Source: Candidatus Multivorans sp.
GTDB lineage: Bacteria > Acidobacteriota > Thermoanaerobaculia > Multivoradales > Multivoraceae
NCBI GenBank assembly: GCA_965247095.1
Contig: OZ251997.1
Location: 1,248,001 to 1,312,000 of the forward strand
DNA: 64,000 bases
Reading direction: 5' to 3'
Shown: positions 1-64,000 of the stretch, in pieces
How the letters are laid out: each line of letters opens with the position of its first letter
Numbering within the stretch: the stretch's first letter is position 1
Program-made: the position numbers and the translations under genes
The notes under the pieces: generated by a model
What the model was told of the DNA's origin: nothing
Database searches by the model: none
Seen by the model: the letters and a program-made list of their open reading frames with translations, nothing else

Positions 1-278
1 CCGGCGCGCACGACGAGGCGCAGAAAGGCTCGGTTCTCGGGCCGGCCGTTGCCGCGCACGTAGTAGCGGAGACCGTTCTCCAGTTGACCGGTCAGCACCG
101 CCGGATCCTGTGGCAGGACCTCGGTCAGCTCGTAAGTCCAGTCGCCGCCGGCTTCCTGCTGGGCGACAGCGACGCCGACCCCGAGCGAACACACCCAGGC
201 GGTGAGCAACGCAGCGTCCACCGCCACTCGGGACAAGCCCGGTCTGCGGGACATTGGAAGGACACTTCGCTCGATCAT
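1..278 (-). CDS. M16-family (PqqL-like) zinc peptidase, N-terminal part, runs off window edge
   Basis: Manual translation from ATG 278 (GAAGGGGAAG upstream): signal-like N-terminus, then LPQDPAVLTGQLENGLRYYVRGNGRPENRAFLRLVVRAG, typical of the PqqL/M16B N-terminus. Not in the ORF track. Confidence 0.8.
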   Translation of the reverse strand, partial: MIERSVLPMSRRPGLSRVAVDAALLTAWVCSLGVGVAVAQQEAGGDWTYELTEVLPQDPAVLTGQLENGLRYYVRGNGRPENRAFLRLVVRA

Positions 279-294
279 GGCTTCCCCTTCGTCA

Positions 295-1065
295 CTAGCT
301 GTTCCCTGCAACCGCGGACGCTCCCGATGAGGAACGGCCGCCCTCCACGCGCACTACGGCGTTGCTCGGCAGGGCCTCCACCAAGGCTTCCACCGCGAGG
401 TCCGCGGCGGAGCGGCTGCGGCTGTCCACCGTCAGCTTGACCCGATAGTCCCCGTCCATCACCGGATAGCTGCCGATCTCGACCTCGTTGTGAGCGGCGA
501 CAACGAGGTCGAGCATCTCGGCAATGTCCGTCTCGCGGCACAGCGTGTAGACGGCGCGGCTGTAGAACCGCCGGCCGGCCGCCAACCGGTCGCGCAGCAA
601 GGGCAGCTTCATGCGGAAGATCCGCGGCACCCCTGGCAGCACGTAGACGTTGTCCATCACCACGGAAGGCCATGGCACTTCCGGCGTGCTGACCAGGTCG
701 GCGCCCTCCGGCACGTCAGCCATTCGAAGGTGGCCCTCGGTGCAGCGTTCCCCCACCATCTCGCGGATCTTGGTCACCAGTTCCGGCGAGCGCACCAAGG
801 GCCGGTCGAAGGCGTCAGCCACCGCCCGCAGAGTGACATCGTCATGGGTCGGACCGACGCCGCCCGACGTGATCACATAGTCGAAACGGGCTCTGAGCCT
901 CTGAATGTCCGCCGCGATGCCGGCGATATCGTCCGGGCAGACGACCACCCGCCGCAACTCGATTCCCAGACCGAACAACTCCCGCGCCAGCAGGGTCAGG
1001 TTCGCCTCCTCGACCTTGCCGGTGAGGATTTCGTTCCCGATGATCAGCGCCGCCGCGGTGGGCAT
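295..1065 (-). CDS. CinA-like molybdopterin-binding-domain protein (COG1058-type pyrophosphatase)
   Basis: IIGNEILTGKVEEAN, TSGGVGPTHDDVT and VLPGVP motifs. Confidence 0.85.
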   Translation of the reverse strand: MPTAAALIIGNEILTGKVEEANLTLLARELFGLGIELRRVVVCPDDIAGIAADIQRLRARFDYVITSGGVGPTHDDVTLRAVADAFDRPLVRSPELVTKIREMVGERCTEGHLRMADVPEGADLVSTPEVPWPSVVMDNVYVLPGVPRIFRMKLPLLRDRLAAGRRFYSRAVYTLCRETDIAEMLDLVVAAHNEVEIGSYPVMDGDYRVKLTVDSRSRSAADLAVEALVEALPSNAVVRVEGGRSSSGASAVAGNS

Positions 1066-1092
1066 CGCGGTAGCTTACTCTTCACTCAGCAC

Positions 1093-1884
1093 TCATCGGC
1101 CGTCGAAACGGGGCGATCGCCGCTCGGTGAGGGCCTGCACGCCCTCGCGCGCATCGGCGGTGCCGAAGGTGATCTCCTGCTCCGCACTCTCGAGGTCGAG
1201 CGCCTCGTCGATCGTCCGCTCCAAGGTGCCGCGCACGGTCCGCTTGGTCGCCTTCACCGCCACCGGGCCGGCAGCCGAGATCTCCAGTGCCAAGTCCTCG
1301 ACGACCTGGTCGAAGTCCTCGTCCGCCTCGCGGCTGGCGATGCCCCACTCGACCGCAGTTGCGGCGTCGATCAGCCGGCCGCTGTAAAGGAGCTCGGCGG
1401 CGCGGGCGGGGCCGATCAGGCGCGGGAGCGTCCAGGTCGCGGCCATTCCCGGGTGGATTCCGAGGCGCACGAAGGTCATCCCCACCCGCGCGCCGGTCTT
1501 GATCACCCGCATGTCGCAGCCGAGCGCGAAGCACAGGCCGGCGCCGATCGCGTGGCCGTTGATCGCCGCGATCGACGGCGCCTCGAGGTCGCGGACCGAA
1601 AGGTAAAGACGGTAAAAGTTCGAGCCGCCGCCGAGGCCGGGTCCCGCGCCCGGATCCTCGCTGACCTCCTCCTGGATGGTCTTCAGGCTGCCGCCGGCGC
1701 TGAACGCGCGGCCGGCGCCGCGTACGATGACCACCCGGGTCTCGTCCCGGTCATTGATCAGCGGCACGGCGTCCCGGATCTCGGTGCCCATGGCCGACGT
1801 CATCGCGTTCAACTTCGACGGCACGTTGAGGGTCAACCGCGTGATCGGACCCTGGTGGTCCAGCAGGATGTGCTCGAAACTCAT
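1093..1884 (-). CDS. Enoyl-CoA hydratase/isomerase family protein
   Basis: RAFSAGG, IAAINGHAIGAG and CDMRV crotonase motifs; start placed at ATG 1884 behind GAAGGAGG. Confidence 0.9.
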   Translation of the reverse strand: MSFEHILLDHQGPITRLTLNVPSKLNAMTSAMGTEIRDAVPLINDRDETRVVIVRGAGRAFSAGGSLKTIQEEVSEDPGAGPGLGGGSNFYRLYLSVRDLEAPSIAAINGHAIGAGLCFALGCDMRVIKTGARVGMTFVRLGIHPGMAATWTLPRLIGPARAAELLYSGRLIDAATAVEWGIASREADEDFDQVVEDLALEISAAGPVAVKATKRTVRGTLERTIDEALDLESAEQEITFGTADAREGVQALTERRSPRFDGR

Positions 1885-1920
1885 GACACAGGTTCCTCCT
1901 TCGGCGATACAATGCGGCAC

Positions 1921-2487
1921 ATGCTAACGATCACCGAGCTGGCACAGAAGCAGGTCGCCGAAGCGATGAAGGACGAGGAGCGCGACGACCTCGCCCTCCG
2001 CATCTCGATCACCGGCCGCACCGGCGGCGGCTTCCGGTACCTGATGGACCTGGTCGGACTCGACGAAGCCCGACCCGGCGACGCGGTGGTGGAAACCGAC
2101 ACGTTCAAGGTCTACGTCGACTCCGAGAGCGCCCCGGACCTCGAGGGCACGACGATCGACTTCGTCACCCGCCTGTCCGAGAGCGGTTTCAAGTTCGAGA
2201 ACCCGAACTCGGCCTGGGGCGACTCGGTGGCGGCCGACGTCCAGCGCATCCTGGACGACCAGATCAATCCGCAGATCGCTGCCCACGGGGGCTTTGTCAC
2301 CCTGCTCGAGGTCAAGGACGAGACCGCGTTCATCACCATGGGCGGCGGCTGCCAGGGCTGCGGCATGGCCGATCTCACCCTGAAGCAGGGTGTCGAGCAG
2401 GCGATCCTGGATGCGGTGCCGACCGTCACACGCGTGCTCGACTCGACGGACCACGCGGCCGGCACAAACCCGTACTACGCGCCGTAG
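1921..2487 (+). CDS. nfuA: Fe-S biogenesis protein NfuA (degenerate A-type domain + NifU-C domain)
   Basis: INPQIAAHGG, MGGGCQGC, DSTDHAAGTNPYY; real start inside the long ORF 490..2487. Confidence 0.9.
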   Translation: MLTITELAQKQVAEAMKDEERDDLALRISITGRTGGGFRYLMDLVGLDEARPGDAVVETDTFKVYVDSESAPDLEGTTIDFVTRLSESGFKFENPNSAWGDSVAADVQRILDDQINPQIAAHGGFVTLLEVKDETAFITMGGGCQGCGMADLTLKQGVEQAILDAVPTVTRVLDSTDHAAGTNPYYAP

Positions 2488-2572
2488 GGCGCGGTCCGGG
2501 AGTCGGAACATCGGATCGGCGGCGCGGCCGGTTTCCGGTCGGGTGGCGAGAGTTCTTGCCGTCCGGAGGCAG

Positions 2573-3544
2573 TCAGATGGGTTCCATTTCGTCGACTCGC
2601 CGCAGGAACTCGCCCGCATCGCGGCAGGTGAATGCGAGCCGAATCACGCCTGCCGGATCGGACGAACCGTCGCAGCCGGCGAGCCATCGCTTCAGCGCGA
2701 CAGAAACCGGGATGCCGCGCGAAACGAACGCCTCGGTGACCGCCGCGCGGACGAGTTCGGCGGCGGCTTCCCTGCGCTCCTGGCGCAGGAACGGATCGTC
2801 GTCCGGCCCGGTGCCCTCGGCAGCGCCCAGCGCTCGGCCCACCCGGCGCAGGACGGAGACTGTCTCGGCTGACTCTTCCTGCTCGTTCAACGCGTGGTGG
2901 ATTTCCACGGCAGTCCATCCCGGGAAGGCGCGGCTCGTCGGCGCCGCGACGTATCGGTCACCCTCCCACAGGAAGATCGTCAGGCCCGAGCGCCGCCTGC
3001 CCCGCAACCAGGGAGGGTCCGGCACTTCCACCCACACTTCCGGCAGCCTCCAGGCCGCGTAGTCCTCCAGCTTGCCGCGGCGGCCGCCCCGGCCACGCCG
3101 GACATCGGTCGTGTAGTCCACCTCCAGCACGACATCCGGCAACGAATCGCTGTCCACCTCGATGTAGGGGCCGGCGGGCGCGTCTCGCTTGGGGTGAAGG
3201 TAGATCGTCGCGTCGGCCTGAAGGACCAACTCCCGGTGGCCAGCAGCGCTCCGGGCGACCAGGTCGGCCGAACCGGCCGAGAAGATCGCTGAACCGCGAA
3301 CATGAGCGATCGACCGGATCAACTGGACCAGCCGGCTTGCGCACGCGTCGTGCTGGACGCTCGGCTCCCGCAGCACCATCGCGATCTGCGTCCTCGCGTC
3401 CCAACACTCCACCCGGCGGCCGTCGCCCTCGTCGAACTCGGCGAGCGTCATGGGGACGGCGTCGCAGCCCAGGTACTCGCGGGGAGCAGACTGTGCGGCC
3501 GCACGACGGATTTCCGACAACCCCGAACCGCTCGCACCTTCCAT
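2573..3544 (-). CDS. Uma2/DUF820-family putative PD-(D/E)XK nuclease
   Basis: LQADATIY, LPDVVLEVDYTTD and KLEDYAAWRLPEVWV motifs; ATG 3544 has TAGGAT 7 nt upstream. Confidence 0.75.
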   Translation of the reverse strand: MEGASGSGLSEIRRAAAQSAPREYLGCDAVPMTLAEFDEGDGRRVECWDARTQIAMVLREPSVQHDACASRLVQLIRSIAHVRGSAIFSAGSADLVARSAAGHRELVLQADATIYLHPKRDAPAGPYIEVDSDSLPDVVLEVDYTTDVRRGRGGRRGKLEDYAAWRLPEVWVEVPDPPWLRGRRRSGLTIFLWEGDRYVAAPTSRAFPGWTAVEIHHALNEQEESAETVSVLRRVGRALGAAEGTGPDDDPFLRQERREAAAELVRAAVTEAFVSRGIPVSVALKRWLAGCDGSSDPAGVIRLAFTCRDAGEFLRRVDEMEPI

Positions 3545-3792
3545 GGTTCGGATCCTAACCGAGTCCAGCACCGAATCTGAGCACCGTCCCGGCAAGAGGC
3601 CCTCTCGGCAAGCATGGCCCTCGTTCCGTCCGGCCGAAGCCGGCAGCCGCCGGCTGAGCCGCTGACGCCCCGGCCGTATTGCCGATACCCCATCGTTGTG
3701 GAATAGTCCCTCACTGGTCGAGCGACGCGTTCCGATTCGCCATCGCTCGCCGGACTAGAGCTCGATCGCCGGAATAGAGCACGTCACAATCG

Positions 3793-5202
3793 ATGGGCAC
3801 GCACCGTTTCAGACGGGGACTGAGCCTGCCCATCTCGGGCGCTCCCGAGCAGACGGTCGCCGACGCCGCGGCGCCCGGGACGGTAGCGGTCACGGCCGCC
3901 GACTACCCCGGCATGAAGCCGGCGATGCACGTCTCGCCGGGCGACGCCGTACGGCGCGGACAACTCCTGTTCGAGGACCGCAAGCAGCCCGGTGTCCGCC
4001 TCACCTCGCCTGCCGCCGGCACGGTCGTGGCCGTGAACCGGGGCGCCAAGCGAGCCCTGATCTCGGTCGTGGTGCGGGTCGATCCCTCGGACCAGGCGGC
4101 ATCGGGCGGCGCCCAGGTCGACTTCGCGAACTACACCGGGCGTCACCCGAGCGCTCTGAGCCGCGAGGAAGTGCAGGCGCTGCTGGTCGAGTCCGGCGAC
4201 TGGACCGCCCTGCGGGCGCGCCCATTCGGGCGCACCGCCGCCCTCGGGTCGATGCCCAAGTCGATCTTCGTCACCGCGATGAACAGCGAACCCTTCGCCC
4301 CCGATGCGGACCGAATCGCCGAGGGACGCGCCGGCGACCTGGAACGCGGTCTGGCGGCCCTGGCCCGGCTGACTGACGGCCCGGTCTATCTCTGCCGCGC
4401 GCCGGGAACGCTGGCGGCCGTCGAGACGAGCGGCCAGGTGCGGATCGAGGAATTCGTCGGCCCCCACCCCGCCGGCGCTCCGGGCCTGCACATTCACACC
4501 CTGGATCCGGTCGACCGCAGCAAGCTCGTATGGCAGATCGGACTCCAGGACACCGTCGCGATCGGCCGGCTGTTCGCGACCGGGGAGTCCGACGTTGTGC
4601 GCATCGTCGCTCTCGCCGGCCCGCCGGTGCGCGCTCCGAGGCTGCTGCGCACGCGGCTCGGCGCCTCCCTCGCCGATCTTGTGCGGGCCGAGACGAGCAA
4701 CACGGGCGAAGCTGACGGCGACGTCGCAGCGCGTGTCATCAGCGGCTCGCCTCTCAGCGGCCGAACCGCGATCGGGAAGGGCGCGCCGGCCGACCTCCAC
4801 GGCTACCTGGGCCGCTTCCACGACACGGTCTCGGTGCTCGAGGACGACCACAGCCGCCGCTTTCTGGGCTGGCTGCAGCCCGGCTTCGGCGCTTTCTCGC
4901 GCGCCCGCGCCTTCGGCTCCACGCTGCTGCCTCGCCGGTCCTTCGCCATGACCACGACGACCTGGGGTTCACCGCGCGCCATCGTGCCGATCGGCCTCTA
5001 CGAGAGCGTCTTTCCTTGGGACTTGCAGCCGACCTTCCTGCTCAAGTCCCTGGTGGCCGGGGACATCGAGCGGGCCGAAGAACTCGGCTGCCTGGAGTTG
5101 CTGGAGGAGGATCTGGCGCTCTGCACCTTCGTGTGCCCCGGCAAGACCGAGTACGGCCCCTACCTGCGCGACGCGCTCGAACTGATCGAGAAGGAAGGTT
5201 AG
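3793..5202 (+). CDS. nqrA: Na+-translocating NADH:quinone reductase subunit A
   Basis: RRGLSLPISGAP N-terminus, GPHPAG, LGCLELLEEDLALCTFVCPGKTEYG...IEKEG; operon context. Confidence 0.95.
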   Translation: MGTHRFRRGLSLPISGAPEQTVADAAAPGTVAVTAADYPGMKPAMHVSPGDAVRRGQLLFEDRKQPGVRLTSPAAGTVVAVNRGAKRALISVVVRVDPSDQAASGGAQVDFANYTGRHPSALSREEVQALLVESGDWTALRARPFGRTAALGSMPKSIFVTAMNSEPFAPDADRIAEGRAGDLERGLAALARLTDGPVYLCRAPGTLAAVETSGQVRIEEFVGPHPAGAPGLHIHTLDPVDRSKLVWQIGLQDTVAIGRLFATGESDVVRIVALAGPPVRAPRLLRTRLGASLADLVRAETSNTGEADGDVAARVISGSPLSGRTAIGKGAPADLHGYLGRFHDTVSVLEDDHSRRFLGWLQPGFGAFSRARAFGSTLLPRRSFAMTTTTWGSPRAIVPIGLYESVFPWDLQPTFLLKSLVAGDIERAEELGCLELLEEDLALCTFVCPGKTEYGPYLRDALELIEKEG

Positions 5203-5218
5203 GGCCCTTCGGCTGGCA

Positions 5219-6475
5219 ATGAAGTTCCTGCGCAAAATCCTCGACCGTCAGGCCCGCCACTTCGAGCCGGGCGGCCGCTTCGAGCGCTTCTACCCCCTCT
5301 ACGAAGCGCCCGACACGTTTCTCTACACGCCCGGCAAGACGACCGCCGGCGCCGCCCACGTACGCGACGCGCTCGACCTGAAGCGCCTGATGATGACGGT
5401 CGTCGTCGCGCTGGCGCCGTGCGTGCTGATGGCCATGTTCAACACGGGACGCCAAATCCACCTGGCGATCGCGGGTGGCGCCACCCCCCTGCCCAACTGG
5501 CGCACCGACGCGATGGAGCTGCTGGGGCTGCCCTTTGATGCGAGCAGCGTGCTCGCCAACTCGGTTCACGGCGCGCTTTACTACCTGCCGGTCCTGATCG
5601 TGACCTTCGCCGTCGGCGGCGCGTGCGAAGGGCTGTTCGCGGTCGTCCGGCGCCACGACATCAACGAGGGCTTCCTGGTCACCGGCATGCTCTTTCCGCT
5701 GGTCCTGCCGCCGACGATCCCCCTTTGGCAGGTTGCGATCGGCATCGCCTTCGGCGTCGTCGTCGGCAAGGAGATCTTCGGCGGCACCGGCTACAACGTG
5801 CTGAACCCGGCGCTTACCGCGCGCGTCTTCCTGTTCTTCGCCTACCCGGTCCAGATCTCGGGCGATGCGGTGTGGATCGCGGCCGGCACTTCGGCCGACG
5901 GGTACAGCGGCGCCACCGCGCTCGGCGTCATCGCGGCGCATAAGGCTGAACCCGATTCGAGCGTCGCCGTGCTCGACGGGCTGGCCGCCATCAAGGACGA
6001 CGTATCGTGGATGCAGGCCTTCCTGGGCGACATTCCGGGTTCGTTGGGCGAGACGTCCACCGTCGCCTGCCTGATCGGCGCCGCCATCCTGATCGCCACC
6101 GGCATCGGCTCCTGGCGCATCATGGTTGCCGCCACCGCGGGATCCCTCGCCATCTCCCTGCTGCTGAACCTGGCCTCGTCGGCGACGAATCCGATGCTCT
6201 CCGTGCCCTTCCACTGGCACGTGGTGCTCGGCGGCTGGGCCTTCGGCATGGTCTTCATGGCCACCGATCCGGTCAGCGCGGCGCAAACGAACCGGGGCCG
6301 GTATATCTACGGTTTCCTGGTCGGCGTGCTGGCGATCCTGATCCGCACCGTGAACCCCGCCTTTCCGGAAGGCGTGATGCTCGGGATCCTGTTCATGAAC
6401 CTGTTCGCGCCCCTGATCGACCACTACGTCCTGAAGGCGAACATGAAGCGCCGTCAGGCGCGCTACGCACAATAG
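5219..6475 (+). CDS. nqrB: Na+-NQR subunit B
   Basis: HVRDALDLKRLM, KEIFGGTG, FMN motif SGAT, GSLGETS, FMATDPVS. Confidence 0.95.
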   Translation: MKFLRKILDRQARHFEPGGRFERFYPLYEAPDTFLYTPGKTTAGAAHVRDALDLKRLMMTVVVALAPCVLMAMFNTGRQIHLAIAGGATPLPNWRTDAMELLGLPFDASSVLANSVHGALYYLPVLIVTFAVGGACEGLFAVVRRHDINEGFLVTGMLFPLVLPPTIPLWQVAIGIAFGVVVGKEIFGGTGYNVLNPALTARVFLFFAYPVQISGDAVWIAAGTSADGYSGATALGVIAAHKAEPDSSVAVLDGLAAIKDDVSWMQAFLGDIPGSLGETSTVACLIGAAILIATGIGSWRIMVAATAGSLAISLLLNLASSATNPMLSVPFHWHVVLGGWAFGMVFMATDPVSAAQTNRGRYIYGFLVGVLAILIRTVNPAFPEGVMLGILFMNLFAPLIDHYVLKANMKRRQARYAQ

Positions 6476-6496
6476 ACTGGCTGGCGGAGCTTCCCG

Positions 6497-7279
6497 ATGC
6501 CCAACCGACAGGCCACCGGCTACACCCTTCTGTTCGCGACCGCGATCTGCATCGTCTCCGGTATCCTCGTTTCCTCGTCCGCGGTCACCCTCGAAGATCG
6601 CCAGAACGCGAACGCCGCTCTGTACAAGCAGAAGCGGGTGCTCGAAGCGGTGGGACTGCTCCAACCCGGCGAGTCGGTTACCGCGGAACAGGTGGCCGAG
6701 CGCTTCAAGCCGATCGAACCGGTGATCGTCGACCTCGCCTCGGGCGAACCGCAGGCCGACGCCGACGCGGCCACCTTCGACCAGCAGCGGCGGGCCCGCG
6801 ACCCGGCCACCAGCACCGAAGCGCCGACCAACCCGGCCAAGGTCAAGCGGGTCCCCGACCAGGCACTGCTCTACGAAGTGCGAGACGACGACGGCGAGCT
6901 CGAGATGGTCGTTCTGCCGATCGAGGGCCTCGGACTCTGGGGCACCCTCTACGGCTTTCTGGCGCTCGGCGCCGACACCACGACGGTGCGCGGCATCACC
7001 TACTACCAGCACAAGGAGACGCCGGGCCTGGGCGGCGAGGTCGACAACCCGCGCTGGAAGAACCTGTGGCCGGGGCGCCGGGCCTTCGACGACGACGGCT
7101 CGTTCCGGCTGGAGGTGATCAAGGGCCAGGCCGCCAGCGCGGAGCAGGATCCGTACCGCGTCGACGGTCTGAGCGGCGCCACGATCACGAGCCGGGGAGT
7201 AACGAACATGCTTGACTTCTGGCTCGGCGACAAGGGCTTCGAGCCCTACCTCGACCGGATCCGCGCGGAGGCGAACTGA
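6497..7279 (+). CDS. nqrC: Na+-NQR subunit C
   Basis: [29 protein letters not shown] motif. Confidence 0.95.
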
Positions 7280-7905
7280 TGGCGATCAAGAAGAGCGAAG
7301 CGGCGCTCGATCCGCTGTGGAACAACAACCCCATCGCACTCCAGGTGCTCGGCATCTGCTCGGCGCTGGCGGTGACCACGAAGATGGAAACCTCGCTGGT
7401 CATGTGCGCGGCCGTCATCTGCGTGCTGACCGTCTCCAATCTCACGATCAGCCTGCTCCGCCATCAGATCCCGAACAGCATCCGGATCATCGTCCAGTTG
7501 ACCGTGATCGCTTCGCTCGTCATCGTCACCGACCAGATCCTCAAGGCCTACGTGTTCGAGATCAGCAAGCAGCTCTCGGTGTTCGTCGGGCTGATCATCA
7601 CCAACTGCATCATCATGGGACGGGCTGAGGCGTTCGCGATGCAGAACCCGCCGTCCCTCGCGATCATGGACGGCATCGGCAACGGCCTCGGCTACAGCGC
7701 GGTGCTGATGGCCACTGCGGTGCTGAGGGAGCTGTTCGGCTCCGGGAAGCTGTACGGCGTCTCCATCCTGCCCACCGTCTCCGAGGGCGGCTGGTACCTG
7801 CCGAACGGCCTGATGCTGCTGTCGCCCGCCGCGTTCTTCATCATCGGCGGCATCATCTGGGCGCTCCGCGTCTGGAAGCCCGCACAGGTCGAGATGGACG
7901 GCTAG
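7279..7905 (+). CDS. nqrD: Na+-NQR subunit D
   Basis: [36 protein letters not shown]. Confidence 0.95.
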
Positions 7906-7920
7906 GGAGGACTCCGGACG

Positions 7921-8538
7921 ATGCTCGAGGACTACCTGAACCTGGCCGTGAAGGCCATCTTCGTCGAGAACATGGTATTGACCTTCTTCCTCGGCCTGTG
8001 CTCGTTTTTGGCCGTGTCGAAGAAGGTGGAGACCGCCGTCGGCCTGGGGCTGGCGGTGATCTTCGTGCTCACCGTCACCGTGCCGATCAACAACCTGATC
8101 CAGACCTACCTCCTGAACGAGGGCGCCCTGGCCTGGATCAGCCCCGAGTTGGCCGCCTACGACCTCACCTTCCTGAACCTCCTCTGCTTCATCGGGAGCA
8201 TCGCGGCGATGGTCCAGCTCGTGGAGATGACGACCGACCGCTTCTTCCCGGCGCTTCACGCCAGCCTGGGCATCTTCCTGCCCTTGATCGCGGTGAACTG
8301 CGCGATCCTGGGCGGCTCGCTGTTCATGGTCGAGCGTGACTACGACCTCGGCGAGAGCGTCGTGTTCGGCCTCGGCTCGGGCATCGGCTGGTTCCTTGCC
8401 ATCGTCGCCCTGGCGTCGATCCGCGAGCGCCTGCGCTACAGCAACGTGCCCCACGGACTGCGCGGCCTGGGCATGACCTTCATCGTCACCGGCCTGATGG
8501 CGTTCGGCTTCATGGCCTTCGGAGGCATCCAACTGTGA
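7921..8538 (+). CDS. nqrE: Na+-NQR subunit E
   Basis: [32 protein letters not shown]. Confidence 0.95.
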
Positions 8539-9755
8539 TCACCGAAGCCCTGCTCGGGGTGGTGATGTTCACGGTCGTCATCCTGGCTCTCGTTCTGATC
8601 CTGATGCAGGCCAAGGCCCGCCTGGTCGCCGGCGGCGAAGTGCAGATCCTGATCAACGACGAGAAGTCGCTGACCGCGACGACCGGCGGCACCCTCCTCA
8701 GCACCCTGGCCGAGCATCAGATCTTCATTCCGTCGGCTTGCGGAGGCCAGGGCACGTGCGGCGTCTGCACCGTCGACGTGCTCGACGGCGGCGGCGCGAT
8801 GTTGCCGACCGAGAAGACCCACATCAGCCGTCGCGAGGCCCGCGAGGGCTGCCGCCTGAGCTGTCAGGTGAAGATCAAGGAGGACATGAAGATCGCGGTC
8901 CCGGCCGAGGTCTTCGGGGTCAAGAAGTGGCAGTGCACCGTGCGCTCGAACGAGAACGTCGCCACCTTCATCAAGGAGCTGATCCTCGAGCTCCCGGCCG
9001 GCGAGGAGGTGCCCTTCCGGGCCGGCGGCTACATCCAGATCGAGTGCCCGCCGCACGAGGTGGACTACAGCACGTTCCAGATCGAGGACGAGTACCACGG
9101 GGACTGGGACCGCTTCAAGCTCTGGAATCTGGTGTCCAAGGTCGACGAGACCGTCATCCGCGCCTATTCGATGGCGAACTACCCGGAGGAAAAGGGCATC
9201 ATCATGCTGAACGTGCGGGTGGCGACGCCGCCGCCGCGCCAGATGGACCTGCCCCCGGGCCAGATGTCGTCCTACATCTTCGATCTGAAGCCGGGCGACG
9301 AGGTGACGATCGCGGGCCCCTTCGGCGAGTTCTTCGCCAAGGATACCGACGCCGAGATGGTCTTCGTCGGCGGCGGCGCCGGCATGGCGCCCATGCGCTC
9401 CCACATCTTCGACCAGTTCCAGCGCCTCCAAGCCAACCGCAAGGTGTCCTTCTGGTACGGCGCCCGCTCCTACCGCGAAGCCTTCTACACCGATCACTTC
9501 GACCGCATCGCGGCCGAGAACCCGAACTTCACTTGGCATCTCGCGCTCTCCGACCCGCTCGAGGAGGATCACTGGGAGGGCTACACCGGGTTCATCCACC
9601 AGGTCCTGTACGACAACTACCTGAAGGACCACCCCTGTCCGGAAGACGTCGAGTACTACCTCTGCGGACCGCCGCTGATGCTCCAGGCCTGCATGAAAAT
9701 GCTCGACGACCTGGGAGTCGAGCCTGAGAACATCGCCTTCGACGACTTCGGCTAG
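8535..9755 (+). CDS. nqrF: Na+-NQR subunit F (2Fe-2S/FAD)
   Basis: [32 protein letters not shown]-terminal FDDFG. Confidence 0.97.
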
Positions 9756-9861
9756 GAATCCGCGCGGCCGGGTTGAGGTCGTCGGTAACACCCGTCTGGC
9801 GCGGGTCCGGTGGGAGGGGTCCCGAAGGGGGAATCAGTCCAAGCGGGACGGCGGACGGAGT

Positions 9862-10908
9862 ATGCCGCTGCTACTAGTCCTTGCCGGCCTGGTCGTGGGC
9901 TGCGCGCAGGCGCCGAGCGAGGTCGTGCTGCAGGGGCCAACGATGGGCACGTCTTACCGCGTCCGGGTCCTGGCCGGTTCGGACAAGCGCGAAGCGATCC
10001 GAGCGCTCGTTGAAGAGAAGCTGGCCACGGTCGACCGAGAGATGTCGACCTACCGGGAGGACTCGGAGATCTCTCGTTTCAACCGGCTTTCGGCCGGCGA
10101 GTCGCTCGTGTTCTCCGAAGACACGTGGTCGGTCCTGGAACTTGCCTGGCGGGTGCGCGATGAGAGCGGTGGAGCGTTCGATCCGACGGTGGGGCCCCTG
10201 GTCGACGCCTGGGGCTTCGGCGCGCCGGGACGCGGCTTGTCGCCGACCCCTCCCGCCGATGACCATCTCACCGAGTTGCAACGGGCGGTGGGCGCTATCG
10301 AACTATCGCCGGCCGCTCGGCAGGCGACGAAGCTCGACAGTGCTGCGGCGCTCGATCTCTCGGCTGTTGCCAAGGGTTGGGCCACGGACCGGGTCTCCGA
10401 GGCCTTGGCGGCGGCCGGCTACACGAAGCACCTGGTCGAAGTCGGTGGCGAGGTGCGCACCGCCGGCTACAGCAGTTCCGGCGGTCCGTGGCGTATCGCC
10501 ATCGAGCGACCGCCCGCCAAGGTGGCGGAGCCAGAGAACGACGCTCCTGCCGAAGCGACGACGGAAACTACTCCGCCCCGTCTGCAGCAGGTGCTGGGGA
10601 TCACCGACGGCGCCCTGGCGACCTCGGGCGACTACCGGAATTACTGGGAGCGCGATGGGGTCCGCTACTCCCACACGATCGAACCCAGGACCGGCCGGCC
10701 GGTGGTCCACGCACTGGCGTCGGCGAGCGTGATCCACGAGCGCTGCGCGGTGGCGGACGCCTACGCCACCGCCCTGATGGTGCTCGGGCCTGAAGACGGT
10801 CTGCGCTGGGCGGACGAGAACGGCGTGGCGACGTTGCTGCTGGTTTACGGCGAGTCCGGCATCGAGGAGTTGACGAGCGCGGCCTTCCGCGAACGCTTCG
10901 GGAGCTAG
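9862..10908 (+). CDS. apbE: FAD:protein FMN transferase ApbE (lipoprotein)
   Basis: Lipobox LVVGC, TMGTSY, GAFDPTVGPL, DLSAVAKG, ATSGDYRN, ADAYATA. Confidence 0.93.
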   Translation: MPLLLVLAGLVVGCAQAPSEVVLQGPTMGTSYRVRVLAGSDKREAIRALVEEKLATVDREMSTYREDSEISRFNRLSAGESLVFSEDTWSVLELAWRVRDESGGAFDPTVGPLVDAWGFGAPGRGLSPTPPADDHLTELQRAVGAIELSPAARQATKLDSAAALDLSAVAKGWATDRVSEALAAAGYTKHLVEVGGEVRTAGYSSSGGPWRIAIERPPAKVAEPENDAPAEATTETTPPRLQQVLGITDGALATSGDYRNYWERDGVRYSHTIEPRTGRPVVHALASASVIHERCAVADAYATALMVLGPEDGLRWADENGVATLLLVYGESGIEELTSAAFRERFGS

Positions 10909-10920
10909 ACTCTCCGCGAG

Positions 10921-11103
10921 ATGGCCCTCCTGCTTCTAACCATCACCGTCATCGCCGCTTGCGTGATCCTCATGTCGGTCGGCGTGCTGTTGAACGGCCG
11001 CTGCCTGCGCGGCTCCTGCGGCGGCCCGGACATCCTCGGACCCGACGGCGAGCCCCTCAGTTGCGCCAGTTGTCCCCTGCGACGTGCGCGGGAGGAAACC
11101 TGA
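10921..11103 (+). CDS. nqrM: Na+-NQR maturation factor NqrM-like
   Basis: One TM helix followed by the Cys motif CLRGSCGG...CASC; located after apbE. Confidence 0.8.
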   Translation: MALLLLTITVIAACVILMSVGVLLNGRCLRGSCGGPDILGPDGEPLSCASCPLRRAREET

Positions 11104-13292
11104 TCGTCACCGAGGGTGGTCCCGAGCGCCCGATCCAGATCACCCACGACGGCGAAGCGCAACCGTTCTCCCGTGGGCTGCTTGCGCGCAGCCTCTACGC
11201 GGCCGGACTCGACTTCGACCGGGCCTACCGCCGGGTGGAGCAACTGCAGCGACAGTTGCAGCGGGAAGGCACGACCAGCCTTGAGAAGCAGCACCTCGCG
11301 CAGAGGATCGCCGAACTTCTGGAAGCGGAAGAGGGCGCGGACACCGCTTCACGCTACCGGCTGATCCGTCGCCTGCGCCGGCTGCCGAAACCCCTGATCC
11401 TCTATATCGGCGGCGGCGCCGGCACGGGCAAGTCCACCCTGGCGCTCGATCTGGCGCCGCAACTGCGCATCTACCGGATCAACGCCACCGACACCGTGCG
11501 TCAGGTGATGCGGATGGTGTTTTCGCCGGCGATCCTGCCGGCACTCCACGTCTCGAGTTATGAGACCCCCGCCGATTCTGCGAGCGAGTTCGCTACCGCC
11601 GGCGGCAACACACAGGTAGCGACCCTGGAAGAGCAGGCCACCAGGGTGTGCGTCGGCGTCCGGGCGGTGGTCGAACGGGCGATTGCCGAGAACCTCAGTC
11701 TGGTCGTCGAGGGCGTCCACCTCCTGCCCGGTCTGGTTCCGTTCACCGACCTCGATGGCGAGGCCTACCAGTTCTTCACCGTGCTCTCGACCCCTGACGA
11801 GGAAGTGCACCGCAGCCACTTCCTCGCGCGCGAGTCCTTTGCCGGCAGAAGGCCGAACCGGCAGCTCGACCACTTCCGGGTCATCCGTGAACAGCAGAGC
11901 CACCTGTTGCGACTGGCTCGGGAATCGGGGATCCCGATCCTCGACACGACGGACCGGGAGGAGTTGCTTCCGACCGCCATCGCCCTGCTCGGGCAGAGCC
12001 TGTCCCAGCGACTGCCCTGGCTCACCCAGGCGTCGATGCGGTTGCTGAGCGAGCGCCGTACCCCGGCTTTCCTGCTGGTGATCGACGGTCTTCCCGACCG
12101 GCCGCTGCGCTCGCTCGGGGCGCGGACGCCGCTGGAAGCCGCGCGAACGCCTACGCTCGACCGGCTGGCCCGGGAAGGCGCCTGCGGTCTGGCCGACCCG
12201 ATAGCGCCCGGCGTGGTTCCGGATACGGCATCGGGAAACCTCGCCCTGTTCGCCCAGTCGCCGAGGGTGATGACCCGAGGACCCATCGAGGCACTGGGCG
12301 CCGGCCTCAAGCTGAAGACCGGAACGATCGCCATCCGCGGCAATTTCGCCACCCTCGACGAGCGCGGTTTTGTCGTCGACCGCCGGGCCGGCCGCATTCG
12401 CGAAGGGGCCAAGATACTCGCCAAGGCACTCGACCGTCTGGAACTTCCCGCCTCGGACCCGGTCAAGGTCCGCGTGCGGGCCACGACGGAGCATCGACTC
12501 GCGATCACTCTGCGCGGAGAAGGTCTCACGTCGGCCATCGAAGGCTCCGATCCGGGCGACGGCGCACCCTCTGGACGACCGCTGGCGCCGAGGCCTGTCG
12601 ATCCGAACGACGACAGCGCCGAGCGCACTGCACGCGTCCTGGCCCTGTTCGAGCAGGAGGCGCGGCGAGTGCTGGCGCGGCATCCGGTGAACGAGGAACG
12701 GCGTGAGAACGGCGAACTGCCGGCGAACGCGGTCCTGACTCGAGGAGTGGGCCGGGTCCACCGGCTTCTGCCCCTGGAGCCGGGCGGTCTGCCGCTCAGC
12801 GCGGCCTGCATCGGCGGCGACCGGACGGTGATGGGCATCGCCTCGGCACTCGGCGCCTCCGTCATCCGCCGTCGCGGCATGACCGCGAACGTGGACACGG
12901 ACTTAGGCCTCAAGTTCGATAGCGCCGCCGAAGCGCTCAAGGAGCACGACCTGGTCATCGTTCACGTGAAGGGCGCCGACATCGCCGCTCACGATCGCCG
13001 CCCCGATCTGAAGGTCGCCTTCCTCGAGCGCCTCGACCGCGAACTCGGCGCCCTGATCGAGAGGCTGAAACAGCCGATCCGTGTCGCCGTGACGGCCGAC
13101 CACGCCACCCTGTCCGAGGTCGGCGCCCATGGCGCCGATCCGGTGCCGGTGCTGATCTGGGGCGACGGGATCGCACCCGATGCGGTGACCAGCTACGGCG
13201 AGCGTGCCGCCAGCACCGGCAGGCTGAACCGGTTCCCGCTCCAGCTCCTGGTGGAGCGGCTGTTTGAGCAGTACGGCGACGAGGCGTCCTGA
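11100..13292 (+). CDS. Fusion: archaeal-type 2-phosphoglycerate kinase (ATP-cone-like + P-loop) and ApgM-type cofactor-independent phosphoglycerate mutase
   Basis: N-half: PFSRGLLARSL, YIGGGAGTGKST, TDTVRQVMR, LHVSSY, VVEGVHLLPG. C-half: LVIDGLPDRP, TPLEAARTPTLD, RGNFAT, HVKGADIAAHD, TADH. Start appears non-canonical (CTG 11100 or ATC 11103). Confidence 0.8.
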   Translation: MIVTEGGPERPIQITHDGEAQPFSRGLLARSLYAAGLDFDRAYRRVEQLQRQLQREGTTSLEKQHLAQRIAELLEAEEGADTASRYRLIRRLRRLPKPLILYIGGGAGTGKSTLALDLAPQLRIYRINATDTVRQVMRMVFSPAILPALHVSSYETPADSASEFATAGGNTQVATLEEQATRVCVGVRAVVERAIAENLSLVVEGVHLLPGLVPFTDLDGEAYQFFTVLSTPDEEVHRSHFLARESFAGRRPNRQLDHFRVIREQQSHLLRLARESGIPILDTTDREELLPTAIALLGQSLSQRLPWLTQASMRLLSERRTPAFLLVIDGLPDRPLRSLGARTPLEAARTPTLDRLAREGACGLADPIAPGVVPDTASGNLALFAQSPRVMTRGPIEALGAGLKLKTGTIAIRGNFATLDERGFVVDRRAGRIREGAKILAKALDRLELPASDPVKVRVRATTEHRLAITLRGEGLTSAIEGSDPGDGAPSGRPLAPRPVDPNDDSAERTARVLALFEQEARRVLARHPVNEERRENGELPANAVLTRGVGRVHRLLPLEPGGLPLSAACIGGDRTVMGIASALGASVIRRRGMTANVDTDLGLKFDSAAEALKEHDLVIVHVKGADIAAHDRRPDLKVAFLERLDRELGALIERLKQPIRVAVTADHATLSEVGAHGADPVPVLIWGDGIAPDAVTSYGERAASTGRLNRFPLQLLVERLFEQYGDEAS

Positions 13293-13293
13293 A

Positions 13294-13803
13294 TTGGCGA
13301 AGAAGATCGAGCGCCCCGTCCAGCGACGCGCTGACCTGGCCGGCGGCCGGGGCTTCGCCTGTGTCGCGCTGGACCGGCCCGCCGATCCAGTGAACGTCGG
13401 CCACGTCCTGCGCGCGGCGCTCTGCTTCCAGGCCCGCATGATCATCCTGAGCCAGCCCTCGGGAGACATCGACATCCGCCGGCTACCGACGGATCCCACC
13501 CGGGCCTACCGGCACGTGCCGGTGATCGAGGTCGAGGATCTGATCGAAGCGACCCCTCGCGACACGGCTCTGGTTGCAGTCGAGATCGTGCCGGACGCCA
13601 TCGCACTTCCCGACTTCGTACACCCCGAGCGGGCCTGCTACGTCTTCGGACCGGAGAGTGGCGCGGTTTCCGACCGCATCCTAAAACGGAGCGACCACCG
13701 GATCCGGGTTCCGACTGCCGTGTCGCTGAATCTCGGCATGACGGTCGGCGTCGTGCTCTACGACCGCTGCGCCGACCGCTGGCGCCGGAACGGCGAAGCA
13801 TAA
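13294..13803 (+). CDS. SpoU/TrmH-family RNA 2'-O-methyltransferase
   Basis: DPVNVGHVLRAA, YVFGPESG and SLNL SPOUT motifs; TTG start next to the upstream stop. Confidence 0.85.
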   Translation: MAKKIERPVQRRADLAGGRGFACVALDRPADPVNVGHVLRAALCFQARMIILSQPSGDIDIRRLPTDPTRAYRHVPVIEVEDLIEATPRDTALVAVEIVPDAIALPDFVHPERACYVFGPESGAVSDRILKRSDHRIRVPTAVSLNLGMTVGVVLYDRCADRWRRNGEA

Positions 13804-13804
13804 G

Positions 13805-14497
13805 TCAGTTCTCGGACGACGACGCAGCCGGCTCGGCAAACAGAGACAGCAGCGGAAGCCCGAGACGCTCGCGCACGGAGCGGCGCACCAGGCGCTGCCT
13901 GAGCTCCGGCAACCGGTCCTCGTCCACTCTTCCGGCCATCCGAGCCAGCGCCTCGCCGGCGCCCGCCACGACGGCTTCGCGGTCCGCCGGCGCCAGGGAC
14001 TCGAACGCCTGCGCCAAAAGTTCGATATCCAACTCGGCCAGCCGGGCTTCGACGTCGGGGGCCGGACCGCTCAGCCCGAGCAGCCTGCTCTGCCAGACGT
14101 CGCCACCTTCCAACGTCGCCGGTAGCGCGGACGCCAAGGCCGCAAGCCGCGCCGGCACATCGATCGCGGCCGGCCGCCGGCGCACCGGCGGTACCGCCCC
14201 CAACTCCCGGTAAACCGCCCATGCCTTCTCCACCGCCGCCCGGCAGTACCGCAAACTGCTCACCCGTCTCTTCGGCGCCTCCGGCGAGGCGGCCGCCCGC
14301 TCGGCCCGGCGCGCGAACACTTCGCGGATGCTCTCGAGGACCAACGAGAGCGGCACGCCCTCCAGCCGCCACTGCTGCGCCAAGCGCCAGTCGGCGGGAC
14401 TCAACAGCAACGGCGCTCCACGCAGCCGGATGAACTCTTCCTCGATCGCCTCGAAGTAGTCGCGGTCCCCGCTCTCAGGATCCGCTCCCGGGGTCAC
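13805..14497 (-). CDS. Conserved hypothetical protein, N-terminus resembles a DnaD/DnaB_2-like helical domain
   Basis: YFEAIEEEFIRLRGAPLLLSPADW...W...GVPL...SSLRYC; GTGA overlap with birA. Confidence 0.55.
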   Translation of the reverse strand: MTPGADPESGDRDYFEAIEEEFIRLRGAPLLLSPADWRLAQQWRLEGVPLSLVLESIREVFARRAERAAASPEAPKRRVSSLRYCRAAVEKAWAVYRELGAVPPVRRRPAAIDVPARLAALASALPATLEGGDVWQSRLLGLSGPAPDVEARLAELDIELLAQAFESLAPADREAVVAGAGEALARMAGRVDEDRLPELRQRLVRRSVRERLGLPLLSLFAEPAASSSEN

Positions 14498-15312
14498 GCC
14501 TCGATGACCTCGCCCGAGGCGATCGTGCGCAGACCGGCCGCCGTCTCGAGGCGAAAGCGGCCGCCGTCATCGAAGCCCGCGAAACGGCCGGAGAGCGTCT
14601 CGCCGCCGATCCGGCAGCTCACCTCGTCGCCCTCGCGATGGACGCTGCAGGGGCGGTAGGCATCCAGTGCGTACACGGGGTCTCCGGCGTGGCTCAGCTC
14701 GCGTTCCAGCGAGGTCGCGAGCCGTTCGACGACGGCCGCCCGCGAAGGCACGCGCTCGGTCTCGAGCGCGAGCGATGTCGAGACCGGCGTCGGCAGTTCG
14801 CCCCCGGCGCCGAAGTCGTAGTTCACGCCGAAACCAATCACGGCGACCATGCCGCCTTCTCGGCCGACGACCGTCTCGATCAGGATCCCCGCGATCTTGC
14901 GGCCGCCCACGAGCACGTCGTTGGGCCACTTCAGGCCCGCTCGGCCGCCTGTGAAGCCCGCCAACGCGCGGCACACCCCGACTCCGGCCAGCAGCGGCAG
15001 CGCACCGAGCTGATCCTCCACCGGGCCCGCCCCCGCGATCGGCAGCGGCTGCAGCCAGGTGCAGTAGAGACCGCGTCCCGCGGTGCTGACCCAGGAACGA
15101 CCCTGTCGACCCCGGCCCGCGGTCTGCTCAAAGGCCACCACCAGCGCCGTCTGGGGCGTGGATTCCTCCTCCAAAAACCGTTCGGCCAGAGCCTTGACGA
15201 AACGGTTCGTCGAGTCGACCGTGTCCATCAACACCAGGTTGTCCGGCAGGCGCCGCGAACGGGACCGAAGTTCCCCGACAAATTGGTCGAAATCGTTGGA
15301 GCGGTCCGCCAT
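14494..15312 (-). CDS. birA: Biotin--protein ligase (no HTH domain)
   Basis: VDSTN, QTAGRGRQGRSW, KWPNDV, KIAGIL. Confidence 0.93.
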   Translation of the reverse strand: MADRSNDFDQFVGELRSRSRRLPDNLVLMDTVDSTNRFVKALAERFLEEESTPQTALVVAFEQTAGRGRQGRSWVSTAGRGLYCTWLQPLPIAGAGPVEDQLGALPLLAGVGVCRALAGFTGGRAGLKWPNDVLVGGRKIAGILIETVVGREGGMVAVIGFGVNYDFGAGGELPTPVSTSLALETERVPSRAAVVERLATSLERELSHAGDPVYALDAYRPCSVHREGDEVSCRIGGETLSGRFAGFDDGGRFRLETAAGLRTIASGEVIEA

Positions 15313-15345
15313 TGGGGCGGGAAGCCTAACCGAGTCGGCGCCGGC

Positions 15346-18063
15346 TCAGTGCGCCAGGATCTCGCTCACCCGGTTGCGCTGCTCCTCCAGTTCGGCGAGA
15401 CGGGCGCGGTTGCCCTCGACAACGTGGGCTGGCGCCTTTTCGAGAAACGCGGCGTTCGAGAGACGGCCCTCGGCGCCGGCGATCTCGGCGTCGATCTTTT
15501 CCAGCTCCTTGGTGAGCTTCGTCCGTTCGGCCTCGCTCATCGCGGGGGCTTCGACCTCGAATGCCAGGTTCAGGCCCCCCGCCCGGTCCCGGACCGACCC
15601 GGCCGGACCCTGGCCCGCGCTCACCTGGCTGACGCCGGCGACGGCGCCAAGGAGGGACGCCTGCTCGACGACGAAGGCGATCAGGTCCGTGTCGCCGTCC
15701 TCGACGAAGACCGCCATCTTCGCGGCGCCGGTGAGGTTCCGTTCGCGGCGTAGACTCCGGGTGGTCTGGACCACGGCGACCAGAACGTCCATGCCCCGCT
15801 CGATCTCATTCGAGACAAGGTCGTCGTCGCCCAGCGGGTAGGCCGCAACAGCGATGCTCCGGGGTCCGGCGGACTCCGGCGCCGCCCCTCGCGGCAGGCG
15901 CTGCCAGAGCTCCTCGGTCAGGTGCGGCATCACGGGGTGCAGCAGTCGGAGACTGGCGTCGATCGTGTAGAGGAGGGTCTCGGCGACCCGCGGGCGCGCA
16001 GCGACGCCGGAGAGGGCGGGCTTGGCGAACTCGATGTACCAGTCGCAGAGTTCGTGCCAGAAGAAGTGGTAGAGCGCGTTGCAGGCGCGGTCGAAACGAA
16101 ACTCTGCCAGGGCCGCGTTGACCGCGACCGCGGTCGCCGACAGGCGCGAAAGGATCCACCGCTCCGGAGCGGCCAGGTCGCTACCCAGCAACTCGGCAAC
16201 CGACGCCGGAGTACTGGCGCCCCCGGTGCGCGCCAGGGCGAAGCGGACCGCGTTCCAGATCTTGTTGCCGAAGGCGCGGTACCCCGCCATGCGCTCCAGG
16301 TCGAGCGGGATGTCGCGTCCCGGCACGTCCAGCACCGCCAGAGTGAAACGCATCGCGTCAGCGCCGTACTCCTTCACCAGGTCCATCGGATCGACCGTGT
16401 TGCCCTTGGTCTTCGACATCTTCTCGCCGTGCGCATCCCGCACCAGACCGGTCAGATGGACGGTGCCGAACGGGATATCGCCGTAGAAGTGATTGGAGAG
16501 CATGACCATCCGCGCCACCCAGAAGAACAGGATGTCGTGGCCGGTGATCAGGACGTCCGTCGGGTACCAGGTTCGCAAGTCCGGCGCGTCCTCGTCGGGC
16601 CAACCGAGAGTCGAGATCGGCCACAGCCCGGACGAGAACCAGGTGTCCAGCACGTCGGGGTCGCGGGTCAGTTCGGCCGTGCCGGCCAGTTCCTCGGCCT
16701 CCCCACGGTTCATCGCCACGTAGCAAGCCCCGTCCTCGTCGTACCAAGCCGGAATACGGTGTCCCCACCAGAGTTGGCGGGAGATGACCCACGGCCGGAT
16801 GTTCGTAAGCCAGTGCTCCCAGGTCTTGTCAAAGGAGTTCGGGATCAGCTCGAGGCGCCCGTCGGAGGCCGCGGCCAGCGCCTCCTTCGCCATGCCGGAA
16901 ACGTCGGCGAACCACTGGGGCGACAGCATCGGCTCGATCGGTTCGCCGCTCCGTTGCGAATGTCCCACGCTGTGGACGTGCCGCTCGGTCTTGACGAGGC
17001 GCCCCTCCGCCTTAAGACGCTCGACGACGCGGCGGCGGGCCTCGAAGCGGTCCAGACCTTCGAAGTCGGCGCCCGCCTCGGCCGTCATCCGGCCGTCCAG
17101 GCCGATCACCCGCAGCCCGGGCAGATCATGCCTCTGCGCGATCTCGTAGTCGTTCGGGTCGTGGAACGGGGTGACCTTGACCAGTCCGGTGCCGAACTCC
17201 GGGTCGACGTACTCGTCGGCGACCAGCCGCAGGCGCCGGCCGAGAATCGGCAGCCGCGCGAAACGCCCCGCAAGGTGACGGTAGCGCTCGTCCTCGGGGT
17301 GGAAGGCGACCGCGGTGTCGCCTAATACGGTCTCGGGACGGGTGGTCGCGACGATCAGCGGTTCCTCGCCGGCGTCGCCGCTTCCCTCGTCCGGCTCCAA
17401 CGCATAGGCCAGGTGGTAGAGCGCGCCCTCGACCTCGCGGTTCTCGACTTCCAGGTCGGACACCGCGGTCCGCAGCACAGGGGACCAATTGACCATGTAC
17501 TCGCCCCGGTAGATCAGGCCCTCACGGTAGAGCCCGACGAAGGCCGTGCGGACCGCCCGCGCCAGCCCCTCGTCCAGGGTGAACCGCTCCCGGGACCAGT
17601 CGCAGGAGGCGCCCAAGCGCTGCAACTGTCGCTTGATGTTCGCGTGGTACTCGTCCTTCCACCGCCACACCCGCTCGAGGAACTTCTCCCGCCCGAGTTC
17701 GAGCCGGCTCGTACCCTCCTGCTCGAGTTGCCGTTCGACCATGAGCTGGGTCGCGATACCGGCATGGTCGGTGCCTGGAAGCCACAGGGCGTTGTCGCCT
17801 CGCATCCGGCGCCAGCGGGTGACCAGATCCTGCAGGGTGCTCTGGAGGGCGTGCCCCATGTGCAGCTTGCCGGTCACGTTCGGCGGCGGGATCAGGATGC
17901 AGTAGGGAGTCCGTCCCCCGCCTTCCGGATCCTGCGGACAACGGAACAGTTCCTGCTCCTCCCACCACGCCTGCCACCTGCTCTCGTAAGAGGCGGGGTC
18001 GAAGCGCTTGTCCATCGCCGCGCCCGCCGCTCGGGCGCCGGCCGCAGCCTCGTTGTCCGCCAT
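15346..18063 (-). CDS. valS: Valine--tRNA ligase
   Basis: PPPNVTGKLHMGH, DHAGIATQ, SRQLWWGH, DVLDTWFSS, KMSKT; start could be 18063 or 18015. Confidence 0.97.
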   Translation of the reverse strand: MADNEAAAGARAAGAAMDKRFDPASYESRWQAWWEEQELFRCPQDPEGGGRTPYCILIPPPNVTGKLHMGHALQSTLQDLVTRWRRMRGDNALWLPGTDHAGIATQLMVERQLEQEGTSRLELGREKFLERVWRWKDEYHANIKRQLQRLGASCDWSRERFTLDEGLARAVRTAFVGLYREGLIYRGEYMVNWSPVLRTAVSDLEVENREVEGALYHLAYALEPDEGSGDAGEEPLIVATTRPETVLGDTAVAFHPEDERYRHLAGRFARLPILGRRLRLVADEYVDPEFGTGLVKVTPFHDPNDYEIAQRHDLPGLRVIGLDGRMTAEAGADFEGLDRFEARRRVVERLKAEGRLVKTERHVHSVGHSQRSGEPIEPMLSPQWFADVSGMAKEALAAASDGRLELIPNSFDKTWEHWLTNIRPWVISRQLWWGHRIPAWYDEDGACYVAMNRGEAEELAGTAELTRDPDVLDTWFSSGLWPISTLGWPDEDAPDLRTWYPTDVLITGHDILFFWVARMVMLSNHFYGDIPFGTVHLTGLVRDAHGEKMSKTKGNTVDPMDLVKEYGADAMRFTLAVLDVPGRDIPLDLERMAGYRAFGNKIWNAVRFALARTGGASTPASVAELLGSDLAAPERWILSRLSATAVAVNAALAEFRFDRACNALYHFFWHELCDWYIEFAKPALSGVAARPRVAETLLYTIDASLRLLHPVMPHLTEELWQRLPRGAAPESAGPRSIAVAAYPLGDDDLVSNEIERGMDVLVAVVQTTRSLRRERNLTGAAKMAVFVEDGDTDLIAFVVEQASLLGAVAGVSQVSAGQGPAGSVRDRAGGLNLAFEVEAPAMSEAERTKLTKELEKIDAEIAGAEGRLSNAAFLEKAPAHVVEGNRARLAELEEQRNRVSEILAH

Positions 18064-18118
18064 CAGTCGCCGGCCCCGAGGGCCCTGCCCGCGGTTTCGT
18101 CCGCTAACCACAGTGTCT

Positions 18119-18538
18119 TCATTGCGACCCGAGGCGCCGGTTCAGGTACTCGATGATCGCGGCAGTGCTGGAGCCCGGGGGAAAGACCTCGTCCACGCCG
18201 GCAGCCTTGAGCCCTTCGATATCCATCTCCGGGACGATGCCGCCGGCGAACACCAGCACGTCGCCGGCGTCCGCGGCGCGCAGCCCCTCGACCACTTCGG
18301 GGAGGAGGGTGTTGTGGGCGCCGGAAAGGATGGACAGGCCGACGGCCCGGACGTCCTCCTGCACGGCGGCCGAGACGATTTGCTCGGGCGTCTTGCGCAA
18401 CCCGGTGTAGATCACCTCGAAGCCGGCGTCGCGCAGCGCCCGCGCCACGACCTTGGCGCCACGGTCGTGACCGTCAAGCCCGGGCTTGGCGACCACAATC
18501 CGGTGCGGCGTCGCCGCGCCGGGTCGCGCCGGGCTCAA
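18119..18538 (-). CDS. Cobalamin-binding small subunit of an acyl-CoA mutase (methylmalonyl-CoA mutase C-terminal domain)
   Basis: [29 protein letters not shown]; TTG start overlapping the upstream TGA, GGAGG upstream. Confidence 0.9.
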
Positions 18539-19890
18539 GGCGAGTCCTCCCGGCGCAGGCCGTGCTGGTCCATCTTCTTGTACAGGTTGCTTCTCGGGGT
18601 TCCGATCGCCTTGGCGGTCCGGGTCACGTTCCAGGCATGCTCCTCGAGTTTCTTCGCCAGGTAGAGACGTTCCGCGGTATCCCTGCACTCCCGCAGGGTC
18701 GCCACCGCGAGAATAGCCTCCGACAGCTCCCCGCGCTCCGGACCGGCGAGCCGGAGAACGTCTCCGCGGTCGATCTCGTCACCCGGCGTGAGGATCAGCA
18801 GACGCTCCACCAGGTTCTTCAGCTCACGGACGTTGCCCCGCCACGGCATCGCCTGCAACTGCCGGGTCGCCTCCCCGGTCAGGGTCTTCGGCCGGTAGTT
18901 GTTCTCCACGCCAAAGCGCTCGATGAAGTGGTCGACCAGGAGCGGCAGGTCGTCCAGGCGCTCCCGCAGCGGCGGCACGTACACCGGGACCACGTTCAGC
19001 CGGTAGAAGAGATCCTCACGGAAACGGCCCGCCTCGATCTCCGCCACCAGATCCCGGTGGGTCGCTGCCACCACCCGGACATCGACGGTCACGGTCGTGC
19101 GGGCGCCGACCGGCTCGATCTCGCCGCTCTGCAGCGCCCTCAGCACCTTCGCCTGGGTGCGGGCGGACATGTCCCCCACCTCGTCCAGGAAGATCGTGCC
19201 GCCATCGGCGGCCGTGAACTTGCCGATCTGGCGGCCTACGGCGCCGGTAAAGGCGCCCTTCTCGTGGCCGAACAGCTCGGACTCGATCAGTTCGTCGGGA
19301 ATCGCGGCGCAGTTGACCTGCACGAGCGGCATTTCGCTGCGCGGGCTGCCAGAGTGAATGGCGCGCGCCACCAACTCCTTGCCGACACCGCTCTCGCCGG
19401 TGATCAGCACGGTGGCCGGGGTCGGCGCAGCGCGCTCGATCGTGGCCCGAAGCTCCTGCATCGGGGCGGACTCGCCCACCAACTCGAACGGCGCGCCACG
19501 CAACAGGCGGTTCTCGTCCTCGAGCCGCTGGAACTCGACGGCGTTGCGAAGGGCCAGCAGCACGCGGTCCCGTTCGAGCGGCTTCTCGAGGAAGTCGTAG
19601 GCCCCCAGCCGGATCGCCTCGACCGCGGCAGCGATGTCCCCATGGCCGCTGATCATCACAACCGGCATGTCGTGGCCGCGCTCCCGGAGACTCGAGAGCG
19701 TGGCCAGACCGTCGATTTCGGGCATCTTGATGTCGAGCAGAACGGCCGCCGGAGGCCTGGTCATCACCCGTCGCAGCGCCTCCCTCCCGGTCGACGCCTC
19801 CTCGACCCGGTAGTGCTCAAACTCGAGGATCATCCGCAACGAGCTTCGGATCGACTCCTCGTCGTCGACCACGAGCACCCGAGGGCCCAT
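18535..19890 (-). CDS. Sigma54-dependent NtrC/NtrX-type response regulator
   Basis: Receiver [36 protein letters not shown]-terminal Fis HTH. Confidence 0.93.
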
Positions 19891-19895
19891 GGGGG

Positions 19896-21440
19896 TCAGG
19901 GTACTTCGATGACCGAGTAGAACCGCTGGCCGCCAGGAACCACCGCCTCGACACGGACCAGGTCACCGGAATTCAGACCGGACATCGCCTGCTCCACGTC
20001 ATCCAGATCGCGAATCGCGGTGTCGTCGATGCCGGTGATCACGAACCCCGCCTGGAATCCCCGCTCGGCGAAGACGCTGCGGGCCGAGACATCCGACACG
20101 AACACCCCCCGCTGCCGCCGGTCCAGGCCGGAGCGCTCCCGAAGATTCGAGGTCAGAGGCCGCAACTCCAGACCAAGCCACTCCATGCTTTCGTCCCGCG
20201 TCGGCGCCGGCCTGACAGAGTCGTTCTCGGCAACCTGGGGCGGACGTTCCTCCAGCACGATGTCGCGCTTGATCCGCTTGAAGTCGCGGAGGATCTCCAG
20301 TTCGACTCCCTCACCGGGCGCCAGCGCCGCCACGTAGTCGATCAGATCGCGCGTGCCCACGACCTCGTGGTCGTCGACGCCGAGGATCACGTCTCCGGAT
20401 TCGACTCCAGCCTTCTCCGCCGGCGTGTCCGGCTGCACGCCCTGCACCAGGGCGCCGTTCGGCTCGTCCAACTTGTAGTAACGCGCTTCGATGTGCTCCA
20501 GGTCGCGGATCTGCACGCCCAGATAGCCCCGCCGGACCCGGCCCTCGTCCCGCAACTGCGGAAGCACTCCCTCGAGGACATCCACCGGCACGGCGAAGCC
20601 GATGTTCTCGGCCCACGCCATCGCGGTGGCGATTCCGACAACCTCGCCGGCGGTGTTCACCAGCGGTCCTCCGGAGTTTCCCCGGTTGATCGCGGCGTCG
20701 GTCTGGATGTAGTTCGCGAAGCTGCTGTCCCCACGCTCGATACCGAACGAGCGCCCCTTCGCGCTGACCACGCCCACCGTCACGGATGCCTCGAAGCTCA
20801 GCGGGCTGCCGATCGCCATGATCCAGTCGCCGACCCGCAGTTCTTCCGAGTCTCCGAGCGAAAGGAACGGCAGTTCCTCGTCCACGGCGATCTTGATCAG
20901 AGCCAGGTCCGTCTCCTTGTCGCGGCCCCGGACCTCCGCCTCGTACTCGCGCCCGTCGAGACGGACCGTGATGTCGTCCGCCCCGTCGATCACGTGGTTG
21001 TTCGTCACGATCCAGCCGTCGGCGGAGATCAGGAAGCCGCTCCCCGCGCCCTGAAGCCGTTGCTCGTCCGGTTCAGCCTCGCGATCCGGCTGGCGCTGGA
21101 ACGGATTGCGGCGGAAGAAGAAGTCGGACGCCGAACTCTCTTCGATCCTCGCCACTTCGACTGTGACCACGGCCGGCAGCACCGCCTCCGCCAAATCGGC
21201 GAAGCTCTCGATCGACGTCCTGGCGTGGCCTTCGACCCGCCTCGCCTGCGCGCTGCTTGAGTCCTCCTCCGAAGCCGCCGCGATCCGACCAGCCTCCTCG
21301 GCCCGGGTCGGTTCCGTGAGGTTCAGGCCGCCGGCGATGATCATGCCGAAGACCAGGGCGCCGAAGACCATCAGGGCGGTAAAGAGGAGCTGTTTCTTCG
21401 TATTCATCGTCAGGAGTACCTCGTTGAAGAAGGGAAGCAT
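19896..21440 (-). CDS. HtrA/DegP (Do) serine protease with PDZ domains
   Basis: GSGF, VTNNHV, TDLAL, IQTDAAINRGNSGGPL; start may be ATG 21407. Confidence 0.93.
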   Translation of the reverse strand: MLPFFNEVLLTMNTKKQLLFTALMVFGALVFGMIIAGGLNLTEPTRAEEAGRIAAASEEDSSSAQARRVEGHARTSIESFADLAEAVLPAVVTVEVARIEESSASDFFFRRNPFQRQPDREAEPDEQRLQGAGSGFLISADGWIVTNNHVIDGADDITVRLDGREYEAEVRGRDKETDLALIKIAVDEELPFLSLGDSEELRVGDWIMAIGSPLSFEASVTVGVVSAKGRSFGIERGDSSFANYIQTDAAINRGNSGGPLVNTAGEVVGIATAMAWAENIGFAVPVDVLEGVLPQLRDEGRVRRGYLGVQIRDLEHIEARYYKLDEPNGALVQGVQPDTPAEKAGVESGDVILGVDDHEVVGTRDLIDYVAALAPGEGVELEILRDFKRIKRDIVLEERPPQVAENDSVRPAPTRDESMEWLGLELRPLTSNLRERSGLDRRQRGVFVSDVSARSVFAERGFQAGFVITGIDDTAIRDLDDVEQAMSGLNSGDLVRVEAVVPGGQRFYSVIEVP

Positions 21441-21675
21441 ACAACCGTCGCGGCCGCCCTCCCCACGCGGGTGCGGTCGGCCGCGCCGCTAACGTGCAAT
21501 CCGCCTGCCAACCCGGGAACGGTTGCCCGCCCCAACCATCAGTTGTATAGTCTGCGCCCAACTGCCGGCGCTTCTCCCACGCTTCTCCCAGAAGAGGGGG
21601 GATCGCCTCTGAGATCGGGGACAGTCTTCGGCCTCCGGGGCGCGCGAATCCGCCGAAAACCGGCAGGCGGCTGCT

Positions 21676-21709
21676 GAGAGTGGGTGCTTCGGCCCGCTCT
21701 CTTTTGTTT
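21676..21709 (+). promoter_or_regulatory. rimP-leader terminator/attenuator hairpin
   Basis: GAGAGTGGG-tgcttcgg-CCCGCTCTC-TTTTGTTT upstream of rimP, matching the widely conserved rimP leader; candidate -10 TATAGT at 21546-21551. Confidence 0.7.
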
Positions 21710-21865
21710 AGGGACCCCTCAGTTCTAGAGACCCATTCTTCGTTCCAGAGACCCGTCAGCGAGACCACCACCCGAAACCGTATGCCCTCTCCCCAACCCA
21801 CCTCCGATCTCCAGGCGCCCTATGGACCGCCAGCCGTCGGATCGGTTTCGGGACCGCGCCACGCC

Positions 21866-22333
21866 ATGGGAACCGCCATCGACTCCGACCTTCTTGGGCG
21901 CCTCGAGCGCCTCGTAGCGAGCTACTCCTGCGAATTGCTCGACGCCGCTTTTCGAGGCGGCAGCCTGCGGTTGGTGATCGACCACCCAGACGGCGTGACC
22001 CACGAGCACTGCGCCGGCGTTTCCAGAGAGGCGTCCGTCCTCCTCGACGCGGAGGACTTCGGCCCGACCTCCGGCTACCTGCTGGAAGTCAGTTCGCCGG
22101 GCCTCGACCGCGAACTCTACTCACCGGGCGACTACGAACGCTTCCGCGGACGGCGGGCCAAGGTGACCTTCACCGACGCCGCGACGGGAAGCCGGCGCAC
22201 GGTGCGTGGTCTCCTGGAGGGTCTGAGCGCCGAGGCTCCAGGTGTCGCACTCATCCTCGAGGACGACAGCGGCGACACTTTGCCCCTAACCATCGACAGC
22301 ATTCACAAGGCCAGACTACTGGTCGAACTCTGA
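21866..22333 (+). CDS. rimP: Ribosome maturation factor RimP
   Basis: LRLVID...GVTHEHC, YLLEVSSPGLDREL; upstream of nusA; start uncertain (21782 or 21866). Confidence 0.92.
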   Translation: MGTAIDSDLLGRLERLVASYSCELLDAAFRGGSLRLVIDHPDGVTHEHCAGVSREASVLLDAEDFGPTSGYLLEVSSPGLDRELYSPGDYERFRGRRAKVTFTDAATGSRRTVRGLLEGLSAEAPGVALILEDDSGDTLPLTIDSIHKARLLVEL

Positions 22334-22350
22334 CTCCGGGGACTCTGACA

Positions 22351-23790
22351 ATGGCTCAGCCACACACTCCCGAAGTGAACATCAACGAGGTCCTCAGGCA
22401 GGTCGCCCACGAGAAGGACATCGATCTCGACCGGTGGATCGTCGCCCTCGAGGACGCGGTGGCCTCCGCGGCCAAGAAGCAGCACCACATCAAGGAGCCG
22501 GTGCGCTCCTACATGGACCGAGAGACCGGCCAGTTCAGCGCCTTCCTCTACCGGCAGGTGGTGGAAGAGGTTGAAGACCCCTTCGCCGAGTGGACCCTCG
22601 AAGAGGCCCGCGAGCACAAGGAGGACGCCGAGATCGGCGAGGAGATCGAGCTCCCGATCTCCACCGATGGGCTCGGACGGATCGCCGCCCAGTCGGCGAA
22701 GCAGGTGCTCTACCAGCGTGTCCGGGAAGCCGAACGGGAGAAGATCTTCGGCGAGTTCGAGAATCGCGTCGGCGAAGTGGTCAACGGCACGGTGCGACGC
22801 TTCGAGCGCGGCGACATCATCGTCGACCTCGGCCGCACCGAGGCGATCGTTCCCCGCAGCGAGCAGTCCCGCCACGAGCGCTACAGCCAGGGTGAGCGAA
22901 TCCGCGGAGTGATCGTCGAGGTCCACAAGCAGCCCAAGGGACCTCAGATCGTGATGTCCCGCACCGACCCCCGCCTGCTGGTCAAGCTGTTCGAGATGGA
23001 AGTGCCCGAGATCTACGACGGCACCGTGGTGATCAAGACCGCGGTGCGCGCTCCCGGCGAACGCGCCAAGGTCGCCGTCATGAGCCGGGAACGCGATGTC
23101 GACCCGGTCGGCGCCTGCGTCGGCATGAAGGGATCGCGCGTGCAGTCGATCATCCGCGAACTCCGCGGCGAGAAGATCGACATCATCGAGTACTCGGAAG
23201 ACCAGGTGACCTTCGCGCAGAGCGCCCTGGCGCCGGCGCGGATCACCCGCGTATCGGTGACCCACGCGGGCGCCACTCCGCACCTCGACGTGATCGTCGA
23301 GGACGAGCAGCTCTCGCTTGCGATCGGCAAGCGGGGCCAGAACGTGCGCCTGGCCAGTGAACTCATCGGCGCCAGAATCGACATCAAGAGCGAAACGGAC
23401 GTCAAGGACGAGGTCGCCGACGCGTTGGCCAGGATGCTGAACGTCGACCGCGGCGCGGACGAGCTCGACCTGACCGAGATTCCGGGCGTCGACGGGGACA
23501 TCGCAGCCGCCCTCTCCGGGGCAGGCTTAGGTGAACTCGAGGCCCTCGAGAACGCCGGTGTGCAGGCTCTGACGATGGTTCCGGGGGTCGACGACACTTT
23601 GGCTGCGGCGATTCTCGAGTGGGCGGCCGAACGCTCCGGGTCTGCCGGGGCCGAAGACGCCGCCGCGGAGAGCGACAGCCCCGCGATGGACGAAGACGAT
23701 TTCATGGCGGCGCTGACACGCGTGCTCGAGGAAGAGACCGGTAACGCCGACGAGGGCGGCGACAACGACACGGGGAACGGCGCAGCCTAG
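22351..23790 (+). CDS. nusA: Transcription factor NusA
   Basis: GRIAAQSAKQ, DPVGACVGMKGSR, LSLAIGKRGQNVRLA. Confidence 0.97.
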   Translation: MAQPHTPEVNINEVLRQVAHEKDIDLDRWIVALEDAVASAAKKQHHIKEPVRSYMDRETGQFSAFLYRQVVEEVEDPFAEWTLEEAREHKEDAEIGEEIELPISTDGLGRIAAQSAKQVLYQRVREAEREKIFGEFENRVGEVVNGTVRRFERGDIIVDLGRTEAIVPRSEQSRHERYSQGERIRGVIVEVHKQPKGPQIVMSRTDPRLLVKLFEMEVPEIYDGTVVIKTAVRAPGERAKVAVMSRERDVDPVGACVGMKGSRVQSIIRELRGEKIDIIEYSEDQVTFAQSALAPARITRVSVTHAGATPHLDVIVEDEQLSLAIGKRGQNVRLASELIGARIDIKSETDVKDEVADALARMLNVDRGADELDLTEIPGVDGDIAAALSGAGLGELEALENAGVQALTMVPGVDDTLAAAILEWAAERSGSAGAEDAAAESDSPAMDEDDFMAALTRVLEEETGNADEGGDNDTGNGAA

Positions 23791-23831
23791 GGGCGCCTGA
23801 GCCGATACGACGACGGGGAACCGAGGACTCA

Positions 23832-26237
23832 ATGGCAAAAATCCGGCTGCAGGATCTGGCCAAGCGGATGAACGTGGCCGAACAGGACTTGCTGTTCAAG
23901 TTCCGATCGATCGGTGTTCGCGTAGAAGGCGAAGACGCGATGATCGACACGGAAATCATCAAGGCCCTGCTGGAAGGCAAGAAGATCGCCGGTCCCCAGC
24001 GCGAGGTCATCCTGCGCGACCGCGCGGCGCCACCGGCCGCGCCCCGGCGCCGTCCCATTTCTAGCCTCAGGCCGCCTTCCGGGCCGATGCGCCCGAATCG
24101 ACGGCGACAGGTCGTCCACAAGCACATGATCCGCACCCTGACGCCGGCCGAGTCGAAGCCGAAGCCGCCGACGCCGGAGGAGATCGCTGCAAAGGAGATC
24201 GCGGCCGAGGAGGCCGCCAGGCCGGGCACGCCGGTGCCGGGAAGCCGGGATACGCCACCGCCGCCAGCCGAGACCCCAGCCGCCGCTCCGACTGCCACGC
24301 CGACATCGTCCCCGGCAGCGCCGCCGCCCGCGGTGGCGCCGCCCGCCCCGTCTACGGCGCCCTCGGAAGCTCGGGCAGCGGCGCCTCCTGCCCTCGATCT
24401 GCGCAGCCGCCGGGAGCGCCAGCAAGAGCGGCGGGCCGAGACGGCTGCCGAGGACGGCCCGCGCCGCACTCTGACCGTGTCGGACGGCCTGCTGGTCCGG
24501 GACCTGGCCGAGAAGATGGGCGTCAAGACGAAGGACCTGCTCAAGATGCTGTTCGAGCGCGGCGTCATGGCGACGGTAAACCACGTCCTGGAACCGGAAG
24601 TGGCGGTCGAACTCGCGGAGCAGATGGGTTTCGACGCCCTGGTCGTCTCCTTCGAAGAGGAAATCCAGTTCGAGCATGAGGAAGAACTGGAGGCCAGCGG
24701 CGAGAGCGCCGATGGGACGGCCGAGGTCGAGCGACCGCCGATCGTGACCATCATGGGCCACGTCGATCACGGCAAGACCTCCCTGCTCGACGCGATCCGC
24801 AAGTCCAGGCTCACCGAAGCCGAGTTCGGCGGGATCACGCAGCACATCGCGGCCTACCAGGTCGAGCACGGCGATGGTCGCATCACGTTCCTCGACACCC
24901 CCGGCCACGAAGCGTTCACCCTGCTCCGGGCCCGGGGCGCCAAGGTCACGGACATGGTGGTCCTGGTCGTTGCCGCAGACGACGGCGTGATGCCCCAGAC
25001 CCTTGAAGCGCTCGACCACGCCCGCGCCGCGTCGGTGCCGATCCTGGTTGCGATCAACAAGATCGACCGGCCGAACGCCAACGTCGACCGGGTCAAGCAG
25101 CAGTTGGCGGAACGCGACCTCATGGTCGAGGACTGGGGCGGCGACGTGATCGCGGTGCCGATCTCCGCCCTCAAGGGCGAGGGAATCGGCGATCTGATCG
25201 AGATGCTCACGCTGACCGCGGAGGTGGCGGAGCTTCGGGCAAATCCGGAGTTGCAGGCCCAGGGCGTCGTGATCGAAGCGAGCAAGGAAACCGGCCGCGG
25301 CCCGGTCGCGACGATCCTGGTTCAGAACGGCACTCTCCGCGTCGGCGACGTCTTCGTCTGCGGTTCGACCTGGGGCCGGGTCCGGTCTCTCATGAACGAT
25401 CTGGGCAAGCGGGTCAAGGAAGCTCCGCCGTCCATGCCGGTCGAGGTCGCGGGCTTCAACGGTCTTCCCGACGCGGGCGACTCGTTCCAGGTCGCAGCCA
25501 GGGAGGCGAAGGCTCGCTCGATCGCCCAGTTCCGGAGCGAGGAGAAGCGTCGCGTCGAACTCGCTCCCACCGCGAGCGGCGTTTCCCTCGAAAGCCTGTT
25601 CGCGAGTCTGAAGGAAGGCGAGGTCAAGGAACTGTCCGTCATCCTCAAGGCCGACGTCCAGGGATCGGTCGAGGTGCTCCGGGATACGCTGCAGAAGGTC
25701 TCGACGGACAAGGTCAAGGTAAACGTGATCCGCGCCGCGGTCGGCGCCGTGACCACGCACGATGTGCTCCTGGCATCGGCTGGGGGAGCGATCATCTACG
25801 GCTTCAACATCCGCCCCGAGCGCAACGCCGCCGACCTTGCCGCCAAGGAAGATGTCGAGGTGCGGCTGCATACGGTGATCTACGAGCTGACGGAAGAACT
25901 CCTTGCGGCGATGACCGGACTGCTGGAGCCGATCTACCGAGAAATCTCCATGGGCCGCGCCGAGGTGCGCGAGGTCTTCAAGGTGCCCAAGGTCGGCATG
26001 GTCGCCGGCTGCCACGTGGTCGCGGGTGTCATCCCGCGCCGCGCGCAGATTCGCCTGGTACGCGACAGCGTGGTCGTCCACGAGGGCAAGATCGGCTCGC
26101 TGCGCCGATTCAAGGAGGACACGGCGGAGGTGCGCAGCGGCTTCGATTGCGGTATCGGCATCGACCGCTATCAGGACGTCAAACCCGGCGATCTGATCGA
26201 GGCCTTCGACCACGAAGCCGTCGCCCCGACCCTCTGA
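23832..26237 (+). CDS. infB: Translation initiation factor IF-2
   Basis: RPPIVTIMGHVDHGKT, GGITQH, DTPGH, NKID. Confidence 0.97.
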   Translation: MAKIRLQDLAKRMNVAEQDLLFKFRSIGVRVEGEDAMIDTEIIKALLEGKKIAGPQREVILRDRAAPPAAPRRRPISSLRPPSGPMRPNRRRQVVHKHMIRTLTPAESKPKPPTPEEIAAKEIAAEEAARPGTPVPGSRDTPPPPAETPAAAPTATPTSSPAAPPPAVAPPAPSTAPSEARAAAPPALDLRSRRERQQERRAETAAEDGPRRTLTVSDGLLVRDLAEKMGVKTKDLLKMLFERGVMATVNHVLEPEVAVELAEQMGFDALVVSFEEEIQFEHEEELEASGESADGTAEVERPPIVTIMGHVDHGKTSLLDAIRKSRLTEAEFGGITQHIAAYQVEHGDGRITFLDTPGHEAFTLLRARGAKVTDMVVLVVAADDGVMPQTLEALDHARAASVPILVAINKIDRPNANVDRVKQQLAERDLMVEDWGGDVIAVPISALKGEGIGDLIEMLTLTAEVAELRANPELQAQGVVIEASKETGRGPVATILVQNGTLRVGDVFVCGSTWGRVRSLMNDLGKRVKEAPPSMPVEVAGFNGLPDAGDSFQVAAREAKARSIAQFRSEEKRRVELAPTASGVSLESLFASLKEGEVKELSVILKADVQGSVEVLRDTLQKVSTDKVKVNVIRAAVGAVTTHDVLLASAGGAIIYGFNIRPERNAADLAAKEDVEVRLHTVIYELTEELLAAMTGLLEPIYREISMGRAEVREVFKVPKVGMVAGCHVVAGVIPRRAQIRLVRDSVVVHEGKIGSLRRFKEDTAEVRSGFDCGIGIDRYQDVKPGDLIEAFDHEAVAPTL

Positions 26238-26241
26238 TCCC

Positions 26242-26577
26242 GTGACATCCGTATCCCAGGCCCGCGCACGCGATCTGCTGCGCCGGGAGTTGACTGACAT
26301 TCTGCGGCGCGAAGTCCAGGATCCCCGAGCGGCTCTCGCCAGCATCGCCGATCTGACCCTGAGTACGGATCGCGGTCACGCGCGCATCCTGCTCTCCGTG
26401 CTTGGCGACGACGATGAACGCCAGACGGCGATCAGAGCCGTGCAACGGGCAGCCGGCTTCATTCGCGGCCGCCTGGGGCGGCGCCTGCGTCTGAAGCGGA
26501 CGCCGGAGCTCCACTTCGAACTCTACCGCGGCGCGGAACACGCCGAGCGGATCGACCAGCTCCTGAGTGAGTTGTGA
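26242..26577 (+). CDS. rbfA: Ribosome-binding factor A
   Basis: VQDPR...AAGFIR...LKRTPELHF; conserved gene order. Confidence 0.9.
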   Translation: MTSVSQARARDLLRRELTDILRREVQDPRAALASIADLTLSTDRGHARILLSVLGDDDERQTAIRAVQRAAGFIRGRLGRRLRLKRTPELHFELYRGAEHAERIDQLLSEL

Positions 26578-27605
26578 ACGCTGGAAGCCTCTCCCCTACC
26601 GTCCCCGAGGAGTTCGTCGCCGCCCTGCGCGGCGGCAGGAGTTTCCTGCTCTCCAGCCACACCCATCCGGACGGCGACGCAATCGGCTCCGAGGTGGCGC
26701 TCGCGCGGATCCTCCGATCGACCGGACGATCCGCCACGATCTGGAACGTCGATCCGGCCCCGGCAACCTATGCCGGCGTCATCGGAGACACGCCCATTCA
26801 CGTCGGCCGGACGCCGCCGCCCGGCTTTCCCGGCGGCTTCGATTTCGCGCTGCCGCTCGAGTGTCCCCAGCTCGACCGCACCGGCCTCGAACAGGCGCTC
26901 TGCCGGATGAAGCTCCTGAACATGGACCATCACCTGGGCAACCGTCTCTACGGAGCGGCCAACTGGGTCGACACCGAGGCGCCGGCCGTGGCCGAGATGG
27001 TGCTCCACCTGGCGCATGCCTTAGACGCCCCCATCGACGCGGCAACCGCGAACGCGCTCTACCTCGGGCTCTCGACCGATACCGGCAGCTTCCGGTACTC
27101 CAATGCCACCCCGCGGGCCTTCGACGCGGCCGCTGAACTCGTCCGCTGCGGCGCCCGCCCGGAGCAGATCGCCGGGTGGCTCTACGAGTCCCAGCCGCCC
27201 GGCGCTGTACGGCTGCTGGGCGAGATGCTTGGAACGCTGGAACTCCACTGCGACGGGCGCGTCGCCAGCGTTCGGCTTGAGTTGCAGATGTTCGAACGGG
27301 CCGGCGCGGCGGCGACGGACTCCGAAGGCCTGATCGACTACCCGCGGTCGATCCGCGGCGTCGAGGCGGTGGCGCTGTTCCGCGAACGCCCCGAAGGAGA
27401 CGTCAAGGTCTCCCTGCGCAGCCGCGGCAAGGTCGATGTCGGGACGATCGCCAGCCGGCGCGGCGGCGGCGGCCATCGCAACGCCGCCGGCTGTCTGATC
27501 GACGGGGGGACGGACGAGTCCGCAGTGATCGCCGAATTGGCGGCCGCGGTCGAGGCGACCATGGGGAGTTCCCGGCACGCGACGGTTTCGGAGGACGCGA
27601 CGTGA
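26574..27605 (+). CDS. nrnA: DHH/DHHA1 phosphoesterase (NrnA-like nanoRNase/pAp phosphatase)
   Basis: HTHPDGDAIGS, MDHH, TDTGSF, SLRS, GGGGH. Confidence 0.88.
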   Translation: MNAGSLSPTVPEEFVAALRGGRSFLLSSHTHPDGDAIGSEVALARILRSTGRSATIWNVDPAPATYAGVIGDTPIHVGRTPPPGFPGGFDFALPLECPQLDRTGLEQALCRMKLLNMDHHLGNRLYGAANWVDTEAPAVAEMVLHLAHALDAPIDAATANALYLGLSTDTGSFRYSNATPRAFDAAAELVRCGARPEQIAGWLYESQPPGAVRLLGEMLGTLELHCDGRVASVRLELQMFERAGAAATDSEGLIDYPRSIRGVEAVALFRERPEGDVKVSLRSRGKVDVGTIASRRGGGGHRNAAGCLIDGGTDESAVIAELAAAVEATMGSSRHATVSEDAT

Positions 27606-28549
27606 CCCAGGGACCCGAGCGCCACGGCCTGCTCCTGGTCGACAAGCGACCGGGAGGCACTTCCCACGACGTGGTAAAGGCAGCGCGGCGCGCGCTGGGC
27701 GAGCGGAAGATCGGTCACTGCGGCACCCTCGATCCGAACGCCACCGGCCTGCTGCTGCTGACCGTCGGCCGCGGCACCCGTCTGACCCGCTTTCTGATCG
27801 GCGCGCCCAAGGTCTACGAAGGCGAGATCCGGTTCGGCGTCGCCACGGACACCTACGACGCGGCCGGCCAGGTGACCCTCGAGGGCAGCACCGCGGACCT
27901 GACGCACGAGCAGGTCATTCGGGCAATGCGCGACTTCGAGGGATCGCAGCACCAGTTGCCGCCGCCCTACTCGGCCAAGAAGATCGGCGGTCGCAAGTAC
28001 TATGAACTCGCGCGCCGGGGAGAGGAGTTCGAACGCCAGGGCAAGGACGTCGAGATCTTCCAGTTCGAGGCGACCGGCCCGCTGGGAGGACCTGGCCCCG
28101 ACCGGATCCCCTTCCGGCTGAGTTGCTCCACGGGGGCCTATGCGCGCTCGCTCGCCCACGACCTGGGCGAGCAGCTCGGCTGCGGCGGGCATCTTGCGAC
28201 ACTCCGCCGACTTCGCATCGGCTCCTTCGAGCTCGAAGCCGCGCTCGACGCGGAACGGCTCGAGGCGGTCGAGCGAGGCGCCGAACCGCTCGCGACCAGC
28301 GATCTGGGAGTCGCCTGGGTACCCTTCGACGACATTCCTCTCCCCTTTCCCCGCGTCACGATGGACGCGACCCAGGAACGCCGCATCGCCCACGGACAGT
28401 CCGTGCTGGCGCCGGGAAGCGAGGCCGAAGAGGGAGACTGGGTACAGATTACGGACAACCGCGGGCGGTTCCTCGCCGTGGGCGCCGTCGCGGAGCGGAT
28501 CGGCGACCGCGGCCTCGCCGTCGTGCAGCCGAAGATCGTCTTCCAGTAG
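27602..28549 (+). CDS. truB: tRNA pseudouridine-55 synthase
   Basis: VDKRPGGTSHDVV, GHCGTLDP, PPPYSAKK. Confidence 0.95.
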   Translation: MTQGPERHGLLLVDKRPGGTSHDVVKAARRALGERKIGHCGTLDPNATGLLLLTVGRGTRLTRFLIGAPKVYEGEIRFGVATDTYDAAGQVTLEGSTADLTHEQVIRAMRDFEGSQHQLPPPYSAKKIGGRKYYELARRGEEFERQGKDVEIFQFEATGPLGGPGPDRIPFRLSCSTGAYARSLAHDLGEQLGCGGHLATLRRLRIGSFELEAALDAERLEAVERGAEPLATSDLGVAWVPFDDIPLPFPRVTMDATQERRIAHGQSVLAPGSEAEEGDWVQITDNRGRFLAVGAVAERIGDRGLAVVQPKIVFQ

Positions 28550-28607
28550 CGCCGCCAAACGCCTCACAGAGAGCGACTTTGGAGAAACGCGCCGGTAGCC
28601 TGACCGT

Positions 28608-28616
28608 GCTACACTG
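28608..28616 (+). promoter_or_regulatory. Putative extended -10 promoter of rpsO
   Basis: TGcTACACT about 100 nt upstream of the rpsO GTG. Confidence 0.45.
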
Positions 28617-28716
28617 CGCGCCGCGAAAGGACAGAGGAACGACGAAGGAACCGTAAGAAGGCAACACAGAGAAACCAACCAGAACGGAACAAGCAGAGTC
28701 AGCGAGGAATCAGAGA

Positions 28717-28986
28717 GTGCCACAGACAACCGTAGTGAAAGACGAGATCATCCGTGACTTCCGTGTCCACGAGACGGACACGGGATCCCCCGAGGTCCAG
28801 GTCGCGCTCCTGACGAATCGCATCAACGAACTCACCGAGCACTTCAAGGTCCACAAGCACGACCATCATGGCCGTCGCGGTCTGCTGAAGATGGTCGGGC
28901 GCCGCCGTCGGCTGCTCGGCTACCTCCGCAGCCAGAGCTTCGAGCGCTACCGGACGACGATCGAGCGCCTCGGAATTCGCAGGTAG
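28717..28986 (+). CDS. rpsO: 30S ribosomal protein S15
   Basis: [35 protein letters not shown]. Confidence 0.97.
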
Positions 28987-29247
28987 CGAGCATCCGCAGG
29001 TAGACCCCAGAGCCCGGAGCCGCCAGTCGGTTCCGCCTCTCCGGAACCGACCGGTTCGCCCGACAGGTGAGTTCGGATCCGACAACGGATCCAACAGACG
29101 AGACTTCCCGTTCCGGGAAGGAAGTCGCAGGAAGGAAGCCGAAGTGCTCTTCGGGTCACTCCCCCGAACATTCGCCGATGAAGGCACATGCCCGCCACTC
29201 AAGTCGCCGGGCGCAAACAACAGAGTAAGGAAGACAAGAGAACAGCA

Positions 29248-31563
29248 ATGAAGTTCACCAAGGACATCCCGATCGGGAACTCCACCATGACCCTGGAATC
29301 CGGGCGCCTGGCCAAGCAGGCCAACGGTTCCTGCACCGTCCAGCTCGGCGAGACCATCGTGCTCACCACCGCCTGCATGGCGCCGGACAGCACCCCGCGC
29401 GGCTTTCTGCCCCTCACCGTCGACTACCGCGAGTACACATCGGCGGCGGGTCGCATCCCGGGCGGCTTCTTCAAGCGCGAGGGACGCCCCTCCGAGAAGG
29501 AGATCATCACCTGCCGCCTGACCGACCGGCCGCTGCGGCCGCTCTTCCCGTCGGGATACTTCTACGAGACCCAAGTCATCAGTTTCGTCCTCTCGGCCGA
29601 CCAGGAGAACGACCCCGACATCCTCGCGATCAACGGTGCGTCGACGGCGCTCGTGCTCTCCGACATCCCCTTCTACCACCCGGTAGGCGCCGTCCGCGTC
29701 GGAATGATCGACGACGAGATCGTCTTCAACCCGACCGGCGCCGAGCGTGACGTGTCCGACCTTGACCTGATCGTCGTCGGCACGGAGGAAGCGGTGACCA
29801 TGGTCGAGGCCGGCGCCAACCAGCTCGATGAGAGCGTGATCCTCGATTGCATCTTCGCGGGCCACCAGGAGCTGCAGAAGATCGTTCGCGCGCAGCAGGA
29901 CCTGTTCCGCGAGATGAACCTGGAGAAGCCCGACTGGAAGGCCCCCGAGGCCTACACGGCCGAGTTCCAGCAGCAGGTCGAGAGCGCGATCTGGGACGAC
30001 TTCACCGCGGCGCTCAACACGCCCGAGAAGTTCGAGCGCCGCGACGCCGTCAAGGCCGTGGTCAACGGCTTCCTCGAGCAGCTTCCCGAGGACGACGAGC
30101 GCCGCGCCCAGGTCGGCAAGATCGTCAGCGAACTCGAGGACAAAGCGCTGCGTGAGATCGTGATGAAGGAGAGCAAGCGCTTCGACAACCGGGCACTCGA
30201 CGAGATCCGGTCGCTCGACTGCGACACGGGTCTCCTGCCCCGCGTACACGGTTCGGCGCTCTTCACCCGCGGCGAAACCCAGGCTCTCGCCTCGGTCACG
30301 CTCGGCACCCGCCGCGATGCGCAGCTCATCGAGGAGTACGAGGGGGAGACCCACCAGAAATTCCTCCTCCACTACAACTTCCCACCCTTCTCGGTGGGCG
30401 AGGTGCGGTTCCTGCGCGGTTCCAGCCGGCGTGAGATCGGCCATGGCGTTCTGGCCCGCCGCGCCCTGATTCCCGTGCTCCCGACCGAGGACGACTTCCC
30501 CTACACGGTCCGGGTGGTCTCGGAGATCCTGGAATCGAACGGTTCCTCGTCGATGGCCACCGTCTGCGCCAGCTCCCTGGCGTTGTTCGACGCCGGCGTG
30601 CCCATGCTGGCCCCGGTCGCGGGCGTCGCCATGGGTCTGGTCAAGGCCGGCGAGGACTTCGCCGTGCTCAGCGACATCGCGGGCCAGGAGGACCACCACG
30701 GCGACATGGACTTCAAGGTCGCCGGCACGCGCGGCGGCATCACCGCCCTGCAGATGGACATCAAGATCGCCGGCGTGACCCGCGACATCATGGGCCAGGC
30801 GCTGACCCAGGCGAAGGCCGGGCGGCTGCACATCCTCGACCACATGGCCGCCGAGATCGGCGAACCGCGAGAGGAGATGTCGGAGCACGCACCGCGCCTG
30901 CACGTGATGATGGTCGCCCGCGACCGGATTCGCGACGTGATCGGACCGGGCGGCAAGACGATCCGCGGCATCACCGAGGAGACCGGCTGCCAGATCGACA
31001 TCGAGGACGACGGTCGCGTCGTCGTCGCCTCGCCGAACTCCACCGCGGCTGGACACGCGATCGCGATGATCGAGCGGCTCACCGAGGTGCCCGAGGTCGA
31101 CAAGGTCTACACCGGCCAGGTGCGCAGGGTGGAACCGTTCGGCGCGTTCGTCGAGATCCTCCCCGGCACCGACGGCCTGGTCCACATCAGCGAACTCGCT
31201 CCCTATCGGGTCGGCGAGATTCGCGACCTGGTGACGGAAGGCGACGAGATGACGGTCAAGGTGATCGACATCGATCCGTCAGGCAAGGTGCGGCTCTCCC
31301 GCAAGGCGGTCATCATGGACGATCCCGACTTCGACCCCAAGGACTACGAGGGCATGGGCGTCCCGGCGCCCGCCGGCGGCGACCGCAGGGGCGGTCCCGG
31401 TGGGCGCGACGACCGCAGGGGCGGTTTCGGCGGACGCGGCGGACGCGGCGGCGGACGCGGCGGCCCCGGCGGTGGTCGCGGCGGCCCCGGCGGTGGACGC
31501 GGTCCTGGTGGACGCGGCCCTGGCGGGCGCGGTCCGCGACCCGGCGGCGGCGGACGGCGCTAG
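29248..31563 (+). CDS. pnp: Polyribonucleotide nucleotidyltransferase (PNPase) with RGG-rich tail
   Basis: LAKQANG, LPLTVDYRE, RREIGHG, ESNGSSSMA, GDMDFKVAG, KH and S1 domains. Confidence 0.97.
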   Translation: MKFTKDIPIGNSTMTLESGRLAKQANGSCTVQLGETIVLTTACMAPDSTPRGFLPLTVDYREYTSAAGRIPGGFFKREGRPSEKEIITCRLTDRPLRPLFPSGYFYETQVISFVLSADQENDPDILAINGASTALVLSDIPFYHPVGAVRVGMIDDEIVFNPTGAERDVSDLDLIVVGTEEAVTMVEAGANQLDESVILDCIFAGHQELQKIVRAQQDLFREMNLEKPDWKAPEAYTAEFQQQVESAIWDDFTAALNTPEKFERRDAVKAVVNGFLEQLPEDDERRAQVGKIVSELEDKALREIVMKESKRFDNRALDEIRSLDCDTGLLPRVHGSALFTRGETQALASVTLGTRRDAQLIEEYEGETHQKFLLHYNFPPFSVGEVRFLRGSSRREIGHGVLARRALIPVLPTEDDFPYTVRVVSEILESNGSSSMATVCASSLALFDAGVPMLAPVAGVAMGLVKAGEDFAVLSDIAGQEDHHGDMDFKVAGTRGGITALQMDIKIAGVTRDIMGQALTQAKAGRLHILDHMAAEIGEPREEMSEHAPRLHVMMVARDRIRDVIGPGGKTIRGITEETGCQIDIEDDGRVVVASPNSTAAGHAIAMIERLTEVPEVDKVYTGQVRRVEPFGAFVEILPGTDGLVHISELAPYRVGEIRDLVTEGDEMTVKVIDIDPSGKVRLSRKAVIMDDPDFDPKDYEGMGVPAPAGGDRRGGPGGRDDRRGGFGGRGGRGGGRGGPGGGRGGPGGGRGPGGRGPGGRGPRPGGGGRR

Positions 31564-31567
31564 CCGT

Positions 31568-31594
31568 CGGCCGGCCGACACCGGCCGGCCGTTT
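31568..31594. terminator. Hairpin between convergent pnp and larC
   Basis: CGGCCGGCCG-acac-CGGCCGGCCG-ttt: 10-bp stem with a short T tail. Confidence 0.45.
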
Positions 31595-32808
31595 CAGTCG
31601 GCCGCGCTGAGGGCAGCGCGATAGATCGCCCGGAAGGGGACTCCCCTCTCTCGGGCGATCCGTCGCACATCCTCGTACTCCGGCGCCGCTCCCAGGGACC
31701 GGCCGCCGATCAAGGCCGTCTTGACCCTGACCTCGCCGAAGGCCGTCGTCACCGACACGGTCGACCGCTCGGCCTCCAGCCGATCCACGACCGTCCGCCG
31801 GCAGCCCAGAGAACCCGTCTCGAGGAGTAGCCGCTCGGCGAGTTCGGATGCCTGCTCGGGGCGGCAGATGACGGTGACGGCGACGCCCGGGCGCGACTTC
31901 TTCATCTGCACCGGGGTGGCGAAGACATCGAGCGCGCCGGCCTCGAGCAGCGCCTCCCCGGCGTAGCCGATCGCCTCGCCGGTCGCGTCGTCGACCTGAC
32001 ATTCGAGCACCGCGACACGGTTCCACGGCGAGCCGGCCAGAACGGGGGTCGCCAGTTGGACCCGCAGGGCGTTCGGCCGATCGGCTAGTTCCCTGCTGCC
32101 CAACCCGACGCCGCTGTCCTCGATCCGGCGCGGGCTGCCGGCCGCCGAGGGCTCGAACGAGTCCACGAACTCGCGCACGATCACGGCGCCGGTCGGCGTC
32201 GTCAGCTCGCCCTCCACACCGCCTGTGCTGATCGGCACGCCCTGAAGCAGCAGGGCCGTCGCCGGCGCCGGCACCGGCATCACGCCGTGCCGGGTCCGGA
32301 CCGTGCCGCTGCCCACCACCACGGTGGAACAAGACACGCCCGCCGGAACGAAATGCTCGATGGCGAGCGCGGCGCCGACCAGATCGACGATCGAATCGTC
32401 GGCGCCGACTTCGTGGAAGTGCACCTCGTCCAGGCCGACCCCGTGCACGCTCGCCTCCGCCTCTCCCAGACGGCGAAAGAGCGCCGCGGCACGTTCCTTT
32501 GTGCCAGCAGCGAGACCGCTCCGCTCGATCATGCGGAGGATCGTGGACAGGTTCCGATGCGAGGCGCCCTCGCCGCCTCCTCCCTCCACCGGCCGGCCAT
32601 CACGAAGCACGCTGAAGCGCACACCCGCCAGCGCCCCCCGCTTCGCCCGCCGCACCTGCAACTCGACGCCGTCCAGGCCCAGCCGCTCGACCATCTCCTC
32701 GAGCAGGCCAACCGGCAGCCCCAGGTCCAGGCAGGCGCCCAGGAACATGTCGCCCGAGATGCCGCTCGCACAGTCCATGTGGAGCAGTACGGGGCCTCCA
32801 GCAGCCAT
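31594..32808 (-). CDS. larC: Nickel-pincer cofactor nickel insertase LarC family
   Basis: DCASGISGDMFLGA, VHFHEVGADDS, HGVMPVPAPAT, ELTTPTGA, MKKSRPG, PEYED. Confidence 0.92.
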   Translation of the reverse strand: MAAGGPVLLHMDCASGISGDMFLGACLDLGLPVGLLEEMVERLGLDGVELQVRRAKRGALAGVRFSVLRDGRPVEGGGGEGASHRNLSTILRMIERSGLAAGTKERAAALFRRLGEAEASVHGVGLDEVHFHEVGADDSIVDLVGAALAIEHFVPAGVSCSTVVVGSGTVRTRHGVMPVPAPATALLLQGVPISTGGVEGELTTPTGAVIVREFVDSFEPSAAGSPRRIEDSGVGLGSRELADRPNALRVQLATPVLAGSPWNRVAVLECQVDDATGEAIGYAGEALLEAGALDVFATPVQMKKSRPGVAVTVICRPEQASELAERLLLETGSLGCRRTVVDRLEAERSTVSVTTAFGEVRVKTALIGGRSLGAAPEYEDVRRIARERGVPFRAIYRAALSAAD

Positions 32809-32845
32809 CGGGCCGAACCCTAGCACCCCGCGCAGCCGGTGCCCG

Positions 32846-33565
32846 CTACAGGAATCCCCTTTCCCGCATCGACACCCAGCGACCGCCACCGGCCAGGATG
32901 AGGTGGTCGACCAGTTCGACTCCGACCGCGGCGCCGGCCCGCGCCAGCCTGCGGGTGAAGGCCACGTCCTCCCGGCTCGGATCCGGGTCGCCACTGGGGT
33001 GGTTGTGGAAGATCACGGCGGCCGTCGCTCCCAGGCGCAGCGCCTCCTTCAGGACCACCCGCGGCTCGACCGAGGTCCGGTCCAGGGCGCCGACGAAGTG
33101 CTCCCGCTCGCTGATCACGCGACCGCGGACGTCGACGTAAATCGCGCCCATCACCTCCTGGTCGCGGCGCGCGTAGCGCAAGTTCAGGTAGCGGGCGACG
33201 CCGACCACGTCGCCCAGGGGCCTTCTCTCCGGGAGCTGCGCCCGGGCCAACCGCCGGGCCAGTTCGACGGCCGCCAGGACGGTAGCCGCCTTGGCGGCCC
33301 CCAGCCCCTTGCGGCGCAACGACGGCAGGTCGTGCTCAACCAGCAGGGCGAGCGCCGGCAGGCCGCCGAGCCCGCGCCCCTCGTCGTAGAGCAGATCGTA
33401 GGCGAGATCGAGCACCGAGCAGCCACGGTGCCCGGTGCGCAGCAGAATGGCGATCAACTCGCAGTCGGTCAGGACGCCGGCGCCGTGCGCCAGCAACCGC
33501 TCTCGCGGACGCTCGCCCGAAGGCATCTCCCTCAACGTGCTGCCGGTCCTGGTGTCCTTCGTCAT
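32846..33565 (-). CDS. radC: RadC-family JAB/MPN domain protein
   Basis: ERPRERL, ELIAILLRTG, HNHPSGDPDPSRED, LVDHLI. Confidence 0.92.
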   Translation of the reverse strand: MTKDTRTGSTLREMPSGERPRERLLAHGAGVLTDCELIAILLRTGHRGCSVLDLAYDLLYDEGRGLGGLPALALLVEHDLPSLRRKGLGAAKAATVLAAVELARRLARAQLPERRPLGDVVGVARYLNLRYARRDQEVMGAIYVDVRGRVISEREHFVGALDRTSVEPRVVLKEALRLGATAAVIFHNHPSGDPDPSREDVAFTRRLARAGAAVGVELVDHLILAGGGRWVSMRERGFL

Positions 33566-33628
33566 CGATTTCTGTTGACCAAGACGTTTTCTGCCCGGCA
33601 CTTCCCGCGACCCGGCCCTCGCCAAGCC

Positions 33629-33746
33629 CTGCTATGAGCGTGCGCCGCACAACATGGGGTAGTCCGATCTTCCTGCCGCGCACGCTGCTATGAGCGTGCG
33701 CCGCAGAACATGGGGTAGTCCGACCTTCCTGCCGCGCACGCTGCTA
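33629..33746. repeat. 56-bp tandem duplication with internal inverted repeat in the radC/speB divergent intergenic region
   Basis: Copies start at 33629 and 33685 (2 mismatches); a third partial copy starts at 33741. Confidence 0.9.
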
Positions 33747-33759
33747 GCGTGCCGCAGCC

Positions 33760-34686
33760 ATGCGCGGCGCCGAACTTCCACCGTTCCTCGAGTTCGAGGC
33801 GCCGGCCGGCGAGCCGGCCGTCGCGGTGCTGCCGGTTCCCTACGAACGCACGACCTCCTGGGGACGGGGCGCCGAGGATGGACCGGCCGCCCTGCTCCGC
33901 GCCTCCCACTACGTCGAGCTCTACGACGAGGAGCTCCGACTGGAACCGTTTCGCATCGGCATCGAGACCCTGCCGCCGGTCGACGTCGAGGCCGGCGAGG
34001 ACGCGGCGCTGGAGCGGATCAGCGCCTCTGCCAGAGCCGTGATCGAACGCGGCCGTTTCCTCGCCGCGATCGGCGGCGAACACACCGTCACGCCCGCCCT
34101 CGTGCGCGGCGTGGTGGAGGCGCTCGGCCCGGACCTGGGCCCCGACCTGGGAGTCGTGCAGTTCGACGCCCACACCGACCTGAGGCCGACCTACGCAGGC
34201 ACCCCCTGGAACCACGCCTGCGCGATGAGCCGGGTACTCGACCTCGGCGTGTCCACGCTGGCCATCGGCATCCGTTCCCTGAGCCGCCCCGAGGCCGTGC
34301 GGATCGAAACCGAGGGCCTCCCCATCATCTGGGCCAGCCAGATGCATGCCCTGGCCGCCGAGGAACTCCAGGCGCTGTTCCTGGGTCTGCTGGCCTCACT
34401 GCCGGACACCGTCTATCTGACCTTCGACCTCGACTTCTTCGACCCCTCGTTGCTGCCGGCGACCGGGACGCCCGAGCCCGGCGGCGGCAACTGGCGCCAG
34501 GCTCTGGCGCTGCTCCGGCTGCTGTTCGAGCACAAGCGCGTGATCGCGATGGACATCGTCGAACTGGCCCCTATCCCCGGCAACCCGGCCAGCGACTTCA
34601 CGGCCGCCAAACTGCTCTACAAGTGCATCGGTTACCGCTACCGGCAGGAGTTGACGGCGCTTTCGACCTTTCAACCCGCGCAGTAG
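33760..34686 (+). CDS. speB: Agmatinase (ureohydrolase family)
   Basis: PYERTTSW, GGEHT, FDAHTD, NHAC, TFDLDFFD...TGTPEPGG, DIVE. Confidence 0.88.
   Translation: MRGAELPPFLEFEAPAGEPAVAVLPVPYERTTSWGRGAEDGPAALLRASHYVELYDEELRLEPFRIGIETLPPVDVEAGEDAALERISASARAVIERGRFLAAIGGEHTVTPALVRGVVEALGPDLGPDLGVVQFDAHTDLRPTYAGTPWNHACAMSRVLDLGVSTLAIGIRSLSRPEAVRIETEGLPIIWASQMHALAAEELQALFLGLLASLPDTVYLTFDLDFFDPSLLPATGTPEPGGGNWRQALALLRLLFEHKRVIAMDIVELAPIPGNPASDFTAAKLLYKCIGYRYRQELTALSTFQPAQ
34402..34529 (+). repeat. 128-bp direct repeat, copy 1 (inside speB)
   Basis: Matches 35978-36105 with 5 substitutions, all synonymous. Confidence 0.9.
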
Positions 34687-34765
34687 AGCGACCCTGCCAA
34701 TTGTTGACAAGCAGGAATCACGCGGCGCCGTCGTGGCTGTAGAAGGTCCAGGCGACCCCCAACGC

Positions 34766-35109
34766 CTACCGCCCGAGGACGATGTCGATACCGGCGAGGA
34801 AAAGGTCGATCTTCGCACGCGAAACCCGACCTACGGGCTGCTCGAGCAACGCTCGGTCCAGAGCATTGACTTGCGACACGTTAGCGACCGAGTCCTTCGG
34901 GAGATGCGTCATCCGCGCGGTGAGCAGTACGTGCCAGGTGCGTCGGCCCAGCGCAGATTGCTGGTCAGGGGCACGCAGACGACGGTAGCCAACCGGCTCC
35001 GGTTCAGGGCGTCACCCTGGACGACGATAACCGGTCGGCGAAACCCCGGCCCGGATCCCGTGGGCTCAGGCAGCTCAACCCAGCAGACGTCACCTTGGGC
35101 GATCACCAT
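34766..35109 (-). pseudogene. mazF: MazF/PemK toxin, frameshifted
   Basis: QGDVCWVEL...GFRRPVIVVQ...CVPLTSN; GGC AC GTA lacks one A at about 34932, and the shifted frame continues VLLTARMTHLPKDSVANVSQ...IDIVLGR*. Confidence 0.85.
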
Positions 35110-35336
35110 TCGGCACGATGCAGGGTGTGTCTTGCGGCGGCAGTGAGGAAGCCATCATCATCGCCTACATCGTCGCAAACGCGGTTCATCGTGTCCGTGA
35201 CTTCGTCGGGAGCATGGCGTGCGACGTATTCGTCGAGGGCGGCGGCATACACTTCGCTCCGCGACCGCCGGGCGCGTCTGGCTAGGCGCTCAGCCCGCGC
35301 GAAAAGCTCATCAGGGATCGAGATCGCAGTCTTCAT
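35103..35336 (-). CDS. Ribbon-helix-helix antitoxin (MazE-like partner)
   Basis: MKTAISIPDELFARAERLA...SRSEVYAAAL...EW; overlaps the toxin start; TATACT 6 nt upstream of ATG. Confidence 0.85.
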   Translation of the reverse strand: MKTAISIPDELFARAERLARRARRSRSEVYAAALDEYVARHAPDEVTDTMNRVCDDVGDDDGFLTAAARHTLHRAEW

Positions 35337-35365
35337 ACCGATAGTATAACCACGAGGCTGCCTAG

Positions 35366-35525
35366 CAGCCCGTGGTGGAAGTCCGTGTCGCACCGAGACC
35401 GGCGAGGCGCGCGTTCCAACAAGGCGCGACGAAGGAGCATATCGGGGCCATATTCGACTGAGGAGCAACGATGTTGGACGTGATGCATCGCCGGTCGAAT
35501 GCAGCGCGACTTTTTCAGCAAGCCC
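35366..35525. mobile_element. 160-bp MITE-like derivative of the IS1182/IS5-like element, flanked by CTAG
   Basis: Begins CAGCCCGTGGTGGAAGTC, identical to the IS left end at 38264; ends GACTTTTTCAGCAAGCCC; CTAG at 35362 and 35526. Confidence 0.7.
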
Positions 35526-35734
35526 CTAGGAGCACTCGCAACGATTTCGCTGCGCTGCCGCGCATGGAACACTGTAGGAGCGTGGTCGCTACTTAGGTCC
35601 GCCCTGGGAACCCGTGTGGCGCGACCCGCGCCACACGCGAACCACTCCGTGCGCCCGTCATCGGGCGCACGGATGGCACGCGGGCGTCTCGCCCGCATCC
35701 GGCACGAAGCGCCGGCCAGGACGAGGAGTTTGTT

Positions 35735-35870
35735 CCATGCAAGGCCGTCGCGGAGTTCGTGCAGGATGTTGTTCAGATACCGGCCCCGCCCGTCCATCGA
35801 GATCTTCACCTCTGCGTCCTTTTGAACGCCGCCGTGAACTTCCGGCGCTTCCTCATCCTGTACTCCTCCT
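35735..35870 (-). pseudogene. Internally deleted IS3-family transposase relic
   Basis: GGAGGAG then ATG 35856 MRKRRKFTAAFK (orfA start), joined to DAEVKISMDGRGRYLNNI and LHELRDGL (orfB integrase pieces). Confidence 0.65.
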
Positions 35871-35977
35871 CTCGGCTAAGCCCCGACTTGCAGGAAATCC
35901 AGGCACGAGTCGCGTTGGCGACGGCGAGGAAGTGGCCAGCGACGGCGGTTGAGTGACCGAGGTGCAGGGTGGTCCTT

Positions 35978-36105
35978 CCGGACACCGTCTATCTGACCTT
36001 CGACCTCGACTTCTTCGACCCGTCGCTGCTGCCCGCGACCGGGACGCCCGAACCCGGCGGCGGCAACTGGCGCCAGGCTCTGGCGCTGCTCCGCCTGCTG
36101 TTCGA
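35978..36105 (+). repeat. 128-bp direct repeat, copy 2 (orphan speB fragment)
   Basis: Encodes PDTVYLTFDLDFFDPSLLPATGTPEPGGGNWRQALALLRLLF. Confidence 0.9.
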
Positions 36106-36317
36106 ACGCCGGCCCCCTGACCGCCCAGGCGGCGGCCGTCCAGGTGGAGTTCGACTACCTGCGGCTCGGGATGGGCTATCTCGAACTGCCGCTATGGGAC
36201 GGTTCGGTGATCGAGGCCGAGAACGCCGTGTTCGAGGACCGCGGCGGCGGCAACTTCCTGTGGACCGGCGAGGTGCCGGGCGCCGGCTACGAGAGCGTCC
36301 TGTTCACGGTGCAGGAC

Positions 36318-37593
36318 CATTGCTGTCCCACAAACTTCAGAGTAGAGCGAGTTGAGTTCGCGTGTTGTTCGGGTCGGGTGGTCCGCTCGGAGGTTCGAAG
36401 AGGTCCAGCAGCGATCTTCGGTCGAACAGGTTGAGTTGCAGAAGGCGCAGGATCCGGCTCATGCTCCAGGACATCTTGTTGACGAACTTCAGGTAGGCGA
36501 GCAGGAGATGGACGCACACGGCGATCCAGATCTGCGTCATGACCGCGTTGGGCGAGGCGCCGACGAAACTCTTGATGCGCAGGTTCTGTTTGATCCACTT
36601 GAAGAAGAGCTCGACCTGCCAGCGCGCCTTGTAGATGTCCGCGATGGTCTTCGGGGCGAGGCTGAAGTTGTTGGTCAGGAACTTGTAGTGCCGGCCCGTC
36701 TCCGGGTCGCGATAGCCGACCCGACGCAACGGAATCGGGCACCGCTTGCGCCCCTTGACGCTGGTCAGCTCGATGGTCTGGTCCGACGTCACGCCCCGGC
36801 CGCGAGCGAACGAGCGCCGCTCCCGAACCGCGTACTTGACCTTGCGCTTCAGGCGGGTGACCAGGAAAACCCCTTGTGCATCAAGGTCCTTTAGCCATCC
36901 GAAGTCGAGGTACAGACGGTCCGCCGCCACGATGCTCCCCTTCGGAAGACGAAGCGACCGGGCCACCTCGAGGTCCGAGCCCTTGCCGTCGGTGACGTGC
37001 AGGAACGACGGCAGACAGCCCTCGTGGTCGAGACCCACGTGCAGCTTCAACGCCCCCTTGGTCTTGCGGTACCGCGCCCAGGGAAACACCTTCAGGCACA
37101 GGTCCACGTATGTGGCGTCGAGCGACAACAGCTTGTTCCGGAAACGGAACCCATGCCCCGGCGCCGCCGCCTGACAACGGCTCAGAAGGCGACCGAACAG
37201 CGCCTCGTACAGTTCGTGAGGCTGCTCTCTGTTCACCCGCGCCAGCGAAGATCGGGCTACCCGGCCAACGCCGAGATGGTACAGCTTGTGAGCCTGCGCA
37301 TCCAGGTTCGACACGATGTCTCGCAGACTGCGCCGCCCGGAAAGCTGCGCCATCGCCATCGCTACGAACTGGCCCCAGCGGCTCATCGAGCGCAGCTTGC
37401 GTCCCCTGTGATGCCGCCGGGCCTCCCGCTCGAACTCATGTCTCGACACCAGCTTGAGGAACTGGCCAAGTACGGTACTATTGTGCGCCATGGGTCTGGA
37501 TCTCCTTGCCGTCATTGGCTTTGCTTGAACACCAATCATACGACAAGGCACGGTTCAGACCCATCCTTCCTCCCCGTTTGTGGGACAGCACTG
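36318..37593 (-). mobile_element. IS4-family insertion sequence (1276 bp)
   Basis: 18-bp terminal IRs CA(T/G)TGCTGTCCCACAAAC (17/18 match); 9-bp TSD GTGCAGGAC at 36309 and 37594. Confidence 0.93.
36337..37491 (-). CDS. IS4-family DDE transposase (DUF4372 N-terminus)
   Basis: LSLDAT, AADRLY, YKARWQVELFFKWIKQNL (YREK signature). Confidence 0.92.
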   Translation of the reverse strand: MAHNSTVLGQFLKLVSRHEFEREARRHHRGRKLRSMSRWGQFVAMAMAQLSGRRSLRDIVSNLDAQAHKLYHLGVGRVARSSLARVNREQPHELYEALFGRLLSRCQAAAPGHGFRFRNKLLSLDATYVDLCLKVFPWARYRKTKGALKLHVGLDHEGCLPSFLHVTDGKGSDLEVARSLRLPKGSIVAADRLYLDFGWLKDLDAQGVFLVTRLKRKVKYAVRERRSFARGRGVTSDQTIELTSVKGRKRCPIPLRRVGYRDPETGRHYKFLTNNFSLAPKTIADIYKARWQVELFFKWIKQNLRIKSFVGASPNAVMTQIWIAVCVHLLLAYLKFVNKMSWSMSRILRLLQLNLFDRRSLLDLFEPPSGPPDPNNTRTQLALL

Positions 37594-38263
37594 GTGCAGG
37601 ACGGACACCTGGTGGGGTGGTTCGGGGAGCCGGGAGGGCCGCAGTACACCGTCCGCGCGGGGCCAGACGGGCGGGGCACGCTGGCGGTCGAGGTGGGGCC
37701 GACAGGCGACTGGTGTGGCCATGGCAAGGTCCAGCAAGAGGCGCTCCACCCGGACCACAACAGGCGAGAGATGACCGGTGCCGGGATACCGAAGTCGGTC
37801 GGCGCAACATCGACCGACATATTGGACATTCTGGTGGTTTTCGATGAGGGTGCTGCGGCGTATTGGAAGAGGGCTGGTGGAATTCACTTAGCGATCCAGT
37901 CCGTCGGCGACTACTTCAACATGGTGTTGCGCAACAGCGGGCTATCGACCTCTGCAAGAGCGATAGCCGTCGGTTGGACCCCCTGGACAGGCAGCGCTCC
38001 ACTTGAGCGCCATAGGTATCCAGGTTGGCAGTACACCATTGGCGAGAAGAACCTGATGGCCACAAGAACTCTGGACCGCATTCGCTTGGGAAAGCGTGCC
38101 GATCTGGTGGTCGTAGTCGAGTTCCCCCGGACAAATCTCTGGAGACTCGGAATGGCAAACCCAATAGGATTCATTCTGAAGCCAGAAGTCGGTCAGTATG
38201 GATTCGGCAGCGATGTGTCCGCACCGGCTCTCTCGCACGGCTACGTCTTTGCACACGACCTAG

Positions 38264-39745
38264 CAGCCCGTGGTGGAAGTCGGTTCGGCGCGGTTGCGAT
38301 AGAATGCAGTCATGGCTATGGGCAAGACGGATCGTAGTGGTAGTCAGGAGCCGCTTTGGGTGGCGGGAGCGGATCTTCCTCGCAGCGCTGGTCACCCGTT
38401 CTATGAGCGGTTGAACGGCATTCTGGAAGCCGGCGGTTTCGACGAGTTGGTGGAGTCGGAGTGCGCGCAGTTCTATGCGGAGCGGATGGGCCGTCCGAGT
38501 CTTTGTCCGGGCCGGTACTTTCGTCTGCTGCTGGTGGGTTACTTCGAGGGTCTGGACTCGGAGCGCGGGATCGCGTGGCGTGCTCAGGACTCTCTGAGCA
38601 TTCGTCGGTTCCTGGGGTTGGGCGTGACCGAGTCGGCGCCGGATCATTCGACCATTTCGCGTACGCGTCGGCTGGTCGACGTGGAGACTCACAGCAGAGT
38701 GTTCTCGTGGGTGCTTGGTCGTCTGGCGGAGTCGGGTCTGGTGTCGGGCAAGACGGTGGGCGTGGACGCGACGACTCTGGAGGCGAACGCGGCGTTGCGG
38801 AGCATCGTGCGTCTTGACAGTGGGGAGGACTACGACGAGTTCGTGCGGGGTTTGGCGGAGGCGTCGGGTGTGGAGACGCCGACGCGGACCGAGTTGGTCC
38901 GTTTCGACCGCAAGCGCAAGAAGAAGCTGTCGAACGCGGAGTGGGAGAATCCGCACGACCCGGAGGCGGAGATCACGAAGATGAAGGACGGCCGCACGCA
39001 CTTCGCGTACAAGGCGGAGCAGGCGGTGGACCTCGAATCCGGGACGATCCTGGGAGTGACGGTTCAGGGCGGATCGAAGGGGGACACGGAGTCGTTCGGC
39101 GAGACGCTGGAGGAGACCTTCGAGCAGGTGGAATCGGCGACCGGGGACGATGCCGCGATCCAGGAGATCGTTGCCGACAAGGGCTACCACAGCAACGCTG
39201 TTCTCGCCTCCATCGACGAGTTGGGCCTTCGCAGCTACATCGCGGAGCCGGACCGTGGTCGTCGTCGTTGGAAGGGCAAGAAGGACCTGCAGGCCATCGT
39301 GTACGCGAACCGTCGGCGGATCCGGGGGAATCGGGGCAAGCGGATGCAGCGCCAGCGAGGGGAACGGCTTGAACGGCCTTTCGCTCACCAGTACGAGACC
39401 GGCGGCATGCGGCGGCTGCACCTGCGCGGTCGCTCGAACGTCCTCAAGCGCGTCTACATTCATGCCTGCGGCTGCAACCTCGGGCTCCTGATGCGCGAGC
39501 TTGTGGGAGTCGGCACGCCGCGGAGCCTCCAGGGCCGCGCTTCGGCAGCCCGCAACGCCCTCGCCGGTCAACATGGAGGGGTCTGGCCGCGACTCGTCGC
39601 GCTATACCGGCGGATCTTCCTGAGCCGGCCCGCAAACCCGATCCACTCGCTATCCAACATCTACCGCCGCGGCTGGTCCCCTCCAGAACCACACGTCTGA
39701 CTGGTCCGCCTCCTCGGGCCACGAAGCCACTTCTGCCACGGGCTG
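38264..39745 (+). mobile_element. IS1182/IS5-like insertion sequence (1482 bp) with CTAG target duplication
   Basis: IRs CAGCCCGTGGTGGAAGT / CAGCCCGTGGCAGAAGT; CTAG at 38260 and 39746. Confidence 0.92.
38312..39700 (+). CDS. DDE transposase (DUF772 N-terminus, IS1182/IS5-like)
   Basis: GRPS, PDHSTISRTR, GVDATTLEANA, VADKGYHS, ERPFAH. Confidence 0.9.
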   Translation: MAMGKTDRSGSQEPLWVAGADLPRSAGHPFYERLNGILEAGGFDELVESECAQFYAERMGRPSLCPGRYFRLLLVGYFEGLDSERGIAWRAQDSLSIRRFLGLGVTESAPDHSTISRTRRLVDVETHSRVFSWVLGRLAESGLVSGKTVGVDATTLEANAALRSIVRLDSGEDYDEFVRGLAEASGVETPTRTELVRFDRKRKKKLSNAEWENPHDPEAEITKMKDGRTHFAYKAEQAVDLESGTILGVTVQGGSKGDTESFGETLEETFEQVESATGDDAAIQEIVADKGYHSNAVLASIDELGLRSYIAEPDRGRRRWKGKKDLQAIVYANRRRIRGNRGKRMQRQRGERLERPFAHQYETGGMRRLHLRGRSNVLKRVYIHACGCNLGLLMRELVGVGTPRSLQGRASAARNALAGQHGGVWPRLVALYRRIFLSRPANPIHSLSNIYRRGWSPPEPHV

Positions 39746-40809
39746 CTAGGGCACAATCTCGGGTCCGGTCACGAGGCCCCTTACGACACCTGCTGCGGCA
39801 CAGCCGGTCAAACTCCGAACTTCGGCACGTCGCTGCCGGCCTACGCCTGCGGCCACACCGACCTCACGGCAAGCCCGCAGCCTGTCCACACGATCATGAG
39901 TTACGGCCGAGTCCCTTCGGGCAGCCCGTACTCCAGGCAGGTGCCGTACTTTTCCTCCCCTGAGTTGTACAAGCCGAATGACTGGACACTAGGCGTCATC
40001 GGCGAGGCGGACAATGTACTGGCCTTCCAGGAAACGACTCTGCCACGTGCGGTCCGACTGAGTGACATTGCAGTACCGCACCCTCCGGGCCCTACCGGCT
40101 TAAGTGGGCACTGGACGGATCGGGGCAGTGTAGAACTGACGTGGGATGCGGCCAACGTCGTTAGGGTAGGAATTCGACTTGATGATGACTATTGGGATTC
40201 AGCTTGCTGCCCCGGAGCCGAAGGTTCCGGCGTGCGTGCTGTTTGGGGTGCGAGAATGGACGGCTGGATCGAGGATCCCTCCTCCCTTGAGAGGGTTGGA
40301 GTCCACCTCTCCGGATTGAGACCAGGCGGCCGGTACTCCTTCTTCGCTTGGAGCGGTTATCCCTACAGCGTGATGAGTGACGTGCTGGTGTTGGAGCCGC
40401 CAGAGGGCGGCCGGCATGGGTTTAGAAGCGCCGAGCAATGTTGCCGCGCAGGAAACGGGATCGGACAGCGTACGCCTGACCTGGGCCGACAACTCGGAAA
40501 GTGAGGACGGGTTTGAAGTCTGGTACCGCAAGTGGACCCCCGGAGATCCTCATTGGAACGACGCGGACCTGCGCTGGCGTCGCTACGGTGAACCACTGCC
40601 GGCACGTACCCGGTACGTAGATGTCGAAGGGCTGGCAGCGGAGGAGGAGATCCAGGTCACGGACAGCTACGAGAGAGCGCAGCGCGGGCGTTACTCGTTC
40701 GTGGTCGTCGCTTACAACGACATAGGGTTCAGCGCCAGCGAGACGTTCGACCTGGAGTTCATGCCCGGGCCCTATCCCGAGCCAAGGGCATCCGGAGAGA
40801 TCACGGACT

Positions 40810-41690
40810 GCGGCGTTCAGAGCCGCCCGACGGGAGTCGACCTGGACGGCTACCAAGTCTATGCCTGTGTGGAGACGCCGGACGGAGCTCGCCGTAGGGC
40901 TTGGGACTACCGCCTGGAGGCGGACCAGTCCCCGCTGCTCTACTTCTTCGACCGGGACAACGCGGAGGTCCTGATCAAGGTGCTGGACGGCTGCGCGATC
41001 AACGGCCATCGGTGGGTGTTCGTGGCCCCGGTGACGACCCTGGCGTTCCGGCTCCAGATCCGGGAACTCGGCCCCTACCTCGCGAACCGGAGACAGGTCT
41101 GGCACTACGACTCGGAACGTCGGCCGCAGGACAGGATTCGCCACCAAGCCGTCGGCAACCCGAAGGACAGAACGGCGCGCACGGTGAGCGACACGACGGC
41201 CTTTCCGTGCACCGCGGCGGAGATTGCGGCTGCCAGGGCGGAGTCCTCAGGTTCTGGAGACGATGCAGGACTCCTGTCACGCGGCGCGAACTCGCTGCCT
41301 GCGCTGTCGGCTGCCGCGGCGACGCCTCTCGCCGCGGGAGCGCGCACGGACTGCGCCCCCGGCGGGCCGGCGCTGACGCTGCGCGGCGGCTACACGGTGA
41401 GCATGTGCTACGAGACGTACAAATGCGAGGTCGGCGACGCGCGCGACTGGGGGCTCGATTCGAGTCAGTCGGGGCTCCTATACTTCTTCAAGCCGAACAA
41501 CGTGGAGGTGCTGATCAAGGTGCTGGACGGCTGCGGCGTCAACCGCCATCGCTGGGTGTTCGTGGCGCCCGTCACCGATCTGGCATTCAACTTGGTCGTG
41601 GAAAGCCCCGACGGCCAGCGCTGGACGCACACGAACCGTCTCGGCGTAACGGCGGACACCATGGCCGACACGTCCGCGTTCCCCTGCGCC
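40810..41690 (+). repeat. Two intragenic copies of an uncharacterised Cys-containing domain (LLYFFxxxNxEVLIKVLDGCxxNxHRWVFVAPVTxLAF...DTxAFPC)
   Basis: Cores at about 40935-41050 and 41475-41590, similar at both protein and DNA level. Confidence 0.85.
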
Positions 41691-41735
41691 TCGGTGGCGG
41701 CCTCCGGACCCTGACCACAGGGGGGGGAGAGACGC

Positions 41736-42490
41736 CTAGCGCTCGAACCCGCCGCCGCGGCTGAACCCCGGGTGGGCGCTGGGCCAGGGATCGCGCACGG
41801 GCCGCGGCCAGACGGTAGAGCCGGCGTAGCTGCTCCTCGAGGTGGACCAGTTCGCCCCGGTAGTAGTCCACGGCGCTCCTGAACGCCTCCTGCAGGCGAC
41901 CGGCGCGCTCGACGCGAGGGTGCGGCCGGCTGGTGCGTCGGGCCGCCCAGGCCGCCGGCCCCAGGTGGATGCCCGGCGCGCGGTCCAGCTTGGCGGCCGC
42001 CTCGAGGTCGCCGCGGCCAAGCGCCGCCTCGTACTGCTCGACCAGGGAACGGTGGTCGATCCTCTCCGGCCGGCCGGCCGGCGCGATCGAGGGCGACGTT
42101 CGTGAGGCCGCACCACTCCTCCCGCCACTGCTTGAGCAGCGCCCGGTCGTTCCAGGCGCGCTCCTTGCCGGCGAATCCGTCAGGACCGATCGCCCTGGTC
42201 GTCAGCAGGATGTGAGCGTGCGGGTTGTGGGTGTCGCCACCGTGGTAGGCGACATCGGCGATCATGCCGGCGGCAACGAACTCGTCGTGGCAGCAGCCGC
42301 GGACCAGCTCGCGGCGCTGCTGGGGCGTCAGTTCGACCGGCAGCGCGACCACGACCTCGCGGGCGACCTAGGCGTCCTTGCGCCGCTCGGCCGCCTCGAC
42401 CTGGTTCCAGAGGCGGGCGCGGTCATGCACCCAGGCCGGCGCATCCTGCGAAGCCAGGATCTCCGCGCCGTCCACGCCGCCGCGGCGCTG
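41736..42490 (-). pseudogene. MobA/MobL (MOBQ) relaxase relic
   Basis: RRGGVDGAEILA...LWNQVEAAERRKDA*VAREVVVALP...HNPHAHILLTTR...RIDHRS; TAG at 42368-42370; an extra CCGG unit in 42066-42081 shifts the frame; 5' end missing. Confidence 0.85.
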
Positions 42491-42669
42491 GACCTGGCGC
42501 TCGAGACGGACCTGCCGATCGAGGCTCCCCTCGAGGTCGCGCACGCCTTCGGACTCCTCGACTGCGACCCGGACTCGGCCGAGGCGCTGGACGTCGCCGG
42601 CCGGCCGTGGCTCGTCCTGGCGTCAGGTTCCGACGCTCGGGGTAGCATCGAAGGCATGAAGGGCCGGCG

Positions 42670-42914
42670 ATGAGCACGACAGACACGCTCCGTACGGCGG
42701 AGACGTTGACGGAGGCCGGCGTGCCGGACCGGCAGGCCGCCGCCCATGCGCAGCGATCGAGGATGCGGCGACGGAGGCGGTAGGCGACTTGGTGACGCGC
42801 GAGGACCTGCGTTCCGCCCTAGCGGAGCTTCGCGCTGACCTGTACCGCATGATGCTGATTCAGGCCGGCGTGATCATCGGCACAGTGGTCGCCCTGTTGC
42901 GGCTGATCCCCTAA
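42670..42914 (+). pseudogene. DUF1640/CCDC90-like coiled-coil membrane protein, frameshifted
   Basis: MSTTDTLRTAETLTEAGVPDRQAAAHAQ; adding one G at 42753 gives AIEDAA...LVTREDL...QAGVIIGTVVALLRLIP*. Confidence 0.7.
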
Positions 42915-42979
42915 AGCGCGGCCGGGGAGACAGCGGTCCCCGCTTTCGGTTTCCGCCGCGGTGAGGCGGCCCACGCTTT

Positions 42980-44506
42980 CTACAGGCCGATCAGTCCGCC
43001 GGCGACGTAGACCCAGAACACGATCAGGACCAGGCCGATCGCGTTGAGCCACAGGCCGGCGCGGACCATCTGGGGGATGGTGATCTCCCCGGAGCCGAAC
43101 ACGATCGCGTTCGGCGGCGTGGCCACCGGCATCATGAAGGCGCAGCTCGCCGCCAGCGTGGCCGGCACGATCAGGAGCAGCGGATCCACGTTGATCGCCG
43201 CCGCCGTGGCGCCCAGGATCGGCAGGAAGGTCGCGGTCGTCGCCGTATTGCTGGTGACCTCCGTCAGCATGATGAGCAGGGTGGCGGCGCCGACGACCAG
43301 AACCAGCACCGGCATGCCCTCCAGCACCAGCAGGAGGCTTCCGATGAAGCGGTCCACGCCGGTACTGACGACCGCGGCCGCGAGGCTGAGCCCGCCCCCG
43401 AACAGCAGCAGGATCCCCCATGGCGCCTCGAGCGCCTTCTTCCAACTCAGCAGAAAGACACCCCGCCGGAAATGGACGGGCATCGCGAACAGCAACAGGC
43501 CGGCGCCGATCGCGATGCCCGGGTCGGTCAGTCCGGCCAACGGCATGGCGCCGCCGATCTCGATCTCGGCGAGCCAGGTGCGAGTGGTCCACAGGACGGC
43601 CGCCGAAACGAAGATCGCGAGCACCGCTTTCTCCGGTCCGCTGATCGGCCCCAGCTTCCGCAGCTCGCCGCGGATGAGTTCCGCACCGCCGGGCACTTCC
43701 CGGATTTGCAGCGGGTAGACGAACCGGGTGAGCACCAGCCAGGCCAGCGGCAGGAAGGACAGGGTGAGCAGGAGACCGAACGGCATCCACTGCGCAAACG
43801 TGATCTCCCGGCCGTAGGTGTCCTCCACGAACGACATCATCTGGATGTTGGGAGGGGTGCCGATCTTGGTCGCGACGCCTCCGATCGAGGCGCCGTACGC
43901 CGTCCCGAGCAGCAGATTCAGCGCGAAGGGGAACGGCTTCCCCACCGGCGCCACCTCCGGGCCGAGTCTCTGGCGGACCAGATCGATCACCGACAGGGCG
44001 ATCGGCAGCATCATGACCGTGGTGGCCGTGTTGGAGATCCACATGCTCAGGAAGGCGCTTGCGGCCATGAAGCCGAGCACCAGGCGATCCGGCCGGCTGC
44101 CGACACGAAGGATGATGTGGAGCGCCATACGGCGGTGCAGACCCCAGGTCTGCATCGAAAGGGCGATCATGAAACCGCCCAGGAAGAGAAAGATGTTCGG
44201 ATTCGCGTAGGGCGCCGCGACCCGTGCGATGCCGAGGTCCCCGCCCGTCAAGAGCGGGATCGCGACCAGCGGCAGCAGCGAGGTGACGGCCACGGGCAGG
44301 GCCTCGGTGAGCCACAACACGCCCATGAGGACCCCGGTCGCCGCCACCGCACGGCCCCCGTCGGAAAGCCCGGAGACGACCTCGCCGTTGGCATCGACAA
44401 CCGCCTCAGGGATCAGGAAGTAGGCCAGCGCCGCCAGGATCGGCGCGCCGACCAAGCCGGCCGCAACAGAAGCCCAGGGACCCCGATCGCGGCTGTGCTC
44501 AGCCAT
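42980..44506 (-). CDS. DASS/SLC13 Na+:dicarboxylate or sulfate symporter
   Basis: SMWISNTAT, IGTPPN, EVTSNTAT, FMMPVATPPNA. Confidence 0.92.
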   Translation of the reverse strand: MAEHSRDRGPWASVAAGLVGAPILAALAYFLIPEAVVDANGEVVSGLSDGGRAVAATGVLMGVLWLTEALPVAVTSLLPLVAIPLLTGGDLGIARVAAPYANPNIFLFLGGFMIALSMQTWGLHRRMALHIILRVGSRPDRLVLGFMAASAFLSMWISNTATTVMMLPIALSVIDLVRQRLGPEVAPVGKPFPFALNLLLGTAYGASIGGVATKIGTPPNIQMMSFVEDTYGREITFAQWMPFGLLLTLSFLPLAWLVLTRFVYPLQIREVPGGAELIRGELRKLGPISGPEKAVLAIFVSAAVLWTTRTWLAEIEIGGAMPLAGLTDPGIAIGAGLLLFAMPVHFRRGVFLLSWKKALEAPWGILLLFGGGLSLAAAVVSTGVDRFIGSLLLVLEGMPVLVLVVGAATLLIMLTEVTSNTATTATFLPILGATAAAINVDPLLLIVPATLAASCAFMMPVATPPNAIVFGSGEITIPQMVRAGLWLNAIGLVLIVFWVYVAGGLIGL

Positions 44507-46208
44507 TCCCTGCGCCGCGGCCCTTGCGGACGTGGCGGCGGAAGTAGGACCTCGTCAAGCCGGTGACGACACCCGACAGCAGCAGCAGTGAAATCAGGTT
44601 CGGGAACGACATCAGCCCCAGGGCGACATCGCCGAAGGTCCAGACGGTCGAGAGCGGCAGCAGGCAGCCCAGGAAGAAGAAGCCGACATAGACCCAGCGG
44701 TACACAGGAATGGCTCTGGCGCCGAACAGGTACTCGGTCGAACGGTCGCCGTAGTACGACCACGAGATCGCCGTCGACACAGCGAACAGCAGCACAGACA
44801 GCGTGACGATCAGATCGCCCCGGCTTCCCGGCAGACCGAGACTGAAAGCCCGCGCCGTCAGTGGCGCTCCGGTCAGAAGCGCTCCGCCCTCGATCCTCGG
44901 CGGCTCGCCCCCGGCGCGGAGCGTTCCGTCGCCGGCGATCTCCAATCTTCCGCTCCAGGCAGCGCCCGTGCCGTCCACCAGGCGCGGCTCGGCGATCATC
45001 GAGTTCAGCACCACGAAGGAGCCGGCGGCTATCCCGTCCTGGACATCGACCGCGCCACCGCCGCGCGTCGTCCGCTCGTCCCGCGCCGAGAGCAACTCGG
45101 AGTCGTCGTCGAGCACGCGGTGGATGCCCTCGACCTCGTCGAGCCCAAAAGCCTGCGGCGTGTGGTCGCGCCACGCGTCCGTGCTGACGATGACGAGCCC
45201 CGTCATCGTGCAGATGACCAGGGTGTCGATGAACGGCTCGAGCGAGGCGACCAGCCCCTCGCGCACCGGCTCGTCGGTCCGGGCCGCCGCGTGGGCGATG
45301 GGTGCGCTGCCCTGCCCCGCCTCGTTGCTGAACAGACCGCGGCGGATGCCCCACATCATGGTCATCAGGAAGGAGCCGGCAGCGCCGCCGACCATGGAGG
45401 TGGGCCGGAACGCCTGCTCGACGATCAGGGCCAGGCTCGCAGGCACAATCTCGATGTTCAGGAGCAGGATGACCAGGGCGCCGCCGACGTAGATCACCGC
45501 CATGCCCGGCGCGAGGATCGAGGTCACCCTGCCGATGCGGCGGATACCGCCGACAATGACCACCGCCACCAGGGACGCGAAGACGAGACCGGTCCACACC
45601 GGCGCCAGACCGAACTGGGACTCGAGTTGATCGGCCATCGTGTTCGCCTGGTTCATGTTGCCGGTGCCGAAGGAGCACATCACCGCCAGACCGGCGAACA
45701 GCATCGCCATCCACTTCCAGTTCGCGCCGAGGCCCTTCTCGATGTAGTACATCGGACCGCCGGAGACCGAGCCGTCCGCATGCACCCGCCGGTAGGCGAC
45801 CGCCAGGGTGCACTCGGCGAACTTGAGCGCCATACCGAAGAACGCGGTCACCCACATCCAGAACAGGGCGCCGGGCCCCCCCATGCGGATCGCGATGGCA
45901 ACGCCGGCAATGTTCCCGATGCCGACCGTCGCCGAGAGCGCCGTCGTCAGGGCCTGGAAGTGAACCAGGTCGCCCTCGTCCTCCGGATCGTCGTACTTGC
46001 CACGCAGGATCGCCCAGGCGTGGCGAAAGCCGCGCAACTGGATCAGGCCCAGGCGCACGGTGACGAAGAGACCCGTACCCAGGAGCACCAGCGCCAGGAT
46101 CGGCGCCTGGGGCGGCGTGTTCCAGACCAGCCCCTCGAGCCAGCCGGCTACCGGTCCAAGAAGCCCGTTGATCCCGTCTGCTACCTTCCCAAACAGCTCC
46201 TCGGGCAT
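44499..46208 (-). CDS. AGCS-family Na+:alanine/glycine symporter
   Basis: ATVGIGNIAGVA, GGPGALFWMW, GGPMYY, RGLFSNEAGQGSA, FIDTLVICTMT. Confidence 0.93.
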   Translation of the reverse strand: MPEELFGKVADGINGLLGPVAGWLEGLVWNTPPQAPILALVLLGTGLFVTVRLGLIQLRGFRHAWAILRGKYDDPEDEGDLVHFQALTTALSATVGIGNIAGVAIAIRMGGPGALFWMWVTAFFGMALKFAECTLAVAYRRVHADGSVSGGPMYYIEKGLGANWKWMAMLFAGLAVMCSFGTGNMNQANTMADQLESQFGLAPVWTGLVFASLVAVVIVGGIRRIGRVTSILAPGMAVIYVGGALVILLLNIEIVPASLALIVEQAFRPTSMVGGAAGSFLMTMMWGIRRGLFSNEAGQGSAPIAHAAARTDEPVREGLVASLEPFIDTLVICTMTGLVIVSTDAWRDHTPQAFGLDEVEGIHRVLDDDSELLSARDERTTRGGGAVDVQDGIAAGSFVVLNSMIAEPRLVDGTGAAWSGRLEIAGDGTLRAGGEPPRIEGGALLTGAPLTARAFSLGLPGSRGDLIVTLSVLLFAVSTAISWSYYGDRSTEYLFGARAIPVYRWVYVGFFFLGCLLPLSTVWTFGDVALGLMSFPNLISLLLLSGVVTGLTRSYFRRHVRKGRGAGNG

Positions 46209-46224
46209 CGAGCGTCAGCCTCCC

Positions 46225-47379
46225 CTAGCGATAGTTGGCCGGATGGCCGGTAGCGAAGACCACCACGGACTCGCCGGAACGGATGGTACCGGAGTCGCTG
46301 AGACGGGAAAGTGCCGCCATCGCCGCCGCGGTCTCGGGGCCGACCAGGAGCCCTTCCTCCGCCGCCACCCGGGCCGCCGTCGCCGCGACCTCGGCCTCCT
46401 CCACCGCCACCGCGGCGCCGCCGCTGTCCCGCAGCGCCCGCAGGATGAGGAAGTCGCCGATCGCCCTGGGCACCCGCAACCCCCATACCTCGGTGTCCGG
46501 TTCCTGCCAGGGGTCGGCGTGGTCACTGCCGGCCTCGTGGGCGCGCACGATCGGCGCGCACCCGGCCATCTGGACGACGGCGAATTTCGCCGGCGGACCG
46601 CTCAAGAGGCCGAGCCTGCGTAGCTCAGAGAACGCCTTCGCCATGCCCACGATGCCGGTGCCGCCGCCGGTGGGATAGATGATCCAGTCCGGCAGCCGCC
46701 AGCCGAACTGCTCGGCGACCTCGAAGCCCATCGTCTTCTTGCCTTCCGCACGGTACGGCTCGCGGAGGGTCGAAAGATCCCAGAAGTCGCCGCCCCGCTC
46801 CAGGAGCGCCGCGCCGGCGTCGACCAATGTCCCGCCGGCCTCGATGACCTCGGCGCCGAAGCCACGGCAACGCTCACGCACCGTTGCCGGCGTGTCCTCG
46901 GGCAAAGCCACGCGGCAGGGCAGCCCCGCGGCGGCGGCGTAGGCCGCGGCCGCCATCGCCGCGTTGCCGGCGCTCGGAAGCTGCACACCGGGGGCGCCGA
47001 GTTCCCGCGCCCGGTTCACCGCCAGCGACAGTCCCCGATCCTTGAAGGAACCGGTGGGATTGCCCGCCTCGTTCTTCAGGAAAACCCGCACTCCGTCGGG
47101 CGCCAGGCGACGAAGTCGGAGCACCGGCGTGCCGCCCTCGCCGAGATCGACCCGGCGGTGGAAGTCGACAACCGGCAGCAACTCGCGGTACCGCCACAGC
47201 GTCCACGGCCGGCTGTTCAGAGCTCCGGCGAACGTCCTGCCCCGGTTCCGGTCGAGTTCGTAGGCGACCAGCCAAGGCTTGCCAGCGGGCGACAGAAACG
47301 CCGGTTCGTCAAGCGGCCTCTGAACCCCGGTCGCGGAGCAGACGAGACCGCTGGCCCACGTGTTTCCGTTCGCCCGCAT
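46225..47379 (-). CDS. thrC: Threonine synthase (PLP, fold II)
   Basis: LGEGGTP, NPTGSFKDRG, PSAGNA, EGKKTMG, YPTGGGTG. Confidence 0.8.
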   Translation of the reverse strand: MRANGNTWASGLVCSATGVQRPLDEPAFLSPAGKPWLVAYELDRNRGRTFAGALNSRPWTLWRYRELLPVVDFHRRVDLGEGGTPVLRLRRLAPDGVRVFLKNEAGNPTGSFKDRGLSLAVNRARELGAPGVQLPSAGNAAMAAAAYAAAAGLPCRVALPEDTPATVRERCRGFGAEVIEAGGTLVDAGAALLERGGDFWDLSTLREPYRAEGKKTMGFEVAEQFGWRLPDWIIYPTGGGTGIVGMAKAFSELRRLGLLSGPPAKFAVVQMAGCAPIVRAHEAGSDHADPWQEPDTEVWGLRVPRAIGDFLILRALRDSGGAAVAVEEAEVAATAARVAAEEGLLVGPETAAAMAALSRLSDSGTIRSGESVVVFATGHPANYR

Positions 47380-47453
47380 CAGTCCTTTCCCGCTGCGGGA
47401 GGATAGCAGCAGTTCCCGCCGCCGGACCCTCAAGAAAGACACAACACACTGAG

Positions 47454-47486
47454 AAACAACAACTTAGACGCAAAACGTGCTATCAT
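47454..47486 (+). promoter_or_regulatory. Putative IHF site and extended -10 promoter of the kinase-like gene
   Basis: AAACAACAACTTA (1 mismatch to WATCAANNNNTTR) then TGcTATCAT, within an A-rich divergent intergenic region. Confidence 0.4.
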
Positions 47487-47523
47487 CAGCTTCTACCGTC
47501 GATCAACTTCTTCGCATCAGTCT

Positions 47524-49395
47524 ATGAGCAAACAAATCGGCAGCTTTGAGATCGTCGGCCGTCTCGAAGCCCTCGCTGGCGCCGCCTCCTACCTGGGCCG
47601 CAACTCCATTGACGGCTCCTCGGCGACGATCGACATCTGGACGCCGGAGACTCCCGACGCGCAGGCGCGCTTCCTCGAGCGGGCCACCGCCGGCGCGCGG
47701 CTCGAGCACGACGGCGTCGCCCGCATCCTCGATTTCGGCATCGACGGCGCCACCTCGTGCCGCATCGAAGAGTTCGCCGACGGTGAGACCCTCGCGGCGA
47801 AGCTCCGGCAGGCCGGCGATCTGTCGAAAGAGACTGCTCTCGCCTGGCTGGCGCAGATCGCGCGCGCCCTGGAGTACGCACACGGAATGGGCGTCGTTCA
47901 CGGCGACCTGCACCCCGGCATGGTCACGATCCGTTCCGACGGCAAGGCCCAACTGCGCGGCTTCGCCAATCCACGCACCACCGGCGAACTCCGGTACCGC
48001 GCGCCGGAACTCCTCCGCGGCGACGCGATCGATGTGCGCACCGACCTCTACGCCTTCGGCGTTCTGCTCCACCGCCTGCTGACCTACCAGCCGGGCTGGA
48101 ACCCGACCCTTCCCCGCCGGCTGAAGTGGAAGTCGCCCCAGCCGCTGAACGATCTGCCCGCGGACTTTCCGCGCCGGCTGCTCCCCGTCTTCGAGGGCTG
48201 CCTGCACGACAACCCCGCGGATCGCCTCGGAAACTTCACGTCCGTTGTCGGCGCACTCGAGGCCGCGATCCAAGATGCGGCTGAGGTCAGCGCGACCAAC
48301 GCCAATGTGACCGCGACCCACGGCGAAGCCGCCCTGCCGCCCGACGCGTCCCCGAGTTGGGCTTCAGCGACCATGGTGACCGGCCGGGACGACGATTCGG
48401 GCGCCGGACCCACGGTTGACATCCCGGTTCAGAAGTCGATCAAGGGTGATGGCCCGCTCGTCGATGTCGAGCTCCAGGGCAGCGCCTCCGGGAAGGACGG
48501 AGCGATCCCGCCCAGTCTCGAGACGGTGGCGGCCGCAATCAAGCGGCCATCGCGCTCCCGCTTCCGCCGACGCTGGTTGACGTTCGCGACCGTGGCCGGA
48601 ACCGCGCTCTGGCTCGGCGGCACTCTCTGGTGGTCCAAGGGCAGTCCGGCCGTGGCCGGTTCCGATGTCCCCGCGGCCGACGAAGAGACGATTTCCGAGC
48701 CGGCGCAACCGGGCACGGCGGGCGCGACCGGCGATGCCCGGCCCTCTGACGACCTCCATTCCCCGGCGGACGCCGCGGCGCCGGTCGGCTCGGCCGCGAG
48801 TCGGCCCGAGACAGTCCGCCCGACCAACCGCGGCACCGGCCGCCTCGCCCTGGCGCCCGCCTGGCACCCCGAGATCACCGTCTCGGTGGCAGGCGGAGAG
48901 CCTGTCGTTCTCGACCGGCGGCGGGTGTTCGAAGTCGAAGCCGGCGTCGACCACGTGCTCACGTTCGAACTCGCGACTCGCGACTACCAGATCCGGGAGC
49001 AGGTGGTGACCCAGGTCGCATCGGGCCGCCTGCTGGAAACGCCCGTGCCCCTGGTGCGACCGGGGTTCCTCAGCGTGGCTTCGGCCGAGGAGTCGGCGCG
49101 TCCAGTCTTCGTGCGCGTCGGGGATGAGGCGATCGGCTGGACACCGATCGACAGCCTGCAACTGCCGGTCGGCGCCCACGTCATCAGCATCTTCAAGAAC
49201 CCCACCTGGCGCCCCGAGGAGCGGATAGACCAGCGCATCCGGGTACGTTCCAAGCAGGAAACCACGGTGCAATTCGACCTCGAATCCGAGCCGCCGGCGT
49301 TAATCGTCGACGGACGGAGAATCGAGTACGTTCCGGTCGATGCCGAGCCCGCACCTGAGACATCGAACACGCCGGTCACCACCCCTTCGGACTGA
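47524..49395 (+). CDS. Hanks-type Ser/Thr kinase-like (pseudokinase) membrane protein with PEGA-like extracytoplasmic domain
   Basis: Kinase fold markers (RLEHDGVARILDFG, ALEYAH, YRAPE, TDLYAFGVLL) but degenerate catalytic motifs; TM after RRRW; GWTPIDSLQLPVGAHVI is PEGA-like. Confidence 0.75.
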   Translation: MSKQIGSFEIVGRLEALAGAASYLGRNSIDGSSATIDIWTPETPDAQARFLERATAGARLEHDGVARILDFGIDGATSCRIEEFADGETLAAKLRQAGDLSKETALAWLAQIARALEYAHGMGVVHGDLHPGMVTIRSDGKAQLRGFANPRTTGELRYRAPELLRGDAIDVRTDLYAFGVLLHRLLTYQPGWNPTLPRRLKWKSPQPLNDLPADFPRRLLPVFEGCLHDNPADRLGNFTSVVGALEAAIQDAAEVSATNANVTATHGEAALPPDASPSWASATMVTGRDDDSGAGPTVDIPVQKSIKGDGPLVDVELQGSASGKDGAIPPSLETVAAAIKRPSRSRFRRRWLTFATVAGTALWLGGTLWWSKGSPAVAGSDVPAADEETISEPAQPGTAGATGDARPSDDLHSPADAAAPVGSAASRPETVRPTNRGTGRLALAPAWHPEITVSVAGGEPVVLDRRRVFEVEAGVDHVLTFELATRDYQIREQVVTQVASGRLLETPVPLVRPGFLSVASAEESARPVFVRVGDEAIGWTPIDSLQLPVGAHVISIFKNPTWRPEERIDQRIRVRSKQETTVQFDLESEPPALIVDGRRIEYVPVDAEPAPETSNTPVTTPSD

Positions 49396-49465
49396 CCCGG
49401 ATTCGGCGGCCATGGCCGGCGGATGCTGTCGTCTGACCGCGAAGTCGCCGTAGACTGCTACCGGC

Positions 49466-50497
49466 ATGGTCCAAACGACCGAGTTGTCGACGCCACGAAG
49501 GGAGTCCGGTTCCTGGCTGGGCGATCCGTCGCCGTCCAGTACCGATGCTGGTGCGGAGCAGACGCCGCTTGACGTCAGCGTGCTGGTGCCGGTGCTGAAC
49601 GAGGAGGCCACCGTCGCCAGCCTGACGGAGCGTGTTCTGGCGAACCTGGACGCCCTGGGCGTCCGCTCCGAGGTCCTGTTCATCGACGACGGCTCGACCG
49701 ACGGCACGTTCGAAGAGGTGCGGCGGCAGCACGAGCGCGATCCACGGGTCCGCGTCATCCGCCTGCGCCGGAACTTCGGCAAGGCGGCGGCGCTCTCGGC
49801 AGGGGTCGATTACGCCCGCGGCCGCATTCTGGTCACGATGGACGGCGATCTGCAGGACGATCCAGACGAGATTCCCCGCCTCCTGCAGGCCCTCGAAGAC
49901 GGACCCCTCGATCTGGTCAGCGGCTGGAAGCGAACCCGGCGCGACCCACTGCGGCGCCGCATGGCTTCGAAGGTCTTCAACTGGGTAACGCGCACACTCT
50001 CCAAGGTCGAGCTGCACGACTTCAACTCGGGTTTCAAGGCCTATCGTCGCGAGGTTCTGGAGCAGGTGGCCGTCTACGGCGAACTCCATCGGTACATTCC
50101 GGTTCTCGCCAGCCGCCGCGGCTTCGTCATCGGCGAGATCCCCGTTGCCCACCATCCACGCCGGGTCGGCCGCAGCCGGTACGGATGGGATCGGTCCTAC
50201 AAGGGCCCGGTCGACCTGATCACGGTGCTCTTCATCAGCCGCTTCACCCGCCGGCCGCTGCATCTCTTCGGACCGATCGGCCTGATCAGTTGTGCTCTGG
50301 GCTTTGGCATCTGCTCCTATCTGGCCGTGCTCTGGTTCACCGGCGCCTCCCTCTCGAACCGGCCCCTGCTGCTGCTTGGCGTCCTGCTCATGGTGCTGGG
50401 CATTCAGATCGTCACCACCGGCCTGATCGGCGAGCTGATCACCTTCAAGAACTTCCGCCGGCACGACAGCTACTCCGTTCGCGAGCGGGTTGGCTGA
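49466..50497 (+). CDS. GT2 polyprenyl-phosphate glycosyltransferase (ArnC/GtrB/DPM-like)
   Basis: VPVLNEE, IDDGSTDGT, RNFGKAAA, MDGDLQDDP, two C-terminal TM helices. Confidence 0.92.
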   Translation: MVQTTELSTPRRESGSWLGDPSPSSTDAGAEQTPLDVSVLVPVLNEEATVASLTERVLANLDALGVRSEVLFIDDGSTDGTFEEVRRQHERDPRVRVIRLRRNFGKAAALSAGVDYARGRILVTMDGDLQDDPDEIPRLLQALEDGPLDLVSGWKRTRRDPLRRRMASKVFNWVTRTLSKVELHDFNSGFKAYRREVLEQVAVYGELHRYIPVLASRRGFVIGEIPVAHHPRRVGRSRYGWDRSYKGPVDLITVLFISRFTRRPLHLFGPIGLISCALGFGICSYLAVLWFTGASLSNRPLLLLGVLLMVLGIQIVTTGLIGELITFKNFRRHDSYSVRERVG

Positions 50498-51833
50498 GGG
50501 CGACTTGCCTGAAGCGAACCTGACCTCGGCAGCGGAACGGGGCGGGCGAACCGGCGCCCCCGAGGCGGGTCTGCGGATCCTCTTCCTCACCCAGACCTAC
50601 CCCCGCTGGCCGGGCGACACGGCGGGACCCTTCATCCGCGAACTGGCCCGCGGCCTGGTCCGCGGCGGCGACCGCGTCACCGTGCTGGCGCCGCGCGCGG
50701 AGGGCGTGCGTTCCGCCTGGATCGACGACGGCGTCGAGGTCCGCACCTTCGCCTACGCGCCACGACGGCTGGAGGTGCTCGGCTATGGACGCAGTCTGGC
50801 CGCCGACGAGCGCATCCGGCCTGGCGCCGGTCTGGCGGCGCCGCTCTACCTGCGCGCCGCCGCCTCCGCGGTCGCCCGCCATCTCGCGCGCGACCCCTAC
50901 GATCTGCTCCACGCGCACTGGCTCGCCCCGAACGGACTGGTGGCGCTGTGGCCAGGCGTGCGCAAGCGGGGCACCCTGATCGCCGCGGGTCTGCACGGCA
51001 GCGACGTCTTCCTGGCCGAGAAGGCCGTGGTGCGTCCCGCGATCCGGCGCGTCCTGAAGCGCTGCCAACTTTTGACCGGCTGCTCGCCGGAACTCGTGGA
51101 CCGGGTCCTGAGACTGGGTTACCACGGCAAGCCGCACCGGGTCATCCCCTACGGCGTCGACGTCGACCTCTTCTGTCCCGCCACCGAGGCCGCGGACCCA
51201 CCGAGCGGCGACGGGTGGCGTGAACGCCTCGGCATCCCCGACCACGCCACGGTGCTGCTCGGCGTCGGGCGGTTGGCGACAAAGAAGGGATTCCACGTCC
51301 TGGTCGACGTGCTACCCCGGCTCCTGGCCGAGTTCGACGACCTGCACGCCGTCATCGCCGGCGGCGGCGACCAGATGCCCGAACTCCTGGCCGCCGTAGC
51401 GGAGTGGGCGCCGGAACACACCGGTCGAGTCCACTTTCCCGGTCTGGTCGCCCACGACGATCTGCCCGACCTCTACCGCAGCGCCGACCTCTTCGTCCTA
51501 CCTGCTGTCCACGACCCGCAGGGCAATGTCGACGGCCTGCCCAACGTGATCCTCGAGGCTCTGGCAAGCGGCCTGCCCGTGGTTTCCACAGCGATCTCGG
51601 GGATCCCACTCGCGATCGAGTCCGGCGTCCACGGAATCCTCGTCCTGGAGCAGGACCGCGCCGCCCTCAAGGACGCGATCGCCGGTCTGCTCGCCGCGCC
51701 CGAGCGACGGCGCCGGATGGCGGTACGAGCGCGCGCCAAAGCCGTCTCGCAACTGACTTGGGACATCGTGTCCGGCGCCTATCGCGACGCCTACCTGGAA
51801 GCCCTATCGCAGCGGGAGCGCCGCCGACGGTGA
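50490..51833 (+). CDS. GT4 glycosyltransferase
   Basis: HAHW, LHGSDV, GVGRLATKKG, DGLPNVILEA. Confidence 0.9.
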   Translation: MAEGDLPEANLTSAAERGGRTGAPEAGLRILFLTQTYPRWPGDTAGPFIRELARGLVRGGDRVTVLAPRAEGVRSAWIDDGVEVRTFAYAPRRLEVLGYGRSLAADERIRPGAGLAAPLYLRAAASAVARHLARDPYDLLHAHWLAPNGLVALWPGVRKRGTLIAAGLHGSDVFLAEKAVVRPAIRRVLKRCQLLTGCSPELVDRVLRLGYHGKPHRVIPYGVDVDLFCPATEAADPPSGDGWRERLGIPDHATVLLGVGRLATKKGFHVLVDVLPRLLAEFDDLHAVIAGGGDQMPELLAAVAEWAPEHTGRVHFPGLVAHDDLPDLYRSADLFVLPAVHDPQGNVDGLPNVILEALASGLPVVSTAISGIPLAIESGVHGILVLEQDRAALKDAIAGLLAAPERRRRMAVRARAKAVSQLTWDIVSGAYRDAYLEALSQRERRRR

Positions 51834-52570
51834 AGGGAGTCGGCGAGGAGGTCGCGTTCGGCCCACAGAGCCGAAAGGCCTGGTGGACCGTCCTGGTCGC
51901 CGCCATGACCCTGCCGACCGTCGCCTCGCTCGCGTACTTCGTCTGGCTCGAAGGCACCGCCTGGGTCGCGCCCGCCTACCTCGGCGCCAAGGTGCTCCAG
52001 TTCGCGGGCCCGGTGGCAGCCCTCGGCGCACTGCTCGCGGCGGCAACCGGGCCGTCACGCCCGGGCCGCTCGGTGGCCCTGGGTCTGAGCACCGGCATCG
52101 CCGGCGCCGCCTCCACCTGGATTGCCTACGTGGCGCTGTTTCGGGGCGGCGACATGGCGGCCCGGGCCACTGAAGCAATCACCGTCAAGCTCGCCGACTT
52201 CCACCTCGACGCCCTCTGGCGCTTTGTCGTCGCGGCCCTCCTCATCAGCTTCCTCCACTCCTGGCTCGAGGAGGTCTACTGGCGGGCGTTCGTCTACCGC
52301 TGGCTCCAGCGCCTGACGTCCTCCGAGTGGGCCCTGATCGTCGCCGCCCTCGGCTACGCGGCCCACCACGTCGTCGTCATCGGCGTCTACATTGGCGACG
52401 CGTCGGTTCTGGTGGTGCTCCTCATGGCGGCGCCCGTCGTTCTCGGAGGCGTCCTCTACTCCCTGCTCTACCGCGCCACCGGTAACCGCCTCCTGGCGCC
52501 CTGGATCAGCCACGTCTGCTTCGACCTCGCCATCATGGCGGTCGGCTACGACCTGATCTTCGGCGGCTGA
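51830..52570 (+). CDS. CPBP/Abi (CAAX-type) intramembrane glutamic protease
   Basis: EEVYWR, YAAHH and SHVCFD motifs in a multi-TM protein; GTGA overlap with GT4. Confidence 0.85.
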   Translation: MKGVGEEVAFGPQSRKAWWTVLVAAMTLPTVASLAYFVWLEGTAWVAPAYLGAKVLQFAGPVAALGALLAAATGPSRPGRSVALGLSTGIAGAASTWIAYVALFRGGDMAARATEAITVKLADFHLDALWRFVVAALLISFLHSWLEEVYWRAFVYRWLQRLTSSEWALIVAALGYAAHHVVVIGVYIGDASVLVVLLMAAPVVLGGVLYSLLYRATGNRLLAPWISHVCFDLAIMAVGYDLIFGG

Positions 52571-52583
52571 GCCGCGGTGGCTG

Positions 52584-53684
52584 CTACCGGCCGCGCGGAG
52601 CGTCGGTGCGCGCCGTCGGCAGGCCCTGCTCGCGCAGCCAGTCGTCGTTGTAGATCGTGCTCAGGTAGCGGGTGCCGGAGTCGGGAAACAGGGTGACCAC
52701 CCGCGCCCCCGGGTGCAGCTCGGGCAGGATCTCGCGCACTCCCCAGAGCGCCGCGCCGCTTGAGCCGCCCACCAGCATCGCCTCCTCCCGCGCGAGTTCC
52801 CGGGCGGCCAGGAACGCCTCCGCGTCGCTCACCTGGAGCATCCGGTCGAAGACATCGAACTCCGGGCAGTCGATGATCTCTTCATCGCCAAGTCCTTCGA
52901 GCAGGTAGCGGCCAGGCGCCGCCGAGTCGTCCTGCGCCCCCGACAGCGCCGCGAAGTGGCGGCTGAACACCGAACCTTCGACATCGACAGCGACCACCCG
53001 AATCTTCGGATCCTGCTCCTTCAAGTACCGGCCCACGCCGGAGACGGTGCCGCCGGTGCCGATGCCGCCGACGAACACATCGATCCGCCCTTCCATCTGT
53101 CGCCAGATCTCCGGGGCGGTGGTCTCGTAGTGGCACCTGTTGTTGTCGCGGTTGTTGTGCTGATCGGGGAAGAAGGCGTCGGGATCCGCGGCGGCCAGGC
53201 TCCGTGCCTTCCGGTTGTATGACTCCGGGTGCTCAGGGGGCAGATCGCCGTCCACCAGGATCAGCTCAACGCCCAGGGCGCGCAGACAGTCGAGCTTTTC
53301 CCTGCTGGTCTGGCTGCGGACCACGGCACGGCAGCGCAGCCCCCGGTTCGTCGCCATCATCGCCAGCCCCATTGCCGTATTGCCGGAGGAAGCCTCGATC
53401 ACCACGCCTCCCGGCGAGAGCCTTCCCGAGGCGAGCGCACGGTCCACGAGGTACCGCGCCACGCGGTCCTTCACGCTACCCATCGGGTTCAGGTACTCGA
53501 GCTTCGCGAAGACACAGGTCTCGCTCCGGGCCGTGCCCAGCGAACGGCGGAGACGCACCATGGGCGTGCCGCCGATCGCCTCGCTCACATCCTCGCAGAC
53601 CTTCTCCGCAAGACCCTCTGGAGGGACACGAGCACCGCTCAAGATGGCGGAACCCCCGGACCTGCCGCGCACACTCCTAACCAT
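52584..53684 (-). CDS. Cysteine synthase / cystathionine beta-synthase family (PLP)
   Basis: KLEYLNPMGSVKDR, SSGNTA, GIGTGGT, GGSSGA; start uncertain (53684 or 53642). Confidence 0.88.
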   Translation of the reverse strand: MVRSVRGRSGGSAILSGARVPPEGLAEKVCEDVSEAIGGTPMVRLRRSLGTARSETCVFAKLEYLNPMGSVKDRVARYLVDRALASGRLSPGGVVIEASSGNTAMGLAMMATNRGLRCRAVVRSQTSREKLDCLRALGVELILVDGDLPPEHPESYNRKARSLAAADPDAFFPDQHNNRDNNRCHYETTAPEIWRQMEGRIDVFVGGIGTGGTVSGVGRYLKEQDPKIRVVAVDVEGSVFSRHFAALSGAQDDSAAPGRYLLEGLGDEEIIDCPEFDVFDRMLQVSDAEAFLAARELAREEAMLVGGSSGAALWGVREILPELHPGARVVTLFPDSGTRYLSTIYNDDWLREQGLPTARTDAPRGR

Positions 53685-54357
53685 CTCCGCCAGCCTCCGA
53701 CAGACGATCGCGGACGAGCTGCATGTCTTCCCAGGCCGCCCGCTTGTACGACGGATCCCGCAGCAGGAAGGCCGGATGGTAGGTAACCCGAACCGGTACG
53801 CCCGCCACTTCATGCCAGCGCCCACGCAGGCGGCCCAGAGAGTCCCGCGTCTGCAACAGTTGCTGGGCGGCGACTCGACCGAGGGCGACGATCACCCGAG
53901 GGGCGATGAGTTCCACCTGCCGGTCGAGGAACGAGCGGCAGGCGGCGGCTTCGTCGGGCTGCGGATCGCGGTTGTTCGGCGGCCGGCACTTGACCACGTT
54001 CGTGATGTAGACATCCTCCCGCCGCAGATCGATGGCCTGGATGATCCGGTTCAGGAGTTGGCCGGCCGGTCCCACGAAGGGCAGGCCCTGCTGATCCTCG
54101 TGGTAGCCGGGCCCCTCGCCAACAAACATCAGGTCCGCGTCACCGTCGCCGTCGCCGAACACGACCGTGTTGCGCTGCTCACAGAGCCGGCATGCGGTAC
54201 AGCCCTGAGCCTCCTCCGCCACCGCCTGCAGACGGTCAGAGCGGTCTCCCGCACCTTCCCGCACGGTTTTCACCGCCCGCGGCGGATAGGCATCCTCGAA
54301 GCCGAGCTCTCGCAGCAGACCGAGTTCCTGCCCCACCGAGAGTTGAAGTCGCGTCAC
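53677..54357 (-). CDS. Family-4 uracil-DNA glycosylase (4Fe-4S)
   Basis: CTACRL, GEGPG, PFVGPAG, KCRPPNNRDP, TYHPA. Confidence 0.93.
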   Translation of the reverse strand: MTRLQLSVGQELGLLRELGFEDAYPPRAVKTVREGAGDRSDRLQAVAEEAQGCTACRLCEQRNTVVFGDGDGDADLMFVGEGPGYHEDQQGLPFVGPAGQLLNRIIQAIDLRREDVYITNVVKCRPPNNRDPQPDEAAACRSFLDRQVELIAPRVIVALGRVAAQQLLQTRDSLGRLRGRWHEVAGVPVRVTYHPAFLLRDPSYKRAAWEDMQLVRDRLSEAGGDG

Positions 54358-54363
54358 GAGCCC

Positions 54364-55599
54364 TTAGCCCGAAGCGGCCCTGTCGCCGGCAAACAACTCC
54401 AGCAGACGGCCCGCCAGTTCGTCCTTCGACTGCTTTGGGAACCGGACGGGTCCGCCCTTGCGGCCGAAGACGACTACCTCATTGTCCGTCGCCTCGAATC
54501 CGATGTCAGGCCGCGACACGTCGTTGGCGACGATCCAGTGCGCCTGCTTCGCCTCCAGCTTGCTCCGCGCCGACTCCTCGAGGTGTTCAGTCTCGGCCGC
54601 GAAGCCGACGCGCGTCGCCTGAGGCGCCAGCGACGCCAGGCCGGCGAGGAGGTCGGGGTTCTGCTCCAGTTCGAGCACCAGACCGTCGGCGCCTGACTTC
54701 TTGAGCTTCTGGCCGGCAGGCTCGCGCGGCCGGTAGTCGGCGACCGCGGCGGCCATCACAACGAGGTCGGCCGCCGGCGCCGTCTCTCCGAGCGCCGCCT
54801 GCATCTCGACCGCCGAGACGACATCGATCCGCTGCACGCCCTCAGGAGTCTCCTGGTTCACGGGTCCGGCGACGAGAGTGACCTCCGCGCCCCGGAGCGC
54901 CGCCTGACGCGCCAGGGCGAAGCCCATGCGCCCGCTCGACCGGTTGCCGAGGAAACGAACGGGATCGATCGCCTCGTAGGTCGGGCCGGCTGTGACGACG
55001 ACTCGCCAGCCGGCCAGCGGACCCACAGGCGAGGCGGCCCCGGTCTCCGGCAGCGCCAACTTCCGGCACACCGCGTCCACGATCGCCTCCGGTTCGGCCA
55101 TACGGCCCCAACCCCGCTCGCCCGAAGCCAGCGCGCCTTCGACCGGCCCCACGATCAGGGCGCCGCGGCGGCTCAGCGTCTCGACCTGGGCGCCGACCTG
55201 CGGTTTGCGCCACATCGCGTCGTGCATTGCCGGCGCCACCACCACCGGGCCCTCGAACATCAGAGCGGTGGTGCTCAGGAAGTCGTCCGCGAGACCGAGA
55301 GACAGGCGGGCCAGCGTGTTGGCGGTCGCCGGCGCGACGCAGAGCAGATCGGCCCACTGCGCCGCCTCGACATGGAGTTCGGCGCCGTCCACGCCGCCGT
55401 CGCGCGACAGGTAGCTCTGGCCGTAGACCCGTTCGCCGCTCAGCACCTCGAGGGTGAGCGGCGACACGAAACTCTCAGCCGCCAGGGTCGGCGCGCAGCG
55501 TACGGCGATCCCCCGCTCACGAAGCCGGCGGACCAGGTAAGCGCCCTTGTAGGCGGCTATCCCGCCGCTTATGCCGAGAAGGACTCTGGCAGCGGGCAC
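54364..55599 (-). CDS. coaBC: Phosphopantothenoylcysteine decarboxylase/synthetase
   Basis: GGIAAYK, APATAN, PAMH, TAGPTYEAIDPVRFLGNRSSG, GFAAET. Confidence 0.95.
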   Translation of the reverse strand: MPAARVLLGISGGIAAYKGAYLVRRLRERGIAVRCAPTLAAESFVSPLTLEVLSGERVYGQSYLSRDGGVDGAELHVEAAQWADLLCVAPATANTLARLSLGLADDFLSTTALMFEGPVVVAPAMHDAMWRKPQVGAQVETLSRRGALIVGPVEGALASGERGWGRMAEPEAIVDAVCRKLALPETGAASPVGPLAGWRVVVTAGPTYEAIDPVRFLGNRSSGRMGFALARQAALRGAEVTLVAGPVNQETPEGVQRIDVVSAVEMQAALGETAPAADLVVMAAAVADYRPREPAGQKLKKSGADGLVLELEQNPDLLAGLASLAPQATRVGFAAETEHLEESARSKLEAKQAHWIVANDVSRPDIGFEATDNEVVVFGRKGGPVRFPKQSKDELAGRLLELFAGDRAASG

Positions 55600-55611
55600 A
55601 CCGTGAGACTC

Positions 55612-55878
55612 CTAGTTGACTGTGCTGCGCCGCCCGAAGGCATCGTCCCCGGGCTGCGGATTGCCGTCCTCGACGCTACCCGACTCCGGAGACTCGGGCG
55701 CCTCGCCGTAGTCCCACTCGATCACGTCGTGCTGTATCTCGCTCATCGCGTGCCGGGCGAACTTCGGGCTCTCCCGTGGCATGCGTTCCTGAGCGCCGCG
55801 AATCAACTGCTCGGCGCGGCGCGCGGCCAGGAGGACGAAGCGGAACTTGCTATCTATTTTCTCAGGAAAACGGGCCAT
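55612..55878 (-). CDS. rpoZ: RNA polymerase omega subunit
   Basis: IDSKFRFVLLAARRAEQL; between gmk and coaBC. Confidence 0.9.
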   Translation of the reverse strand: MARFPEKIDSKFRFVLLAARRAEQLIRGAQERMPRESPKFARHAMSEIQHDVIEWDYGEAPESPESGSVEDGNPQPGDDAFGRRSTVN

Positions 55879-56524
55879 GTGCATGAAAGTCCGCGAGAAC
55901 GCTGCGTACACGCTCCCGCATCCGCTCCCTTCGCTGTCGTTTCTCGAGAATGATGGCTGCCAGGGTCTCACTGGCCGCCTCGGCGCGGTCGTTGACAATA
56001 ACATAGTCGTAGTCCCGCACGCGGCCCAATTCGCCCAGCGCACCCTGGAGCCGCTGCCGGATCGCCGGCGCCTCATCCAGATCGCGTCCCCGGAGGCGCG
56101 CCACCAGCGCCTGGGGGCTCGGCGGCATCACGAAGATGCTGTGGACCGCGGTACCCAACTGGCCCGCCGCACCCCCGGTGGCCATCACCTGGGCGGCGCC
56201 CTGCACGTCGATGTCCAGCAGCACATCCACTCCCCTCTCGATCCGGGGCAGGACCTCGTCGACCGATGTCCCGTAACGGTTGCCGTGGACGTCCGCCCAC
56301 TCAAGAAATCGGTTCTCCGCCACCATGGACGCGAACGCGTCCCGCTCCACGAAGTGGTAGTCGACGCCGTCCCTCTCGTTCTCGCGGGGACGGCGGGTAG
56401 TGTGGCTGATCGAGAACTCGACCCCGGCGACGAGTTCCATCGCCCGATGCACAAGCGTGGTCTTCCCGGCGCCGGACGGCGCCGAAAGTATGAACAGCTC
56501 CCCTCTCGCCGTGCCCGCGGTCAT
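55862..56524 (-). CDS. gmk: Guanylate kinase
   Basis: SAPSGAGKTT, SHTTRRPR, VHGNRYGT, LDIDVQGA. Confidence 0.95.
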   Translation of the reverse strand: MTAGTARGELFILSAPSGAGKTTLVHRAMELVAGVEFSISHTTRRPRENERDGVDYHFVERDAFASMVAENRFLEWADVHGNRYGTSVDEVLPRIERGVDVLLDIDVQGAAQVMATGGAAGQLGTAVHSIFVMPPSPQALVARLRGRDLDEAPAIRQRLQGALGELGRVRDYDYVIVNDRAEAASETLAAIILEKRQRRERMRERVRSVLADFHAHGPFS

Positions 56525-57441
56525 TCGATGTTCTGCACCTGCTCCCGCAACTGCTCGCACAGCACCTTACCCTCGACGACCGCGCGCTGCATCGCCAGGT
56601 CCCGGCACTTGGACCCGACCGTGTTCAGCTCCCGCAGGATCTCCTGGGTCAGGAAGTCGAGTCGCCGCCCCACCGCGCCCTCTTCGGCCATTGCGGCCGC
56701 AAAGCCCTCCAAGTGGCCGCTCAGCCGTTCCAGTTCCTCGACCGTGTCGCTGCGCTCGATCAGCAGGGCGACCTCCTGAACCACGCGCACCGGGTCGAGT
56801 CCGACGCCCGCCGCGTCCGCCGCTTCGTGTCCCTCGAGCAGTTCCAGCACCCGCCGCTCCAACTCGTTCAGGGCCCGTGCGACCACCTCTCCGCGGCGCG
56901 CAGCAAGGGCTTCCACGCTACCCCGCAGCTCGCAGAGATGGCCCCGAAGAGCGTCCTCCAGGGCCTGTCCCTCCCGTTCCCGTTCGGCCACGAGAGCAGC
57001 CACCGCACGCCGGCAGACCCGCACCGCGAGCGCCATCTCCTCCGCCCCCATGACGGACGGCCCGGCTTCCGGTCGCGATACGCGCGCGGCCGACATCAAC
57101 TCGCCGGCACTCAGCTCCGACGCCACGAGACCCCGACGCCGCCAGCGCCGGGCGACCCGTTGCAGGGCATCCGCCGTCTCGTCGCACACGTCCACGGTCG
57201 CGGCGCCAGCCGCCGTTTCGATTTCAACGCCGAGCTCGACCCGGCCGCGCCGGATCTCCGCCGCGACCACCGCACGCAACTCCGGCTCCAGAACCCGGTA
57301 GGGCGCCCGTAGACGCACTGCGAAGTCGAGAAAGCGGTGGTTGACGGTCCGGGCCGTGACGGTCACGCGGTGGGTACCGCTCTGTTCGGCCGCCTCCCCG
57401 ATCCCGGTCATGCTTCTCAGGGTCGGCCCCCTTCCCGACAT
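56521..57441 (-). CDS. yicC: YicC-family endoribonuclease
   Basis: SMTG, VNHRFLD, EELERL, GRRLDFLTQEILRELNTVGSK, REQVQNIE. Confidence 0.92.
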   Translation of the reverse strand: MSGRGPTLRSMTGIGEAAEQSGTHRVTVTARTVNHRFLDFAVRLRAPYRVLEPELRAVVAAEIRRGRVELGVEIETAAGAATVDVCDETADALQRVARRWRRRGLVASELSAGELMSAARVSRPEAGPSVMGAEEMALAVRVCRRAVAALVAEREREGQALEDALRGHLCELRGSVEALAARRGEVVARALNELERRVLELLEGHEAADAAGVGLDPVRVVQEVALLIERSDTVEELERLSGHLEGFAAAMAEEGAVGRRLDFLTQEILRELNTVGSKCRDLAMQRAVVEGKVLCEQLREQVQNIE

Positions 57442-58673
57442 CGCCTGTTCATCGAAAGTTCCTGCAGGAGGCTCCGGGCGGCCCTCTCGCTGGCGCCGGA
57501 CTCCCCGAGCGCCGGCCGGAGTTCGGCCAGATCCGCCCGCATGTTGTCGATCCGGCACCGTTTGGACAGGAGTTTCCGCGCCGTCGCCGCCATTTGCGCC
57601 TCACCAGCCTCACCCTGGAGCAGTTCCGGTACGACCCGACGACCGAGCACCAGGTTGACCAGGCTGACGAACGGCAGGTTAACCAACCATCGGCCGATGA
57701 GCCCGGTCAGCGGCGACACCCGGTAGACCACAACCATGGGCGTGCCCAGGAGCCCCACCTCCAGGGTCGCAGTGCCGGAAGCGCAGAGCGCGAGATGAGA
57801 GCCGGCAACCGCCGCAAACCGCCCTGAGCGGACCATCTCCAGGTCCTCGCGGGCTAGCGGGCTCGCCGCGACCAGACGATCAACCAGATCGGCATCCACC
57901 GTAGGCGCCAGGATCAGGCGAATGCACGCGGCGTCGTTACCGGAACCGGCTGCCGTCGTACCGTGCACTCGCCCGCCCGCCACGGCTGCCGCGGCCCGCA
58001 GCATCGGCGACAGGATCCGTCGCACCTCACTGTTGCGCGAGCCCGGCAGCAGCGCCACCGTCGGCCGTGCCGGCAGATCCGCCTCCACGTCCCACACCGA
58101 CTGGAGTTGGGGCACCTCATCGACCAGGGGATGGCCGACGTGCTCCACCTCGAGTTCGTGCCCCCGGTACACGTCGACCTCGAACGGAAAGAGCACGAGC
58201 ATGCGTTTCACCAGGCGGGCGATCGTTCCTATCCGGCGCCGGCGCCACGCCCACACCTGCGGCGACACGTAGTAGAGCACCGGCACGCCACGCCTGTGAA
58301 GCCGCCGGGCCAGGCGCAGATTGAAGTCCGGGAAATCGACCAGCACCGCCAGCTCCGGCCGGCGCTTCTCGACTGCCCTGAGCAGCCGGCGAAAGACCTG
58401 TCGAATCCGCGGCAGCTCCCGCAGAACCTCGACGATGCCGACCACGGCCACCTCGTCGCTGTGCGCGACCGGGTCCAAACCCGCCGCAGCCATCGCGTCG
58501 CCGCCGAGTCCGAAGAAGCGAATCGGCCCCTGGTCCCCAGCCAGACGCCGCACCGCTTCCATCATTCGCGCCGCGTGGTGGTCGCCGGAGGCCTCGCCGG
58601 CGGAGATCAGGACGGCCGGGCTGCCTTGGATCAGCGGGTTTGTCCTCAGGGAATCGGCGCCGGCGGCGACCAT
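57417..58673 (-). CDS. lpxB: Lipid-A-disaccharide synthase
   Basis: AGEASGD, VDFPDFN, YVSPQVWAWR, LLPGSR, SGTATLE; start ATG 58673 or CTG 58649. Confidence 0.92.
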   Translation of the reverse strand: MVAAGADSLRTNPLIQGSPAVLISAGEASGDHHAARMMEAVRRLAGDQGPIRFFGLGGDAMAAAGLDPVAHSDEVAVVGIVEVLRELPRIRQVFRRLLRAVEKRRPELAVLVDFPDFNLRLARRLHRRGVPVLYYVSPQVWAWRRRRIGTIARLVKRMLVLFPFEVDVYRGHELEVEHVGHPLVDEVPQLQSVWDVEADLPARPTVALLPGSRNSEVRRILSPMLRAAAAVAGGRVHGTTAAGSGNDAACIRLILAPTVDADLVDRLVAASPLAREDLEMVRSGRFAAVAGSHLALCASGTATLEVGLLGTPMVVVYRVSPLTGLIGRWLVNLPFVSLVNLVLGRRVVPELLQGEAGEAQMAATARKLLSKRCRIDNMRADLAELRPALGESGASERAARSLLQELSMNRRCREGGRP

Positions 58674-58843
58674 GGGAACGGGAACATCAACCAGGCCAGC
58701 ACCAAGCCCCCGCCGACCATGCCGATCATCATCTGCGCGAAGAGCCGCACCCTGTCCTTGAACCGCCGCCGCCACAGCACGGCGAAGAACAGGCTGACCT
58801 GGACGGCGTAGATCACCATCAAGGCGAAGTGGCTGGTTATCAC
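58646..58843 (-). CDS. Small two-TM membrane protein of unknown function
   Basis: GTG 58843: ITSHFALMVIYAVQVSLFFAVLW...LAWLMFPFP; tightly packed in the operon. Confidence 0.6.
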   Translation of the reverse strand: MITSHFALMVIYAVQVSLFFAVLWRRRFKDRVRLFAQMMIGMVGGGLVLAWLMFPFPWSPPAPIP

Positions 58844-58848
58844 TTCGA

Positions 58849-59259
58849 CTACTCCTTCGATCCGCTGGCGATGTCCCAGGCGTCGAACACCGCCAGGAGA
58901 TTGAGAAGACCGGCAGTCAGCAGGAACGCCTTGCCGTACTCGAAGGTCGAAGACAGGACGTCGCCGCTGTACTCCACCAGGTAGCGGGCCACGAAGTACG
59001 GGGCGCCGGCGCCCATCGAACTCAGAGTGGCCAGCCGGCTGAGCGGCTGCTCCGGCACGACGACGTAGAGGTGACCCCGGAGCCAGCACCCGAACAGGAA
59101 GGAGAACAGGACCACGCCGAAGACGACGGCAGCGCGACGCGGCTTGCGCAGAATCAGGTGGCCGCTGCCGGGCACCGCCCAGGCTGCAACCGTCACGAGC
59201 ACAGGCCGGAGCACACCGCTGGGCGCGGCGGGAGGGCCGGCTGGAGGCGAAGTCGTCAT
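58849..59259 (-). CDS. Membrane protein, DUF6677-like
   Basis: AWAVPGSGHL...FEYG..FLLTAGLLNLLAVFDA. Confidence 0.6.
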   Translation of the reverse strand: MTTSPPAGPPAAPSGVLRPVLVTVAAWAVPGSGHLILRKPRRAAVVFGVVLFSFLFGCWLRGHLYVVVPEQPLSRLATLSSMGAGAPYFVARYLVEYSGDVLSSTFEYGKAFLLTAGLLNLLAVFDAWDIASGSKE

Positions 59260-59313
59260 CTGGGCGCAGCGGGCTCAAGCCGGGCCTTGTGGGGCCCGGT
59301 CTGACTACCAAGG

Positions 59314-59595
59314 TCACTCGTCAGAGTTCAAGCGCTCCTTGAGTTCCTTGCCGGGCTTGAAGTACGGGATCTTCTTGGAGGGAACATCGACCCGGGCGCC
59401 TGTCTTCGGGTTGCGACCGATCCTGGAACCCCGCTCGCGGATGCGAAAACTCCCGAAGCCGCGAAGCTCGATCTTGTCGCCGTCCTTCAGGGAGTCGACG
59501 ATGCTCTCGAGCACCGTGCTCACGATGACTTCGGCGTCCTTCTTCGTCAAGTCGGTGCTGCGCGCCACTTCCTCGACCAGGTGAGCCTTGGTCAT
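59314..59595 (-). CDS. ihfB: Integration host factor beta / HU-family protein
   Basis: MTKAHLV, KIELRGFGSF, GRNPKTG, PYFKPGKELKE; downstream of rpsA. Confidence 0.85.
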   Translation of the reverse strand: MTKAHLVEEVARSTDLTKKDAEVIVSTVLESIVDSLKDGDKIELRGFGSFRIRERGSRIGRNPKTGARVDVPSKKIPYFKPGKELKERLNSDE

Positions 59596-59666
59596 CCCCT
59601 GGCGGATGGCTTCAGAGATCTGGATCGCATCTTTCATTTTCAGCTTTCTCCCCTTAGCCGGCCCGC

Positions 59667-61793
<2,127 letters not shown>

Positions 61794-62020
61794 GGGTTCC
61801 TGTGTTCTCGCTTCGGTCGGTGGACCGTGCGGTGGGCGTTTCTAGGTAGTGAGCGCACCGACAATCGGGCCCGTGACGCACTGCGCAAAGCAGACGTCGA
61901 GGCCCGAACGGACGCCAAGGTCAGACTGACAAGTATAGGGACGCAGCCGGAAGCGGTCAACCGCCCGGCGGCTCGCAGAACGTGCCATCCCGTATGGCCT
62001 AATCACTCATTCCACAACAC

Positions 62021-63100
62021 TTACGTGTCAAGTTCCGCCCGTTTCCGGAGCTGCTCCAGGGACCAGGATGCGTGGCTTCGGACGACGGGGTCACCGCTTG
62101 CCTGCGCCCGTTCGAGCGCGGGAATGTAGGCAGCTTCGCCCCGGTTCCCCATTGCCAACGCGGCGTTGCGCCGCAATCCGGAACGCCCGGGCCGCTTCAT
62201 CGGGCTGCCGCGGAAACGCGTTCGGTACTCGTCCTCCGACACCGCGAGGAGCGCCGTCAGATCGAGTTCGGCGCGAGCCGCGGGCAATTCGAACTCCCGG
62301 CTCCGCTCGGGCGTCGCCGGCGCGGCGCGATGGTCGTTCCAGGGGCACGCCTCCTGGCAGACGTCGCACCCGAAGACCCAGTCCCCGACCAGGGATCGCG
62401 CGTGGTCCGGAAGTTCGCCGCGGTGCTCGATCGTCCAGTAGCTGATGCACCTGCCGGCGTCCAGGACGTAGGGCGCCGGCAGCGCCCCGGTCGGACAGGC
62501 GTCGAGACAGCGCCGGCAGTTGCCGCAGAGGTCTTCGGCCAGCGGCTCGGAGGGCTCCAGTTCCAGGGTCAGGAACAGCTCGCCGAGCAGGAACCACGAT
62601 CCGGTGCGGTCGAGCAGCATGGTGTTCTTGGCAATGGCGCCAAGCCCCGCCCGCGCCGCCAGTTCTCTCTCGAGCACCGGCCCGGTGTCGACGTAGAGGC
62701 GCGCACCGGCGCCCGGGAACGCCTCCCGGATACGGGCCGCGAGCGCCCGCAGGCGCCGCTCCATCAGCGGGTGGTAGTCGTCGCCGCGGGCGTACCGGGC
62801 CACCCGGGGCCAGAGGTCGCCTTCGGGCTCGGGCTCGCCCTCCAGGGGGTGGTAGTGAAGCGCCACGCACACAACCGACCTCGCTCCGTCGAGCAACGAA
62901 GCCGGCACCAGGCGCCGCCGCGGCCGCCTGCCGAGCCAGGCCATGGAGGCGAACAGGCCCCGCTCCAGCCGGCGCAGGAAGGACGCGCCGGCGCCGGCCT
63001 GCGATTCCAGGGAAGCGACCCCCGCGCGGTCGAAACCGGCCTCGAGCGCCCACCCGGTCAGCAGCTCCGTGCGGTTCTTCGCCGCGCTGGCGGCGCTCAT
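62021..63100 (-). CDS. queG: Epoxyqueuosine reductase
   Basis: ARYARGDDYH, VDTGPVLER, CGNCRRCLDACPTGA, CISYWTIE, FGCDVCQEACPWN. Confidence 0.93.
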   Translation of the reverse strand: MSAASAAKNRTELLTGWALEAGFDRAGVASLESQAGAGASFLRRLERGLFASMAWLGRRPRRRLVPASLLDGARSVVCVALHYHPLEGEPEPEGDLWPRVARYARGDDYHPLMERRLRALAARIREAFPGAGARLYVDTGPVLERELAARAGLGAIAKNTMLLDRTGSWFLLGELFLTLELEPSEPLAEDLCGNCRRCLDACPTGALPAPYVLDAGRCISYWTIEHRGELPDHARSLVGDWVFGCDVCQEACPWNDHRAAPATPERSREFELPAARAELDLTALLAVSEDEYRTRFRGSPMKRPGRSGLRRNAALAMGNRGEAAYIPALERAQASGDPVVRSHASWSLEQLRKRAELDT

Positions 63101-63603
63101 CGCCGGTCTTCTGGCGGCGAGAGGATCTCGAAGCGGGTGGCGTGATCGTCGTTGAGGCCGGCGGGAACGTCCTCGAAGCTCTCGACCCGCCATCCCTGAA
63201 GGGGGCCGAGATCGACCGCCGTGTCGCCTTCGACATCCGCCAGTACCCGGGTCAGGTAGACCCGGTCGGCGAAACGGAACGCGGCCTGGAACAGGCCGGC
63301 GCCGCCGATCACGAACGCCTCCTCCTCCCCCGCTTCGCGGGCCGCGGCCAGCGCGTCGTCGAGCGACCGGAATGCGGCCGCGCCCGGCGCCTCGAAGTCC
63401 GACCGGGTGCTCAGTACGATGCACTCCCTTCCCGGAAGCGGCCGGCAACCGATCTCCTCCCATGTCCGCCGGCCCATCACCACATGATGGCCCACCGTCA
63501 GACGCTTGAAGCGGCTCACATCGGTCTGGAGTCGCCATGGAAGCTGGCCGTCCAAGCCGATGACGCCGTTCGTCGCCGCCGCCAGGATCACCGAGAGTCT
63601 CAT
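63097..63603 (-). CDS. folA: Dihydrofolate reductase
   Basis: NGVIG...LPW, VMGRRTW, PLPGR, VIGG. Confidence 0.93.
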   Translation of the reverse strand: MRLSVILAAATNGVIGLDGQLPWRLQTDVSRFKRLTVGHHVVMGRRTWEEIGCRPLPGRECIVLSTRSDFEAPGAAAFRSLDDALAAAREAGEEEAFVIGGAGLFQAAFRFADRVYLTRVLADVEGDTAVDLGPLQGWRVESFEDVPAGLNDDHATRFEILSPPEDRR

Positions 63604-63628
63604 CTCCACCTCCAGCACCGGGAACCGA

Positions 63629-64000
63629 TCAAACCGCGACCGGGGCGCGGATCGCCGGATGCGGGTCGTAGCCCACGAGTTCGAAGTCGTCGAGCACAAA
63701 ATCGAACACCGAACGCACGTCCGGATTCAGCCGCATCTCCGGCAGCGGCCGCGGCTGCCTGGACAACTGCTCGCGCGCCTGCTCCACGTGGTTGCTGTAC
63801 AGGTGGGCATCGCCAAACGTGTGAACGAACTCACCGGGCGCCAGTCCGCAGGTCTGGGCCACCATCATGAGCAGCAGGGCGTACGAGGCGATGTTGAAGG
63901 GGACCCCCAGGAACAGGTCGCCGCTGCGCTGGTAGAGCTGGCAGGAGAGGCGGCCGTCGGCGACGTAGAACTGGAACAGCGTGTGGCAGGGCGGCAGGGC
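63629..64000 (-). CDS. thyA: Thymidylate synthase, 3' part (5' end outside window)
   Basis: [13 protein letters not shown]...[38 protein letters not shown]. Confidence 0.95.

Follow-up and report, generated by a model that had tools for sequence, protein, structure and literature searches.

The window analysed here is a 64,000-nucleotide stretch of contig OZ251997.1, from a genome of Candidatus Multivorans sp.; no literature naming "Candidatus Multivorans" was found. Within it, genes for the Na+-translocating NADH:quinone reductase (nqrA-F) are followed by apbE, an nqrM-like gene, a long gene in which a kinase-like module is joined to a mutase-like module (hereafter the fusion), and spoU. The features were located as follows:

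3793..9755, + strand: nqrA-F, Na+-translocating NADH:quinone reductase, six ORFs (Pfam matches NQRA, NQR2_RnfD_RnfE, FMN_bind, Rnf-Nqr twice, and Fer2/FAD/NAD)
9862..10908, + strand: apbE, FAD:protein FMN transferase (PF02424, 271 bits)
10921..11103, + strand: nqrM-like gene, 60 aa (PF04400 weakly matched, E 0.018)
11090..11095, + strand: Shine-Dalgarno-like GGGAGG, 4 bases upstream of CTG 11100
11100..13292, + strand: fusion gene, 730 aa from a CTG start at 11100
11136..11378, + strand: ATP-cone-like domain, residues 13-93 (PF03477, sub-threshold at 22.4 bits)
11394..12053, + strand: 2-phosphoglycerate kinase (2PGK)-like P-loop kinase domain, residues 99-318 (NF008994, NF003259 and structure model)
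11409-11438, + strand: Walker A of the kinase domain, residues 104-113
12054..12065, + strand: low-confidence linker joining the two enzyme domains (structure model)
12066..13289, + strand: ApgM-type metalloenzyme (mutase-like) domain (PF01676, PF10143, TIGR00306)
12225..12227, + strand: Thr376, where ApgM has its nucleophile Ser (alignment with 2zkt and 3kd8)
13294..13803, + strand: SpoU-family 2'-O-methyltransferase (PF00588, 70 bits; alternative start 13264)

The open frame that contains the fusion runs on the + strand from 10959 to 13292 (ORF list) and amounts to 777 aa if read from 10959. Gene callers place the start at TTG 11061, which gives a protein of 743 aa. The CTG at 11100 shares bases with the nqrM stop (TGA 11101-11103), forming a CTGA stop-start overlap, and spoU begins at 13294, 2 bases past the fusion stop, or at 13264 if the alternative start is used; both the overlap and the immediate SpoU neighbour had been reported in the initial annotation and were seen again here. 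The nqrM-like gene was kept in all 35 close loci. CTG 11100 and the TGA overlap were each conserved in 35/35 related loci, and the Shine-Dalgarno-like motif was GGGAGG or AGGAGG in every one of them. TTG 11061 was conserved in merely 19 of the 35, and three related loci had no canonical in-frame start upstream of the conserved PFSRG motif. Judging from this conservation, translation of the fusion is probably coupled to nqrM and initiated at the CTG, and the Multivorans locus illustrates cleanly how a CTG start can be conserved within a CTGA stop-start overlap. The GGGAGG sequence at 11090..11095 doubles as coding sequence for the nqrM C-terminus. A scan of positions 3300-14600 revealed no promoter-like site, and four terminator-like sites where 4.1 were expected. 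RNA-library contigs from a single study, in which contaminating DNA is possible, covered parts of the fusion, and one of them (10982-11210) crossed the nqrM junction; the uncovered parts of the gene carry no meaning.

A single uninterrupted ORF of ~730 aa with 2PGK-like and mutase modules had been described at this locus, and the frame, the four motifs and the profiles agree with that description. The motifs PFSRGLLARSL, GGGAGTGKST, TDTVRQVMR and EGVHL fall at residues 22-32, 104-113, 130-138 and 204-208, respectively (730-aa numbering). The Pfam ATP-cone model PF03477 scored 22.4 bits against a cut-off of 25.8 (residues 62-141, 777-aa numbering). The same domain is annotated on most homologues among those listed, the region was modelled as a beta-hairpin plus helices, and in the alignment distant relatives have an additional ATP-cone copy, N-terminal to the one present here. 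The model of the kinase half had a pLDDT of 88.9, and a structure search with it returned the NMP-kinase-like fold of small-molecule P-loop kinases. The kinase Walker A and family motifs were invariant in the fusion alignment. Model confidence fell to a pLDDT < 50 at residues 317-324 and 329-332. The mutase half matched Metalloenzyme (PF01676, 116 bits) and PhosphMutase (PF10143, 114 bits) within residues 369-758 (777-aa numbering), and aligned with PDB entries 2zkt, 3kd8 and 3idd at E values of 1e-67 to 1e-69. The full-length AlphaFold model (pLDDT 73, pTM 0.64) was left out of the reading of domain orientation.

The kinase half carries the family motifs and has the 2PGK layout, namely an N-terminal ATP-cone (sub-threshold here) followed by a P-loop kinase with a GxxGxGK[ST] Walker A, and the two 2PGK families were its top NCBIfam scorers, but both equivalog cut-offs were missed (246.2 bits against 603 for NF008994, and 220.7 bits against 343 for NF003259). 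Sub-cut-off matches to a mevalonate-3-phosphate 5-kinase model and to PRK12338 were also obtained. The mutase half has kept DRRAGR and the metal-ligand residues and passes TIGR00306 (ApgM) marginally, with 327.6 bits against a cut-off of 320, but it has a Thr in place of the nucleophile Ser. It scored 366.6 bits with the ApgM equivalog NF003104, below the cut-off of 489, and its matches to PhpG (NF038358, 244 bits) and HomK/ThrB2 (TIGR02535, 204 bits) were both far below the respective cut-offs.

A homologue search found 756 relatives, the best 120 of which were nearly all fusion-length, and in species-representative genomes a relative was encoded in 183 of the 263 pattern stretches. Each of the 80 loci retained, labelled mostly Acidobacteriota or Thermoanaerobaculia, gave a near-complete match to the 743-aa query or was cut by a contig end. 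Full-length fusions are known down to 36-39% identity, and many lineages have one. Misassembly of the junction was ruled out by these many independent assemblies and by an independent public run, one contig of which (4066 bases) spans 9800-13433. The kinase and the mutase were also found as separate adjoining genes, both at five metagenome loci (L098, L118, L128, L136 and L143) and in four Acidobacteriota genomes (L148, L150, L153 and L149, with the gene order reversed in L149). Among 101 genomes sampled from the class, the kinase half was matched at E <= 1e-20 within fusions only. Thermus and Deinococcus possess both COG2074 and COG3635 (PMC1274311). This Rosetta-stone evidence, from split pairs and fusions, supports a functional coupling of the two halves. 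The fusion protein is present in sequence databases under the names iPGM or ATP-cone protein. Literature searches for a bacterial 2PGK/ATP-cone/COG2074 fusion, whose coverage lay outside subscription journals, found none, in agreement with the earlier statement that the fusion had no known description. We conclude that the fusion is a real, widespread and uncharacterised bacterial enzyme.

In the alignment, Thr376 falls on the serine within GSD of both 2zkt and 3kd8, which we take, from the iPGM literature, to be the ApgM nucleophile; the fusion does not have the serine nucleophile of ApgM. All 12 fusion representatives and 9 of 9 split partners (5/5 and 4/4) have Thr in this column. Among the mutase-only representatives there were 34 with Thr, 65 with Ser and 1 with Glu, and the stand-alone ApgM encoded elsewhere in the genome has Ser. 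Residues D342, D640, H644, D680, H681 and H690 (743-aa numbering), presumably the metal ligands of an alkaline-phosphatase-type site, were invariant among the aligned fusions and fall on the corresponding motifs of 2zkt and 3kd8, and DRRAGR is retained exactly as in the solved ApgMs. Because Thr stands for the nucleophile Ser, the mutase half may be something other than an ordinary mutase for 3-PG and 2-PG. The alignments suggest that the kinase-linked Thr-type mutases form a distinct subfamily of the ApgM family. The string MTANxDTDL was considered as a signature of this subfamily and dropped, because Ser-type ApgMs have a similar ATGxxDTD.

The stand-alone ApgM is a paralogue distinct from the mutase half of the fusion. 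It scores above the NF003160 equivalog cut-off, has a Glu that replaces one metal-ligand His, and accompanies the fusion in each class-sample genome that has one. Neither GpmI nor GpmA was found in the genome, and the search for GpmA gave just a cobC-like histidine phosphatase. A role of the fusion as the source of 2,3-BPG cofactor for a dPGM was rejected for the Multivorans genome, which has no GpmA. With a mutase paralogue already in the genome, a second mutase just for the supply of 2-PG seems redundant, and such redundancy favours another role for the Thr-type domain.

The neighbourhoods of the relatives were then compared. A gene for PPK1, a SixA-like protein, a Na/Pi symporter or PhoU lies within 5 kb of the fusion in 20 of the 45 distant genome loci, and one such phosphate gene was found in 18 of the 47 metagenome loci (flanks of up to 6 kb). 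A PhoX gene is present at the split locus L136, and four of ten stand-alone-kinase loci have a phosphate gene within 6 kb. In 12 of the 45 distant loci, a SixA-like gene of the His-phosphatase superfamily is directly upstream and on the same strand. The arrangements vary between loci, more than half of the loci have no phosphate-gene neighbours, and some split loci adjoin RsbW/STAS genes instead. These counts overstate the independent support, because related loci are kin. One tally in the analysis includes an unpublished genome, G146. No phosphate gene was found near the fusion in the Multivorans genome, where the nearest, PPK1, is 544 kb away.

ApgM interconverts 3-PG and 2-PG, and 2PGK makes 2,3-bisphosphoglycerate (2,3-BPG), which in methanogens is cyclised by cDPG synthetase to the extremolyte cDPG. 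The reading that we prefer, tentatively and at somewhat less than an even chance, is that the fusion is a bifunctional, ATP-cone-controlled enzyme from an undescribed kinase-coupled branch within the ApgM family, which would make 2,3-BPG or a close analogue and serve phosphate housekeeping. The ATP-cone-like part would act as a regulatory domain, the second domain would be a P-loop kinase for small molecules, related to archaeal 2PGK, and the third domain would be a phosphotransferase of the alkaline phosphatase superfamily in which the ApgM metal site is kept and Thr replaces Ser. The enzyme domains would act in sequence: the mutase domain would turn 3-PG into 2-PG, and the kinase domain would turn 2-PG and ATP into 2,3-BPG. 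The product could be a phosphate store, a buffer or a signal, rather than a means of salt adaptation. Against this reading stand the 2PGK scores below both equivalog cut-offs, the apparent redundancy of a second mutase, the many loci that have no phosphate-gene neighbours, and the RsbW/STAS context of some split loci. Within Candidatus Multivorans, the gene would have lost its first ATP-cone copy and come to lie behind nqr, at the 3' end of that operon. This placement would set the expression of the fusion in that lineage, and does not in itself speak for a function in the sodium pump.

A different division of labour, in which the kinase makes 2,3-BPG and the Thr-type domain removes or transfers one phosphate under ATP-cone control, would make the fusion a switch of the PFK-2/FBPase-2 kind that sets the level of a regulatory bisphosphate. 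We consider this unlikely, although several observations are consistent with it. In PFKFB, too, a P-loop kinase is joined to a domain of a phosphoglycerate mutase family, and one of the fold matches is to the kinase domain of PFKFB2 (5hr5, E 2.8e-4). That the kinase is strictly paired with a specialised Thr-type domain, despite a housekeeping ApgM, fits a domain that acts on the kinase product, and the SixA-like enzyme directly upstream in the 12 loci points in the same direction. However, the full ApgM metal site and DRRAGR are compatible with plain mutase chemistry, the likeness to PFKFB is generic to NMP-kinase folds, and we know of no target for a 2,3-BPG-type signal. More speculatively, and with a similarly low expectation, the fusion might define an undescribed branch of phosphate homeostasis in many Acidobacteriota and other bacteria, in which an ATP-cone-gated kinase would make 2,3-BPG or an analogue and the Thr-type domain would act on this product, so that the two would form a switch, similar to PFK-2/FBPase-2, for signalling or buffering phosphate status beside polyphosphate.

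It is also doubtful that phosphoglycerates are not the substrates at all, and that the pair acts on a polyol phosphate or on a different hydroxy or phospho acid, which it would phosphorylate and rearrange, in parallel with such family members as mevalonate-3-phosphate 5-kinase, HomK and PhpG. The missed 2PGK equivalog cut-offs, the sub-cut-off matches to the mevalonate-3-phosphate 5-kinase, PRK12338, PhpG and homoserine kinase models, and the Thr nucleophile that sets the subfamily apart would agree with such a substrate, as would the plant 2PGK-like protein LPA1, which is reported to affect phytate. On the other hand, the top-scoring models for the two halves are those of 2PGK and ApgM, DRRAGR is identical to that of the solved ApgMs, and no recurrent neighbouring pathway genes for another substrate were found.

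The initial annotation had proposed that 3-PG is channelled to 2,3-BPG for a salt-linked, cDPG-like solute or a signal tied to Na+-NQR, which we now regard as improbable. The linkage itself is real: nqr genes are beside the fusion in 35/35 close loci (76-98% identity), all with the nqrM overlap and the apparent translational coupling. Furthermore, the stretch is also present in DNA labelled as sponge metagenome, a salty habitat, and Na/Pi symporters, which use the sodium gradient, recur near distant relatives. However, nqr genes are beside the fusion in 0/45 distant loci (56-63%), so that the linkage, although shared by more than one genome, is confined to the Candidatus Multivorans clade (35 of the 80 loci), and the co-occurrence with nqr across lineages by which a Na+-NQR accessory gene was tested was not observed. 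In G073, a complete genome of the same genus, the fusion has been cleanly deleted, and nqr, apbE, nqrM and spoU are retained. As to cDPG, its synthetase is a 460-aa enzyme according to PMC10690619. A limited, heuristic screen of the genome, covering 66 P-loop ORFs of 330-750 aa with GxxGxGK[ST], gave no candidate for this enzyme; 13 of the 66 match its size and motif position, and all of these are from other families. In addition, a review (PMC1224877) states that cDPG levels in Methanothermobacter change little with NaCl, and that the main role of cDPG there may be to store carbon and phosphate. The place of the fusion behind nqr is a quirk of one lineage, and illustrates how operon position can mislead when a linkage is tight and real, yet lineage-specific. 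The observation made in the initial annotation was confirmed, and its interpretation was partly supported.

Least probable of all is that the mutase half is the glycolytic phosphoglycerate mutase of the cell and the kinase-like half a regulatory appendage: the lack of GpmI and GpmA and the Glu in the stand-alone paralogue would fit, but that paralogue passes NF003160 and accompanies the fusion throughout the class sample, G073 has kept it and lives without the fusion, which also rejects the fusion as sole glycolytic mutase, and in the kinase neither Walker A nor the family motifs vary.

2,3-BPG acts in red cells as an effector, serves mutases as a cofactor and is the compound from which an archaeal extremolyte is made, and no description of a dedicated bacterial route to it was found in the searchable literature. 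If the fusion makes 2,3-BPG, as in our preferred reading, it would point to a novel means of storing or signalling phosphate in abundant bacteria of soil, sediment and sponges, and would give a function to many "2-phosphoglycerate kinase" homologues outside the cDPG-producing methanogens. The closest known counterpart of its kinase half is the 2PGK of Methanothermus fervidus (EC 2.7.2.16), the first enzyme of the cDPG pathway, with which it shares motifs and the layout of an ATP-cone followed by a P-loop kinase. Unlike that enzyme, the kinase half is bacterial, is fused to a mutase-like domain and misses the equivalog cut-offs; the limited screen gave no cDPG synthetase to partner it, and it is adjoined by phosphate genes or nqr in place of cDPG genes. 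With the ApgMs of known structure (2zkt from Pyrococcus horikoshii, 3kd8 and 3idd) the mutase half shares a full-length alignment, the metal-ligand motifs and DRRAGR, and it differs from them in having Thr for Ser, in missing NF003104 and in always being paired with the kinase. PFKFB, whose two domains together control a sugar bisphosphate, likewise combines a P-loop kinase with a domain of a phosphoglycerate mutase family, but the two are analogous in design and no more: the second domain is of the alkaline phosphatase superfamily in the fusion and of the histidine phosphatase superfamily in PFKFB, and apart from the generic kinase fold their sequences are unrelated. HomK/ThrB2 (TIGR02535) and PhpG (NF038358) have the same fold as the mutase half and gave weaker profile matches, and the fusion is found without their threonine-operon or phosphonate context; these two enzymes show that the ApgM family extends past mutase chemistry.

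The fusion gene sits between the Na+-NQR genes and a methyltransferase gene, in the following arrangement:

3793-9755, + strand, nqrA-F
9862-10908, + strand, apbE
10921-11103, + strand, nqrM-like gene (60 aa)
11100-13292, + strand, fusion gene
directly 3' of the fusion gene, SpoU-family methyltransferase gene
beyond the SpoU gene, opposite strand, unnamed 230-aa gene, birA and valS

The open frame after the nqrM-like gene ends at 13292 and encodes 730 aa if read from 11100. The initial annotation had described a single frame of about this size that overlaps the nqrM stop and is followed at once by a SpoU gene; both neighbours were seen in the window, and all the quoted motifs are present in the translation from 11100. 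Pfam placed Metalloenzyme and PhosphMutase domains in the C-terminal half, and an ATP-cone, below threshold, at the N-terminus. With NCBIfam, the C-terminal half passed the ApgM family model TIGR00306 (327.6 bits, cut-off 320) without reaching the cut-off of the equivalog NF003104. The N-terminal half was nearest to 2-phosphoglycerate kinase (2PGK; NF008994, 246 bits; NF003259, 221 bits), each score being under its equivalog cut-off. The 230-aa ORF (13805-14497, - strand) had no Pfam or NCBIfam match; its syntenic position, with spoU on one side and birA on the other, is kept in 33 of 35 close loci, and the remaining two end before that position.

A word-indexed protein search returned 756 homologues. 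Among the best 120 of these, nearly all are 740-835 aa long. Those with a name come under Holophagales, Thermoanaerobaculia or Acidobacteriota, and their annotation is iPGM or ATP-cone protein. A relative is encoded in 183 of 263 pattern stretches (one-genome-per-species contigs). In all 80 loci kept, the nearest of which carry the label Candidatus Multivorans, the match spans nearly the whole 743-aa query or reaches the contig end; the fusion is genuine and widespread. Representatives clustered at 50% identity, searched exhaustively, added full-length fusions with identities as low as 36-39% (P0238-P0246). The kinase is present in 29 of the 201 genomes of a phylum sample, 17 with frames of 822-905 aa and 12, including the unpublished G146, with frames of 350-461 aa. 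The architecture and distribution of the fusion are firm. The initial annotation knew of no description of it, and we found no paper describing it in the literature searched, subscription journals being outside that scope.

Most relatives have two tandem ATP-cone-like domains, as seen in distant fusions and stand-alone kinases (alignment columns 1-100, P0021 and later rows). The first of these domains has been lost in the Multivorans clade. The loss coincides with the capture of the gene behind nqrM.

Stand-alone kinases (about 390 aa) share the two-cone architecture. A metagenome scan seeded with them yielded 47 loci; a mutase match follows the kinase in 42, and three of the other five stop at a contig edge. 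Five of the 42 carry separate genes, adjacent or overlapping, and the reading frame was checked in one of the other 37. The mutase is next door in 4 of 10 stand-alone-kinase loci of Acidobacteriota genomes, with the order reversed in one. At E <= 1e-20, nothing in the class sample other than the fusions gave a match over the kinase half. These arrangements indicate that the two halves belong together. At three split or kinase-only loci (L118:4995-5772, L128:4851-5363 and L099:282-620), the 2PGK-like gene follows genes for an RsbW-like anti-sigma kinase and a STAS anti-anti-sigma protein rather than phosphate genes, a hint that stress may control its expression in that lineage.

The mutase half retains DRRAGR and the metal-ligand motifs, whose conserved residues we take, from the iPGM literature, to bind metals. 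Thr376 aligns with the Ser of GSD in the solved ApgMs 2zkt and 3kd8, presumably the nucleophile on the same grounds; the stand-alone ApgM of the same genome also has Ser there. Thr occupies this column in all fusion representatives (12/12) and split partners (9/9), and mutase-only representatives have 34 Thr, 65 Ser and 1 Glu. The mutase half is a distinct subfamily.

The context of the distant relatives points to phosphate. Among 45 distant loci, PPK1 is near the fusion in 10, and a SixA-like histidine phosphatase gene lies directly upstream on the same strand in 12. Other recurrent neighbours are PhoU and a metallophosphoesterase in 7 loci each, a PAS histidine kinase in 5 and a Na/Pi symporter in 4. 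When PPK1, SixA-like, Na/Pi symporter and PhoU are counted together, 20 of the 45 loci have one or more of them within 5 kb; only 31 of the 45 have an upstream flank of at least 3 kb. One or more of the four are also present in the flanks, up to 6 kb long, of 18 of the 47 metagenome loci. PhoX is found at one split locus, and stand-alone kinases lie near Na/Pi symporters (L149, L154, L156) or near PPK1 and SixA-like (L155). The neighbours are arranged in different ways, but these loci are related to one another and over half of them have no neighbours of this kind; in the source genome PPK1 is 544 kb from the fusion. A review (PMC1224877) states that cDPG in Methanothermobacter may be mainly a carbon and phosphate store. 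We tentatively favour, at slightly less than even confidence, an enzyme that would convert 3-PG to 2-PG and then 2-PG to 2,3-BPG in sequence, this synthesis serving phosphate housekeeping. The chemistry is inferred, and it is unlikely, to a similar degree in each case, that the fusion is instead a synthase/phosphatase switch or that it acts on other substrates.

A role tied to salt and the Na+ pump, raised as a possibility by the initial annotation, is very improbable. The genes nqr, apbE, nqrM and spoU flank the fusion in 35/35 close loci (76-98% identity), where the 230-aa gene, birA and valS are also among the flanks, but none of the nqr-side or spoU-to-valS flanks is beside it in the distant loci (0/45; 56-63% identity); hence the linkage is family-level synteny. 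The one-contig genome G073, from the same genus, has lost nearly all of the gene between its retained nqrM and spoU, keeping about 20-30 bases of the 5' end and about 45 of the 3' end; the gene is therefore dispensable for the nqr operon. The deletion (L147:2700-2990, matching window 10895-11125 and 13225-13330) is clean and internal, and the remnant appears in frame with the SpoU gene, with a GTG start there. At four loci (L010, L013, L014, L027) apbE and nqrM are set apart by an insertion of about 1 to 4.4 kb, and nqrM still overlaps the fusion gene. The solved cDPG synthetase (PMC10690619) has 460 aa with Walker A near residues 143-150. In a heuristic, non-exhaustive screen of the genome, 66 ORFs between 330 and 750 aa carried this motif, and each of the 13 that resembled the synthetase in length and motif position belonged to another family, giving no synthetase candidate.

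The fusion is not the housekeeping mutase, a role we consider extremely unlikely even though no GpmI or GpmA was found in the genome, since a stand-alone ApgM there passes NF003160, such a paralogue accompanies the fusion in every fusion genome of the class sample, and G073 has the paralogue only; the latter is presumably the housekeeping enzyme. This paralogue (L002:1465-2817, - strand; G000:C1:3532675-3533853) has Glu (KGTDMAGED) in place of a metal-ligand His that is present in the fusion and in the solved ApgMs, a pattern shared by ten mutase-only representatives (DSDEDHH).

The alignment of the 35 related loci bears on the start codon. A CTG at 11100 overlapping the nqrM TGA (CTGA) is present in 35/35, as is an upstream GGGAGG or AGGAGG (in the window GGGAGG, 4 bases upstream; region 11090-11106); the gene callers' TTG at 11061 is found in only 19/35. 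In three loci the frame offers no canonical start ahead of the conserved PFSRG motif, and in seven the sole one is a GTG that follows the CTG by 18 bases. Upstream of 11100, the substitutions read as examples are synonymous for nqrM and nonsynonymous for the fusion. The CTGA overlap is thus a non-canonical start arrangement conserved in the clade, where translation of the fusion is probably coupled to that of nqrM. Parts of the fusion gene are matched by contigs from the RNA libraries of one study, and one such contig (10982-11210) spans the nqrM junction, DNA carry-over being possible in these libraries.

No solved structure matched the kinase half by sequence. It was modelled confidently (pLDDT 88.9), and in the fold comparison it resembled UMP/CMP, adenylate, gluconate, shikimate and dephospho-CoA kinases at 9-20% identity; the kinase domain of PFKFB is also among these fold matches.
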